Origin: Eledone cirrhosa
Lineage: Eukaryota
Assembly: GCA_964016885.1 (NCBI GenBank)
Contig: OZ024740.1
Location: forward strand, 270,134,001 to 270,198,000
Direction of reading: 5' to 3'
DNA: 64,000 nt
How positions within the stretch are numbered: position 1 is the first letter of the stretch; each line of letters begins with the position of its first letter. The notes beneath the pieces are model-generated. The model did not search any database, had not been told where the DNA came from, and saw only the letters and a program-made list of their open reading frames with translations. This document shows, piece by piece, positions 1 to 64,000 of the stretch. The position numbers and the translations under genes were made by a program.

Positions 1-270
1 CTCCGGGTCCAAATGTACCATCTGTGTTGCGAGACCCAGATGTTTTTGCAGCAGAACGACAACTCCACCCCCACCTCCGGGCTGACAGAGAGATGCGTGC
101 ATCTCAAAGTCATCAAAGGTGGGGGACAGCTGTCGCACGTTGCTGATCCGGGCCTCGCAAATAACCATCACATCTATACGTTGTGACCTGAGGTCATTTA
201 GAAGCATTGCTTGCTTCCAAGTTGAGCCCAGGCCACGCGCATTTAAACAGCCTACTCTTAGCATAGCCAT
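1..270 (-). CDS. 5' start of LINE ORF2, apurinic-like endonuclease N-terminus (runs off the window edge)
   Basis: Reverse strand from ATG at 270 reads MAMLRVGCLNARGLGSTWKQAMLLNDLRSQRIDVMVICEARIS, matching the APE N-terminal motifs (LNxRGL, DxxxxxE). It starts 24 nt after the ORF1 stop. Confidence 0.85.
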   Translation of the reverse strand, partial: MAMLRVGCLNARGLGSTWKQAMLLNDLRSQRIDVMVICEARISNVRQLSPTFDDFEMHASLCQPGGGGGVVVLLQKHLGLATQMVHLDPE

Positions 271-294
271 GTTGGTGGTGAAGAGAAAAGGCAC

Positions 295-2082
295 TTACCT
301 CTCTGCGTCCCGGGTATCGGGCTGCACAATTTCCATTAGGGTGGGGGATGGGTTGTTGGGTGGGGTGGTGGTTTGTGGAAGTGTGGGGGCATCAGTGTGT
401 TGTGTGGTTGGGGAGCTTGGAGTTGTGAGGGTGTTTGGGGAGGGGGTGGGATAGTTTTTTAGGAGGACGCGGTTAATGGGCCCGACGCAGGGGGGACCCA
501 CGTCCTCTTTAAAATTGTTTTTTAAAGTTTTATAGGTGTCCTGTGGGGCCTTAATCATTTTGAGGTGGGGGAAATCCCCTGCCTGGGTGAAGTTAGGCCC
601 TTGTGTTTTTATTAGATTGTTGTTGTACACAATGTTTAACAGTTTTTTGTTTCTTGTATTTATGTATGTGTATGCATGTTTTTGTTTTTGTGTGGTGTTT
701 TTTGTTTGCTGTTGTGAGCTCTTTTGTGTTGGTGTCAGTGTTATGTTTTGGGGAGGGTTTTTTTTCATTTGTGTGTCTGAGGTGTGTTTTCTTTTTTTTC
801 TTTTGATTGTGTGGAAGTGCTCCTCCTCTTCTGACGACGAACTAGGGTCATCTTCCGCGTTGGAGGGGAGGGGTATATTTTCGGGTTGTGTTTGCGGTAC
901 GGGTGTTTTGGAAATTGTTTTTGTTTTTTGAGTGGAGGGGATGGGTTGGACATTGTTTTGTTTTGGTTTGAGCTGTGGTGGTTGTTTTTGTAGTGGTAGT
1001 TGTGGTGATTGTGTTGGTTGTGCAGTTGTTGGTGGTGTAGGCAGGATTGGGGTTTTCTTATTAAGTTGGGGACAGACAGCCCTCAGGTGACCTCTGGTTC
1101 CGCAGAGGTAACACGAGGGCCGTCTACCCTCAACGGTAATGTTGATGAAGGTTAGATCATCCAGTATGACGCGTTCAGGGATCTGGGCGATCCTTTCGGG
1201 CCTCATTTGAACTACAAGTTCGAGGCTCGTTCCACTGAACGCGTCACCCGATGCCTTTCCCATGGACACCAGCATGTCATCCTCCAGGTCCAGAAAACCT
1301 GTCAAAACCCACCATATGTCCATAATCGGCAGGATGGTGTGGATTTTTATTTTTTGTGTTCTTCTACCCATGTACGTAGGGTAGAAGGTGTATGCGGTGG
1401 ATGTGATTGGTTTGATGGACAGTTTCACTGCTGTGTCCCTGTCCTTCATGAGAATGGATAGACTCCCGTAGAGTCTATCCTTCTGAATGAAGGTGATGTC
1501 CTTCATGACGTCTTTTAAAACCAGCTCTATCTCGCTCTGTGATGGTTGAGCTGGTTTTTTACTTTTGTTCGAGATTGTCCTAAACATGACCGTGTTTAGG
1601 AGTCTCTGGCTTTTTAGTTCCGGGGGGGAATGGATTGTGAATGAACCATTTTCCCCGTACACTATATATTTTTTCGCATCCGCCAGTAGCTCCTTCGCTT
1701 TTGTTATATCTACTGGCAGATAGTCGAGGGTTTTCCTTGTCGTCTCGGCGAAGGAGAAATTTTGTTTGTTTGTGTTGTTGTTGTCGTTGGTGGTGTTGTT
1801 GTTATCATTGTTGTTGTTGTCACCGTTATTGGTCTTGTTGTTGTTATTGTTATTGTTATTGGTGTTGTTTTCGTCCGTCGCATTGTTGTTGTTGTTGCTG
1901 TTGCTGCTGGTTCTTTGGGTTGTTTCCATGGCAACGTCAAGTTGTCTGTTAACAGGTGGAGAGAATTCTTCCTCTGGCTGACCTATCTTCTTGACCTCTG
2001 CTACTGTGACAGTGGCAGGGGGAAGCTGTAAGTTCATCTTCCCCTTTCCTCCTTCGAATTTTGGTGAAGAAGCTTCGGCCAT
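295..2082 (-). CDS. LINE ORF1p (gag-like, CCHC zinc knuckle), Tx1/L1-type
   Basis: Intact 595-aa ORF with CYLCGTRGHLRAVC (CX2CX4HX4C), a poly-Asn tract and a Pro/Thr/Gln-rich tail, directly upstream of an APE ORF2. Confidence 0.85.
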   Translation of the reverse strand: MAEASSPKFEGGKGKMNLQLPPATVTVAEVKKIGQPEEEFSPPVNRQLDVAMETTQRTSSNSNNNNNATDENNTNNNNNNNNKTNNGDNNNNDNNNTTNDNNNTNKQNFSFAETTRKTLDYLPVDITKAKELLADAKKYIVYGENGSFTIHSPPELKSQRLLNTVMFRTISNKSKKPAQPSQSEIELVLKDVMKDITFIQKDRLYGSLSILMKDRDTAVKLSIKPITSTAYTFYPTYMGRRTQKIKIHTILPIMDIWWVLTGFLDLEDDMLVSMGKASGDAFSGTSLELVVQMRPERIAQIPERVILDDLTFINITVEGRRPSCYLCGTRGHLRAVCPQLNKKTPILPTPPTTAQPTQSPQLPLQKQPPQLKPKQNNVQPIPSTQKTKTISKTPVPQTQPENIPLPSNAEDDPSSSSEEEEHFHTIKRKKRKHTSDTQMKKNPPQNITLTPTQKSSQQQTKNTTQKQKHAYTYINTRNKKLLNIVYNNNLIKTQGPNFTQAGDFPHLKMIKAPQDTYKTLKNNFKEDVGPPCVGPINRVLLKNYPTPSPNTLTTPSSPTTQHTDAPTLPQTTTPPNNPSPTLMEIVQPDTRDAER

Positions 2083-2296
2083 TTAAAAAAAATATTGACT
2101 TTTCAACAAGAAAAAACTTTTTTTTTTTTTAACTATTTCGCCTAAAGGCGTAGAATATTTTGAGAGACTGACCAGATCAAAGTTTGACCTGGCAGTCCCT
2201 CTACAAAATGGTACAAAAATTAAAGTTATCAGACAAGAATTTCTATAGAAATTTAAACAGAACTTACTCAGCAAGTTATACGCGTGTGTCCATCCC

Positions 2297-2377
<81 letters not shown>

Positions 2378-2599
2378 TATTTCTTTATTAGCCACAGTGG
2401 CACAAAAGAAGGGGACAAATACAAAGGGGGAAGTTTACATACAATAAAAACGTGTAAAATGTTATCACAGATGGAATTTAAAAGTTAGTCGATTTTCCCC
2501 AATAGAGGGAGACAGTTTATATGGGTAACACATACCCCCGAAAAAAAATGTGCAACCCTCATCTCCAGGAGTACGAAGAGCTTGTACTCCTTTCCTCAC

Positions 2600-2676
<77 letters not shown>
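2297..2676. repeat. Two (GATA)n tracts enclosing a ~225-bp retroelement 3'-end fragment (minus strand)
   Basis: (GATA)n at about 2297-2377 and 2600-2676. The insert on the minus strand ends AATAAAGAAATAT(ATCT)n. Confidence 0.7.
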
Positions 2677-2799
2677 TCAGACACACGTGTTATTGTTGGT
2701 AATTTAACGATTTTCTCTATACTCACACTAGATAGAATAGAACATCTTCTATATGGGAAATATGCCAATTGGTTTCATTACTGACCCGAGCCATTTATT

Positions 2800-5600
2800 T
2801 CCATTTTTTTCCATGTAAACGTTTTATTTACTGTAATTTGGCAAGAGAACATCAATCGCCAAATAAACCTTCTTCGATCTGACATAGAATGCTTAGCAAA
2901 CTACAAAGTAGGTGAACATGCTAAACAAACTAAACTCAGAAAATTGAAAAGAAAATACAATATAAAATCAACAAGCGACATAGATATGATTATAGAAACA
3001 ATGAAGCAAAAAGTGTCGGCCAAATCTGCTCGTGTGAGGCGCTTTGAAAAATGCTCCAGATTCTATAAGGACAATAATATGTTCAAAACAACAACAAAAA
3101 AACTTCTACAGAAAAATTGGCAAGTCAACAATAACTGCTAAATCAATACCACCCAAGGAGGAAGTCCAGGCATTCTGGAAAAGGATGTGGGCCGAGGGAC
3201 AAACATTGGAAAATATAACAGCTGAAATCTGCGTTTAGCATTTAGAAAATCCAGCAAATGGAAATCCCCTGGGAAAGACAAAATACCAAATTCTTGGATA
3301 AATGCCTTTACAGAGTCTCATGAGCCCAACTTTACAATGAAATGGTTAAGGAGCCAGAAAAGATACCATCATAGCTAGTTAACGGCATTGAAGAATGATG
3401 AGACAAATAATCAGAAAAATTACAAACCGATACCTTGCTTGACCACAATGTATAAAATCTTAACATCAATCCTAACTGAATATACATATGACCACCTGAT
3501 AGCAAATGATATATTTCTCAATGAGCAGAAAGGATGTAAACGAGGCTCATATGGCTGTAGGGATCAGATTAACAAAATTATTTTGAAAGTGTGTCATAAT
3601 AGACACAAAAATCTATCAATTGCTTGAATAGATTACAAAAAAGCACTCGATAGTTTGCCACACAGTTGGATTGAAAAGAGTTTAGAGACTTTCAAAATGT
3701 CTCCCGTTGCCAGGGGTTTCCTGTCATTCAATATGAAAGCATGGAAAAGAACATTCATTTTCAACAGGGACAAAAATCACTGGAAGCTGGAGAAGTTAAT
3801 ACTAATTGTGGAATTGTTCAGGGCAATTCTTTATCACCGCTTTTATTCTGCATCGCACTTATACCATTAAGTAAAATGCTCAAAAGATATAGAGTCTATG
3901 ACAAAACCCGTAATCACTTGTTCTACATGGATGACCTAAAACTATTTGCAAAAAATGATGAGCAATTGCAAGGGTTATTATCCACTCTTCAGTGATGATA
4001 CTAAAATGGAATGTGTACTAGATAAATGCGCCAAAGCCACGTTCACCAGAGGAAAGCTGCTGAAAAGATCAGACATTAATCTTGATCGTGGAAATGTGAT
4101 AAGAGAACTTGATCAAGAAGAAACTTATAAACATCTAAGTGTTTGTGAAGGAGACGGAATGAAGCACTCGACAATTAGGGAAAAGATAAGGAAGGAATGT
4201 TACAGCAGAGTAAGAGCAATTTTAAGAACGAAGTTGAATGCAACCAGCAGTAACTTACAGCTTCAATGTCATCAAGTGGTCACGCACAGAGATCCGTAAA
4301 GTTGACACGAAAATTAGAAACCTCTTAAGCATGCATCACCCTAAGGCAGATACAGATAGAATATATCTCTCTCGGAAAGAAGGAGAGGGTGGATTAATCC
4401 AGGTAGATATTTCTTTGAAAACAATTGGATTATCTACATATCTAAGGGAAGCACATCACTGGATAATCAAACTCGTTTTGAAACCTGAAAGCAGCAAAAG
4501 ATCATACTCCATTAGAAAAGATGCATATAGATATAATAATGAACTACAAATTTCATAAGTTCCCTTCACTGTTGAAATAAATAACACAGAAAAAATCAAA
4601 GCTGGTAAAAGCAGCCGCAAAGAAGGGACTAATAAAGAAACTGGCTAAGAAATTGCAAGAAAAGCCTCTGTATGGAAAATACCCAGAAAGAGCTAACAAT
4701 CCTGATGTTGACAAAACTTTAACCCATCAGTGGTTGGCATCCTCCGGACTGAAATCGGAGACTGAATGACTGATTATATCAGCACAAGATCAGTGTCTAC
4801 CAACAAAAAATGATCAGGCCAACATCATAAAAAATGGATGCAACCCATTATGTATGTTAGAAACAACCGGAGACCATTGATCATATAATTTCAATGTGCA
4901 GTCCTATAGCTCCAACCGAATACCTAAACAAGCACGACAGAGCTGCACAATACCTACATTGGGTAATATGTAAACATTTTTGACTGGCCCCATCAAAAGA
5001 ATTGGTGGGAGCATCAACCACCTCCCATACTTGAAAAAGATCACATCTTAATTTTGTTGAACTTTAGCGTCCAAACAGACCGAAAAATAGATGCAAATAG
5101 ACCTGATATGATACTGAAGGACTTTAAAAAGAAGGTATGCCTGCTAATTGACATGACCTTCCTATAGACAAGAATGTATCTATAAAAACATTTGAAAAAT
5201 TGAGCAAGTATAAAGACCTGGAAATAGAAATTGGAAAAATGTGGACGTTGAAAACTAAAACAATATCTGTTGTTGTAGGCGTTCTAGGAATGGTGCCTAA
5301 GGGGTCTAATGATTACTTATCCTTAATCCCACGAAACCCGCGTATAGGAGAAATACAAAAGATAGTAGTACTAATGGGAACTGCCCATATGCTAAGGCAT
5401 ATTCTGTCAATATAAATACATCACAGGTCTAAACACCTAAAGATACATGTATATGTGTTGTTTCTTGAACATGGCTGATCTTGTTGTCTTTTGAGGTCAC
5501 TGGTTGTGACTTGGGGATGCCTCGTATGAATATAAAGGAAGATAAAAGAAAAAAAATAAGAATAATAAAAATGACAACAATAATAACAACAATAATAAAA
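2800..5600 (+). pseudogene. Decayed R4/Dong-like non-LTR retrotransposon (RT plus restriction-like endonuclease)
   Basis: Frameshifted motifs in order: NYKPIPCLTTMYKILT, EQKGCKRGSYGC, IDYKKALDSLPHSW, GIVQGNSLSPLLFCIAL, HLFYMDDLKLFAK, zinc-knuckle remnant (ETIDHIISMC), KHD, NRPDMILKD, KYKDL. An AAT-rich tail follows. Confidence 0.9.
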
Positions 5601-5859
5601 AAAGAAAAGAATAGGAAAATATAGAGAGAAAAAGAAGGGAAAACAGAATGGGAAGGTGAGGGGATGGCAAGAACTCTGGTGTAACGAAATAATGATTTAT
5701 GCAAAAGTGATATATGATATATTGTTATTTCGTGTGTATTATTTCTCAAATCATCCAAACAATAAAGGATCTTGTGGTGTGAGATCGGAAATAACTATGA
5801 ATGTTTGGAAATTGTACTATGACAGTTAATAGAAAAGATTCTGACTGAAGTGGTGAGGA

Positions 5860-6483
5860 GACACCTTGTGTTGTGTATCTCGGACGCCATGATTTGCAGC
5901 ATAGATTTACGGTCCTTTATAATCTGAGTTCAAATCTCGCAGAGGTTAACTTTGCTTTTCAACCTTACGGGATCGATAAAATAAAGTACCAGTCACGCAT
6001 TGGTGTCGATTAAATCGACTTTCCCCTTCCCCAAAATAGCTGGCCTTGTGCCTATATAACAAACCATTATAAGTGTTTTATATATGAGAGTGGGTTGGCA
6101 GTATCGGTAGAATGTCGGACAAATTGCTTTGCAGCATTCAGTTACGGTGTTTTGCCAACTGAGTTCAAATCTGGTCGTGGTCATCTCTGCTTTTCATCAT
6201 TGCGAGGTAGATAAAATAAAGTACCAGTCACACACGAATCGAATTCCCCTTTCCACAAATTGCTAATACCATGCGTAAATTATTAATCATTATAATTGTT
6301 TCTACGTTAGGCACAAGGCCAGCAATTACCAAGTGGATTACTGGTACTTTATTTTATCGACCCTGTAAGGATGAAAGGCAAAGTTAACCTTGGCGGGATT
6401 TGAACTCAGAATGGCAAGGGCCGAAACTCTATACGTCAAAGCATGGCGTCCGACCCTCTACCAATACTGCCAATCCACCACCA
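5860..6483. mobile_element. Cluster of three tRNA-derived SINE copies (two +, one -)
   Basis: A-box TGGCAGTATCGG, B-box GAGTTCAAATC, body CTTTGCCTTTCATCCTTACGGGGTCGATAAAATAAAGTACCAG (resembles the Meta-SINE core from memory). The minus copy is flanked by TSD ATTAATCATTATAAT. Confidence 0.85.
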
Positions 6484-7247
6484 TTAATCATTATAATGCT
6501 TCATATATTTTACACGAACTAACAATGGAACATTTTAGGTTGTTGATTTCGAAAAACAAAAGTGTTTTCTCGCTGTTAGAGTATATGTTACTTGAAATTC
6601 CTAGCGTGAGATCTTGTTTGGTCTAGTGGCAATTTGAAATGTTGATGTTTCTAATTACTTTATAAAGTGCTATAATGTGTGTTATATTTTCTTTTAAAGT
6701 GAAATATTTGCCATTTTTTTTAATGATCTTGTTATATTTCCTTCTTTTTTAGTATGGTTTTGCTAATAATTAGCCGATTTGTTCCTCGTTGATACAGATT
6801 TAATTTCAACGATGTTGCAACTATGACAATCATATCTTTCTTTCCAAAGAGTATATCTTGAACTAACTTATTTAATGTGTTTTTCCTTTTCTTTTAGAAG
6901 ATGGGAGGGTGTGATTTTAGTTGTAATTATTTACTCTTTTAACAGCTCAAGCGACAATGTAGAGGTGTCTTTGCTGCTCAGTATTTCTTGAGTACCTTTC
7001 GAGATTGAATCTGTTCTTAGTTTTAATCAGTTGTTTTCTTTAGATTGCAATGTGGTGCATGTTTTGAAAGGGTTTGCACTTATTTTTCTGTGTGCATGAA
7101 ATTCCGAATGTAACAGCTTTTTTGGATATTGTATTGTTCTGACACCTGGTAGAATTATTTCTTTTAGGCATTTATTAAATTTTCCCTCAAAATGTTACTT
7201 TTTGTTTTTTGCATTGTTATCTGTATTGTAATTATAATGAGTAAATA

Positions 7248-7418
7248 GTTGTTTCTACTTTAGGCACAAGGCCAGCAATTACCCAGTGCATTACTGGTAC
7301 TTTATTTATCGACCCCGTAAGGATGAAAGGCAAAGTCAACCTCGGCGGGATTTGAACTCAGATCGTAAAGGGAAAGCATGGCGTCCGACCCTCTACCGAT
7401 ACTGCCAATCCACCGCCC
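7248..7418 (-). mobile_element. tRNA-derived SINE with target-site duplication
   Basis: Same family as above, with TAATGAGTAAATAGT on both sides. Confidence 0.9.
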
Positions 7419-7669
7419 TTAATGAGTAAATAGTGAGAGGGTATTCGGAATATAGTTATTATATACATGAGTTTGGTGATCTCAACAAGCGCTTTGCATT
7501 GTTTTTTATGGGGATGTTTATTTTATTTTATAGGAGGATGGCAGAGAAGTTAATGGAAAGTTTTGTTGATGCCGATGGTGGTATGGTTTTGTTAGGAAAA
7601 CCATAATGCTTTTGTTTGGTGGAATTGGTTTTATTGTTATGCAAACATTATTGTAATTTTGTTAATGTT

Positions 7670-7950
7670 GAGTTGTTAGAACGTCGTATAGAAAGTATAG
7701 AATTCTTTGTGGTGTTCGTTTCAACTTTCTGCTCTCTGAATTCAAATCCCGCCGAGGTCAACTTTGACTTTTATCGATAAAAAGATTACCAGTTAAGTAT
7801 TGATGTCGATTCTTCTTCTATATCCTTTTCTCATTTCTTCTCTGTCACTTTCCATCCTTCTCTGGAAGAAATCTACACTACGCCGACCTGGAAAAGGATG
7901 GGCTAAGCTAAGCCAAGCTTAAAAAGCCCAAGGAACGTTGTATATTTGAC
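7670..7950 (+). mobile_element. Long-tailed SINE variant
   Basis: SINE head and core followed by a tail TCTGGAAGAAATCT..CCGACCT..GGATGGGC..CCCAAGGAACG that is shared with 26900-27228 (-). Confidence 0.6.
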
Positions 7951-8469
7951 CGGCGCCCCGATGACTCCACCTGGAATTATGGGACCATACCATACCAACT
8001 TGTGTGTAATGTAATTGGGATTAATAAGTTCTTGGTTTTAGTGGTTACTGATGTTTTACTATTGAAAGATAATATCAATTATTCTTTTAATGCAATGAAT
8101 GACACGGGATTATGCGTTGAGGCTTTGTTTTATCTGTATGTGGTACTCTTGATGTCAAGAACCAAAGTGTTTGTATTGAATAGATTCATCGCCTTCGAGT
8201 TTTCTTCACTTACTGGTGATATGGATGTTGATATATTTCCTTTCATCTTTCGACTGGAGTTTCAAACGTGAATTATCCTCCACCAGCTTTCAATTTGGCA
8301 TAATACATCAAAAACTGAATTTTCAAGTAAACCGATATTTTTTCGGTGGAGGGTGGGGGTGGATATCTTCGTTTGAAATATGATAGGGAATCGAGATATG
8401 ACCGCTATCTATATAAGCCATTTCATTGAATCCTTTCAGTTTTCTTTCTTATTATTACTGTTATTAGAA

Positions 8470-8690
8470 GGACGGTGGATTGGCAGTATCGGTAGAGGGT
8501 CAGACGCCATGCTTTGCAGCATAGAATTACGATCTTTATGATCTGAGTTCAAATCCCGCCTAGGTTAACTTTGTCTTTCCTCATTTCGGGGTCGATAAAA
8601 TAAAATACTAGTCACACGCTGGGGTTGATTTAATCGACTTGCCCCACCCCAAAATTGCTGGCCTTGTGCCTTTATAAGAAACCATTATTA
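8470..8690 (+). mobile_element. tRNA-derived SINE
   Basis: A/B boxes and core, TSD TTATTACTGTTATTAG. Confidence 0.9.
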
Positions 8691-8854
8691 CTGTTATTAG
8701 AGGAACCTTAGAGAACTGTACTATATGTTTCTAGCCTCATCATTCTCGGATGTGCTGCGAGCTTTATAAGCATTTATTTATTACCTTTCCAACTCTGAAT
8801 AAGCGAATGCTCGAATTTGTATCGATGATACTAGAATCTAAAAAGTCTAAAGTC

Positions 8855-9121
8855 TGTCTTAAGCCAGAAGGCCCATTTGGCTGATGCTTATCACGGTTTC
8901 ATGGTGTGAAGCGACTGAGAGTACAAGACTTCCCCTGGACAGGGCGCCAGTCCATCTCAGGGTTAAACCTCCACCTATCTATGGTACTCATCTTCAGCTG
9001 AGTTTACTGGAGCAGCCTGAAATGAAGTGTTTTGCTCAAGAACACAACACGCAACCCAGGAATCGAACCGACGACATTATGATCGTAAGTTAACCCTTAC
9101 CACTAGGCCACGTGCCTCCAC
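8855..9121 (-). mobile_element. Second SINE family, V-SINE-like
   Basis: Minus strand has a tRNA-like head (TGGCCTAGTGG..GGTTCGATTCC), then TGTTGTGTTCTTGAGCAAAACACTT and GGACTGGCGCCCTGTCCAGGGG, recalled as V-domain-type motifs. Confidence 0.65.
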
Positions 9122-9537
9122 AATACTAGAATAGGTTTGTGAATATTCACCGTGGGATTCTATTGGAAAATGAAAATAAATGTAATATATTTCTTTTACA
9201 TTTTTGTCCTTCAAAAGTGTAAGTGAACATATGTAAGACTTATGATATCCCACATGTCTTAAGTACAATTTGATGATGTTTTGTTAAATAGACGCTGAAT
9301 AAGATGCGATACCACAACTATGTAAACAAATACTTAAGGTTTGTATTATAAGAAAATAACATGTTCCATATTTTGAGTACATTTTCAATTTCGAACAGCT
9401 GTTATTATTGATCTCCATGTATTACTAAAACGTATATTGTAATGTCGATATTAAGTTCAGCTAACATTTACCCCCCCCCCCCCCGCCACACACACACGCA
9501 CACACATATGTATATATAAATATATATATATATATAG

Positions 9538-9571
<34 letters not shown>

Positions 9572-9854
9572 TCGTATTAAATCGATCATTCTGTTTACTC
9601 AAGTACAGATCAAATTCACTAATGTTTATTTTTTCTAGTCAACAGAACGTGTTATTGAAGTTATAGTAAATACAACAATATTGCATCTTTGTGGTAAACG
9701 TATTTCCATTATAACAAAATTACATATCAGGCAAAACAAAATATTCATATTGACAACCAATGATGGCGAGATCAGCAAAGACTCCATTGGCAAACCATTC
9801 ATTAAGTGTTGCAGGAAAAGAGCAGTTTGATAGTTATAATTAAACCGGTTGTAT

Positions 9855-10020
<166 letters not shown>

Positions 10021-10039
10021 TGTATGTATGTATATATAT

Positions 10040-10644
10040 ATGTCAGGTCACCAGTTGGTGCTACTGGTAACATATATCCCAGTACAACCTGTCTCATGGT
10101 CGAGTCGTTGGCGACTAAACTGGCAACCCCACCAAGGTTTCTTGGTGAGGAGGGTGACTTTGGACATCCAGCAGGACTAAAAACAAAACCTGTCAAAGGG
10201 CAAAGGAGCTCTTAAGAGTCAATGGCCATCCAAAATCACCGGGAGAGATGACCCCTTAGCCTTTGTCAAGGCAGAATTCTAGAAGGAAAACTCTGATAAA
10301 ACACCTGCAAATCTGATGCTATCCAATGATGTTGACTTGTTCTTCTTTTTGGTAAATATCATCTTGGTTAAGAGAGTGGGACTGGCTTTGTGCAGTGCCT
10401 TTCCTCACTATAAAAGCTTCACGACACAGGCATTGCTTTATATCTGGAGATCTCTCTGCACTTGTCGTCACATGGTACCATGGGCCCAGCACTATGTGTC
10501 AATAATTGTCACAAGTGTAGCGTTTGTACCTACCAGAGTTTTCAAGTCGCTGGCTGGACTAAAATGTCACACTCGTTCAGCGCATCGGTAGGGGTTCTCC
10601 TACATATAAAGTAGTGGCCGTACTCGAAAACGAGTTGGCAGCCA

Positions 10645-10646
<2 letters not shown>
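10040..10646 (+). mobile_element. Non-autonomous RTE-derived element, family A
   Basis: A similar full-length inverted copy lies at 49195-49798. RTE 5'-UTR-like head (CTAGAAGGAAAACTCTG) and 3' hairpin CTCG-AAAA-CGAG..GCAGCCACCA resembling the RTE tail at about 47050-47086. Confidence 0.75.
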
Positions 10647-10690
<44 letters not shown>

Positions 10691-10869
10691 ATGTTTGTAT
10701 ATATATATATATACATATACATACATATATATATATGTATGTATGTGAATATAGACATAGAATATTCGAAAATATTCTGTATGTTTATAATAAACATTTT
10801 GAAGACCTAATCGCTATAGAATAGAATACGTCACGTATTACAATTAGATTCTCGATAAAAGCAAGGGAA

Positions 10870-10912
10870 GTAATCTACGCGTTTCATTCTTGTTAGAAAT
10901 CATCAGGACTAC
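10870..10912 (-). ncRNA. Minimal type I hammerhead ribozyme (first of 7 minus-strand copies, every 310 bp)
   Basis: Reverse complement of the motif at 13167-13209. Confidence 0.88.
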
Positions 10913-13166
10913 ATATCCAGTGCTTTTATCGAGAATGACACAGCTAGAGACTTATAGAATACTTAGCTGTGTACAGGAACTGGTTTGAAAGAGCGGTTGC
11001 CGGTCCGGCAGAAATTAGAAATTGGAATAAATGCTCTGAAATAGCGATATATATGTGAATATAGACATAGAATATTCGAAAATATTCTGTATGTTTATAA
11101 TAAACATTTTGAAGACCTAATCGCTATAGAATAGAATACGTCACGTATTACAATTAGATTCTCGATAAAAGCAAGGGAAGTAATCTACGCGTTTCATTCT
11201 TGTTAGAAATCATCAGGACTACATATCCAGTGCTTTTATCGAGAATGACACAGCTAGAGACTTATAGAATACTTAGCTGTGTACAGGAACTGGTTTGAAA
11301 GAGCGGTTGCCGGTCCGGCAGAAATTAGAAATTGGAATAAATGCTCTGAAATAGCGATATATATGTGAATATAGACATAGAATATTCGAAAATATTCTGT
11401 ATGTTTATAATAAACATTTTGAAGACCTAATCGCTATAGAATAGAATACGTCACGTATTACAATTAGATTCTCGATAAAAGCAAGGGAAGTAATCTACGC
11501 GTTTCATTCTTGTTAGAAATCATCAGGACTACATATCCAGTGCTTTTATCGAGAATGACACAGCTAGAGACTTATAGAATACTTAGCTGTGTACAGGAAC
11601 TGGTTTGAAAGAGCGGTTGCCGGTCCGGCAGAAATTAGAAATTGGAATAAATGCTCTGAAATAGCGATATATATGTGAATATAGACATAGAATATTCGAA
11701 AATATTCTGTATGTTTATAATAAACATTTTGAAGACCTAATCGCTATAGAATAGAATACGTCACGTATTACAATTAGATTCTCGATAAAAGCAAGGGAAG
11801 TAATCTACGCGTTTCATTCTTGTTAGAAATCATCAGGACTACATATCCAGTGCTTTTATCGAGAATGACACAGCTAGAGACTTATAGAATACTTAGCTGT
11901 GTACAGGAACTGGTTTGAAAGAGCGGTTGCCGGTCCGGCAGAAATTAGAAATTGGAATAAATGCTCTGAAATAGCGATATATATGTGAATATAGACATAG
12001 AATATTCGAAAATATTCTGTATGTTTATAATAAACATTTTGAAGACCTAATCGCTATAGAATAGAATACGTCACGTATTACAATTAGATTCTCGATAAAA
12101 GCAAGGGAAGTAATCTACGCGTTTCATTCTTGTTAGAAATCATCAGGACTACATATCCAGTGCTTTTATCGAGAATGACACAGCTAGAGACTTATAGAAT
12201 ACTTAGCTGTGTACAGGAACTGGTTTGAAAGAGCGGTTGCCGGTCCGGCAGAAATTAGAAATTGGAATAAATGCTCTGAAATAGCGATATATATGTGAAT
12301 ATAGACATAGAATATTCGAAAATATTCTGTATGTTTATAATAAACATTTTGAAGACCTAATCGCTATAGAATAGAATACGTCACGTATTACAATTAGATT
12401 CTCGATAAAAGCAAGGGAAGTAATCTACGCGTTTCATTCTTGTTAGAAATCATCAGGACTACATATCCAGTGCTTTTATCGAGAATGACACAGCTAGAGA
12501 CTTATAGAATACTTAGCTGTGTACAGGAACTGGTTTGAAAGAGCGGTTGCCGGTCCGGCAGAAATTAGAAATTGGAATAAATGCTCTGAAATAGCGATAT
12601 ATATGTGAATATAGACATAGAATATTCGAAAATATTCTGTATGTTTATAATAAACATTTTGAAGACCTAATCGCTATAGAATAGAATACGTCACGTATTA
12701 CAATTAGATTCTCGATAAAAGCAAGGGAAGTAATCTACGCGTTTCATTCTTGTTAGAAATCATCAGGACTACATATCCAGTGCTTTTATCGAGAATGACA
12801 CAGCTAGAGACTTATAGAATACTTAGCTGTGTACAGGAACTGGTTTGAAAGAGCGGTTGCCGGTCCGGCAGAAATTAGAAATTGGAATAAATGCTCTGAA
12901 ATAGCGATATATATGTGAATATAGACATAGAATATTCGAAAATATTCTGTATGTTTATAATAAACATTTTGAAGACCTAATCGCTATAGAATAGAATACG
13001 TCACGTATCTATGTCTATATTCACATATATATCGCTATTTCAGAGCATTTATTCCAATTTCTAATTTCTGCCGGACCGGCAACCGCTCTTTCAAACCAGT
13101 TCCTGTACACAGCTAAGTATTCTATAAGTCTCTAGCTGTGTCATTCTCGATAAAAGCACTGGATAT

Positions 13167-13209
13167 GTAGTCCTGATGATTTCTAACAAGAATGAAACGC
13201 GTAGATTAC
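13167..13209 (+). ncRNA. Minimal type I hammerhead ribozyme (first of 6 plus-strand copies, every 310 bp)
   Basis: GTAGTC-CTGATGA-t-TTC-taacaa-GAA-t-GAAA-CGCG-TA-GATTAC: 6-bp stem I, intact core, short stem II, palindromic stem III (ACGCGT), GUA cleavage triplet. Confidence 0.9.
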
Positions 13210-14933
13210 TTCCCTTGCTTTTATCGAGAATCTAATTGTAATACGTGACGTATTCTATTCTATAGCGATTAGGTCTTCAAAATGTTTATTATAAACATAC
13301 AGAATATTTTCGAATATTCTATGTCTATATTCACATATATATCGCTATTTCAGAGCATTTATTCCAATTTCTAATTTCTGCCGGACCGGCAACCGCTCTT
13401 TCAAACCAGTTCCTGTACACAGCTAAGTATTCTATAAGTCTCTAGCTGTGTCATTCTCGATAAAAGCACTGGATATGTAGTCCTGATGATTTCTAACAAG
13501 AATGAAACGCGTAGATTACTTCCCTTGCTTTTATCGAGAATCTAATTGTAATACGTGACGTATTCTATTCTATAGCGATTAGGTCTTCAAAATGTTTATT
13601 ATAAACATACAGAATATTTTCGAATATTCTATGTCTATATTCACATATATATCGCTATTTCAGAGCATTTATTCCAATTTCTAATTTCTGCCGGACCGGC
13701 AACCGCTCTTTCAAACCAGTTCCTGTACACAGCTAAGTATTCTATAAGTCTCTAGCTGTGTCATTCTCGATAAAAGCACTGGATATGTAGTCCTGATGAT
13801 TTCTAACAAGAATGAAACGCGTAGATTACTTCCCTTGCTTTTATCGAGAATCTAATTGTAATACGTGACGTATTCTATTCTATAGCGATTAGGTCTTCAA
13901 AATGTTTATTATAAACATACAGAATATTTTCGAATATTCTATGTCTATATTCACATATATATCGCTATTTCAGAGCATTTATTCCAATTTCTAATTTCTG
14001 CCGGACCGGCAACCGCTCTTTCAAACCAGTTCCTGTACACAGCTAAGTATTCTATAAGTCTCTAGCTGTGTCATTCTCGATAAAAGCACTGGATATGTAG
14101 TCCTGATGATTTCTAACAAGAATGAAACGCGTAGATTACTTCCCTTGCTTTTATCGAGAATCTAATTGTAATACGTGACGTATTCTATTCTATAGCGATT
14201 AGGTCTTCAAAATGTTTATTATAAACATACAGAATATTTTCGAATATTCTATGTCTATATTCACATATATATCGCTATTTCAGAGCATTTATTCCAATTT
14301 CTAATTTCTGCCGGACCGGCAACCGCTCTTTCAAACCAGTTCCTGTACACAGCTAAGTATTCTATAAGTCTCTAGCTGTGTCATTCTCGATAAAAGCACT
14401 GGATATGTAGTCCTGATGATTTCTAACAAGAATGAAACGCGTAGATTACTTCCCTTGCTTTTATCGAGAATCTAATTGTAATACGTGACGTATTCTATTC
14501 TATAGCGATTAGGTCTTCAAAATGTTTATTATAAACATACAGAATATTTTCGAATATTCTATGTCTATATTCACATATATATCGCTATTTCAGAGCATTT
14601 ATTCCAATTTCTAATTTCTGCCGGACCGGCAACCGCTCTTTCAAACCAGTTCCTGTACACAGCTAAGTATTCTATAAGTCTCTAGCTGTGTCATTCTCGA
14701 TAAAAGCACTGGATATGTAGTCCTGATGATTTCTAACAAGAATGAAACGCGTAGATTACTTCCCTTGCTTTTATCGAGAATCTAATTGTAATACGTGACG
14801 TATTCTATTCTATAGCGATTAGGTCTTCAAAATGTTTATTATAAACATACAGAATATTTTCGAATATTCTATGTCTATATTCACATATATATCGCTATTT
14901 CAGAGCATTTATTCCAATTTCTATATGTATGTA

Positions 14934-15034
<101 letters not shown>

Positions 15035-15042
15035 GTATATAT

Positions 15043-15105
<63 letters not shown>

Positions 15106-15118
15106 ATTTTATAGAAGG

Positions 15119-15169
15119 AGCTTCTACAGGACTAGTACTGTTTCATTCAGATGAAATCTTCAGGAAGCT
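15119..15169 (-). ncRNA. Hammerhead ribozyme in the inverted pLTR
   Basis: Reverse complement of 17513-17563. Confidence 0.85.
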
Positions 15170-15293
15170 GGGTGTCATATTAAGTTCTGGTATTTATACA
15201 TTTAGGTAGTGGTAAGGGAGGGGTGGTGGCTGGGTGGGGGGGTGTGTGCGTGTGTGTGTGTGGGGGGGGGGGGGGGGGGGGGGTAGGATGGTA

Positions 15294-16080
15294 TTTAGAG
15301 CGGCAGCCCCCTATTACAACGCGGCCCTGGCCCGCAGCGGCTTTAGAGATAAGATCACCTATCTTAGTATAGCCTCACGCCCACCCAGGAAGAATAGGCG
15401 AAGGCACATTAGCTGGTACAACCCCCCCCCCCCCCTTCAACCGCGAAGTTTCAACACCTGTAGCTAAAATTTTCTTCACTCTCTTACAAAAACATTCCTC
15501 ACCCAATATAGCTACTATACTATCCTTAATAAGAATACCATTAGACTCTCTTACTCTACCTCACCTAATCTAGCTAGGAACTTAGCCAACAATAACATCA
15601 AGAAGCTAAATAAGTCTACTTTTTCCGAAGCCCATCCAGCAACCGATAGCAACTGCAATTGCCCTGATAAGACTACCTGCCCTCTCAACAACTGTCTAAA
15701 AAAAGATCTCGTCTATATATGCGATGTACTCTCAGGCCCTGATGAAAAAAAACTCGTACATCGGGATGACTTCTAACAGTTTTAAGACTCGCTGGTACGC
15801 CCACACACATTCGTTCCGGCGCCCAGACAAATCTAACCAAACTACACTCGCCGCCCACATCTGGCACCTTAAAAGGAACTCCATCCCCTTCAAGACCCAA
15901 TGGAGACTACTCCAGAGAGCGCGATCCTACACGGGAGGCCATAATTGCTGTGACCTCTGTATCTCCGAGAGCTATGAGATTCTATTCGCCAAAGGCCCTC
16001 TCCTCAACAAGATCTCGGAACACTCCCCTAATTGCATGCACGAGAACTATGCAAATTATAAAAACTACAGACCCACCCGG
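15294..16080 (+). pseudogene. Penelope-like RT C-terminus, Cys-rich linker and GIY-YIG endonuclease (frameshifted)
   Basis: AAPYYNAALARSGF, RRHISWYNPP, NKNTIRLSYSTSPN, CNCPDKTTCPLNNCL..LVY, YIGMTSNSFKTRWYAH, TTLAAHIW, CDLCISE. Confidence 0.88.
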
Positions 16081-16876
16081 CCCCCCCGACTGACCCCCCC
16101 CCTATCACCACCCCACCCCGTCCCCCATCCCAATTCTGTCCCTCCATCTCTCATTATTACCCTCTTTCCTCCCCTCTATCTCTCATTATTACCTTCTTTC
16201 CTCCCCTCCAGGTCTTATATATTTTGTTGTATGCCTCTGAGTAAAGTTCCGTGGCCGCACACACAAATTCACGTATATACCTACTCATGTTTGCATACTT
16301 GCAGTCATGAACTGCTGCACGCACACGTTCGTGATTTTTTTATCTATTTATCTGTATATTTATTTATTTATTTATTTATTTATTTAGTTACTTTATTTAC
16401 TTATTTATTTATGTATCTATTTATTTATTTTATTATTTATTTATTTATTTACTTATTTACTGGTTTATTTGTTTATCTGATTGTTTGTTTGTTAGTTAAC
16501 TCATTCATTTATTTATTAATTTATGAGTGAATGATTAGGTAATGAATATATAAAAGATAAAAGATAGGTAACGAATAGTGAATGGTAAATAGTAAATAAT
16601 AAATAGTAATTAATTACTTGATGATAATATTAATAACTTAGTAGTGATAATAATTATTTTAATCATCTATCAGGCCCAGTTTAAAATTTTAAATTTTAAA
16701 TTTAAAATTTGTCCCACTACCATTATACTATAGATACATGTATGAGTGCGAACGAGTGCGTGTTTGTGCATATGCGTTTATGTATACTTATTTGTATGTA
16801 TGTATGTGTATGTATGCGTGTGTGCTTGTATATGTGTATGTGTATGTATGTATATATGTATATATGTGTATGTATG

Positions 16877-16907
<31 letters not shown>

Positions 16908-16960
16908 GTGTGTATCTGTATATATATGTGTATACGCACACACACATGTGTGTGTATATA

Positions 16961-17000
<40 letters not shown>

Positions 17001-17019
17001 AAAGTGTGTAAGTATGCAC

Positions 17020-17055
<36 letters not shown>

Positions 17056-17512
17056 AAGTGTTTTTGTATGTGGTTGTGAGTATGTAAATATATTTTATTA
17101 TTTCCATTCTACAAAAACACTCTGGCCACCTGTGGCTTGTATGTTAACTTGATCACTCACCTCAGTCTGTGCCATGATTCGGTCTTGTTTAATTTCTATT
17201 ACCAACCCACCTAAAAAAATTTCCCTACTATATATCTGTTGAATTACTATTCTTGGGGTTTTTATTTATTTATTAAATTTATTTATTTTCTTTCTTTATT
17301 TACTCATTTATCTATTTATTCATTTATTTATTTATTTACTTATTTATTTATTTCAAAAAAGCATTCTGGCTAATTGACCACTCCTCATAGAAAAAACGGC
17401 TTGTGCCATGTTGTGGTCTTGTGTATCTAAATACCATCCTCCCCCCCCCCAGCCACCACACCTCCCTTACCACTACCTAAATGTATAAATACCAGAACTT
17501 AATATGACACCC

Positions 17513-17563
17513 AGCTTCCTGAAGATTTCATCTGAATGAAACAGTACTAGTCCTGTAGAAGCT
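17513..17563 (+). ncRNA. Type I hammerhead ribozyme in the Penelope pLTR
   Basis: AGCTTC-CTGAAGA-t-TTC-atct-GAA-t-GAAA-CAG-tactagtc-CTG-TA-GAAGCT, followed by AATAAA. Confidence 0.88.
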
Positions 17564-17649
17564 CCTTCTATAAAATAAACATTTTTTACTCTGCCATGTA
17601 TTGAGTACCTTACTTAGTGTGGTTATCCCCGACTCAACCCGGGACCTAC

Positions 17650-17686
<37 letters not shown>

Positions 17687-17698
17687 CAATTGTATATA

Positions 17699-18097
17699 TA
17701 TATTAATAAGAGGAATTCCAACTTTGTCTGATTTACTCGTTTTATTTACAATCCTTTAAAATATATATAATATGGTATTATAATGAAATAGTATGATAGA
17801 ATATTAAATTCTAAGTGTTAATTGAACAAGTACTTTCATGCTTTCGCAATCTTCAGGTTCATGATATGTGGTGACAGTCGAGTTTGCAATTTTCAACTGT
17901 TGAAAATTGCAAACTCGACTGTCACCACATATCATGAACCTGAAGATTGCGAAAGCATGAAAGTACTTGTTCAATTAACACTTAGAATTTAATATTCTAT
18001 CATACTATTTCATTATAATACCATATTATATATATTTTAAAGGATTGTAAATAAAACGAGTAAATCAGACACAGTTGGAATTCCTCTTATTAATATA
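17699..18097. repeat. ~400-bp near-perfect palindrome of a pLTR-like sequence
   Basis: Centre at 17898, arms about 199 bp, one mismatch seen. Confidence 0.95.
17935..17973 (+). ncRNA. Minimal hammerhead ribozyme (mirror copy 17823-17861, -)
   Basis: TGAAC-CTGAAGA-t-TGC-gaaa-GCA-t-GAAA-GTAC-TT-GTTCA, with palindromic stem III. Confidence 0.85.
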
Positions 18098-18143
18098 ATC
18101 TTCTATACACAATCATACACACCCGTGTATATTTACCTATCTA

Positions 18144-18204
<61 letters not shown>

Positions 18205-18213
18205 CTGTCTCTG

Positions 18214-18246
<33 letters not shown>

Positions 18247-18386
18247 GGTAGGTATGTAACTGCAGTTATAGGCGTCGCGCCCTTCGAAGAACTCAATGAG
18301 GTTACGAGTTCCATCTCGTGTGGGTTGTATTCCAGAGTTAAGGTGACTCAAGTGTGCAGTTTCACCAGAAGACCCAAACGCAACGC

Positions 18387-18680
18387 AGTGACCGAGGATA
18401 TATATCTGCAGGGACCAAACACAACACCGTGACCGAGGATATTGTTGGATGGCACAAACACAACACCATGACAGAGGATATATTTGCAGGGACCAAACAC
18501 AATACCGTGACCGAGGATATTGGTGGATGGCACAAACACAACACCATGACAGAGGATATATCTGCAGGGACCAAACACAACACCATGACAGAGGATATAT
18601 CTGCAGGGACCAAACACAACACCATGACAGAGGATATATCTGCAGGGACCAAACACAACACCGTAACCGAGGATATCGTT
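18387..18680. repeat. 39-bp minisatellite (~7.5 units, two unit types)
   Basis: AC(A/C)GAGGATATATCTGCAGGGACCAAACACAACACC(A/G)TG and the variant ACCGAGGATATTG(T/G)TGGATGGCACAAACACAACACCATG. Confidence 0.9.
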
Positions 18681-18899
18681 GCAGTCGGTAACAGTTGGAT
18701 ACACAATGACAAAGGCGAAATAGGATCATGTTCAATGCGCCCTACTCTAAACACGCTTGTTCAAGGCCTTGGGCGAATCTTTCTCCCACTTGCACAGGAA
18801 TCACAGTTGTGTTGCTGGAGATGGTGGTGGTGGTGGTCATGCTGCAAGCTTGACTTCGATTCTACTTGATTTCTGCCCCCCCCCCCACATCTCTCTCTA

Positions 18900-19968
<1,069 letters not shown>

Positions 19969-20043
19969 TATATAAGCAAAGATATATTTAATTTGTTGGT
20001 AATTGAACAAATTTATTTATAACAGATTCAACAGGTTTCCTGG

Positions 20044-20158
20044 TATCAATGATATTAATAAATGGAAACTATATTTAGAAAACCATATTTATTTTGTTAT
20101 ATATATAACAAAGTAAATATGGTTTTATAAATATAGTTTCCATATATTAATATCATTG

Positions 20159-20161
<3 letters not shown>
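20044..20161. repeat. AT-rich imperfect palindrome between (TA)n tracts
   Basis: TATCAATGATATTAATA..TATTAATATCATTGATA, centred on TATATA at about 20102. Confidence 0.85.
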
Positions 20162-20244
<83 letters not shown>

Positions 20245-20337
20245 ATATATATATATTACTGACCTTTCCTGTTTATAGTTGATTATAGTATATACATAAC
20301 TATAAATAGTATTATTATTATATATATATATATATCC

Positions 20338-20530
20338 AGGCGGTGGATTGGCAGTATCGGTGGAGGGTCGGAAGCCATGCTTTCCAGCATAGTTACGTCC
20401 CTTTACGATTTGAGTTCAAATCCCACCGAGGTTGACTTTGCCTTTCATCCTTACGGGGTCGATAAAATAAAGTACCAGTAATGCACTGGGTAATTGCTGG
20501 CTTTGTGCCTAAAGTAGAAACAATTATTAT
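20338..20530 (+). mobile_element. tRNA-derived SINE
   Basis: Full A-box, B-box, core and tail. Confidence 0.9.
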
Positions 20531-20533
20531 ATA

Positions 20534-20574
<41 letters not shown>

Positions 20575-20939
20575 GGGTGCAACTCGATTTCCAGTAGTGA
20601 CATTGCCAGTTTCACCGGACGGATTTTCATGTATACAAATGACTCTGTAGATTGACCGGAACCACCGAGGAAACTTATGCGATAAACGCTAACTACAGAA
20701 ACCACTCACTGCTTAATCTCGGTGAAACCATCTCTTCCAGGCCACATTGAGTTCCTACGATGTAATCGGCTCTACCATAAACAGGCGGAAATCAGTACAC
20801 AAACACACGCGCACATATATATATATATATAATGGCTGGAACTCGATTTCCAGTAATATCATTGCTTGATACTTACGCATGTGCATCATGGACGTGGCTT
20901 TTTAGTCCTGCTAGAGACATGCCCACGGCCAGCAATACA

Positions 20940-21345
20940 ATGCAAGGTAAAACATGTCACCTATCAAGCGATTCCTGTACTGGAAGCTTTTTTAAGCGAG
21001 GAAAGGCTTTGCACAGAGCCAATCCCACTCTTTGAACATTGAATGCATTTGACCAAAAAGAAGAGCTCGCCTACATAATTGGATGCAAACGGAGTCGCAG
21101 GTTTTATATCAGAGTGACCTTCCCCTAGAGAGAGGTCTTAATGAAGACTAGGAGTCTCTCGCTCCAAAAACAAAAAAATATTGGATGGCCGGTGACACTC
21201 CTGAGCTCTTCCGCCCTATGTCGGGTATTGTTTGTCATCCCGCGGGGTGTCCAAAATGCCCCTCCTCCCCCAATCAATCTTCGTGGACTTGCTGGTTTAG
21301 TCAGCAACGACCCGACCATGTACAGGTATATGTAACCAGTCAAAA
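20940..21345 (-). mobile_element. Diverged non-autonomous RTE-derived element
   Basis: Similar to 47099-47710 and 10040-10646 (GACTAAACCAGC, TTTTGGACACCC, AGAGTGGGATTGGCT). Confidence 0.7.
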
Positions 21346-22639
21346 CTCATTGCACGCGTGGAATGGATTTTTATCGGTTTCGGCGTTGGTTGTTCCAATA
21401 TTTCGATCATAAATCTGCCTCATTGTGGAATAATGTATACCTTACTGAGAACTCTTCAAATACATGTACATTTAACGTAATTCCCTAGGTGTTTCAGCGT
21501 TACACAGTGTGTGCCGGTGATAGCCTTTTGAATTACCAAGTACAGTCCATCCACCAGGCCGTCAAACAACTTCCGCCGTCTATCAAATGTATATCCCAAG
21601 ACATGTATAGACCTGAATATATGATTGTCTTAACCATTCAACAATGCTCTGTCCACGATGCATGGTAATATTCAACAAAAGTATGTTATGGAATGTTTAT
21701 AAATGCATTCATACATTCTATTTGTCTATTAAATATTTTCATTCAGTTGTTTATGTGTATTTTTCTGCTGTTCAAATCCCAATAGTCATACGTTTACATA
21801 TTGAACTCAGTTAAAATGTGTATGGTTATGCAAAATGATTATCTGTGCAAATAAATAAAGTAAATATTAATGAATTCTTTTATCTACAATAAGGGTTAAA
21901 TTGTAGTAAAGTACATGTATATCGTCTGAAATAGTCAGATATCAAAATATTACCAAAGAAACCCTATCATATTTACCTTTTGTATCATTGCAATAATTAT
22001 ATTTCCCATATAGTGATGTTAATTAATATTTTAAAATACATTTATGTTACTGGACAGCATACCAATATTTCAAGTATTTATACAAAATATATGAATACGA
22101 TAAAAACACTGTTCATTATAAATTCATTCTGAAGTTTATTTGTATATAGCAAATAATTTATATACTTTGATATAATGTATGACGGTGACAATTTTACATT
22201 CATGTATGATCTCTGCAAATATATTTCAATTAAACAAAATTACTGAGCTATTGAGGTGGTAAATTTTAATATTAAGTTGAAGTAGAAATCTATATAAACT
22301 TTTCCTATATAAACTGTTCCTATATAAACTTTTCCTGTAAAACTGTCACAACAAAAAATGTATAAGATAAAAAATGAGTCATATTATCTGCAATTTAAAT
22401 ATATAAAAAAAATAAATCTATTTCAATAAATGATGCCAATAAATAATTTTAATAAAATTTTCACTTAAGTATTTCAGTTTGTAATTTTGGTTTCAAATCA
22501 CAATCACATCTCTCCTTTCTATACTGTTTATCCAGTATATATTCTTATCATGCTGTTATAATGCAATAATTGAAAGATATGCACCCATCATATTTATTTA
22601 TATTCAATCTATTCGTTTCCTCTCAAGGAAGCCAGCGAG

Positions 22640-23355
22640 GTGCACTCTACATGTGCATGAAGTTCAACTGAAGCAGATGGATACGTTCAAATATCTCGGG
22701 GTCATGTTCACGAGTTATGGAAGGCAGGAAGCTGAATTAAGTGCAAAAATAGCAGGAGCTGGTGCAGTAATCGCAGGCTTCAGCATTCTGTAATCAAAAG
22801 AAGGGAGGTAGCTGTAAAAGCCAAACATGTTATCTTCAATTCGGTATTTGTGCCAACCCTTAACTATTGTCATGAATCTTGGGTAATGACCGAATAAATA
22901 CGATCACGAATACAAGCCGCCGAAATGGGTTCTGCCCAAGGGGTCTTTGGAGTAATGTTGCTCGACAGAGTGTGTAGCTCGGAGATCAAAGAGTCACTCC
23001 AGGTAGAGCCGCTACTTGTCCGAATTGAGAGATCACAGCTCTGTTACTATGGACATTTGGTTAGAAAGTCTCAGGAAAGAATCCTTGGAAAAAATGTACG
23101 GGCAAAATCAGCAAGCAGGAGACCCAGGGGTAGATCCCGAGCAAGATTGTTGGATGACATCCATTAGCTTGGCTGGTCTTGCTTGACGATTCAACCGGAT
23201 CTGTTGGAGCCTGTTGCTTCCGACAGGATCCATTGGTAAGAGTGTTTGAGGACTCTGCCCCCACGACCCTAACAGGAGTAGGCGAAGAAGAAGAAGAAGA
23301 AGAAGAAGAAGAAGAAGAAGAAGAAGAAGAAGAAGAAGAAGAAGAAGAAGAAGAA
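22640..23355 (+). pseudogene. RTE-clade LINE 3' fragment with (GAA)n tail
   Basis: LKQMDTFKYLGVMFT, PTLNYCHESWVMT, VEPLLVRIERSQL..YGHLVR, RRPRGRSR. A 3' UTR motif CTGCCCCCACGACCC precedes (GAA)n at 23284-23355. Confidence 0.85.
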
Positions 23356-25519
23356 AATATGTTTGTAGAAGAAGAAGAAGATTTAATGTATACATTTTAT
23401 GTCTTTAACATCCTATGAATTTGTTATGTTTTAGTGAAGTAGCAGTGGGTTATAGATTTTAACATTTCACTCTAATAATCAACGTCAATCATATAATTTA
23501 TTTTCTTTTTGCTATTTCCACGTGTATTATCTTGTGTGTGATATGGATCCTGTTTGTAATTTTATGAGGTAGATGACCGAAATGATATACTAGCAGTACT
23601 ATATGGTTTACGCTTATTACATTTGTTCCTCGGATTCTTTAGATTGAGTGAGAAGGTTTTGAATTTATGTCAATGATATTTCGTTCGATTCAAATGATTA
23701 CACACTTTGTTCCAAAATCTTTTATTGGTACTTAACTAAAAGAAATAAAATTGTCTGTTGACAGTATTATCAATAAATGTCCAGGCATAATTTAGACTCT
23801 CGTGATGACCTTTATGTTCATCTCCTTGTTAAGTAATGTAACTATTTGATAATACTCATTCTGAAATTCGTTTATATGATATACACAGCATTGGCAGCAC
23901 ATGTTCAGTCAGAGTAGTTCACTTAATATCAAAATATAATTGAGCTTCAAAGCAGATATTTATAACTCGTGGTGTGCTAAACTCATTGTTACTTATTCTA
24001 CCATATTTCATTTCGATTTTAAGTACAATTAAATGTTTGATTTAGGAAACACTACACCAGAGTTTAATAGAGGAAAATAGAAGGATTTTATACAACTGAA
24101 ATTAACCTCTTATCCTGATGTGCATATGAATACTTTAAAGCGATGAATTTAACAATTACATTGGTATATTAAGACATCCTTGGAAAGAACGTTACAAAAT
24201 GTACTAACAGATATAATTTAGAAGGCATTAAAACGCTAACTACACATGAATCATAAGAGTAAAATAATAGAACATTCAAATCAGACCATATATAGTGAAT
24301 AGGCACATATGTTATAAAGTAACTGATATATAGAAAAAAGGCTAATAAAATACTGAATACAATGATTATACAATTGTTATTTAGATCATCCACATCGTCA
24401 GCTTTCCGAAATAGAAAATATTGCTTGAATGGCTTCAGGACTAATAATGGATGTTTCCCTAAAAAACGATAATCCCATGTATACAGGAGCAAAGCATTTT
24501 AGTTATGCTACAAGATATATACGAATTGTGAACACTTTATTCACTAAACGATTACAATTATTCATCTGATTTTAATGTTATTAGAAGGCAATGCAAAATT
24601 AAAACATGAGTTCATCAAAATATATATTTCAAGCAAAATTGAGTAATTTACAGGTTTAAAGTATATGCCAGCGTCACGCCCTCTTATGATATAATTGAAC
24701 TCTTATGATATAATTGAACAAATAGCGTGGTAATTTAAGGGTATCTATTGATATATACAAAAGATTGCTGAAATAACACGGACTCTACAATTTAATTCTA
24801 ACACAAAAGAAATAATACAGACAGGAAGAATGTTAATACAAATAATGAAAATGTTAAACTTTAAAGGTTAACGATCGAAATTAAACGAAAAGAAACCGGT
24901 ATTATAAATGGTAGAAAATATAATGAGATGCGTTACTGTTACAAATTAATGTTAGAATTGTATCTTTATTTAATGTTTTTCGTGAACAACTGTAATGCTT
25001 AAAGTGGTGATCTTCGTTGCCAATGGGTCTCAAAGTAATTAACAGTAGCTCTATATTTTTTAAGACGATTAATTATTTCTAATCATTAAAATGTTTAACG
25101 TTTCAGTTTTTCCTGATTTCAACGGGTATTTCATAAATTCTAAAATTATAACCTAATATAGCTTTTGGATTAGATTCTTCCAGATTATTCAATAACTATA
25201 TCTACTACAAGGTTCTGGTATTGTATTATACTAAATTATATGAGTAATTTGTTATGTATACATATTGCTACCGATCCTTGTCCTTTGAACTGTGAAGTGT
25301 GTATCTCAAATTTCTAAGATGCAAGATTCAACTGTAAATTCATCAAACCATAGTCAAATTTGATTTCAAAAAGTAAAACACTCCAATAAAACACGCAGAA
25401 CGTTATTGAAATACATGTCATGTGAGTGATATGCCCATGTATGGAGAAAAAAGGATTTTCAAATATTGATACTGCACAAAAATTCATTATATCAATATGC
25501 TACCAACGAATATATATAT

Positions 25520-25580
<61 letters not shown>

Positions 25581-25581
25581 G

Positions 25582-25656
<75 letters not shown>

Positions 25657-26473
25657 TCAAGTAAAAAAATTCAACTATAAAATCATAACTTTTAGAAGGA
25701 AATTGAAAAATGTAAATTGTCTTCCTTGACAAACATACGTGATTTATGGATCGCATATAACATTGAAGACAATGTCCGAACTAATAGAGAATTGCATAAG
25801 GTTTAGAAATATATTATGATTGCAATTTACTGCGCCTGAAGGGAGGGGAAGAATGTAGAGTGTTCAAAACATAAAGTATTCAAAAATGAATGTGATGGGA
25901 TTCATTAATTGAAAGGAATAGAAAGAGAACAGAATGATGCTCAGAAGAGAAGGAGAAGAATATTTAATAGCTCATGGATAGCAGGAATAGAACGAGAATC
26001 CCAGTAAAAACAAAAGAAGACATTGTAATAAATACATACAATATAATGGAGATGATAAAGGGGTAATACTTACAACATAATATATTAAAGAACGATAACA
26101 CATTTTTTCGCTATACAGTGAAATATAGCCTTATAAATAAAGTGGAATTAGAAGATACAAATTTTGGATAATAAATGGAAAGTATGAAAATAATAAATAA
26201 TGAAAAATAGGGAAGGTGGAAGGTAATGGCAAAATATACACCTAAATTAACTGCTCTTCCTCCGAAGGGGTGACGAAAATCGTTATAGGTAATCCAGTTA
26301 GAGTACTCCGGGTCGTGGATAGTTTTAACGTACGGCTTTGTTTGACTCAACACTATGTTTCCATAGCTATGCAGCGAGTGTGCGGTAATTTGTATGCAGG
26401 TTATACTTGGAGTAATAATATTTAAAGAAAGAAGAGTAACATGATAGGCTGTATAATAAGGGTTTTATTTAAA

Positions 26474-26584
26474 GTACTGACAATTGTTTCGTTGATCAGC
26501 TGTGTCTAGAGTTCGCTACTCACATGGTGCTGTGTCAATCGATCTCCAATACATTGTTTATAACTGTTCAACTCATCAGAGCAC
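26474..26584 (-). ncRNA. Hammerhead ribozyme in a Penelope-type pLTR relic
   Basis: GTGCT-CTGATGA-GTTGA..(long insert)..TCAAC-GAAA-CAATTG-TC-AGTAC, then AATAAA. Palindromic stem III and GUC triplet. Confidence 0.8.
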
Positions 26585-26899
26585 ATAGAAATGAAAATAA
26601 TTTACTCGAGGCAAGACTTATATAGAAAAGTAGCGTAACACCAAAACATCAATAATAAAATCACTAATAAAATAGCGTTTAAATAAAACAAACATCAATA
26701 GTAAAACATGTATGGTAAATAGATGGAGAAGTTACAGATGTAAATCAGTAAAATCGGATAGGGTACATTAAAGAGTAAGAGTACTAATAAGAAGATGAGG
26801 AGATGGAGAATACAAAGAAATAAAAAGATAAAAAAATAGTAAAATAAAGGAATAAAGGGGTCAGATAGTGTACATAGAATTAAATTTTAGTAGATTTTG

Positions 26900-27228
26900 A
26901 GAAAATGTTTACTTCTTTTATTACAGTTATATATATTTCGGTGATAGCCGTTCCTTGGGTATTTTAACCTTGGCGGAGCCCATCCCTCTCTAGGTCGGAT
27001 TACAGCAGATTTCTTCCAGAGAAAGATAGAAAGTTAGGAAGAGGAAATGAGAAGGATATATAGAGGAAGAATCCACCCCAGTACTAGAGTGGTACTGTTG
27101 TTAACGACCTCGAAAGGAGAAAAGGCAGAGTTGACCCTGGCGGGATTTGAACTCAGAGTGGAAAGAGCCGGAACGAATGCCATAAAGCATTCTATCCGAC
27201 GTTCTAACGACTCTGCCAATTCCCCGCA
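26900..27228 (-). mobile_element. Long-tailed SINE variant
   Basis: tRNA-like head and core, with a tail shared with 7670-7950, ending near AATAAA. Confidence 0.65.
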
Positions 27229-27239
27229 TATATATATAT

Positions 27240-27737
27240 AATGTCTTCCTTGTGAAATTTGTGGTCTTCTTTTGCTTAACTAATGAATATTTCCAGCTCT
27301 GCACGCCTAACTTCTGCATGAACCCAGCCACCTAGCTGCTTTCCACTGCATATTGCACATTGAGCACATGCCTTTACGTTTTGGCTTATAACTAATTCAC
27401 CAATATCTCCTCTTCTATGTCCTCACCTACCTCCATCTCTCTCTTTAAGATTGGTTACTCTTGAACTGTGTGTGAATATATATATATATATATATAAATG
27501 TAAGTATGTATGTATGAATACGTACATACATATATGTATACAGACGCACAGTAGTATGTATATATATATACATACATGCACACATATATATATGCACGTA
27601 TCGGTATGTATATATGTATGTATATATATACTACTGTGCATCTGTATACATATATGTATGTACGTATACATACATACTTACATTTAAGTAAGTGCCGTTC
27701 TAAAAGTGAGAAATCAAATTTCGTTTCATTCTATTCC

Positions 27738-27778
<41 letters not shown>

Positions 27779-28012
27779 CATACAGTTCAAGAGTAACCAA
27801 TTTTAAAGAGAGAGATGGACGTAGGTGAGGAGATAGGAGATGAGAGATTGGTGAGTTAGTTAGAAGCCAAAGCGTAAATGCATGTGTTCAATGTGCAATA
27901 TGCAGTGGAAAGCAGCTAGGTGGCTGGGTTCATGCAGAAGTTAGGTGTGCAGAGCTGGAAATATTCATTAGTTAAGCAAAACAAGACCACAAATTTCACA
28001 AGGAAGACATTA
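27240..28012. mobile_element. Foldback/MITE-like element: ~240-bp inverted arms around a microsatellite-rich spacer
   Basis: 27240-27480 is a slightly diverged reverse complement of about 27772-28012. Confidence 0.8.
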
Positions 28013-28959
28013 TTAAAAGATTGTCAACATATTTTAGTTTGATGTAAGCAATGTAGAGAATAATAATAATATTAATAATAATAATGTCCGTTTACAATTG
28101 ATTCGCTACTCCATATAATATTTCTGGATCAAATGACTATATATCATTATTGATTTGGTTCAGTTGAAAATAATTAACATAATTAAAGATAATAATTTCG
28201 TTATTAAAATTTCTAGTATATTAGGACTACTCGATAGGCTTATAATGTTGCTAGAAATAGAATCTAAAAGATTATCATGTACAGCTCGACAAATTAAGCA
28301 GCAGCGTAACCATTGAAGACTAATTAACCCTTAATTAATATTGAACTGCTCCAAAATGTAAATCTAACCTTAATGCAGTAAACATACACAAATACATGGG
28401 GTTATATAAATCAGTTTTAGGTGATTTTGTAGTAAATTGGGTAGGCACAACATTCTCCATCAATTGACATTTACATTTTAGTTTTAAAAAATATCAAAAC
28501 CTCGAGCCAATTGTTGGCGACTCTTGAAGTTAAACTGAGATATTTACAAAAAATGAATATCCTGAAAAGAAAATCTAATTTTTGTTAGCAGAAAAGGTAT
28601 CAACAAGAAATATATTACATTAGCATCATTGAATCTAATTATACTTAAGCCTGCTTTCATCAATGTACACACATTTTTACGAAGAGAAACACACTTCTGA
28701 ACAACTTTGGCAAATAAACTTCGCTGCAATTGATATATCTATCTGTATATTTGTGTTTGCCGTTAATTATTACGTACACGTTTCCTATGATTCTTAAATA
28801 TTTAAATTGTTCTGTTTTCTATTTTTACGTTTCAGCTATTTAATACCGACGAAGAGTCTACAGAATTCCGTTTCTCTTGCGTCAACACAGCCACCATAGT
28901 AAATATCTCCAATGATCTCCCTTTATCTTCTTCAGTTTTTATTTTATTTCTTCTGTAAA

Positions 28960-29520
28960 CAAGGCCAGCAATTACCCAGTGCATTACTGGTACTTTATTT
29001 TATCGACCCCGTAAGGATGAAGGGCAAAGTTAACCTCGGCGGGACTTGAACGCTGAATGGTAAGGGCCATAACTCTAGGCGTCAAAGCATGGCGTCCGAC
29101 CTTCTACCGATACTGCCAATCCACCGCCCTGTAAATAATTATTTCTACTTTTGGCACAAGGCCAGCAATTATCCCAGTGCATTACTGGTACTTTATTTCA
29201 TCGATCCCGTAAGGATGAAAGGCAAAGTTAACCTCGGCGGGATTTGAATTCAGACCATAAAGAGTCGTAACTCTTTGCTGCAAAAGGTGGCGCCCGACCC
29301 TCTACCGATACTGCCAATCCACCGCCCTGTAAATAATTGTTTCTACTTTAGGCACAAGGTCAGCAATTACCCAGTTCATTACTGGTACTTTATTTTATCG
29401 ACCCCGTAAGGATGAAAGGCAAAGTTAACCTCGGCGGGATTTGAACTCAGATCGTAAAGGGACGTAAATCTGCTGGAAAGCATGGCGTCCGAACCTCTAC
29501 CGATACTGCCAATCCACCAC
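28960..29520 (-). mobile_element. Three head-to-tail SINE copies
   Basis: Units separated by the repeated spacer CTGTAAATAAT. Confidence 0.9.
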
Positions 29521-30144
29521 TGTAAATAATATCAATAAAATATGCATTGCAGACACCGCCATTCGCATTCTATAAGTTTAATCCTCTGTATAAAAGTATG
29601 TCATTTATCAACAACCAGAATGGATAAAAACAATAATGATTGGGTGGATGATACTACTATCCATGCCAACTACGTAATTCACTTGTTTAATTTCTGCCTT
29701 ATTTTTGTAAATCCTTTAACACAATAAATACTAGTATCAAAATATCTTCAATAATCCATGAACTTGAACAAGAAGCACGCCACATTCGACAGCGATAAGT
29801 TCTTTCTTTCTTTTTTCATAATGCTATTTATTAGTTTGACACTCCCAGTCCATGGTAAGTGTGTATCAGGCACAAAACCTACCAGACAATATTCGCCTAA
29901 GAAATTGTAATTACTCTTGGCTAAATATAACCTTATGATGTCCAAAGATCAATATATTCTATTTACTTCAACTAAAAGAAGGTGAATGATATGACTTTTA
30001 TTGAAAGCAATAAGAATGAAAGTCATAAACAACAACCAAAAAGCCAGGAAAGGGTATTTAGCCTTGTTTGGTAACTATCATAGTGTTACTGTACATAATG
30101 AAAGCACTGGTAGTTGAAGTGGTATTATTATTATTATTTCTACA

Positions 30145-31075
30145 GGGCGGTGGATTGGCAGTATCGGTAGAGGGTCAGACACCATGCTTTCCAGCATAGT
30201 TACGTCCCTTTACGATCTGAGTTCAAATCCTTACGAGGTCGATAAAATAAAGTACCAGTAATGCACTGGGATAATTGATGGCCTTGTGCCAAAAAGTAGA
30301 AACAATTATTATTATTTCTGGCAGTGGATTGGCAGTATCGGGAGAGGGTCGGACGCCATGCTTTTCAGCAAAGAGTTATGGCCCTTTATGATCTGAGTTC
30401 AAATCCCGCCGAGGTTAACTTTGCCTTTCATCCTTACGGGGTTGATAAAATAAAGTTCAGTCACGCACTGGGGTCGATTTAATCGACTTTCCCCTCCCTA
30501 AAAATTGCTGGCCTTGTGCCTATATAAGAAACCATTATTATTATTTCTGGCAGTGGATTGGCAGTATCGGGAGAGGGTCGGACGCCATGCTTTGACGTAT
30601 AGAGTTACGGCCCTTGCCATTCTGAGTTCAAATCCCGCCGAGGTTAACTTTGCCTTTCATCCAACGGGGTCGATAAAATAAAGTACCAGCAATGCACTAG
30701 GTAATTGCTGGCCTTGTGCCAAAAGTAGAAACAATTATTTCTGAGTTCAAATACCACCGTGGTTAGCTTAATCTTTCCTCATTACGGGGTCGATAAAATT
30801 AAGTACCAGTAAAGTACTGTGGTAGATTTAATCGACTTTCCCCTCCTTCCAATAAGAAACCATGGTTTGGCCATATCGGTAGAGGGTCGGACGCCATGCT
30901 TTGCGGCATAGAGTTACGGCCCTTTATGACCTGAGTTCAAATCTGACCGAGGTTAACTTTGCCTTTTATCCTAACGGGGTCGATAAAATGATATACAAGT
31001 CACGCAATGGAGTCGATTTAATCGACTTTCCCCTCCTCAAATATTGCTGGCCTTGTGCCTATCTAAGAAATTATT
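30145..31075 (+). mobile_element. Five head-to-tail SINE copies or fragments
   Basis: Repeated A-box, B-box and core, with spacers ATTATTATTTCT. Confidence 0.88.
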
Positions 31076-31788
31076 GTTGTTTTTTCCCTTTTCATTCAGT
31101 ATTGTTTCTGATATATGCCGAGTGTCTTCATGAAGCCTAGGATAAATAAATTCAGTGTATACATTGGTAAGCCAGTTAACACACCACTTTGATTGAAATT
31201 TACAGCTTTAAAGAAAATAAATCATATATAATTATTTATTTATTTGTACACAAGCATACACACTCACACATATTTATATGTGCGTGGTTTTGTATACCTA
31301 TGGTAAGGTTTTGCGTATGCTTGTGTATGTACGTATCTGTTTGCGTGTATGTATTTATTTGTTTCTATTACTTCTGTATTGTATTTATTTACTTTGTTCT
31401 TAACTCTGTAGCGGAGATTCATTTGGTCTCCTAGTTAGAATTTTAGTCTACAACTTCTGCTATACCATTTACGTGGTTTTGTCTTTGCGTGCTATTGTTC
31501 TCCACGCTCCACATATGACTTATTATCTTCGTTTTTTAGTTCATTGCCAGAGAACGTCTCTATGCACCACCTAAGAGAACATTAGTCAACGACCTCTTTT
31601 ATACCATAAACGTGGTTCTGTCTTTGCGCGTAATTGTTTTTCACCGCTCCTATTAATGACGTATTATTCGTTTTTTCCCGTTCTTTGCCAGCGAACGTTA
31701 CCACGAACCAAAGTATCGTCTTCCTGTCTTCCTCCCGTTGCAACGTTTTTTGAAATACCCAGTTCTGCGTTCACAGATTGACTTTGTT

Positions 31789-31839
31789 AGTTTCAGAAGA
31801 TCCCGTTAAGGGTGAAAGCAGCGATTCTTTGCTTAAACT
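31789..31839 (+). ncRNA. Hammerhead ribozyme relic (CUGAAGA to CAGAAGA)
   Basis: AGTTT-CAGAAGA-t-CCC-gttaa-GGG-t-GAAA-GCAG-cgattct-TTGC-TT-AAACT, then AATAAA. All three stems form. Confidence 0.7.
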
Positions 31840-32191
31840 TTAATCTGTTATTTTAATAAATATTTGCTCTACGCTTCTTATATATTTGATATATATTTTC
31901 TTTATCGAGCCCTCTTTGGATTTTAGTCTTCAATTTTATTATTATTACTATACATATATAGATATATATACATATATATATATATACATAAACACACGTA
32001 TATATACACACACATATGTAGACATACATATATACTTACACATACATACACACATTTGTGTTTGTATGTATGTGTATGTATGTGTGTATGTATATATATA
32101 TATATATATTTTATATATATATATATACACACACAGATACAAATACATACACATACAAATACATATATATATATAAATAAAATATATCCAT

Positions 32192-32263
<72 letters not shown>

Positions 32264-33054
32264 CCATACAAGAAGGGATATCATTCTTACAGAGATAGTG
32301 CTCTTCTCAATACGTGTGCAGTATCAGTCAAAACAATTTTTTGCACTTCTTGCAAAGAGGGTAAACCAAGAATCATTCGCAAATCCTATTCTGTTCCTTT
32401 CTTGATCATTCCCAGTGCTCCCACACTCACTGGTATTTTAGCGGCCTTTATCATTATTAGGGCGGTGAATTGGTAGTATCGATAGAGCGTCAGACAACAT
32501 GCTTCGCAGCATAGAGTTATGGCCCTTTACGTTCTGATTTCAAATCCCGCAAAGGTTAGCTTTGTCTTTCATATATATGTTTACTAGAAATTATTAATTT
32601 TGACATAGATAGACTATTTTTATTTTATTTTATAAAAAATTTTTATATTTAATTTATTAATACATTTTTACACTTCTTAAACCAATTTTTACTATTTAAA
32701 CCCAATATAAAATAATATACCCTGTTTCTATATTTAGACCTCTAATATTTGAATACCTTCTATAATATTCGCACATACACCTCATCAACTTATTTTTTAA
32801 CCGTTATTTACAGCTGTTTTCAATTTGACAGCGTTCCTGATCAAATGTCTCTCTCTCTCTCTCACTTGCTCTATCTCTCTCTCTTCTTGCTTCTTTTTTT
32901 CTTTCTTCTCTTTCTTTTTCCTTTTTTCTCTTCTTCTTTCATTCTCTTCTATTTTCCTATCTATTTCTTGCTATAGTATTAACACATATATTTCTGTCAT
33001 ATGTAGACTGGGCACTTTCCTATAAACAAATTCCTCATATCATTGTACCCTATT

Positions 33055-33120
33055 TTTTATCTGAAGAGAACACAACATCTGTCCTAGGATGATTTTGTAT
33101 TCGAAATACGTATAATAAAA
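33055..33120 (+). ncRNA. Hammerhead ribozyme in a pLTR relic
   Basis: TTTTAT-CTGAAGA-GAACACAA..TTGTATTC-GAAA-TACGTA-TA-ATAAAA, with palindromic stem III. Confidence 0.75.
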
Positions 33121-33309
33121 TATATGGAACTCTTATAACCATTTTTATTTCATCTTTATTATATATACTCCAGTTCTACCAACTGTTGAGTGCTACTTAT
33201 CTGATATATGCATAGTTTTATTGTTCTACAATATTACTCACCTTCTATATTATGTGTACATATATTTATAAATGTATATATATATATATATGTATATATA
33301 TATGAGTAT

Positions 33310-33343
<34 letters not shown>

Positions 33344-33346
33344 ATG

Positions 33347-34110
33347 AGAGACGTAAAATAAGAAAATTATAAAATTAACTTACTTACTAAAATTTCACTC
33401 CCAACTAATTAGTTTCTGAAATGAAATAAATATATTTTCCGAAGAAGATATAGAGAATCATTTCGTCGTCAGGGAAGTCTATTCTCAGCTAAGTTTCCAG
33501 GCAAAGCGGGGACTCTGGAAACTTATTCAAAAATAATTCAGTGGATAGAAAATAGCAAAGCGTGGACTGAATTCCTAGACATTGAGAAAATCACTACCTA
33601 CTGCGTCGGTGGCAAATTCAAAAAGAATCAATCACGTGACATCGAGGTCAATCAGTGGAAAGTGGTTTGTTAAGAAGACGGCGGCCTGCCTGCTACCATA
33701 GCAGCAGTCTTGGCCAATATTGCTCGACAAATAATTTGGAGATAATTATAAGAATTAATATATCTAGTAACATATATAATTATTTGTCGAGCAATATTGG
33801 CCAATACTGCTGCTATTGTAGCAGGCAGGCTGCCGTCTTCTTAACAAACCACTTTCCACTGATTGACCTCCATGTCACGTGATTGATTCTTTTTGAATTT
33901 GCCACCGACGCAGTAGGCAGTGATTTTCTCAATACTAATTAGTTGGGAGTGAAATTTTAGTAAGTAAGTTAATTTTATAATTTTCTTATTTTACGTCTCT
34001 TATATTATTGTTCTGCAACCCCATGCATTGAACCACAAAGTTACTAAGACAAAACCTATATATTTGCTAGCATTGATATGCATCTGTATGTATATATATT
34101 TTACTAGATA
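33347..34110. repeat. Inverted pair of a hammerhead-bearing family related to 55025-56385
   Basis: Minus arm 33347 to about 33777, plus arm about 33778-34110 with an internal deletion near 33933. (TA)n flanks. Confidence 0.85.
33397..33478 (-). ncRNA. Hammerhead ribozyme
   Basis: ACTTCC-CTGACGA-c-GAAATGA..TCATTTC-a-GAAA-CTAATTAG-TT-GGGAGT. Confidence 0.82.
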
Positions 34111-34273
34111 TATTAATTCTTTATATATATATATATATACATATATATTATACACATATACATATATATACACATATACATATATACACATATACATATA
34201 TATACTCATATACATATATACATATATGTATATGTACACATATGTATATACACATTCACACACACGCACACAC

Positions 34274-34337
<64 letters not shown>

Positions 34338-34672
34338 TCCCGTGAGTTTTATTAACACTGAAACCTAAGATGTTTGCAACCGTGTAATTAATGATAGCAG
34401 CATTCATACATACTTTGAGCGAAAGAATAAAGAAAAATATTTTTGAAAATGGCATTTTTACTTCTACTGCTAGTGTAAAAGAAACACTAGATATGACAAA
34501 ACTAATTATAAAACAAGCTACCTGGTAACATTGATAGTTTGTATCAGGCGAAAAGATCTAGAACCATATGAGTCAATATCGATGCTGGTATTCTATGGGG
34601 CAGAAAAACGTCCCCACACACTACCTCAGACATAGTGAGAAGCAGAGGCACGAGATGGAAAAACACGTGTGT

Positions 34673-34807
<135 letters not shown>

Positions 34808-34849
34808 AGAACTGCTGATGGGTCCATCAAAGTTAAAAAATTAATAATA

Positions 34850-35404
34850 CGAGTGTGGATGAAAAGCTCATAGGCTGACCAAGATATTTTCCTGGAATGA
34901 CCAAATTAGGTTTATTTTTCAAAATTGACCCTGGAAAGAAACAAATCAGTTATTAATGGAAGAGTTGAAGTTAATGCATGACATATTTTACAGCTTTAGA
35001 ACCAATCTTTCATTTTCAGCCGACTCACATACAGAAAATTAACCTGAAGGTAAGGTGACTAAATTATTCAACATTTTAACATAGCAGTCCACCATGGTTT
35101 TTCAGAATTCTGTTTACAAATGTAATGATTAATGAGCGGCCTAAATTACTAAATAGTAAAATTTAGCCACATTATTCTGCTATGTGAATAGCTACAATAC
35201 AAACATGTGAAACATACGAAGGACGGATGAAAGGATGACAATGCAGGATTGATGCTAGAGCTGTGAAATATTGCATGTATTAATTTCAATACCGCTTATT
35301 AATAACTGTATTGTCTCTTCCCAGGGACTATGTTGAAAAATAAACCATTTTGTCATTTAATGAGAGTAACTCGGTCGGCCTATGAACTTTTCAGCCGATC
35401 CTCG
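34850..35404. mobile_element. Mariner-type MITE
   Basis: TA|CGAGTGTGGATGAAAAGCTCATAGGCTGACC ... GGTCGGCCTATGAACTTTTCAGCCGATCCTCG|TA. Confidence 0.8.
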
Positions 35405-35570
35405 TACTAGAGACGGGTTGCATATTAGTATGCAGATTAATATTTAATATGCAGATTAATATTTAATACTTATCAAAAGTTGTACTTGAATAATTGGTGA
35501 GACAAGAACACTTTCCTTCCTGCTCCCATAATTGAATTTATTTTGATTTTATATTTACGAAGTTGATATA

Positions 35571-35958
35571 CGAGTTTGGCTGAAAATTTCATAGGCTAAC
35601 CGTGCTGTAATAATTGTTTCTACTTTAGGCACAAGGCCAGCAATTACCCAGTACATTACTGGTACTTTATGTTATTGACCCCGTAAGGATGAAAGGCAAA
35701 GTTAACCTCGGCGGGATTTGAACTCAGACTGTAAAGGGACGTAACTATGCTAGAAAGCATGGCGTCCGACTCTCTACCGATACTGCCAATTCCCCACCCT
35801 AACCATGCTGTAATAATATTTCGAATGTCATATCTTACTCTTTCTTTTTTAATAACTGCATATAGTCTCTTTCCAACGACCATGTTGAAGCATAACCCTC
35901 ATTTGGTCATTCAATAAGAATATCACAGTCAGCCTATGAACTGTTCAGCCGACCCTCG
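35571..35958. mobile_element. Mariner-type MITE of the same family, interrupted by a SINE
   Basis: TA-flanked imperfect TIRs. The internal minus-strand SINE has TSD AACC(G/A)TGCTGTAATAAT. More decayed copies lie at about 39940-40140 and 40345-40520. Confidence 0.8.
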
Positions 35959-35962
35959 TAAT

Positions 35963-36367
35963 AATAGTTTCTACTTTTGGCACAAGGCCAGCAAATACCC
36001 AATGAATTACCGGTACTTTATTTGATCGAGCAATTTGGTGAGAGGAGAAAGTCGATTAAATCGACATTGGGGCATTACTGGTGCTTTATTTTATCGATCC
36101 CATAAGGATGAGAAGCAAAGCTAACCTCGGCGAGATTTGAAATCCTAACGTAAAGGGTCATAACCCTATGATGCAAAGCATGGTGTCTGACCCTCTACCG
36201 AATAATAATAATTGTTTCTTCTTTTGGCACAAGGCCAGCAATTATTTCAGTGCATTACTCGTACTTTATTTTATCGACCCCGTAAGGATGAAAGGCAAAG
36301 TTAACCTCGCCAGGATTTGAACTCAGACCGTAAAGGGCCGTAACTCTATGCTGCAAATCCACTACCC
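35963..36367 (-). mobile_element. Two tandem SINE copies
   Basis: Core and B-box on the minus strand. Confidence 0.8.
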
Positions 36368-36651
36368 TCGTAATAGTATCACTCACACTCTAATGTTGAT
36401 TTGATCGTCTAACAATCCGAAACATCCTTTCTTTTTCACAAGAATATAAATAGCTATTAAGCAATACCAGTTGGTTAGCAGATAAAATAACTCTCAGTAT
36501 TTTTAATGTCCCCCAATCATCTTTGTTTATACCCTTCAAATGTGAGCTTTTTTTTTTCAAGATATTTATTATTTTGTTTTGAACTTAAAGGGGAACATAT
36601 GAATTTGGCACCATTTTCTGTCTATATAGTCAATGTGAAAATATAGATATA

Positions 36652-36978
36652 CAGGGTGGGCCAGAATTCATGACTCACTTGATTATTTATAGATCTATTA
36701 ACACAGACTGCAGTCTTCAGTGATGTTGTCTATTTTAGAAAATAATATCACACATTTAACACGTTTTTCCAAGCTTAGCAAACGATGTGCAATCGTTAAT
36801 CAAATTTACGAAAAATAAATAAAAAACCTGAGGTATATTAAGAAATAAAAATATAAGTTAAGAAACCTGCTACGCATATTAAGAAATAAAATAATAAATT
36901 AAAACAATACAATAACAATAAAATAAACATGTTAAGAAATATAACTAACAAGCGAGTCATGAATTCTGGCCCACCATG
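36652..36978. mobile_element. Tc1/mariner MITE
   Basis: TA|CAGGGTGGGCCAGAATTCATGACTCACTT ... AAGCGAGTCATGAATTCTGGCCCACCATG|TA. Confidence 0.88.
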
Positions 36979-38304
36979 TACATATTCGAGCAGATTCGGT
37001 TAGCTCTATGCTGCATGTATACATATATAAATTCACCGTATACTTCAGCTTCTTGGTGCACGATTTAAAACAGATTTAAATTATTCCATTAGCTTGAAAC
37101 CCGTTATCGGTTTATTATTTTTATTGTTCTTATTCTGTTCCACAGAAAATAAACTTATTAAATTTGAAATAAGCTTTCATAAACATTTGCTTGAAGTAAT
37201 ATGACTTATTTGAACAAATTTCCTGAGAGAATAAGAGTCAATAAACCTGGCCATAATTTGTGTTGAGAGGTCAAAATAGTGTTGCTCCTGGCTAACATTT
37301 ATATATAGACTGATTTATAATTTGATAGTTGAAATTGCTTCTATTATAAATACTTGTGAGTTGTCCCTTAGAAACCAACGTTTTAGTAACCCAGTCTATT
37401 AGCTAGTTATTTTAATCAATATGTTAAACCTATTGCAAAAGTAATATATTTGATTTCCTTAAAGATATTATGTCTCTATGATTGATGGAAAACTTATATT
37501 AAAGCAGTTCGAAAACTTGCATTAAAGCAGTTCGAAAGTCAAATACGGTTTGTAGTATTTGCTTATAGATCTTTAATTTCTGAGTACATATCGCACTAAG
37601 TAAATATTGTTTGCTGCTTTCAATAATGTGATGTGAGTGATCAACTAAAGGCTAGTTTGTTTCACTCTCATAGTGTTTTAGCTGAAGTAACTAAGGCAAG
37701 TTCACGTTCCTGTAACTAGTTCCAGGCGAAGATTATAAAACAAACATGGTCAAATTAAACGTGAGCTAGTTAATAAAGTATATATGTATATGTTGGTTAT
37801 ACAGATATCAAATAACTATAACAATGTATAATGATAGATGTATTCTATTTCATTGTGCAACTTAGATTTGATGAATAAGCATTCACTATTTAATAGTCGA
37901 TTCCTTTTGGATTCTCCCTGCTGTTTTCCTAAAAGCAAATGCAATTTCACATAAATATCTCTCACTATTTCATTTGATCTATGACGTACATTTTTTCGCC
38001 TTTTTAAATGCTTAAATCATTCACACCTCTTATAGAAAATGTAGACTAAATCAATTTTCACTACAATATTACTAATATTATATTTAGATGAATGACGTCA
38101 ACAGTGAATAATATTTTCCCTCTCACTCTATTTGAGTTAGTTCTCTCAAGTTTTCATCATGCAGAACTATTTGACCAGAAAGACGAACAAGCCATGGTGT
38201 ATATCATATTGGAACAAAAGCTGTGTTTTTGCTTTCATTTCTCAATGTTGAACAATGATTGTTAACGTTCTATCTCTATCCGATATTTAGTTATCCGACT
38301 ATAA

Positions 38305-39307
38305 TAATTGTTTCTATATTTGACAAAAGGCTAGCAATTTGGAGGAAAGGAGTAAGTTGATTAAATCGACACAGTGCGTTAATGATACTTTATTTTATCG
38401 ACCCTGTAAAGATGAAAGGCAAAGCTAACCTCGGCGGAATTTAAATTCAGAACGTAAAAGGACGTAACTATATGCCACAAAGCATGTCGCCCGACGCTCT
38501 ACTGATACATTGCCCTCATCCCACTATAAATAATCGTTTCTGATTTAGGCACAAGGCTAACCTTTTTGGGGGTGAAGAAAGTCGATTATATCAACCCCAG
38601 TGCGTTATTGATACTTCATTTTATTGATTCCGTAAGGATGAAAACCAAAAGTAATCCCAGCGGGATTTCAACTCAGAACGTAAAGAACCGTACCCACATG
38701 CCACAAAACATGTTGTTCGATGCTTCACCAATTCTTCCAATCCACCACTCTCATCTCACTATAAATAATTGTTTCTACTTTTGGCACAAGGCCAGCAATT
38801 ACCCAGTGCATTACTAGTACTTTATTTTATCGACCCCGTAAGGATGAAAGGCAAAGTTAACCACGGCGGGATTTGAACACAAATCATAAAGGGCCATAAC
38901 TCTATGCTGCAAAGCATGGTGTTCGACTCTCTAAACATACTGCCAATCCACCCTTATATAAATAATTGTTTCTACTTTAGGCACAAGGCCAGCAATTAAC
39001 CAGTGTATTACTGGTACTTTATTTTATCGACCCCGTAAGGATGAAAGGCAAAGTTAACCTCGGCGGGATTTGAACTCAGAATGGCAAGGGCCGTAAATGG
39101 TTTCTTATATAGGCTATCAATTTTGGGGGAGGGGAAAGTCGATTAAATCGACCCCAGTGCGTGACTGGTACTTTATTTTATCGACCCCGTAAGGATGAAA
39201 GGCAAAGTTAACCTCAGTGGGATTTGAACTCAGACCGTAAAAGGCCGAAATTCTATGCTGCAAACAATGGCGTCCGACCCTCTACCGATACTGCCAATCC
39301 ACCACCC
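38305..39307 (-). mobile_element. Five head-to-tail SINE copies
   Basis: Repeated SINE bodies separated by (CA)CTATAAATAAT-like spacers. Confidence 0.88.
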
Positions 39308-42228
39308 TCATTCCACTATAAATAATAGAAGGTATTTTTGCGTACGTCAGAAATGGGTGATCTCAACTTAAATGATTGTTCTAATGGAGTGAGATTCAGT
39401 GGCTGCATTTGCTGTTGTAGTAAATCCTGCTATCACGATTATGAAAATCAGATTGTATATCAATTTTAGCCATACTAATTGAGAAGGTATAGCAATGATT
39501 TAAAAGTTGTAAAATAGAATACACATGATCTATCTATAAAGAATTACCCCAAACATGTCCATTCATGGAAAATATTGGAAACAACAAATCGAGGCGCCCC
39601 CTGTGAGGAATGTCTTTACTGAATATGAGAAAAGGATCTTTTATCATAAAGTTAAGCAGTATCATCAGTAGATTAGTTGTGATATTTTACCACGCGCATA
39701 TAAAGATCTTCCTTGAATCGAGAACCCTTCTTGCTTGCTTACACTTATGTGTGTGGTGAGATATTCAAGGAATAGTCTATTGTAAATTTCAAACAATAAT
39801 CAAATCACCTTAGCTGACATATACTGCCAACAATTTTGTTATTTGACAAACACTTGGGACAAAAATAATATTTTTGGGTGAAGGAAGAATGGTAATTCAT
39901 GACATCTATTTTTTTTTTACAACTATTAGTGTTAGATAAAACTTTATAGGCTGATTATGAAGGAGTTATGGTACAGCTTCAAAATCTTGTATGCATTAAT
40001 TCCAGCTCTTCTTCTTGATAACTGCATTGTTTCTTTCTAGAGATTATGTTGAAAAAATAAACCTCGTTTGGTCAATCCATGAGAGACTCTTGGCCATCCT
40101 GCGAAAATTTCAGCCTATGAACTTTTTAGTCGGCCCTCTTAAGAATCGAACGAAGTAGCCTCAGCAGGGAGTATTCTACTTTAAATGTTCTATCAGAAGA
40201 AATAATACAAATTCTGATATGTTTGTCTGTTAATCAGTGTTTACGCTACACTTAAAAGACTGAGAGGAATGTGTTGCTTGAAAAATAACCTACAACCAAA
40301 GTTTTACATTAATTCATTAACAAAATTTACTATTTAGGAGATGGCTAGGGTAGACTGAAAATGTCATAGGCTTACTATGAAAGAGTGATGCTGGAGCAGT
40401 GAAATCATTCATGCATTAATTTCAAATTTTCTTATTAATAACTCCATTGTTTCTTTCCAGGGACTATGTTGAAAAATTTGGTGATTTCATGAGAGTATGT
40501 TGGTCAGCCGAACCTTGTATGATGGTTCAACGCTTGACTAATATATATATATGCCTATATATATGTGTGTATGTGTTTGTGTATATTTGTGCGTGTGCAT
40601 GTGTGTGTGTGCGCGTATGTGTGCGTGCGTCATTTCATGTAATACATTTCCATACCTATCTTTGTAAAGATTCGGTTTAATAGGAATTTCATAATTAAAT
40701 TAAACATAGAAAGATGTAGGTCAAAATATAATCCACGATAGTTAGATTCCTTCAAAGTCGTATGATATAGCCATCTGGTTGAGGAATACAGACCGTAATT
40801 TGCATAACGTAAGAACTATTTAATACCTATCATCACGCAAGCCCGATCAGAAAATTGCTTGAAACTTATGAGGGCATTGGAGATGCTATGAGATATATCA
40901 TATATTGAAACAACATTCAATCTTGGGACAGTATGAAAGATAATGGAACAAAAACCAATTATTTAGTATTCCCGATGCATTCGCTGGCGCGATGAATCAA
41001 ATTATATACTTTCTTACGACTAATTAGTTTGTCAATTAATGTGAGTGTTTGGCTATGGATATAACACAATGCTGGTTTCAGAACACAAACTATCAACATT
41101 TTGAATATTAAACGAAACATGTGGACACTAGAGACTCCATATAGTTTATTACATAAAATGTATATTCTCTAATAAAATTATTTAACATTTTCGAATAAAT
41201 AAGGACCTTATATTTAGTTTTTTGTATATTGGAATTTCACGTAAACCTGCAACAGTGTCAGGTAGCTGTAGCTATTGCTATTAGGCTCCAGTCATGCTTT
41301 ATCGAGCTGACCTATGGTTAAAAGCTTTCCCACCGTGATTGTCACCATGTTTCAGCATTATGTCTGTGGTTACGTTAACATATTAAAGATGTAGTAGAAG
41401 GCATAGATTTACTGAAACTCTAAAGATGATGAACACAACAACAAGGATATGGTCCGAACATGGAAGAGCCGAACTCCCACTTCATCGCCTCCATCTCTGT
41501 CGCCCTTCCCATCTCTCTGTATGGTGAGCAAATGGAGTCCCACGTGCGGACCTCCCCACAGTCCCAGCGGACAGAATGGAGAAGGTGTTTCCTCGGAGGA
41601 CGGTAAGGGAGATGCGCTGGAAGAGTCATTCCAACTCGCTAGGCTCACACCTGCGGCTGGCCAGCTCAGCCCCTATGGTGGTGAGTAGGGAAGTAGCCCA
41701 TGAGTCTCTACTGCCAAGGGCACGACCGCAAACCTGTCGGAGAGCCTTGTCTAATGATTCATTTATTTATTTAACACAGACGTATACAATTAGGGAGATG
41801 TTCATGGTATTTGTATCGGGTCGAAAATCATATAAAACCTCCCTCGTTGGCGATATCTATAAATTAATATTTTAGTAAATATACTTCCATATATTATCTA
41901 CACACATTCTCCCTAACATTACATTGCTATCCCGATTTTGTATGAGATAATATTTACAATAACCAAGCTAAACTGGGATTATGGAAGAACATTATTGTGT
42001 ACGATTCAATTTAAATTGTTCTTAGAAGTAGATGAGAGAAGTATTGAAATATTGGTTTGTAATATTTATGAATAAATAGAAGCAAACATGATTCAGTTGC
42101 GGTGTTTACATAGTGTACAAACTCTATCTGTGTTGTTTAAACATAGGAAAAGGCGCAATGGATTTGAAGTGAGGCTGAGTGGTTTGACAATATTTAAGTA
42201 TAGATGTGTGCACAATTGTATTTAATTA

Positions 42229-42582
42229 TAATTGTTTCTACTTTTGGCACAAGGTCAGCAAATATGCCAGTGTATTACTGGTACTTTATTTTATCGACCC
42301 CGTAAGGATGAAAGGTAAACTTAACCTCGGCGGGATTTGAACTCAGTCTGTAAAGGGACGTAACTGTGCTGCAAAGCATGGCGTCTGACCCTCTACCGAT
42401 ACTGCCAATTCACCGCCAATCTTGTATTTAATTATAATTGTTTCTACTTTAGGCACAAGGGCAGCAATTACCCAGTGCATTACTGGTACTTTATTTTATC
42501 GACCCCGTAAGGATGAAAGGCAAAGTCAACCTCGGCGGGATTTGAACTCAGATCGTAAAGGGACGTAACTATGCTGGAAAGC
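42229..42582 (-). mobile_element. Two tandem SINE copies
   Basis: Spacer/TSD TGTATTTAATTATAAT repeated. Confidence 0.88.
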
Positions 42583-44189
42583 AATTTAATTATAATGAAA
42601 CCTTACCGTATGTCTGAACTTATAATTTTTGATGGTGTTTTAGAGGTGCCGCCCTTTCATGATACAGCTTATCATGGCCATTTTAAAACTGGTCTGAACA
42701 ATGCCGGTTTCTTCCAAAAAAGGAGAGAGAAGGAGAAGAAGTGAGAGAGAGATATAAAGGAGTACTGGAGTGGTACCTCTCATATCAACCTTGCAGCTGG
42801 TGATACGATAATGCATAGACATATAACAGCGATAATATATTACAAATATCATAACGGTGGGGATGATGAAACACTAGCAAATAGGAAGATTTGATTTTTT
42901 TTCTTTTTCAAGTGTGCCGCTTTCCCGAATTCTAATCACATCGGAATTCGCCTTCCCTTTCATCATTCTATTATCGATAAAATAATTTTCAGAAATATTC
43001 AGATATTGATACCATCGACTGTACCTCTTTCATACAAACGAGTGGCCTTTCGCCAATGACTGGTTAAATATGAATATAATGTGCATAAACTGTTATAAAA
43101 ACGCTAGCATAAAGTTAAGTATCATGTATCCATTATAATCTTCTGTTTGAAATGCTCAAAACCAAATGTGTTCGTATCATGATGTTATATTCTATAAGAT
43201 AATTTCAATCATGTTATATGAAAAGTGAAAATTAATCTTACAATAAATGCAAACAAGCATTTTTAACTATATTCGCAAATAAAACTAATTTTCATTAATT
43301 TTGAAATATTTACTAATGTAATTATGAACATCACAAAATGCTTATTTCAGCGCATGAAATACCAGATGAAAAAACAATTAATAAAATTTCCTTTTTATAG
43401 TCAGAGTAATTTCAATTTTTAAAATATGATTAAATTAAACAATTATATTTAATTGTAAATGTCTGCTAGATTAATACTTAATTAAGAAATATATATATGT
43501 TATTTCTGTTACAAATAGCTAAATTTACCAACGCACTAAGTATGTCCTTTTATCTATTTGTAAATAACGATATATATTTCCACTGTTTAATGTGATCTAA
43601 TCAAATCTCTCTCTCAGTCTTTCGTGCTGGGCTATATCAATCCAGATGAGATTATCTTAATGTTTTCCTTTATTTTATTATTTCATTTATATGGGTATTA
43701 ATTCAGTCTATTCACATGATTGATTATAGAACGGACTGTGGTGTTTGTCGAACCTACTTTATTTTTGTAGCATTGAGTCGTTAGTGATATTGTTGTAATC
43801 TCAATAATATGCCCTATTCTGGTTCGATTTCCATAATGTGTTACAAATATTTTCTCCATTAACAAACTAAATATAAATACATGATTGTGTGTAATAATAG
43901 CAAATAAGATGAATGAATAGTTAAGACATTGAACAACAAGTAGAGAACGATGGTTTGATGCCTGTCATTAATGCCCTATTTTGTTCAGAAAAGTCACATC
44001 ACACATTTGAAGTTTTATTTTTCTATGCAAACGATATCTTCAATATGTATGAAAGGTATGAAATGGTGCTGTCCAGCTATATATATATATATATATGTGT
44101 GTGTGTATATATGTATGTATATATGTATGTATGTATATATGTATGTATATATGTATGTATGTATGTATGTATGTAATAATAATAGTAAC

Positions 44190-44226
<37 letters not shown>

Positions 44227-44249
44227 GTAGTACACTATTAATAATTATT

Positions 44250-44535
44250 AATGCACTCGTGCAATGCCTGTGCGTGACGAATATTTTTAAAGTGAGGAAA
44301 GACTGTGCACTGAGCCAATCCCACTCTCTGAGCGACAGTAGCTATAACCTGAAAAGAAGAAAAGATCAACATCATCGGTAACTACTGAGCCGCAGGTTTT
44401 ATGTCGGAGTCAACCAGTTTCCTGAGATGCCTTCTCCTAGAAGAATGCCCTGACAAGGGCTAGGGGTTCTTCACTCCCAGTGGTTTAACTGCGCGATCGG
44501 GCATCCAGCCCGATTACTTCTATGTCCCCGCGCAA
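44250..44535 (-). mobile_element. Partial non-autonomous RTE-derived element, family B
   Basis: Reverse complement of about 50510-50800. Confidence 0.8.
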
Positions 44536-45499
44536 AAAAAAATAAAAAATAAAAAATAAAAATCACTTATTGACACTTATACGTACGACATACACATACG
44601 CGCATACATATACGCGCACAAAGCAACACTCATACATACAAACAAACACACACGCGCTACTCTACTCACTTACACACACACACACATATATATATATATA
44701 TTATATTACCGTCATTACTGATACAAGATTACAAGATTATGTCAACTGTTGACTTTCAAGAGTTTGTATAGTTGAAGCCGATCGTATTACAGTCCAGTAT
44801 TACTATAATTGCTTTACAGCATAGAGCTATAGCTCTCCACGCTCTGAGCTTAAATCCCGCCGAGGTCAACCTTGCCTTTCATCCCCACGGAGTCAACAAA
44901 AGAGAGTACCAGTGATGCGCTGGGCCAGTCGCTGGATCCGTGCCAAAAGCAGAAAAATTATTATTAAAGTTGTTTTCTTAAGGCCCGGTCGCTGGTGATG
45001 GTGGTGGCGGCGGCGGTAGTGGTGGTGGTGGCAGTTGATGTTGTTGTTGTGTTGTGTGCGTGTGTGTGTGTTTTGTTATTTTGAGTTTTTTTTATTTTAT
45101 TTTTATTTTTTTAATCTTTTGATGCCGCTGTTGTTGTTGTTGTTGTAAATGTTCATTTCAGTTCATTCTGAAGCTGTTGTTGCTGTAAACATTAGTGCCG
45201 GTGTTGTCATTATAGACATATATACATACATATATATATATATATATACACATTCAACAGAGAGTAGAGAGTTTGACAACAGGTCGATAACTTTAGTCTA
45301 GATAGGGTAATGACATGTGATGGTGGGGAGAGAGTGTAGACGTTATTGTGGTGGCGGGGGACAGTGCGATGTATCTAGATCATTTGACCGTTTTCTTCTC
45401 TTTGCAAAATTTGAATTTTAGCCATGTTATATTGAGATGTAAGTAAATGTAAAATGTAAAATATAAATAAGGATTGCTCTGCTAAAATATACTAAAATA

Positions 45500-47090
45500 T
45501 TTAACATCAGGCGCTTTGCTGCGAAGACAAAAGTATTTACATCAATCATGAGAGACCTCTTGTATGCAGATGATTGCGATCTTGTAGCACACACAGAGAG
45601 TGATATGCAGCACATTTTGAATGCATTTTCTGACGCTTGCACTGCCCTAGGTTTGACTGTCAGTCTCAAGAAAATCGTCGTCATGTACCAACCTGCCCTG
45701 GTAAGCAGTACACTGAACCAAACATCTATGTGTATGGCAAACGACTTGGAGTGGTTGATCAGTTTGTCTACCTTGGAAGCACTGTCAATCGATACAGCAA
45801 CCTTGACAGTGAAATCACACTTAGGATTAGGAAAGCAAGTGATGTTTTCGGAAAGCTAGAAAGGCGACTTTGGCGTCGGCGAGACTTATGCAGGAGGACA
45901 AAGGTAAAGGTGTACAGGGCATGTGTGCTCTCTTGTCTTATTTATGCCTGCGAGACCTGGGTCACATATCGACACCACCTTAAGCAATTGGAGCGTTTCC
46001 ATCAGATGTGTCTCAGACGGATCCATGGCGTTCACTGGAGGGACCACATCAGTGGTGTCGAGATTTTGGAAAGCTCTATGTGTGACAGTATAGAAGCTCT
46101 TGTGCTTAAGCAACGACTCCGTTGGAGTGGTCACCTTGCCAGGATGAAGGATTCTAGAATACAAAAACAACTCTTTTATGGAGAGTTGGTTAAAGGAAAA
46201 CGACCGCCACATAAACCAAAAAAGAGGTATAAGGATTTCTTGAAAGCCTCTCTGAAAGACGCTAACATCTCTGCTGATACATGGGAGAATATTGCTGCTG
46301 ATCGTAATAAATGGAGAAAGACTGTATATGAGGGAAAAGTTGCCTTTGAGGCATCTCGAATCGCATACGAGAAAGTAAAGCGGGATGGGAGGAAGGGCAT
46401 TGCTGTTGCACTTCCAGACGGCGAGGGTCCTCCTATGGTGCTGACATGCAGCGTATGTGCGAGACTCTGCCTAAGCAAACCTGGACTCGAAAGTCATCTT
46501 TGCAGTCATAAAGTAAGACCAGTGGTTGACTACCAGGCTGCTGTTGGAGATGCTACTCATCATGCTTGCCAAACATGTGGTAGAGAATGTAAATCAGCAG
46601 GAGGGCTCAAGCGAGATGCAAAAGTACACGAACTCCAACCACAGCCGACTATTCCCAGTAAATGTTTTGGTTGCCGACACTGTGCAAGACATTTTAGATC
46701 ATTGGCTGGGCTAAAAAGCCACATTCGATCGCAGCGCTGTTAGTTGCTATCATGTGTGTGTGTGTGTGTGTGTAGATATGCTTGTGTGTGTGTGTGCGTG
46801 TGTGTGTGTATATATATATATGTATATGTATATCATTATTTTTGTTGTCGTTATTATTATTGTTGTTATTATTATTATTATTATTATTGTTATTAATGTA
46901 TGTGTGTGTGTATATGTGTGTGTGAGTATGTGTGTGTGTGTATATATATGTATGTATATGTATATATATATATATATATATTTCTTTTTTTTTTTTTATT
47001 TATTTATTATTATTATTATTATTTTTATTTTTCTGCTTTTCTTTCTCGTGCAATGGCCATACTCGATAACGAGGGGGCAGCCATCATGTA
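45500..47090 (+). pseudogene. 5'-truncated RTE/BovB-like LINE: RT C-terminal half plus three C2H2-like zinc fingers
   Basis: RDLLYADDC, GLTVSLKK, a frameshift, FVYLGS, KVYRACVLSCLIYACETW, QRLRWSGHLARM, then CSVC..H..H, CQTC..(D)..H and CRHC..H. The 3' tail GCAATGGCCATACTCGATAACGAGGGGGCAGCCATC is followed by (ATGT)n. Confidence 0.9.
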
Positions 47091-47098
47091 TGTATGTA

Positions 47099-47710
47099 TG
47101 TCGGGTCACTCTTGAGTGCTACTGGTAACATGTAACGCAGTACAGCATGTATACAACATGTACTGGTAACATGTAACCAAGTTTACTTGGTGAGGAGGGT
47201 GATTTTGGACACCCTGCAGGACAAAAAACAGAACCTGACAAAGGGCGGAAGAACTCATGGGGTCAACGACCATCCAAAAGTGTGTAAATATGTATATGGA
47301 CATGTACATATGTATTTATATGTGTGTGTGTGTATATGCATGGGTGCATGTGTATGTATATGCGCGGGGTATAGCAATAGTCCGGCTGGACAGCCGATCG
47401 CGCGGTTAAACCACTGGGAGTGAAGGGCCTGTGCCTTTGTCAGGGCATTCTTCTAGGAGAAGGCAACTCAGAAAACTTGGATAACTCCAACATAAAACCT
47501 GCGGCTCAGTAGTTACCGATGATGTTGATCTTTTCTTCTTTTCGGGTTATAGCTTCTGTCGCTCAGAGAGTGGGATTGGCTCAGTGCACAGTCTCTCCTC
47601 ACTTTACAAAATATCTTCACGCACCGGCATTGCACGATATAATTAATTAATAATTATTAATAATGGTATATCGTGCAATGGCCATACTCGATAACGAGGG
47701 GGCAGCCGTC
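47099..47710 (+). mobile_element. Non-autonomous RTE-derived element, family B
   Basis: Shares head and body with 50227-50862. Its last ~40 nt are almost identical to the RTE tail at 47046-47086. Confidence 0.8.
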
Positions 47711-47721
47711 ATGTATGTATG

Positions 47722-47780
<59 letters not shown>

Positions 47781-47801
47781 ATATACATATACATTTACAT
47801 A

Positions 47802-48679
47802 CGCGGTGTCAGAGAAGTTACAGGACTGATGTCAAAAAAGATTTATTTCAAACCCAAACTTCACACTAACAGTTTTCTCCTTCAAAGTAATCCCACTGGG
47901 GTATGTAACTGTAATCTTAGCTCTATGCAGCGATCAAACTTTTTTCTTCATAATTTTATATACATGTCCTCTGTTTCAGGTCGTCAAACAATGAGCACAG
48001 AGCAACGAACAAGCTTGAAAACTCCGTCAGAAGCACTGGGATTGCTGCAGCAAGTGTATGGAAATGAGACGATGTCACGCTCACGTGCTTTTTAGTGGTA
48101 CAAGAGTTTTAAAGAAGGACGCTAGGATGTGGAAGATGACCCCCAGGAGTGGAAGGCCCTCAACAACCAGGACTGAGGTCAACGTTGAGCGCGTCAGGCA
48201 GATGGTGCGTAGCGATCGTCGGCTGACTCTTCCACTGATGGCAAATTAGCTGGGCATGAATCGGGACAGCGTCTGGAAGATTCTCACTGAAGATTTGGAC
48301 ATGCAGGAAGTCTGCGCGAAGATGGTGCCAAAACTGCTGAACGATGACCAGAAGAGTCGACGCATGGAAGTGTGCCATGACATCCTCGAGCGTCTTGCTA
48401 GGGACAGTCATCACCGGTGATGAGTCATGGATCTTCGAGTACGACTCGGAGGGGACCCGTTTTGAAGACGTGGACGACATCAAAAAGGCCGTGACGACGG
48501 AACTGCGGAGGATCCCGGAAGAATCCTTCCAGGAGTGCATCCAAGCGTGGCAGAAAAAGATAGAAAAGTGCATTAGACTCCAGGGGGATTGCTTTGAAGG
48601 AGAAAACTCTTGGTGTGAAGTTTGGGTTTGAAATAAATCTTTTGTGACATCAGTCCTAGAACCTTTCTGACACATCTCG
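47802..48679 (+). mobile_element. Internally deleted mariner transposon
   Basis: TA-flanked ~110-bp imperfect TIRs. Transposase remnants WYKSFKEGR*DVEDDPRSGRPSTT, KMVPKLL and VITGDESWIFEYD jump straight to GTRFEDVDDIKKAV, so the middle of the catalytic domain is deleted. Confidence 0.9.
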
Positions 48680-48686
48680 TATATGT

Positions 48687-48739
<53 letters not shown>

Positions 48740-48862
48740 GCATATATATATGCATACATTTACATATACATTTATATATATATAAATACGTAATCGGAGA
48801 AAGCTAAAAGCGATACTCTGGCCAAATTCCAACTTACTCAACAAACATTACGAAATACCTGA

Positions 48863-48953
<91 letters not shown>

Positions 48954-49194
48954 TATATATACACATATATGTGCATATATATATATATATATGTGTGTGT
49001 GTGTATGTATGCATATATACATGTGTATATATATGTATGTATATATGTATCTATACTATGTCAGGTCACTCTTGTGTGCTACTGGTACAACCTGTCACAC
49101 ATACACATGTATGTATGTATGTATATATATATATACAAATACATTTACATGTATGTATATATGTATACATTTACATATATGTGTATATATATAT

Positions 49195-49798
49195 GGTGGC
49201 TGTCAACTCGTTTTCGAGTACTGCCGCTACTTTATATCCATGTAGGAGAACCCCTACCGATGCGCTGAACGAGTGTGACTTTTTAGTCCAGCCAACGACT
49301 TGAAAACTCTGGTACAAACACTACACTTGTGAGCATTATTGACACATAGTGGGCCCATGGTACCATGTGATGACAAGTGCAGAGAGATCTCCAGATATAA
49401 AGCAATGCCTGTGCCGTGAAGCTTTTATAGTGAGCAAAGGCCCTGCACAAAGCCAGTCCCACTCTCTTAACCAAGATGATATTTACCAAAAAGAAGAACA
49501 AGTCAACATCATTGGATACCAGGGTTGTAGGTGTTATATCAGAGTTTTCCTTCTGCTAGAAGTCTGCCTTGACAAAGGCTAAGGGGTCATCTCTCCCGGT
49601 GATTTTGGATGGCCATTGACTCTTAAGAGCTCATTTGCCCTTTGACAGGTTTTGTTTTTAGTCCTGCAGGATGTCCAAAGCGACCCTCCTCACCAAGAAA
49701 CCTTGGTGGGGTTGCCAGTTTAGTCGCCAACGACCCGACCATGAGATAGGTTGTATTGGGATACATGTTACCAGTAGCACCAACTGGTGAGCTGACAT
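49195..49798 (-). mobile_element. Non-autonomous RTE-derived element, family A
   Basis: Inverted copy of 10040-10646 with matching ends. Confidence 0.8.
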
Positions 49799-49829
49799 AT
49801 ATATACATATATTTATATATATACATATA

Positions 49830-49918
<89 letters not shown>

Positions 49919-50226
49919 ACAGGGAGAAAGAGACGATTATGAGAAACAAAAATTTCTTTTTTTTCCTTTTTTTTTTGTGTCTCTCTTTTCTGGGTTAGAA
50001 AATGATTAAACCGAAATGTTTTACTTTGTGTGAAGTGTTAAGGTATTAGTTGATTTATTTATTATTTAACAATGCCATTTATTTATCTATTTATATATTT
50101 AATTATTGTCTATTACCGGTTTCTGCATATATGTATGTATATATGTATGTATGTATATATGTATATATACATATGTATATATGTATGTATATATGTATGT
50201 ATATATGTATGTATATATGTATATAT

Positions 50227-50862
50227 ACCATGTCAGGTCACTCTTGAGTGCTACTGGTACAACCTGTCACACTGTCGGTTCGGCGGTGACTAAACCGGCA
50301 GCCCCACCATGTTTACTTGGTGAAGAGGGTGATTTTGGACACCCTGCAGGACAAACCCTAACGAAGGGCGGAAGAACTCATAAGAGTCAACGGCCATCCA
50401 AAAATGTGTAAATATGTATATACACATGTATATATGTATGTATGCACATATGTAGATACATGTGTATATATATGCATATATGTATATATATATATGTATA
50501 TATATATATCCGCGGGGACATAGAAATAATCGGGCTGGATACCCGATCGCGCGGTTAAACCACTGGGAGTGAAGGACCCCTAGCATTTGTCAGGGCATTC
50601 TTCTAGGAGAAGGCAACTCAGGAAACTGGGATAACTCCGACATAAAGCCTGCAGCTCAGTAGTTACCGATGGTGTTGATCTTTTCTTCTTTTCGGGTTAT
50701 AGCTACTGACGCTCAGAGAGTGGGATTGGCTCAATGCACGGTCTTTCCTCACTTTAAAAAAATCTTCACGCACAGGTATTGCACGATAGCATTAATTGAT
50801 AATGATTAATAATGTTATATCGTGCAATGGCCATACTCGATAACGAGGGCGCAGCCATCATC
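50227..50862 (+). mobile_element. Non-autonomous RTE-derived element, family B
   Basis: Head ACCATGTCAGGTCAC, an internal microsatellite, and tail GCAATGGCCATACTCGATAACGAGGGCGCAGCCATCATC. Confidence 0.8.
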
Positions 50863-50986
50863 AGATATACCAGTATTATAACCCGTCGGACTACACCTTT
50901 GACTTGGATAACTGCATGTCAACTTTAAAGCATCCAGTTTGGCGCACCTTACCAAAATGATAGTGGATTATTTCACTCTCTCTCTG

Positions 50987-51053
<67 letters not shown>

Positions 51054-51961
51054 TGGGTGAGAGGTTGGAGAGAGGGGGACAGAAAGAGACATAGACAGAT
51101 AGGCAAACGGATAGATAGAGCGAGAAATAATCACATACAAATGAGGTAAGCACTTTTTTTAAATTAAAATTGCTTAAAACACACCTGAGTGCAGTATATA
51201 TTGTCTTTGACATCTTTACTCAACACAATAACTGTTTTATTTTTTTTTCCTCATTTCCAATTCATATTTATTATTTATGATTGTGGCTTACAAACTTTCT
51301 GAGGAAGTGTTTTTCAAATAATTTACTGTTTGCGTATTTACAGTGTAATGAAAGACTGCTATCTGTCCTGGATAATTACTTTCCGAGATTCTATTTATAC
51401 TTTCGTATTACATTTAATTCTCTAATTTCTTTCTTTCCATTATCTTAAGAAATCATTATCATTTACGCTGCTCAATATTTTTTAGAACGCTTTCTTGATA
51501 TCGTTTTGCTTTTGTTTAGCACTACTTAAACAAAGTAAAGATTTTTGAAAAGCCACATAAAAAAAAATTACATGCAGAGAAATAAGAACTCATATTTCAA
51601 TTTAGAAATGCTATATCTTATACAAACCATATTAAACGAAATGACAACGAAATGAAAATAGAAAAACAAGTCAATACGACAGCCGTTAGGATGGAAACGA
51701 GTGAGTGGGCAGAAATAAACAGTCGAATTTCGGTAAATTATATTCACGACTCATGAAGAAAAAATAATAACATGTTGACCACCAATATAATCCTAGATAT
51801 ACAAAACCATGGTAGGACAAGTTTTGATCGCACTTTGCACAATCATCTCATTCCTTGGGCCAATCTACAAAACTATCTATTAATCTATATGTTAATTTTG
51901 GATAGGAAAAAAAGACATTATATATATATATAATTATGTAATAAACAACACAATATAATTA

Positions 51962-52023
51962 TTCATTACACACGGTTTCAGACGATTCTAACAGAGACGT
52001 CTGAAGTCGTTCATCAGATAGAA
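51962..52023 (-). ncRNA. Degenerate hammerhead-like motif
   Basis: TTCTAT-CTGATGA-ACGA..TCGT-ct-GAAA-CCGTGTG-TA-ATGAA. The core is intact but the stems are weak. Confidence 0.45.
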
Positions 52024-52253
52024 ATCTTTAATTTGGACATAAGATATGAAATTAAAATCTATTATAAATAAAAAAATTAAAGTGAGGCTGAAATAAAATA
52101 ACGGGAAAAAATTCATGTACACACAGAAACAGAACGTAAAATTAGGGATAAAGATATATATATATATATATATATATGTAGAAATATATAAACACACAAA
52201 CATAGGCACACTTATATGAATATGTAAGTCTACACATACATAGATACAAACAT

Positions 52254-52305
<52 letters not shown>

Positions 52306-52320
52306 CTATATATATGTATG

Positions 52321-52355
<35 letters not shown>

Positions 52356-52590
52356 GTATATATATGTATATATATGTATGTATATATATATACGTCGGCC
52401 GTAGAAATTATTAGGTTTTCCCAATTTAAGTGTCTGATTTATTTGGCCTGGGGGGGCATTCAATGTTTTTATAGATTTTGCCGTCTGAAGAGCTCACGCT
52501 ATCATAACAGATATTCCTCAGCTATATATGTATAATGGTGTTTTAAATAAACCTGAATCAACTGAATATGGCCTCCGATCTTTTATTATG

Positions 52591-52625
<35 letters not shown>

Positions 52626-52773
52626 TATTTATTCAGGTTTGTTGGTTCACCACTGGATAGAACTGGTCATTCCGTATGGTCAACCTCGATGTAATATTAT
52701 GGAGACCACTCGACATAATGCAATTCACCTGTCTTCGTTTGTTTTGTTGCTGGTGCGGGAGTCGAAGTTAATT

Positions 52774-54643
52774 ATTATAAAATAACAAGAGGCTGGACTG
52801 GTGTAATTCTTTAAAAGGTTTATTATACTATGATCATTTCAATGACCGGGTTCAGAATGAATCCGGTGACATCATCAGGTATTTGAAATATAACAAAGGA
52901 ATATAATAGATAAAATCAATGGGGCTGAAAAGCAGAGACACGAGGGCGGCCGAACATTTAGCATCTTCTATCCCGGTCATCCGCCCTCAAGTGATGATTA
53001 TTAAGTCTTCTTATGACCTTCTGGTGAAGGGGCGTAGGCGTATAGTGTACCACTACCACCCCGTCATAGACAGAAGCCACCGGTGGCATCAGGTTACATT
53101 CAACCTGGTCAGGAGTGCTAGAAAGTGCCGCGAAAAATATTTAAAAAATATATATATATCATTAACAAAGCTATATATTGGGCGTCTGCACATATATAAA
53201 TATATGTATGGTCAGAAATTACGATTAACAATTAAAAACGTTAAATTTATGTTTAGTGTTAAAAGATGCCATTTAAGATGAAATTAGAAAAGAAAGATTT
53301 AGGTTTAAAGTTGGGAGATTTAGTTAAAGAATTTACAGAAGGAGGTTTTTATGAAGTCCGAGTTATATTTATATATATATAACCCGGATTAACTGGGGAC
53401 TAAATATAGTCATTTACACATTTCATCAGATTTTGCCACTTTTAAACTTCACATCACGGGTGTGAATAACTAATAATCGTTTGGTACACGCGATGATCCG
53501 ACGGATGTGGCGGCTTTTCCGACTGCACGCCAGGCGCTCGGGTCGATCAGCCTTCCTAGAGTGCTTGGAAAAATTAAATTTCCCCCTCTTTCGGTAACGA
53601 AAATACTCGGAACGGCTGTTTCGCCCTGTGGCCCTGTCAGACTCGGAATCAGCCGTGCAACCGGTTATTGACCGCCAAACAGTACCTTTAAATTCTAGGC
53701 TTAATCATAACTTTTAATTTTATAATGCCTCCTTCTACTAGCACTCAACTAAATCCCCTACCAGTGTGAATAACTAGTAATCGTTTGGTATATACGATGG
53801 CCAGCCGACGGTGGCAGACTTCCCGCTAGCACACCCGTCGCTTAAGACAGTTAACGTTCCTGGAGTGCTCGGAAAAATAAATTTCTCTTTCTTTCGCTAG
53901 ACACTAATACTCGGAACGGTTGACACGCCGTTGGGCTCCGGGCTGGCCGTGGGTCCGCGACGTCGCTGGTTAATGACCGCTAAGCATGGGCTTAATCTTT
54001 ATCTATATTCTACCCTGAAACCTTATCGTGACTATCTAGAATACACTTAAACTTTTTCATAAAAACCTCCTTCTGTAAATGATTTAACTAAATCTCCCAA
54101 CTTTAAACCTAAATCTTTCTTTTCTAATTTCATCTTAAATGACATCTTTTAACTCAAAACATAAATTTAACGTTTCTAATTGTTAATCGTATATTCTGTC
54201 CATACATTATACTGTGCTGACGCCCAATATATAACCTCATATATAGCTTTGTTAAAAATATATGTTTTTTTTTTAAATATTTTTCGCGGCACATTCTAGC
54301 ACTCCTGACCAGCTTGAATGTAACCTGATGCCACCGGTGGCCTCTGTCTATGACGGGGTGGTAGTAGTCCACTATACGCCTACGCCCCTTCACCAGAAAG
54401 TCTAAAGAAGGCTTAATAATCATCACTTGAGGGCGGCTGACCGGGATAGAAGCTGCTAAATGTTCGGCTGCCCTCATGTCTCTGCTTTTCAGCCCCATGG
54501 ATTTTGTCTATTATATTCCTTTGTTATATTTCGAATACCTGATGATGTCACCAGATTCATACTGAACCCGGTCACTGAAATGATCATAATATAATAAACC
54601 TTTTAAAGAATTACACCAGTCCAGCCTCCTGTTATTTTATAAT
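52774..54643. repeat. ~585-bp inverted arms (52774-53355, 54056-54643) of a hammerhead-bearing pLTR family
   Basis: The arms are diverged reverse complements (roughly 90% by eye). The right copy extends 5' to about 53380. Confidence 0.9.
52825..52882 (-). ncRNA. Hammerhead ribozyme (partner copy 54535-54592, +)
   Basis: ATAC-CTGATGA-tgtc-ACCGG..CCGGT-catt-GAAA-TGATCA-TA-GTAT-AATAAA, with palindromic stem III. Confidence 0.8.
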
Positions 54644-54739
54644 ATATATATATATATATATAACGAAGGAAATGTGGTAAGGAACCAGGTGGACCATAAC
54701 GCACCAAAGTACTCAATACTTGAGGTAGTAGAGTGGGTA

Positions 54740-56385
<1,646 letters not shown>

Positions 56386-56777
56386 ATATATATATACAGT
56401 GAGAGAGAGAGAGACATATAACAATACATATATGTTATCCTAAGCTTAATTTAATATTCTGCGAATTAATTAATTGCATTTTATCAATTGTTGCTTGTTA
56501 TAAACCTCAATTGAAGCTTAGGAAATCATTCAAAAATACATGTTGAAATTTAAAGAACATGTATGTGTTTTAATTAAACATTAATGACAATGCGAATTTA
56601 ATTACCTCAATATATTTTACAGGAATATTTAAATATTCGAACATGAAAAACAAAAGAAATCGATGTTTGCATTATATCGAAATGGTATGTAATAGCAGAC
56701 ATATAATATACATACACACGCATTCGGGATCACACACACACACGCAGACACACACATATATATATATATATATATAA

Positions 56778-56927
<150 letters not shown>

Positions 56928-57587
56928 ATATATATTCATACATACGTACATATATATCGAAGCAAATTATCCACCCACATGGCATCGCTACCGTTGAACA
57001 GTTATATAGGAAAGGAAACAAATTCGGTACATTTCCCTGGATTCCTTAGCTGTCATTAAATCAATTTAAAAATTTAAATTCCCCACTATAATTTACTACA
57101 GGCACTCTAACGACCGGTTGAGCTGCTTTTTATTGGCCGATCGAGTCGCTGCTATTTTTAGCATCCTCCCACCAAACACCATGATAGCGCTTTTCTTGTC
57201 AGTTACCTATCAAAAGCAATCGTACCACTTCCCTAGAATGTATACGATAATTTAGGCCATCAGTAGAACTACTTGTTCATAATTGCCAATAATTAATTTT
57301 CAATACTTGTGGTGTAAAACTTTTTTTTTTTGGAGGTCGAAACCAAAACATTTTCGTCCAGGTTATAGAAGTGTATCTCAACTCTTTCTTAGTACACTGT
57401 TGGAATTCTTAAATTGCTTTTGTTATCCGCCTATTTGTTCTGTTTGGATGCTACTTTCCTATGAACGATTTATTATGATGTGCTCGGAAGTGAATTATCC
57501 TCTAATATGGGATCCCTACCGTTGAGCAATATCGGAAAGTTCTGTTAGCTTCTGTGCCTCTGGCAATAAATCGATATAAATTCCCCA

Positions 57588-57881
<294 letters not shown>

Positions 57882-58019
57882 GTGTTCCATGTACGTCAAT
57901 ACTCATTCTTTTTTTCCACTCAGAGGGCTTTTTAAAATACGAACTAACAGGCTAATTCTATTTAGTCAAATACGGTATAAATATTGTACAGTATATTTTT
58001 TCCTATACACTCCTACTAT

Positions 58020-58202
58020 TTGGCAGTGTCGGTAGAAGGTCAGACGCCATGCTTTGCAGCATAGAGTTACGCCCCTTTATAGTCTGCGTTCAAATCCCGC
58101 CGAGGTTCACTTTGCCTTTCATCCTTATGGGATCGATAAAATAAAGTACCAGTAATGTACTGTATACCTGCTGGCTTTGTGCCAAAAGTAGAAACAATTA
58201 TT
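58020..58202 (+). mobile_element. tRNA-derived SINE
   Basis: A-box, B-box and core. Confidence 0.85.
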
Positions 58203-58798
58203 TACAACGCTATCTTGGTGCTGCCACTAATTATATATATATATATATGTATGTGTGTGAGTGTGTGTGGGTGGGTGTGTGTGGGTGTGTGTGTGTGTGT
58301 GTGTGTGTGTTTAGTTCAAGGAAACGAGAAAACAGGTACAAATATTCGTATTAGTCTCGTACTTTATATGGGAAAGGAGAAAGAAAGTTCATCATATCGG
58401 CCTTTATCCCTTCTTCAGGAATACAAAAATAGAGACAGGATCACGAAGGATGAAGGATAAATACAGAAAATAAAAGGTAGCCGTTTAAAGAAAAACGAAA
58501 ACAAGACAAACAGTTAGGTAGACTTAGTAATAATTTTGGAACGTAAATATATATATGTTAGAATGTCGGTTAGAATGATTCGGCTCCCAGAACAAATTTC
58601 CCTTTCATCATTTCGAGGTCGATTCTTCTTCTATATTTCTTTCTCACTTCCTTTCTCTCAACGTCTATCTTTCTCAGGAAGAAATCTGCTATGTTCAGAA
58701 CTGAAGACGAGATATGACCCGAAGTATTCGTAAAATACCGAAAAAATGCCTTATAGGAATATCGGAATTACGGGTCCACACATACATATACTGTATGT

Positions 58799-58880
58799 AT
58801 TGGGTCGTCAGGTATGAAATTTGTAGAAATTTGTTTTTTTTCTAGAGATTTCTACAAATTTCATACTTAACGACCAAATA
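58799..58880. mobile_element. Tiny mariner-like TIR pair
   Basis: TATTGGGTCGTCAGGTATGAAATTTGTAGAAAT ... ATTTCTACAAATTTCATACTTAACGACCAAATA. Confidence 0.6.
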
Positions 58881-59163
58881 TATATGTGTATTTGTAATCT
58901 GAATATCTGATTATATGGCGGTTGACTGGCAGATTTCTTTGAACTTTGAGCAAATAACTTCAGTTAAATTTCCACCGACATCAACTTTTACAATTGTCAT
59001 TCCGCGGTCGATGAAATATAGTCCTATCAATTACTGTGACCGATCTTAATTTCCACGTATCTGTCAGGATTGGCTGCGCTCCACTGCGAAAAAGCCATGA
59101 GGAAAGTTTCCAATTATTATTTCACTAACGCACATGCACACACGTACACAAACACACATACAC

Positions 59164-59203
<40 letters not shown>

Positions 59204-59227
59204 ATACATACATATATATATATATAC

Positions 59228-59273
<46 letters not shown>

Positions 59274-59274
59274 G

Positions 59275-59309
<35 letters not shown>

Positions 59310-59378
59310 GTATATATATATATACACACACATATATATATATATATATAAATATATAAATATATATATATATATATT

Positions 59379-59505
<127 letters not shown>

Positions 59506-60112
59506 TATATATAATATATATATATACATATAATATATATATATATAATTTAACTTTATCAGTCGAAACGAAATTACCTAGTTCTGTGAGTGTCAACCAG
59601 GCGTAATTGACGCCTGTATCTTCAGTCAGGCATTTTGATTAGAAATGAATCTCTAAAATAGCTATACGTCGGTTTTGAAGTCTATTAATCCTTGTTCAAA
59701 CTGACAGTTTTAGCCTGTTCCATTGCAGTTGAGTGAAGGATATTATTTATAGTCTACTCCAGTAATCCCGCAATTTCTCTCCTGTTCATTTCACTTAGTG
59801 CGTCAAAATAGGGATATGCATATGTGCATAATAGTGCTCGTGTGTGATTGCGTGTTTTTGTATGTGAATCTGTGTGTGCGCGTATTTATGAGACTGCGTG
59901 ATTTTTTAATGTATAGAGCAAAAGAGTTCATGTATGTTCGTAGTATAATATTGACACTGTTCTTTTTATTAATCAACTTGATATATAATTTTGATGTTTC
60001 AGCATAATATAAACTCGTCAGGTAATGTGCAATGTGTTCTATGAAGCCAAATCTCTATATATTGAAATGTTGATTTATGTTGAATAAAAGTCACCCAACA
60101 CATACACGCACG

Positions 60113-60291
<179 letters not shown>

Positions 60292-60727
60292 TTATATATA
60301 TATACACAAATCGGAAATTGCGTTTCGCTTATTTCTACCCGCCGTAGCCGTAATACGATTCTCCCTGAATTTATATTTGTATATATATATTTGTTTCGCA
60401 AGGTTTTTGATATGAAATTGTGTGTCCAAAAAATGTTGTTATACTTGGGGAGGGTCATATTGTTGTAATAATATTGCCAGAAATATGTATGTATGTATCC
60501 CGCTTGACTATACAAGTATGTGTGAGAGAAAGGGAAAAATAATGGAATAAGGAATATAAGGGTAAATTCATAACAAAAAATCATAACCGGGTGTATCGAA
60601 TTTATTGTAATAACATAACCATCTTGTTTTTAAGCCAAAGAATGTAGAGGGAAGAAACAATGAAATGAAAAACAGGAAAGAAGGAATTGAAATATTTCCA
60701 GGAAGCGAAAACAGAAAATTGAGTTTA

Positions 60728-60880
60728 GCAATTGAGAGAGTTATAGTAAGGTGAGTCAATGGCTGAACTCTTGGGTTTGGCAATTGAGTGAGGTATAGTA
60801 AGGTGAGTCAATGGCTGAACGTCTTAGGTTTGGCAATTGAAAGAGTTATAGTAAGGTGAGTCAATGGCTGCACGTCTTAA
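60728..60880. repeat. ~52-bp minisatellite, 3 units
   Basis: GCAATTGA..TATAGTAAGGTGAGTCAATGGCTG repeated three times. Confidence 0.9.
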
Positions 60881-61096
60881 CCTGTAGCAGAGAGAAGCGC
60901 CTTTAAGTGTATGTGTTTGTAGCTATAGTATTGTGAATTTATTCATCATGTGTCTATTTCTAGGTGTGTGCGTGCTTGTTTTCATGTAAACACAGTAGTG
61001 TGTGGATTGAGATCTTTATGTGTAAGGTGGTGTTTTAACAATTTTAAAGTTAACTAGACCACCTGTGACTCCTTTCTCTCTCTCTCTCTCTCCCTC

Positions 61097-61153
<57 letters not shown>

Positions 61154-61628
61154 ATTTATGAAGATACCCGGAAAATATCCATATCTCGGGAAGCCGTGGT
61201 CCGATTTACGCAAAACTTGTTTTATTCCATTTATATCTCTATTTCAGGGTCAACTTCCTTTCAAAGTATTTTCCCATTATGCGCCCTTTGACTGTATTAC
61301 ATTATAAACAAGCAAGCAAGCATTCACCCACTTTTAGTAATATACTAGACCACCCTTGACCCGTTGGGTCACGTTCACTTCAAAATATATTTTTTTAAAT
61401 CATGTTCATTTAAAAATAATTTTCAAATAATTAAAATATAGACAGACATGTATATAATGTAAAACGAAACTGGAAGGCCCCATATATATATATGTGTGTG
61501 TGTGTGGGGGGGTATCTAGGATCTGGTCATAGACACACACATACATATACACATACATATACACATACATATACACACATATATGCACACATATACACAC
61601 ATATACACACACATACACACACACATAT

Positions 61629-61659
<31 letters not shown>

Positions 61660-61696
61660 CCCAAAATCACATACATATATACACAACAACACCACC

Positions 61697-61736
<40 letters not shown>

Positions 61737-62088
61737 CTCCTTCTATATCTCCTCTCCCTCCCTCTATGTCTCTCTTTCAATCTACTCTCTCACAACCACT
61801 ATCTCTTTCACTATACTACATTACAGACAAGCAAGAGAACAAGCAAGCAAGCAATCACAAACTTTTAGTAATATATATATAGATGTCTGTCCCAATTCAC
61901 CAGACCGGTACTTATCTCGGTTTCATTTTTCATTGGCGGTAAGTGGCTGAAAGTACAACAGGACGTCAGTTCATCGCTAGTACTAATTTTCAGTTTAGTG
62001 TACTGAGGCAACGTGAAGTAAAGTTTTTGTTCGTGAACACAACGTGACACCGGGCCCGATAATCGAAACCATAACATTATGATTGTAA

Positions 62089-62276
62089 AGCGGTGAATTG
62101 GCAGTATCGGTAGAGAGTCGGACGCCATGCTTTCCAGCATAGTTACGTCCCTTTACGGTCTGAGTACAAATCCCGCCGAGGTTAACTTTGCCTTTCATCC
62201 TTACGGGGTCGATAAAATAAAATACCAGTAATGTACTGAGTAATTGCTGGCCTTGTGCCAAAAGTAGAAACAATTA
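62089..62276 (+). mobile_element. tRNA-derived SINE
   Basis: Full copy with TSD ATTATGATTGTAAAGC. A 5'-truncated minus copy lies at about 63322-63430. Confidence 0.9.
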
Positions 62277-62341
62277 TGATTGTAAAGCAAACCCCTCATC
62301 CGCTAAGCCACATGCATCCACGTAAGGCGGTGGTGTGTATG

Positions 62342-62380
<39 letters not shown>

Positions 62381-64000
62381 TGTGCGAAGCTGTGTGTGTA
62401 TGCGAATATATGCACGGGTATGAGTCTATATAAACGTGAATGTGAAAGCGTGTATCTGTGGGTATTGCTGTATGTGTAGTGTGTATGTAAAAGCCAGTGT
62501 GAGTGTGTGCATGGTGTATGTGTATATGTTATATATATATATATATATATATATGAATAACGTGTATGGAAATGTGTTTAGTTAAGTGTGCGTGTGTGTG
62601 TGGTGTAATGTGCGTAAGTTTTGTATGTATATTATGTTTAACGTGTATACATATGGAGTGCAACATATAAGTGTATTACATGTATAAATGAAACATCTTT
62701 GCGTGTTTAGAGGCGTTTATTTCTGGTTTTAGGTACCTGGATGTAGCCTGAAGAGATTGGAAAGGCTTTTTTACTTGTTATGAGACTGGTGAGCATTTTT
62801 ATTATTTACAGAAACATCATGTCTGAAATTTGGAGAGAGAAAGGATACCGCAAATTCAGAAGAGAACCTGTTTCGCAATTGATTTAGTTGTAATTTGGAA
62901 AGCAGTAAATACTGCCAGAGACATTAGAAGCAAATCGTGTGATGTTATTACAGGAATTAAGTTATTCGGTGGAAGCAGTTCAGTTGGAATTTAAATATTC
63001 AATACTACAAGAACTGTTGGTTGCTATTGTCTGATATTGTTATTCAGCTAGTTGGCTTACAAAGCGTAGGTAAGTTTTGGTATTGAGAAACAAAATTGTA
63101 TTTCCATGTTAGAATATGTATATTGAAAAGAAATTGTCAGTAGCAATATCTTTAAAGAAATTTAACATGGGTGTAGTTTGTTGTCTACATACTCACACCG
63201 CAAACAATAGTCCAGAATTAAAATGCGTGAAATTTGGGAAACTTCTAAATCTGTTATTCCAAAATCGCATTTAAATGGTACATATTCCCTAGTTTTCTCT
63301 TATAGTGAAATGTATCTGTTAAACAATTGTTTCTACTTTGGCAAATGGCCAGCAATTATCCCAGTGCATTACTCGTGTTTTATTTTATCGACCCCGTAAG
63401 GATAAAAGGCAAAGTTAACCTCGGCGGGATGGTTGTGGTAATGATGGTATCGATGAAATCGACATCTTGTTGTTTATAGTTCTCTCATTTTATTTTATGG
63501 CAATTATGTAATGGATTTGGATGACATTTGAAAGCTTTCTGATATTATGAAAGCTAGAATAAAAATCTTTATTTGCTACAGCCATTTTTATTTCACCGTG
63601 AAGTGTTGATACCATCAAAATAGATGTTTATTCAAATAGAAAGACCGGGCGGAGCAGTATGGTAGCTCTCGGTAATGTTTTCAATGTCAGCCATAATCAT
63701 TGAAACAAACTTTCCCGTCTTAATCTGGTGTGAATGGCAGTGGATTGTTAAGCAAAATAAAATTATTTTCATGCACGAAGAAGAGTCTTGCGTGGTATTG
63801 AAAGCAAAATTGCAAAGTGAAATATTAAAACAGATTTTAAAAACTATCTAAGTTTTCTTATCATTCAAAGCATCATATGTGTATTTATGTGTTATAGAGT
63901 TAAATTGTTGAGTTAAATAACATTTTCCACACAAAGGAAACTGTCTAGTTATCAGTGTAGTATATAAATGTAAACTTACATCTGGAACTTATACCCAGGT

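Follow-up and report, generated by a model that had tools for sequence, protein, structure and literature searches.

Retrozymes and Penelope-like elements

The closest described relatives of the sequence analyzed here are the metazoan non-LTR retrozymes which, in the accounts accessible to us (Cervera and de la Pena 2020, PMC7229834; Li, Clavereau and Pollet 2026, bioRxiv 10.64898/2026.07.22.740005), form tandem arrays of GC-poor, non-coding units, each about 300 bp long and bearing one type I hammerhead ribozyme, with thousands of copies per genome. Both accounts propose circular RNA intermediates and mobilization by Penelope-like elements (PLEs) for these retrozymes, and the accessible text of the preprint puts forward in-place satellite amplification as the route by which arrays form, and reports homology to pLTRs. 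Expression and circles have been shown for coral retrozymes, in the portion of that literature we could consult, whereas the Eledone cirrhosa family is described here at the sequence level.

As for the PLEs themselves, the available portions of Craig et al. 2021 (PMC8557442) report that their insertions often consist of an inverted, 5'-truncated copy with a tail of 30-40 bp at one end, and that several PLE clades target (TA)n. In the available text of Frangieh et al. 2024 (PMC11167929), a purified PLE protein cleaves both strands of its target and extends each of them, beginning at two neighboring sites within the RNA, and these sites delimit the tail. A further parallel is offered by non-autonomous Chlamys elements, such as MRC1, which PMC8557442 (in the same portions) presents as PLE dependants with multicopy head-to-tail insertions.

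A two-armed retrozyme array in Eledone cirrhosa

The window, that is, the whole stretch of DNA that was analyzed, comprises 64,000 nucleotides of the 3.0-Gb genome of Eledone cirrhosa (GCA_964016885.1, contig OZ024740.1, positions 270,134,001 to 270,198,000), and includes a SINE that we take to be octopod. Between positions 10742 and 14923 lies an array of 13.5 units of 310 bp (34% GC) with 13 exact hammerhead cores and zero internal differences from the reference unit. The longest stop-free stretch in the unit spans 59 codons, and the unit contains neither an ORF nor a reverse transcriptase (RT) or GIY-YIG frame. An initial annotation had reported about 13.5 apparently identical non-coding units with 13 intact hammerheads, and these coordinates hold; it did not mention the inversion, by which the array is not one head-to-tail run but two inverted arms meeting back to back:

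10742..13008, minus strand: left arm, 7.3 units with 7 hammerheads; outer (3') end at unit position 134, site A
13008..14923, plus strand: right arm, 6.2 units with 6 hammerheads; outer (3') end at unit position 170, site B
13008..13008: point at which the arms, both truncated at the 5' end, meet back to back (unit positions 38 and 115, with one base common to both)
14884..14923, plus strand: the stretch between sites A and B, or "tail", which the window insertion has only on its right side
14851..14870, plus strand: 8-bp hairpin directly 5' of site A, as found in the final unit
10647..10744 and 14922..15102: left and right halves of the target, each a (TA)n-type microsatellite
10732..10744 (plus strand) and 14922-14934: left and right copies of a candidate 13-bp target-site duplication, uncertain, lying inside a TA-rich repeat

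Unit numbering starts at the predicted cut site, so that position 1 is 13204, and sites A and B are 35 nt apart in the unit. By its sequence features, the element is a non-LTR retrozyme, a known class: all 13 cores are intact, the non-coding unit falls within 150-450 bp and below 50% GC, and many dispersed copies exist in the genome. Its PLE insertion footprint is new relative to the literature that we found. Term searches of the main texts of PMC7229834 and bioRxiv 10.64898/2026.07.22.740005 gave no mention of inverted two-armed insertions, fixed ends or a tail, and in the main texts of the open literature searched, neither the 310-bp family nor retrozyme arrays with two arms were found to be described.

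The hammerhead ribozyme

The ribozyme and the paired elements around it are represented by one example in the right arm:

13167..13209, plus strand: type I hammerhead, one example of 13; cleavage, predicted only, after 13203
13167-13172/13204-13209, plus strand: helix I, 6 bp
13173-13179, plus strand: core CUGAUGA
13180-13193, plus strand: helix II, 4 bp, first pair U.U
13194-13197, plus strand: GAAA, followed by a palindromic 2-bp helix III
13143..13231, plus strand: 16-bp extension of helix I, 13143-13158 pairing with 13216-13231
13107..13141, plus strand: 9-bp hairpin (13107-13115/13133-13141), part of the predicted monomer fold

The 16-bp pairing, the 9-bp hairpin and the GUA ending at 13203 had all been pointed out in the initial annotation and are all present in the sequence. 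It also spoke of a Penelope-type minimal hammerhead with a palindromic stem III. By the definitions in the consulted part of PMC4209133, a minimal hammerhead is one without helix III and loop 3, both of which an ordinary metazoan type I ribozyme has. Because a 2-bp helix III with a palindromic loop is present here, the ribozyme falls outside the minimal (min-HHR) class and, by its sequence, is an ordinary metazoan type I hammerhead under these definitions; the term "minimal" has to be dropped. The proposal that such a ribozyme acts as a dimer agrees with folding predictions, in which two copies form a dimer with an intermolecular 6-bp helix III (-68.7 vs 2 x -31.3 kcal/mol). Compared with shuffled sequences, the 89-nt ribozyme domain folds far better (z -6.5, 0/200), as does the monomer (z -4.4, 0/100). 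An Rfam search of the window returned no match reaching the gathering score, the weak Hammerhead_HH9 match at 13158-13223 having 19.2 bits (E 0.025) against a cut-off of 52.

Judging by the pattern of sequence variation, the hammerhead fold is under selection, because fixed variants keep pairing and because paired positions covary. Among the 85 loci with at least 2 full units, locus-wide substitutions at paired or core positions preserve pairing 6:0, against 3:16 for single-unit substitutions (Fisher p 0.0005). The pair-breaking change G14A that is fixed in locus L240 came from a targeted search and stands outside this count. Across 6 related-family sequences, a set that is small and related by descent, 18/34 pairs are changed on both sides (shuffles 0/500; slid controls at most 5). 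The core pair alternates between C3:G8 and U3:A8 among related families, and across sister families 9/16 pairs of the helix I extension are altered on both sides. The hairpin before site A shows a comparable pattern, its stem being kept in the sister families, with two compensatory pairs, while the loops differ, and it is likely to form part of an enzyme-recognition signal.

A strict rule for the two ends

The exact 32-nt core pattern has 4,584 matches genome-wide, with 0 for the reversed control. Patterns for the outer ends yield 761 site-B ends on the forward strand and, by a stricter pattern, 570 site-A ends. All of these are counts of pattern matches; as the reverse-strand count of B ends is inflated by entries listed repeatedly, the estimate of about 1,500 dispersed loci is derived from the 761 forward-strand B ends. 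Dispersed arrays were thus rightly anticipated in the initial annotation; the permuted ends that it expected are not seen, the outer ends being fixed at two sites 35 nt apart.

The survey comprised 92 loci from a single contig, C1. The ribozyme core pattern led to 11 of them, the array in the window among these; the B-end pattern led to 60 and the A-end pattern to 21, including 7 selected for the lack of a listed B end in their vicinity. Two back-to-back arms make up 81 of the 92 loci; the other 11 are single-armed, one of them being cut by an assembly gap. In every one of the 81 two-armed loci, the outer ends are of two kinds, one lying at unit positions 126-139 (site A) and its counterpart at 165-172 (site B), with no A+A or B+B combination among them. 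A (TA)4 sequence is present on both flanks in 76/81 two-armed loci, a count to be read with the fact that 81 of the 92 loci were picked by a pattern requiring TA at one end. Arms have a median length of 3.7 units and a maximum of 45, and 145/162 exceed one unit. The inner ends are scattered all round the unit with no pile-up at the cut site; at 67 inner junctions, the arms overlap by 1-8 nt in 36 cases, are joined bluntly in 11, and are separated by extra bases in 20. Candidate target-site duplications of at least 10 bp were found at 12/81 loci, compared with a mean of 5.8 and a maximum of 12 in shuffled data, with one of 15 bp at L034; for non-LTR retrozymes, the threshold is >4 bp where a duplication is present.

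The survey also brought up several irregular loci and related repeats. At L037 (3099-3370), a 272-nt unrelated sequence that has no match among the examined loci is caught between the arms; neither this insert nor the sequences flanking 10 single-armed loci on their inner side pointed to a partner. The insertion at L041 is complex, its junction being made up of four segments with two inversions. There are at least 3 sister retrozyme families, about 65% identical and with a unit length near 320 bp (L034 9130-9963; L046; L089; L091; L147; L176; L184; L192); they have the same tail, the same two end types where the ends are seen, and different hammerheads, two of them with a U3:A8 core. A 312-bp subfamily carries G14A (for example, at G000 C5:52393388 and C14:15550939), and one array mixes 310- and 312-bp spacing. 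A further repeat with a hammerhead recurs every 470 bp or so (L136, at 7242 and 7714 in minus-strand count; L174; L162) and shows weak similarity in the module before site A. A search of sequencing runs listed no RNA run with the unit, which says nothing for or against expression. Three sequencing runs of unknown kind each contain one 340-nt contig matching the unit, as would be equally expected from tandem DNA and from a circle.

A Penelope-like footprint

The features of PLE-type insertions recur throughout the survey: an inverted truncated copy in 81/92 loci, a tail at one end only in 81/81, and a (TA)n target in 76/81. The A+B rule would then reflect two primings of a single event, one for each DNA end, and such PLE-driven two-ended priming is, in our assessment, highly likely. 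We know of no other process that yields this end rule. The insertion is assigned to the PLE type because the footprint matches both the inverted copy with its tail and the two-site action of the purified PLE protein on both strands. The sequence evidence thus supports the interpretation of the window array as a young retrozyme-type element with a PLE footprint that was inserted as one event, and to this extent the earlier suggestion of a recent single insertion with a Penelope signature stands.

In L1 twin priming, two priming events give rise to an inverted 5' part. The present case differs in that each priming would start from its own fixed site inside a repeated unit, and either arm can extend over many units. 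The likeness to EN+ PLEs, in the available text of PMC8557442 and PMC11167929, extends to the inverted 5'-truncated copy at the 5' side, (TA)n targeting, a one-end tail of 30-40 nt, and a hammerhead upstream of the priming sites. Unlike those elements as described there, the present family has no RT or endonuclease frame, each arm consists of head-to-tail 310-nt units, and the A+B rule appears strict (81/81). The algal MRC1-type Chlamys elements differ in that, within the accessible portions of PMC8557442, their 3' ends are similar to those of their autonomous partners and most of the Chlamys elements are without hammerheads.

Candidate PLE partners

Young Hydra-type PLEs are present in the genome, with frames of 750-820 codons and CxCx5C, DKT and RWR motifs (copies L131, L134 and L136), and so are several Neptune-type families. 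The window itself contains a Hydra-type PLE insertion at 15105-17650, a truncated copy that adjoins the array and has inverted terminal repeats; it has hammerheads at 15163 (minus) and 17519 (plus) and a GIY-YIG fragment at about 15470-16080, and one of its ends is short and the other bears a 70-nt tail. This neighbor was considered as a partner and rejected: its helix II is similar but its tail, of about 70 nt, is different. Among the matches listed for other Hydra-like fragments, and among those listed for Neptune-type families (a GIY-YIG search, with 30 of 150 matches, plus 19 long-frame matches), there was no homologous terminal repeat. The tail or hairpin of the retrozyme could be recognized by sequence in none of the sampled Hydra-type and Neptune-type PLE families. 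One Neptune-type family has a similar layout, with a TA run after site A, a 45-nt tail and a GAAAC-NN-GUA helix III, a likeness that loses significance when the TA run is left out; the best likeness of the tail to any sampled PLE family then has a p of 0.34. The sequence comparisons thus lend no homology to the idea that the retrozyme is a pLTR derivative of a resident PLE among the sampled families, and the absence of a homologous pLTR among the sampled PLEs sets it apart from the retrozymes of bioRxiv 10.64898/2026.07.22.740005, as these are presented in the text available.

Other hammerhead-bearing repeats were noted along the way. Window positions 17690-18100 are occupied by two terminal repeats in fold-back arrangement, whose hammerheads lie at 17856 (minus) and 17940 (plus); this repeat is also found in L220, behind the GIY-YIG frame of a Neptune-type PLE; Neptune-type PLE terminal-repeat hammerheads with a U3:A8 core occur in L191-L218, L221, L230, L237 and L238. 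A 39-bp minisatellite with about 8 copies occupies window positions 18374-18684.

Circle or linear multimer?

So what was the template? The 65 loci that contain 3 or more full units present 25 different locus-wide haplotypes, and 31 of these loci show complete homogeneity. In 39/47 loci the majority haplotype is identical between the two arms; in the other 8, all fixed variants are common to both arms and a one- or two-unit variant differs, L063 excepted. The 308-nt lineage, which was fully listed (78 matches, 9 loci), offers a closed set for comparison: T248C is found in 5/5 full units of L186 and is absent from the other 8 loci, and T157C is fixed in both arms of L184 and occurs only there, although such single-locus haplotypes may have had a source on another haplotype. 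Unit-level variants are common to different loci in only 4/71 cases and never in the same register, except for A276G. C210A, taken for a private variant of L056, was dropped as such, being a subfamily of 327 units.

A mosaic array of 46 monomers shows a different organization. It is the long arm of the two-armed locus L167-L173 (G000 C1, about 217.795-217.810 Mb) and contains, in the register of the cut site, 8 monomers with G14A+C210A, never two adjacent; locus L240 repeats this monomer on both arms, and the C210A-only haplotype has no matching cut-site monomer in the mosaic. L167-L173 is a locally expanded array and may have served as the source of other loci; between it and L240, copying may have gone in either direction.

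On the basis of these sequence patterns, a circular monomer is the somewhat favored template, slightly more so once PLE-driven priming is granted. Because the cDNA runs repeatedly through the cut site of a ribozyme that is under selection, the simplest scenario is that the RNA was cut and ligated first and copied afterwards. The circle falls short of being established because four loci are mixed in ways that a linear template, or conversion at a later stage, would explain: in L189 one variant is placed as expected from a single linear template at 9/9 positions and from a two-unit circle at 8/9, in L090 one variant is equally distant from both outer ends, and in L063 and L067 the haplotype switches within an arm. 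The suggestion of the initial annotation that the array was copied round a circle is accordingly retained as the preferred reading only, with some loci compatible with linear multi-unit RNA.

The same A/B two-ended priming by a PLE could have acted on an uncut, linear multi-unit transcript of homogeneous source arrays, the ribozyme being kept for some other step, which may be the freeing of RNA from read-through transcripts. We regard this as a tentative contender, to which the four mixed loci lend weight, as does the finding that uncut RNA is the dominant substrate of the anole PLE in vitro, with the ribozyme dispensable (PMC11167929, in the text available). Further points count against the circle: only 1/9 of Xenopus retrozyme dimers were cleaved, the common C210A-only haplotype is missing from the mosaic array as a cut-site monomer, and none of the sampled PLEs has the retrozyme tail. 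There is also a weak excess of arms that stop at the start site of the other arm (13/61 within 10 nt vs 8 expected, p 0.05), which is absent at 20 or 30 nt and includes one locus counted twice. Nevertheless, a linear template requires a separate homogeneous source for each of many haplotypes, including the single-locus ones in the fully listed 308-nt lineage; the scarcity of unit-level variants common to loci, and of a common register among them, argues against it; and changes that break the ribozyme should help a linear template, yet none is locus-wide among the 85 loci. The circular and the linear routes may also both operate.

The remaining alternatives depart further from the circular reading. 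A PLE insertion of approximately one unit per arm, amplified in place by unequal crossover and with its arms homogenized by gene conversion, would follow the satellite route proposed in the preprint on non-LTR retrozymes, and the longest arrays do show local duplications, with variants repeating at intervals of 4-8 units (L036, L037, L051, L084 and the 46-monomer array). However, the arrays that did expand locally are mosaic rather than homogeneous, most arms comprise several units at near-zero divergence, and locus-wide variants are common to both arms, so that this explanation appears unlikely; here, in distinction from the local amplification described in the accessible text of bioRxiv 10.64898/2026.07.22.740005, the arrays look multi-unit from birth. 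Less probable still is an inverted array produced by fold-back reads in sequencing or assembly, or by DNA-level fold-back without reverse transcription. Long inverted repeats are hard to assemble, and the junction in the window is taken from the assembly; fold-back, however, predicts mirror-symmetric arms, whereas the observed arms differ in length and phase, and the A/B end rule is seen in 81/81 loci with unique flanks. Furthermore, contigs of one public sequencing run, possibly from the assembly's own sample, carry TA tails at the same two unit positions.

A scenario for insertion and its implications

The reading that we prefer, with a rough probability of 0.52, is a recent single insertion of a non-coding hammerhead retroelement through two-ended priming by a PLE, probably rolling on a circular 310-nt monomer. 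Under this scenario, a multi-unit transcript would be cut by hammerheads folded as dimers, and the released monomers would be ligated into circles. A PLE protein would bind near the hairpin before site A and cut both strands of a TA repeat; the two DNA ends would prime separately, one at each of sites A and B, each cDNA would run several laps of the template, and the two cDNA ends would finally be joined via short overlaps or a few extra bases. In the rolling-circle version, a PLE dimer would cut both strands and both enzymes would roll on a single circle. That each locus is the frozen product of two-ended rolling-circle reverse transcription of one ribozyme-made 310-nt circle is, to our mind, about an even bet.

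In the literature that we found, the spread of animal retrozymes via circular RNA and PLE enzymes is proposed rather than demonstrated, and PLEs pose the second question of how their inverted-plus-tail insertions arise. The family described here offers a substrate that is very young, of high copy number and non-coding; its two putative priming sites are mapped, its hairpin is conserved and its A+B rule is strict, so that both questions can be addressed with a 310-nt RNA and purified PLE protein. For the genome of Eledone cirrhosa, the family adds an estimated 13,000 or so ribozyme units (about 1,500 loci x about 8.5 units) in the form of large inverted repeats. If the rolling-circle reading is true, the genome would preserve about 1,500 instances of a viroid-like circle being copied into its chromosomes, and the offset between two primings of one event would account for the PLE "tail".
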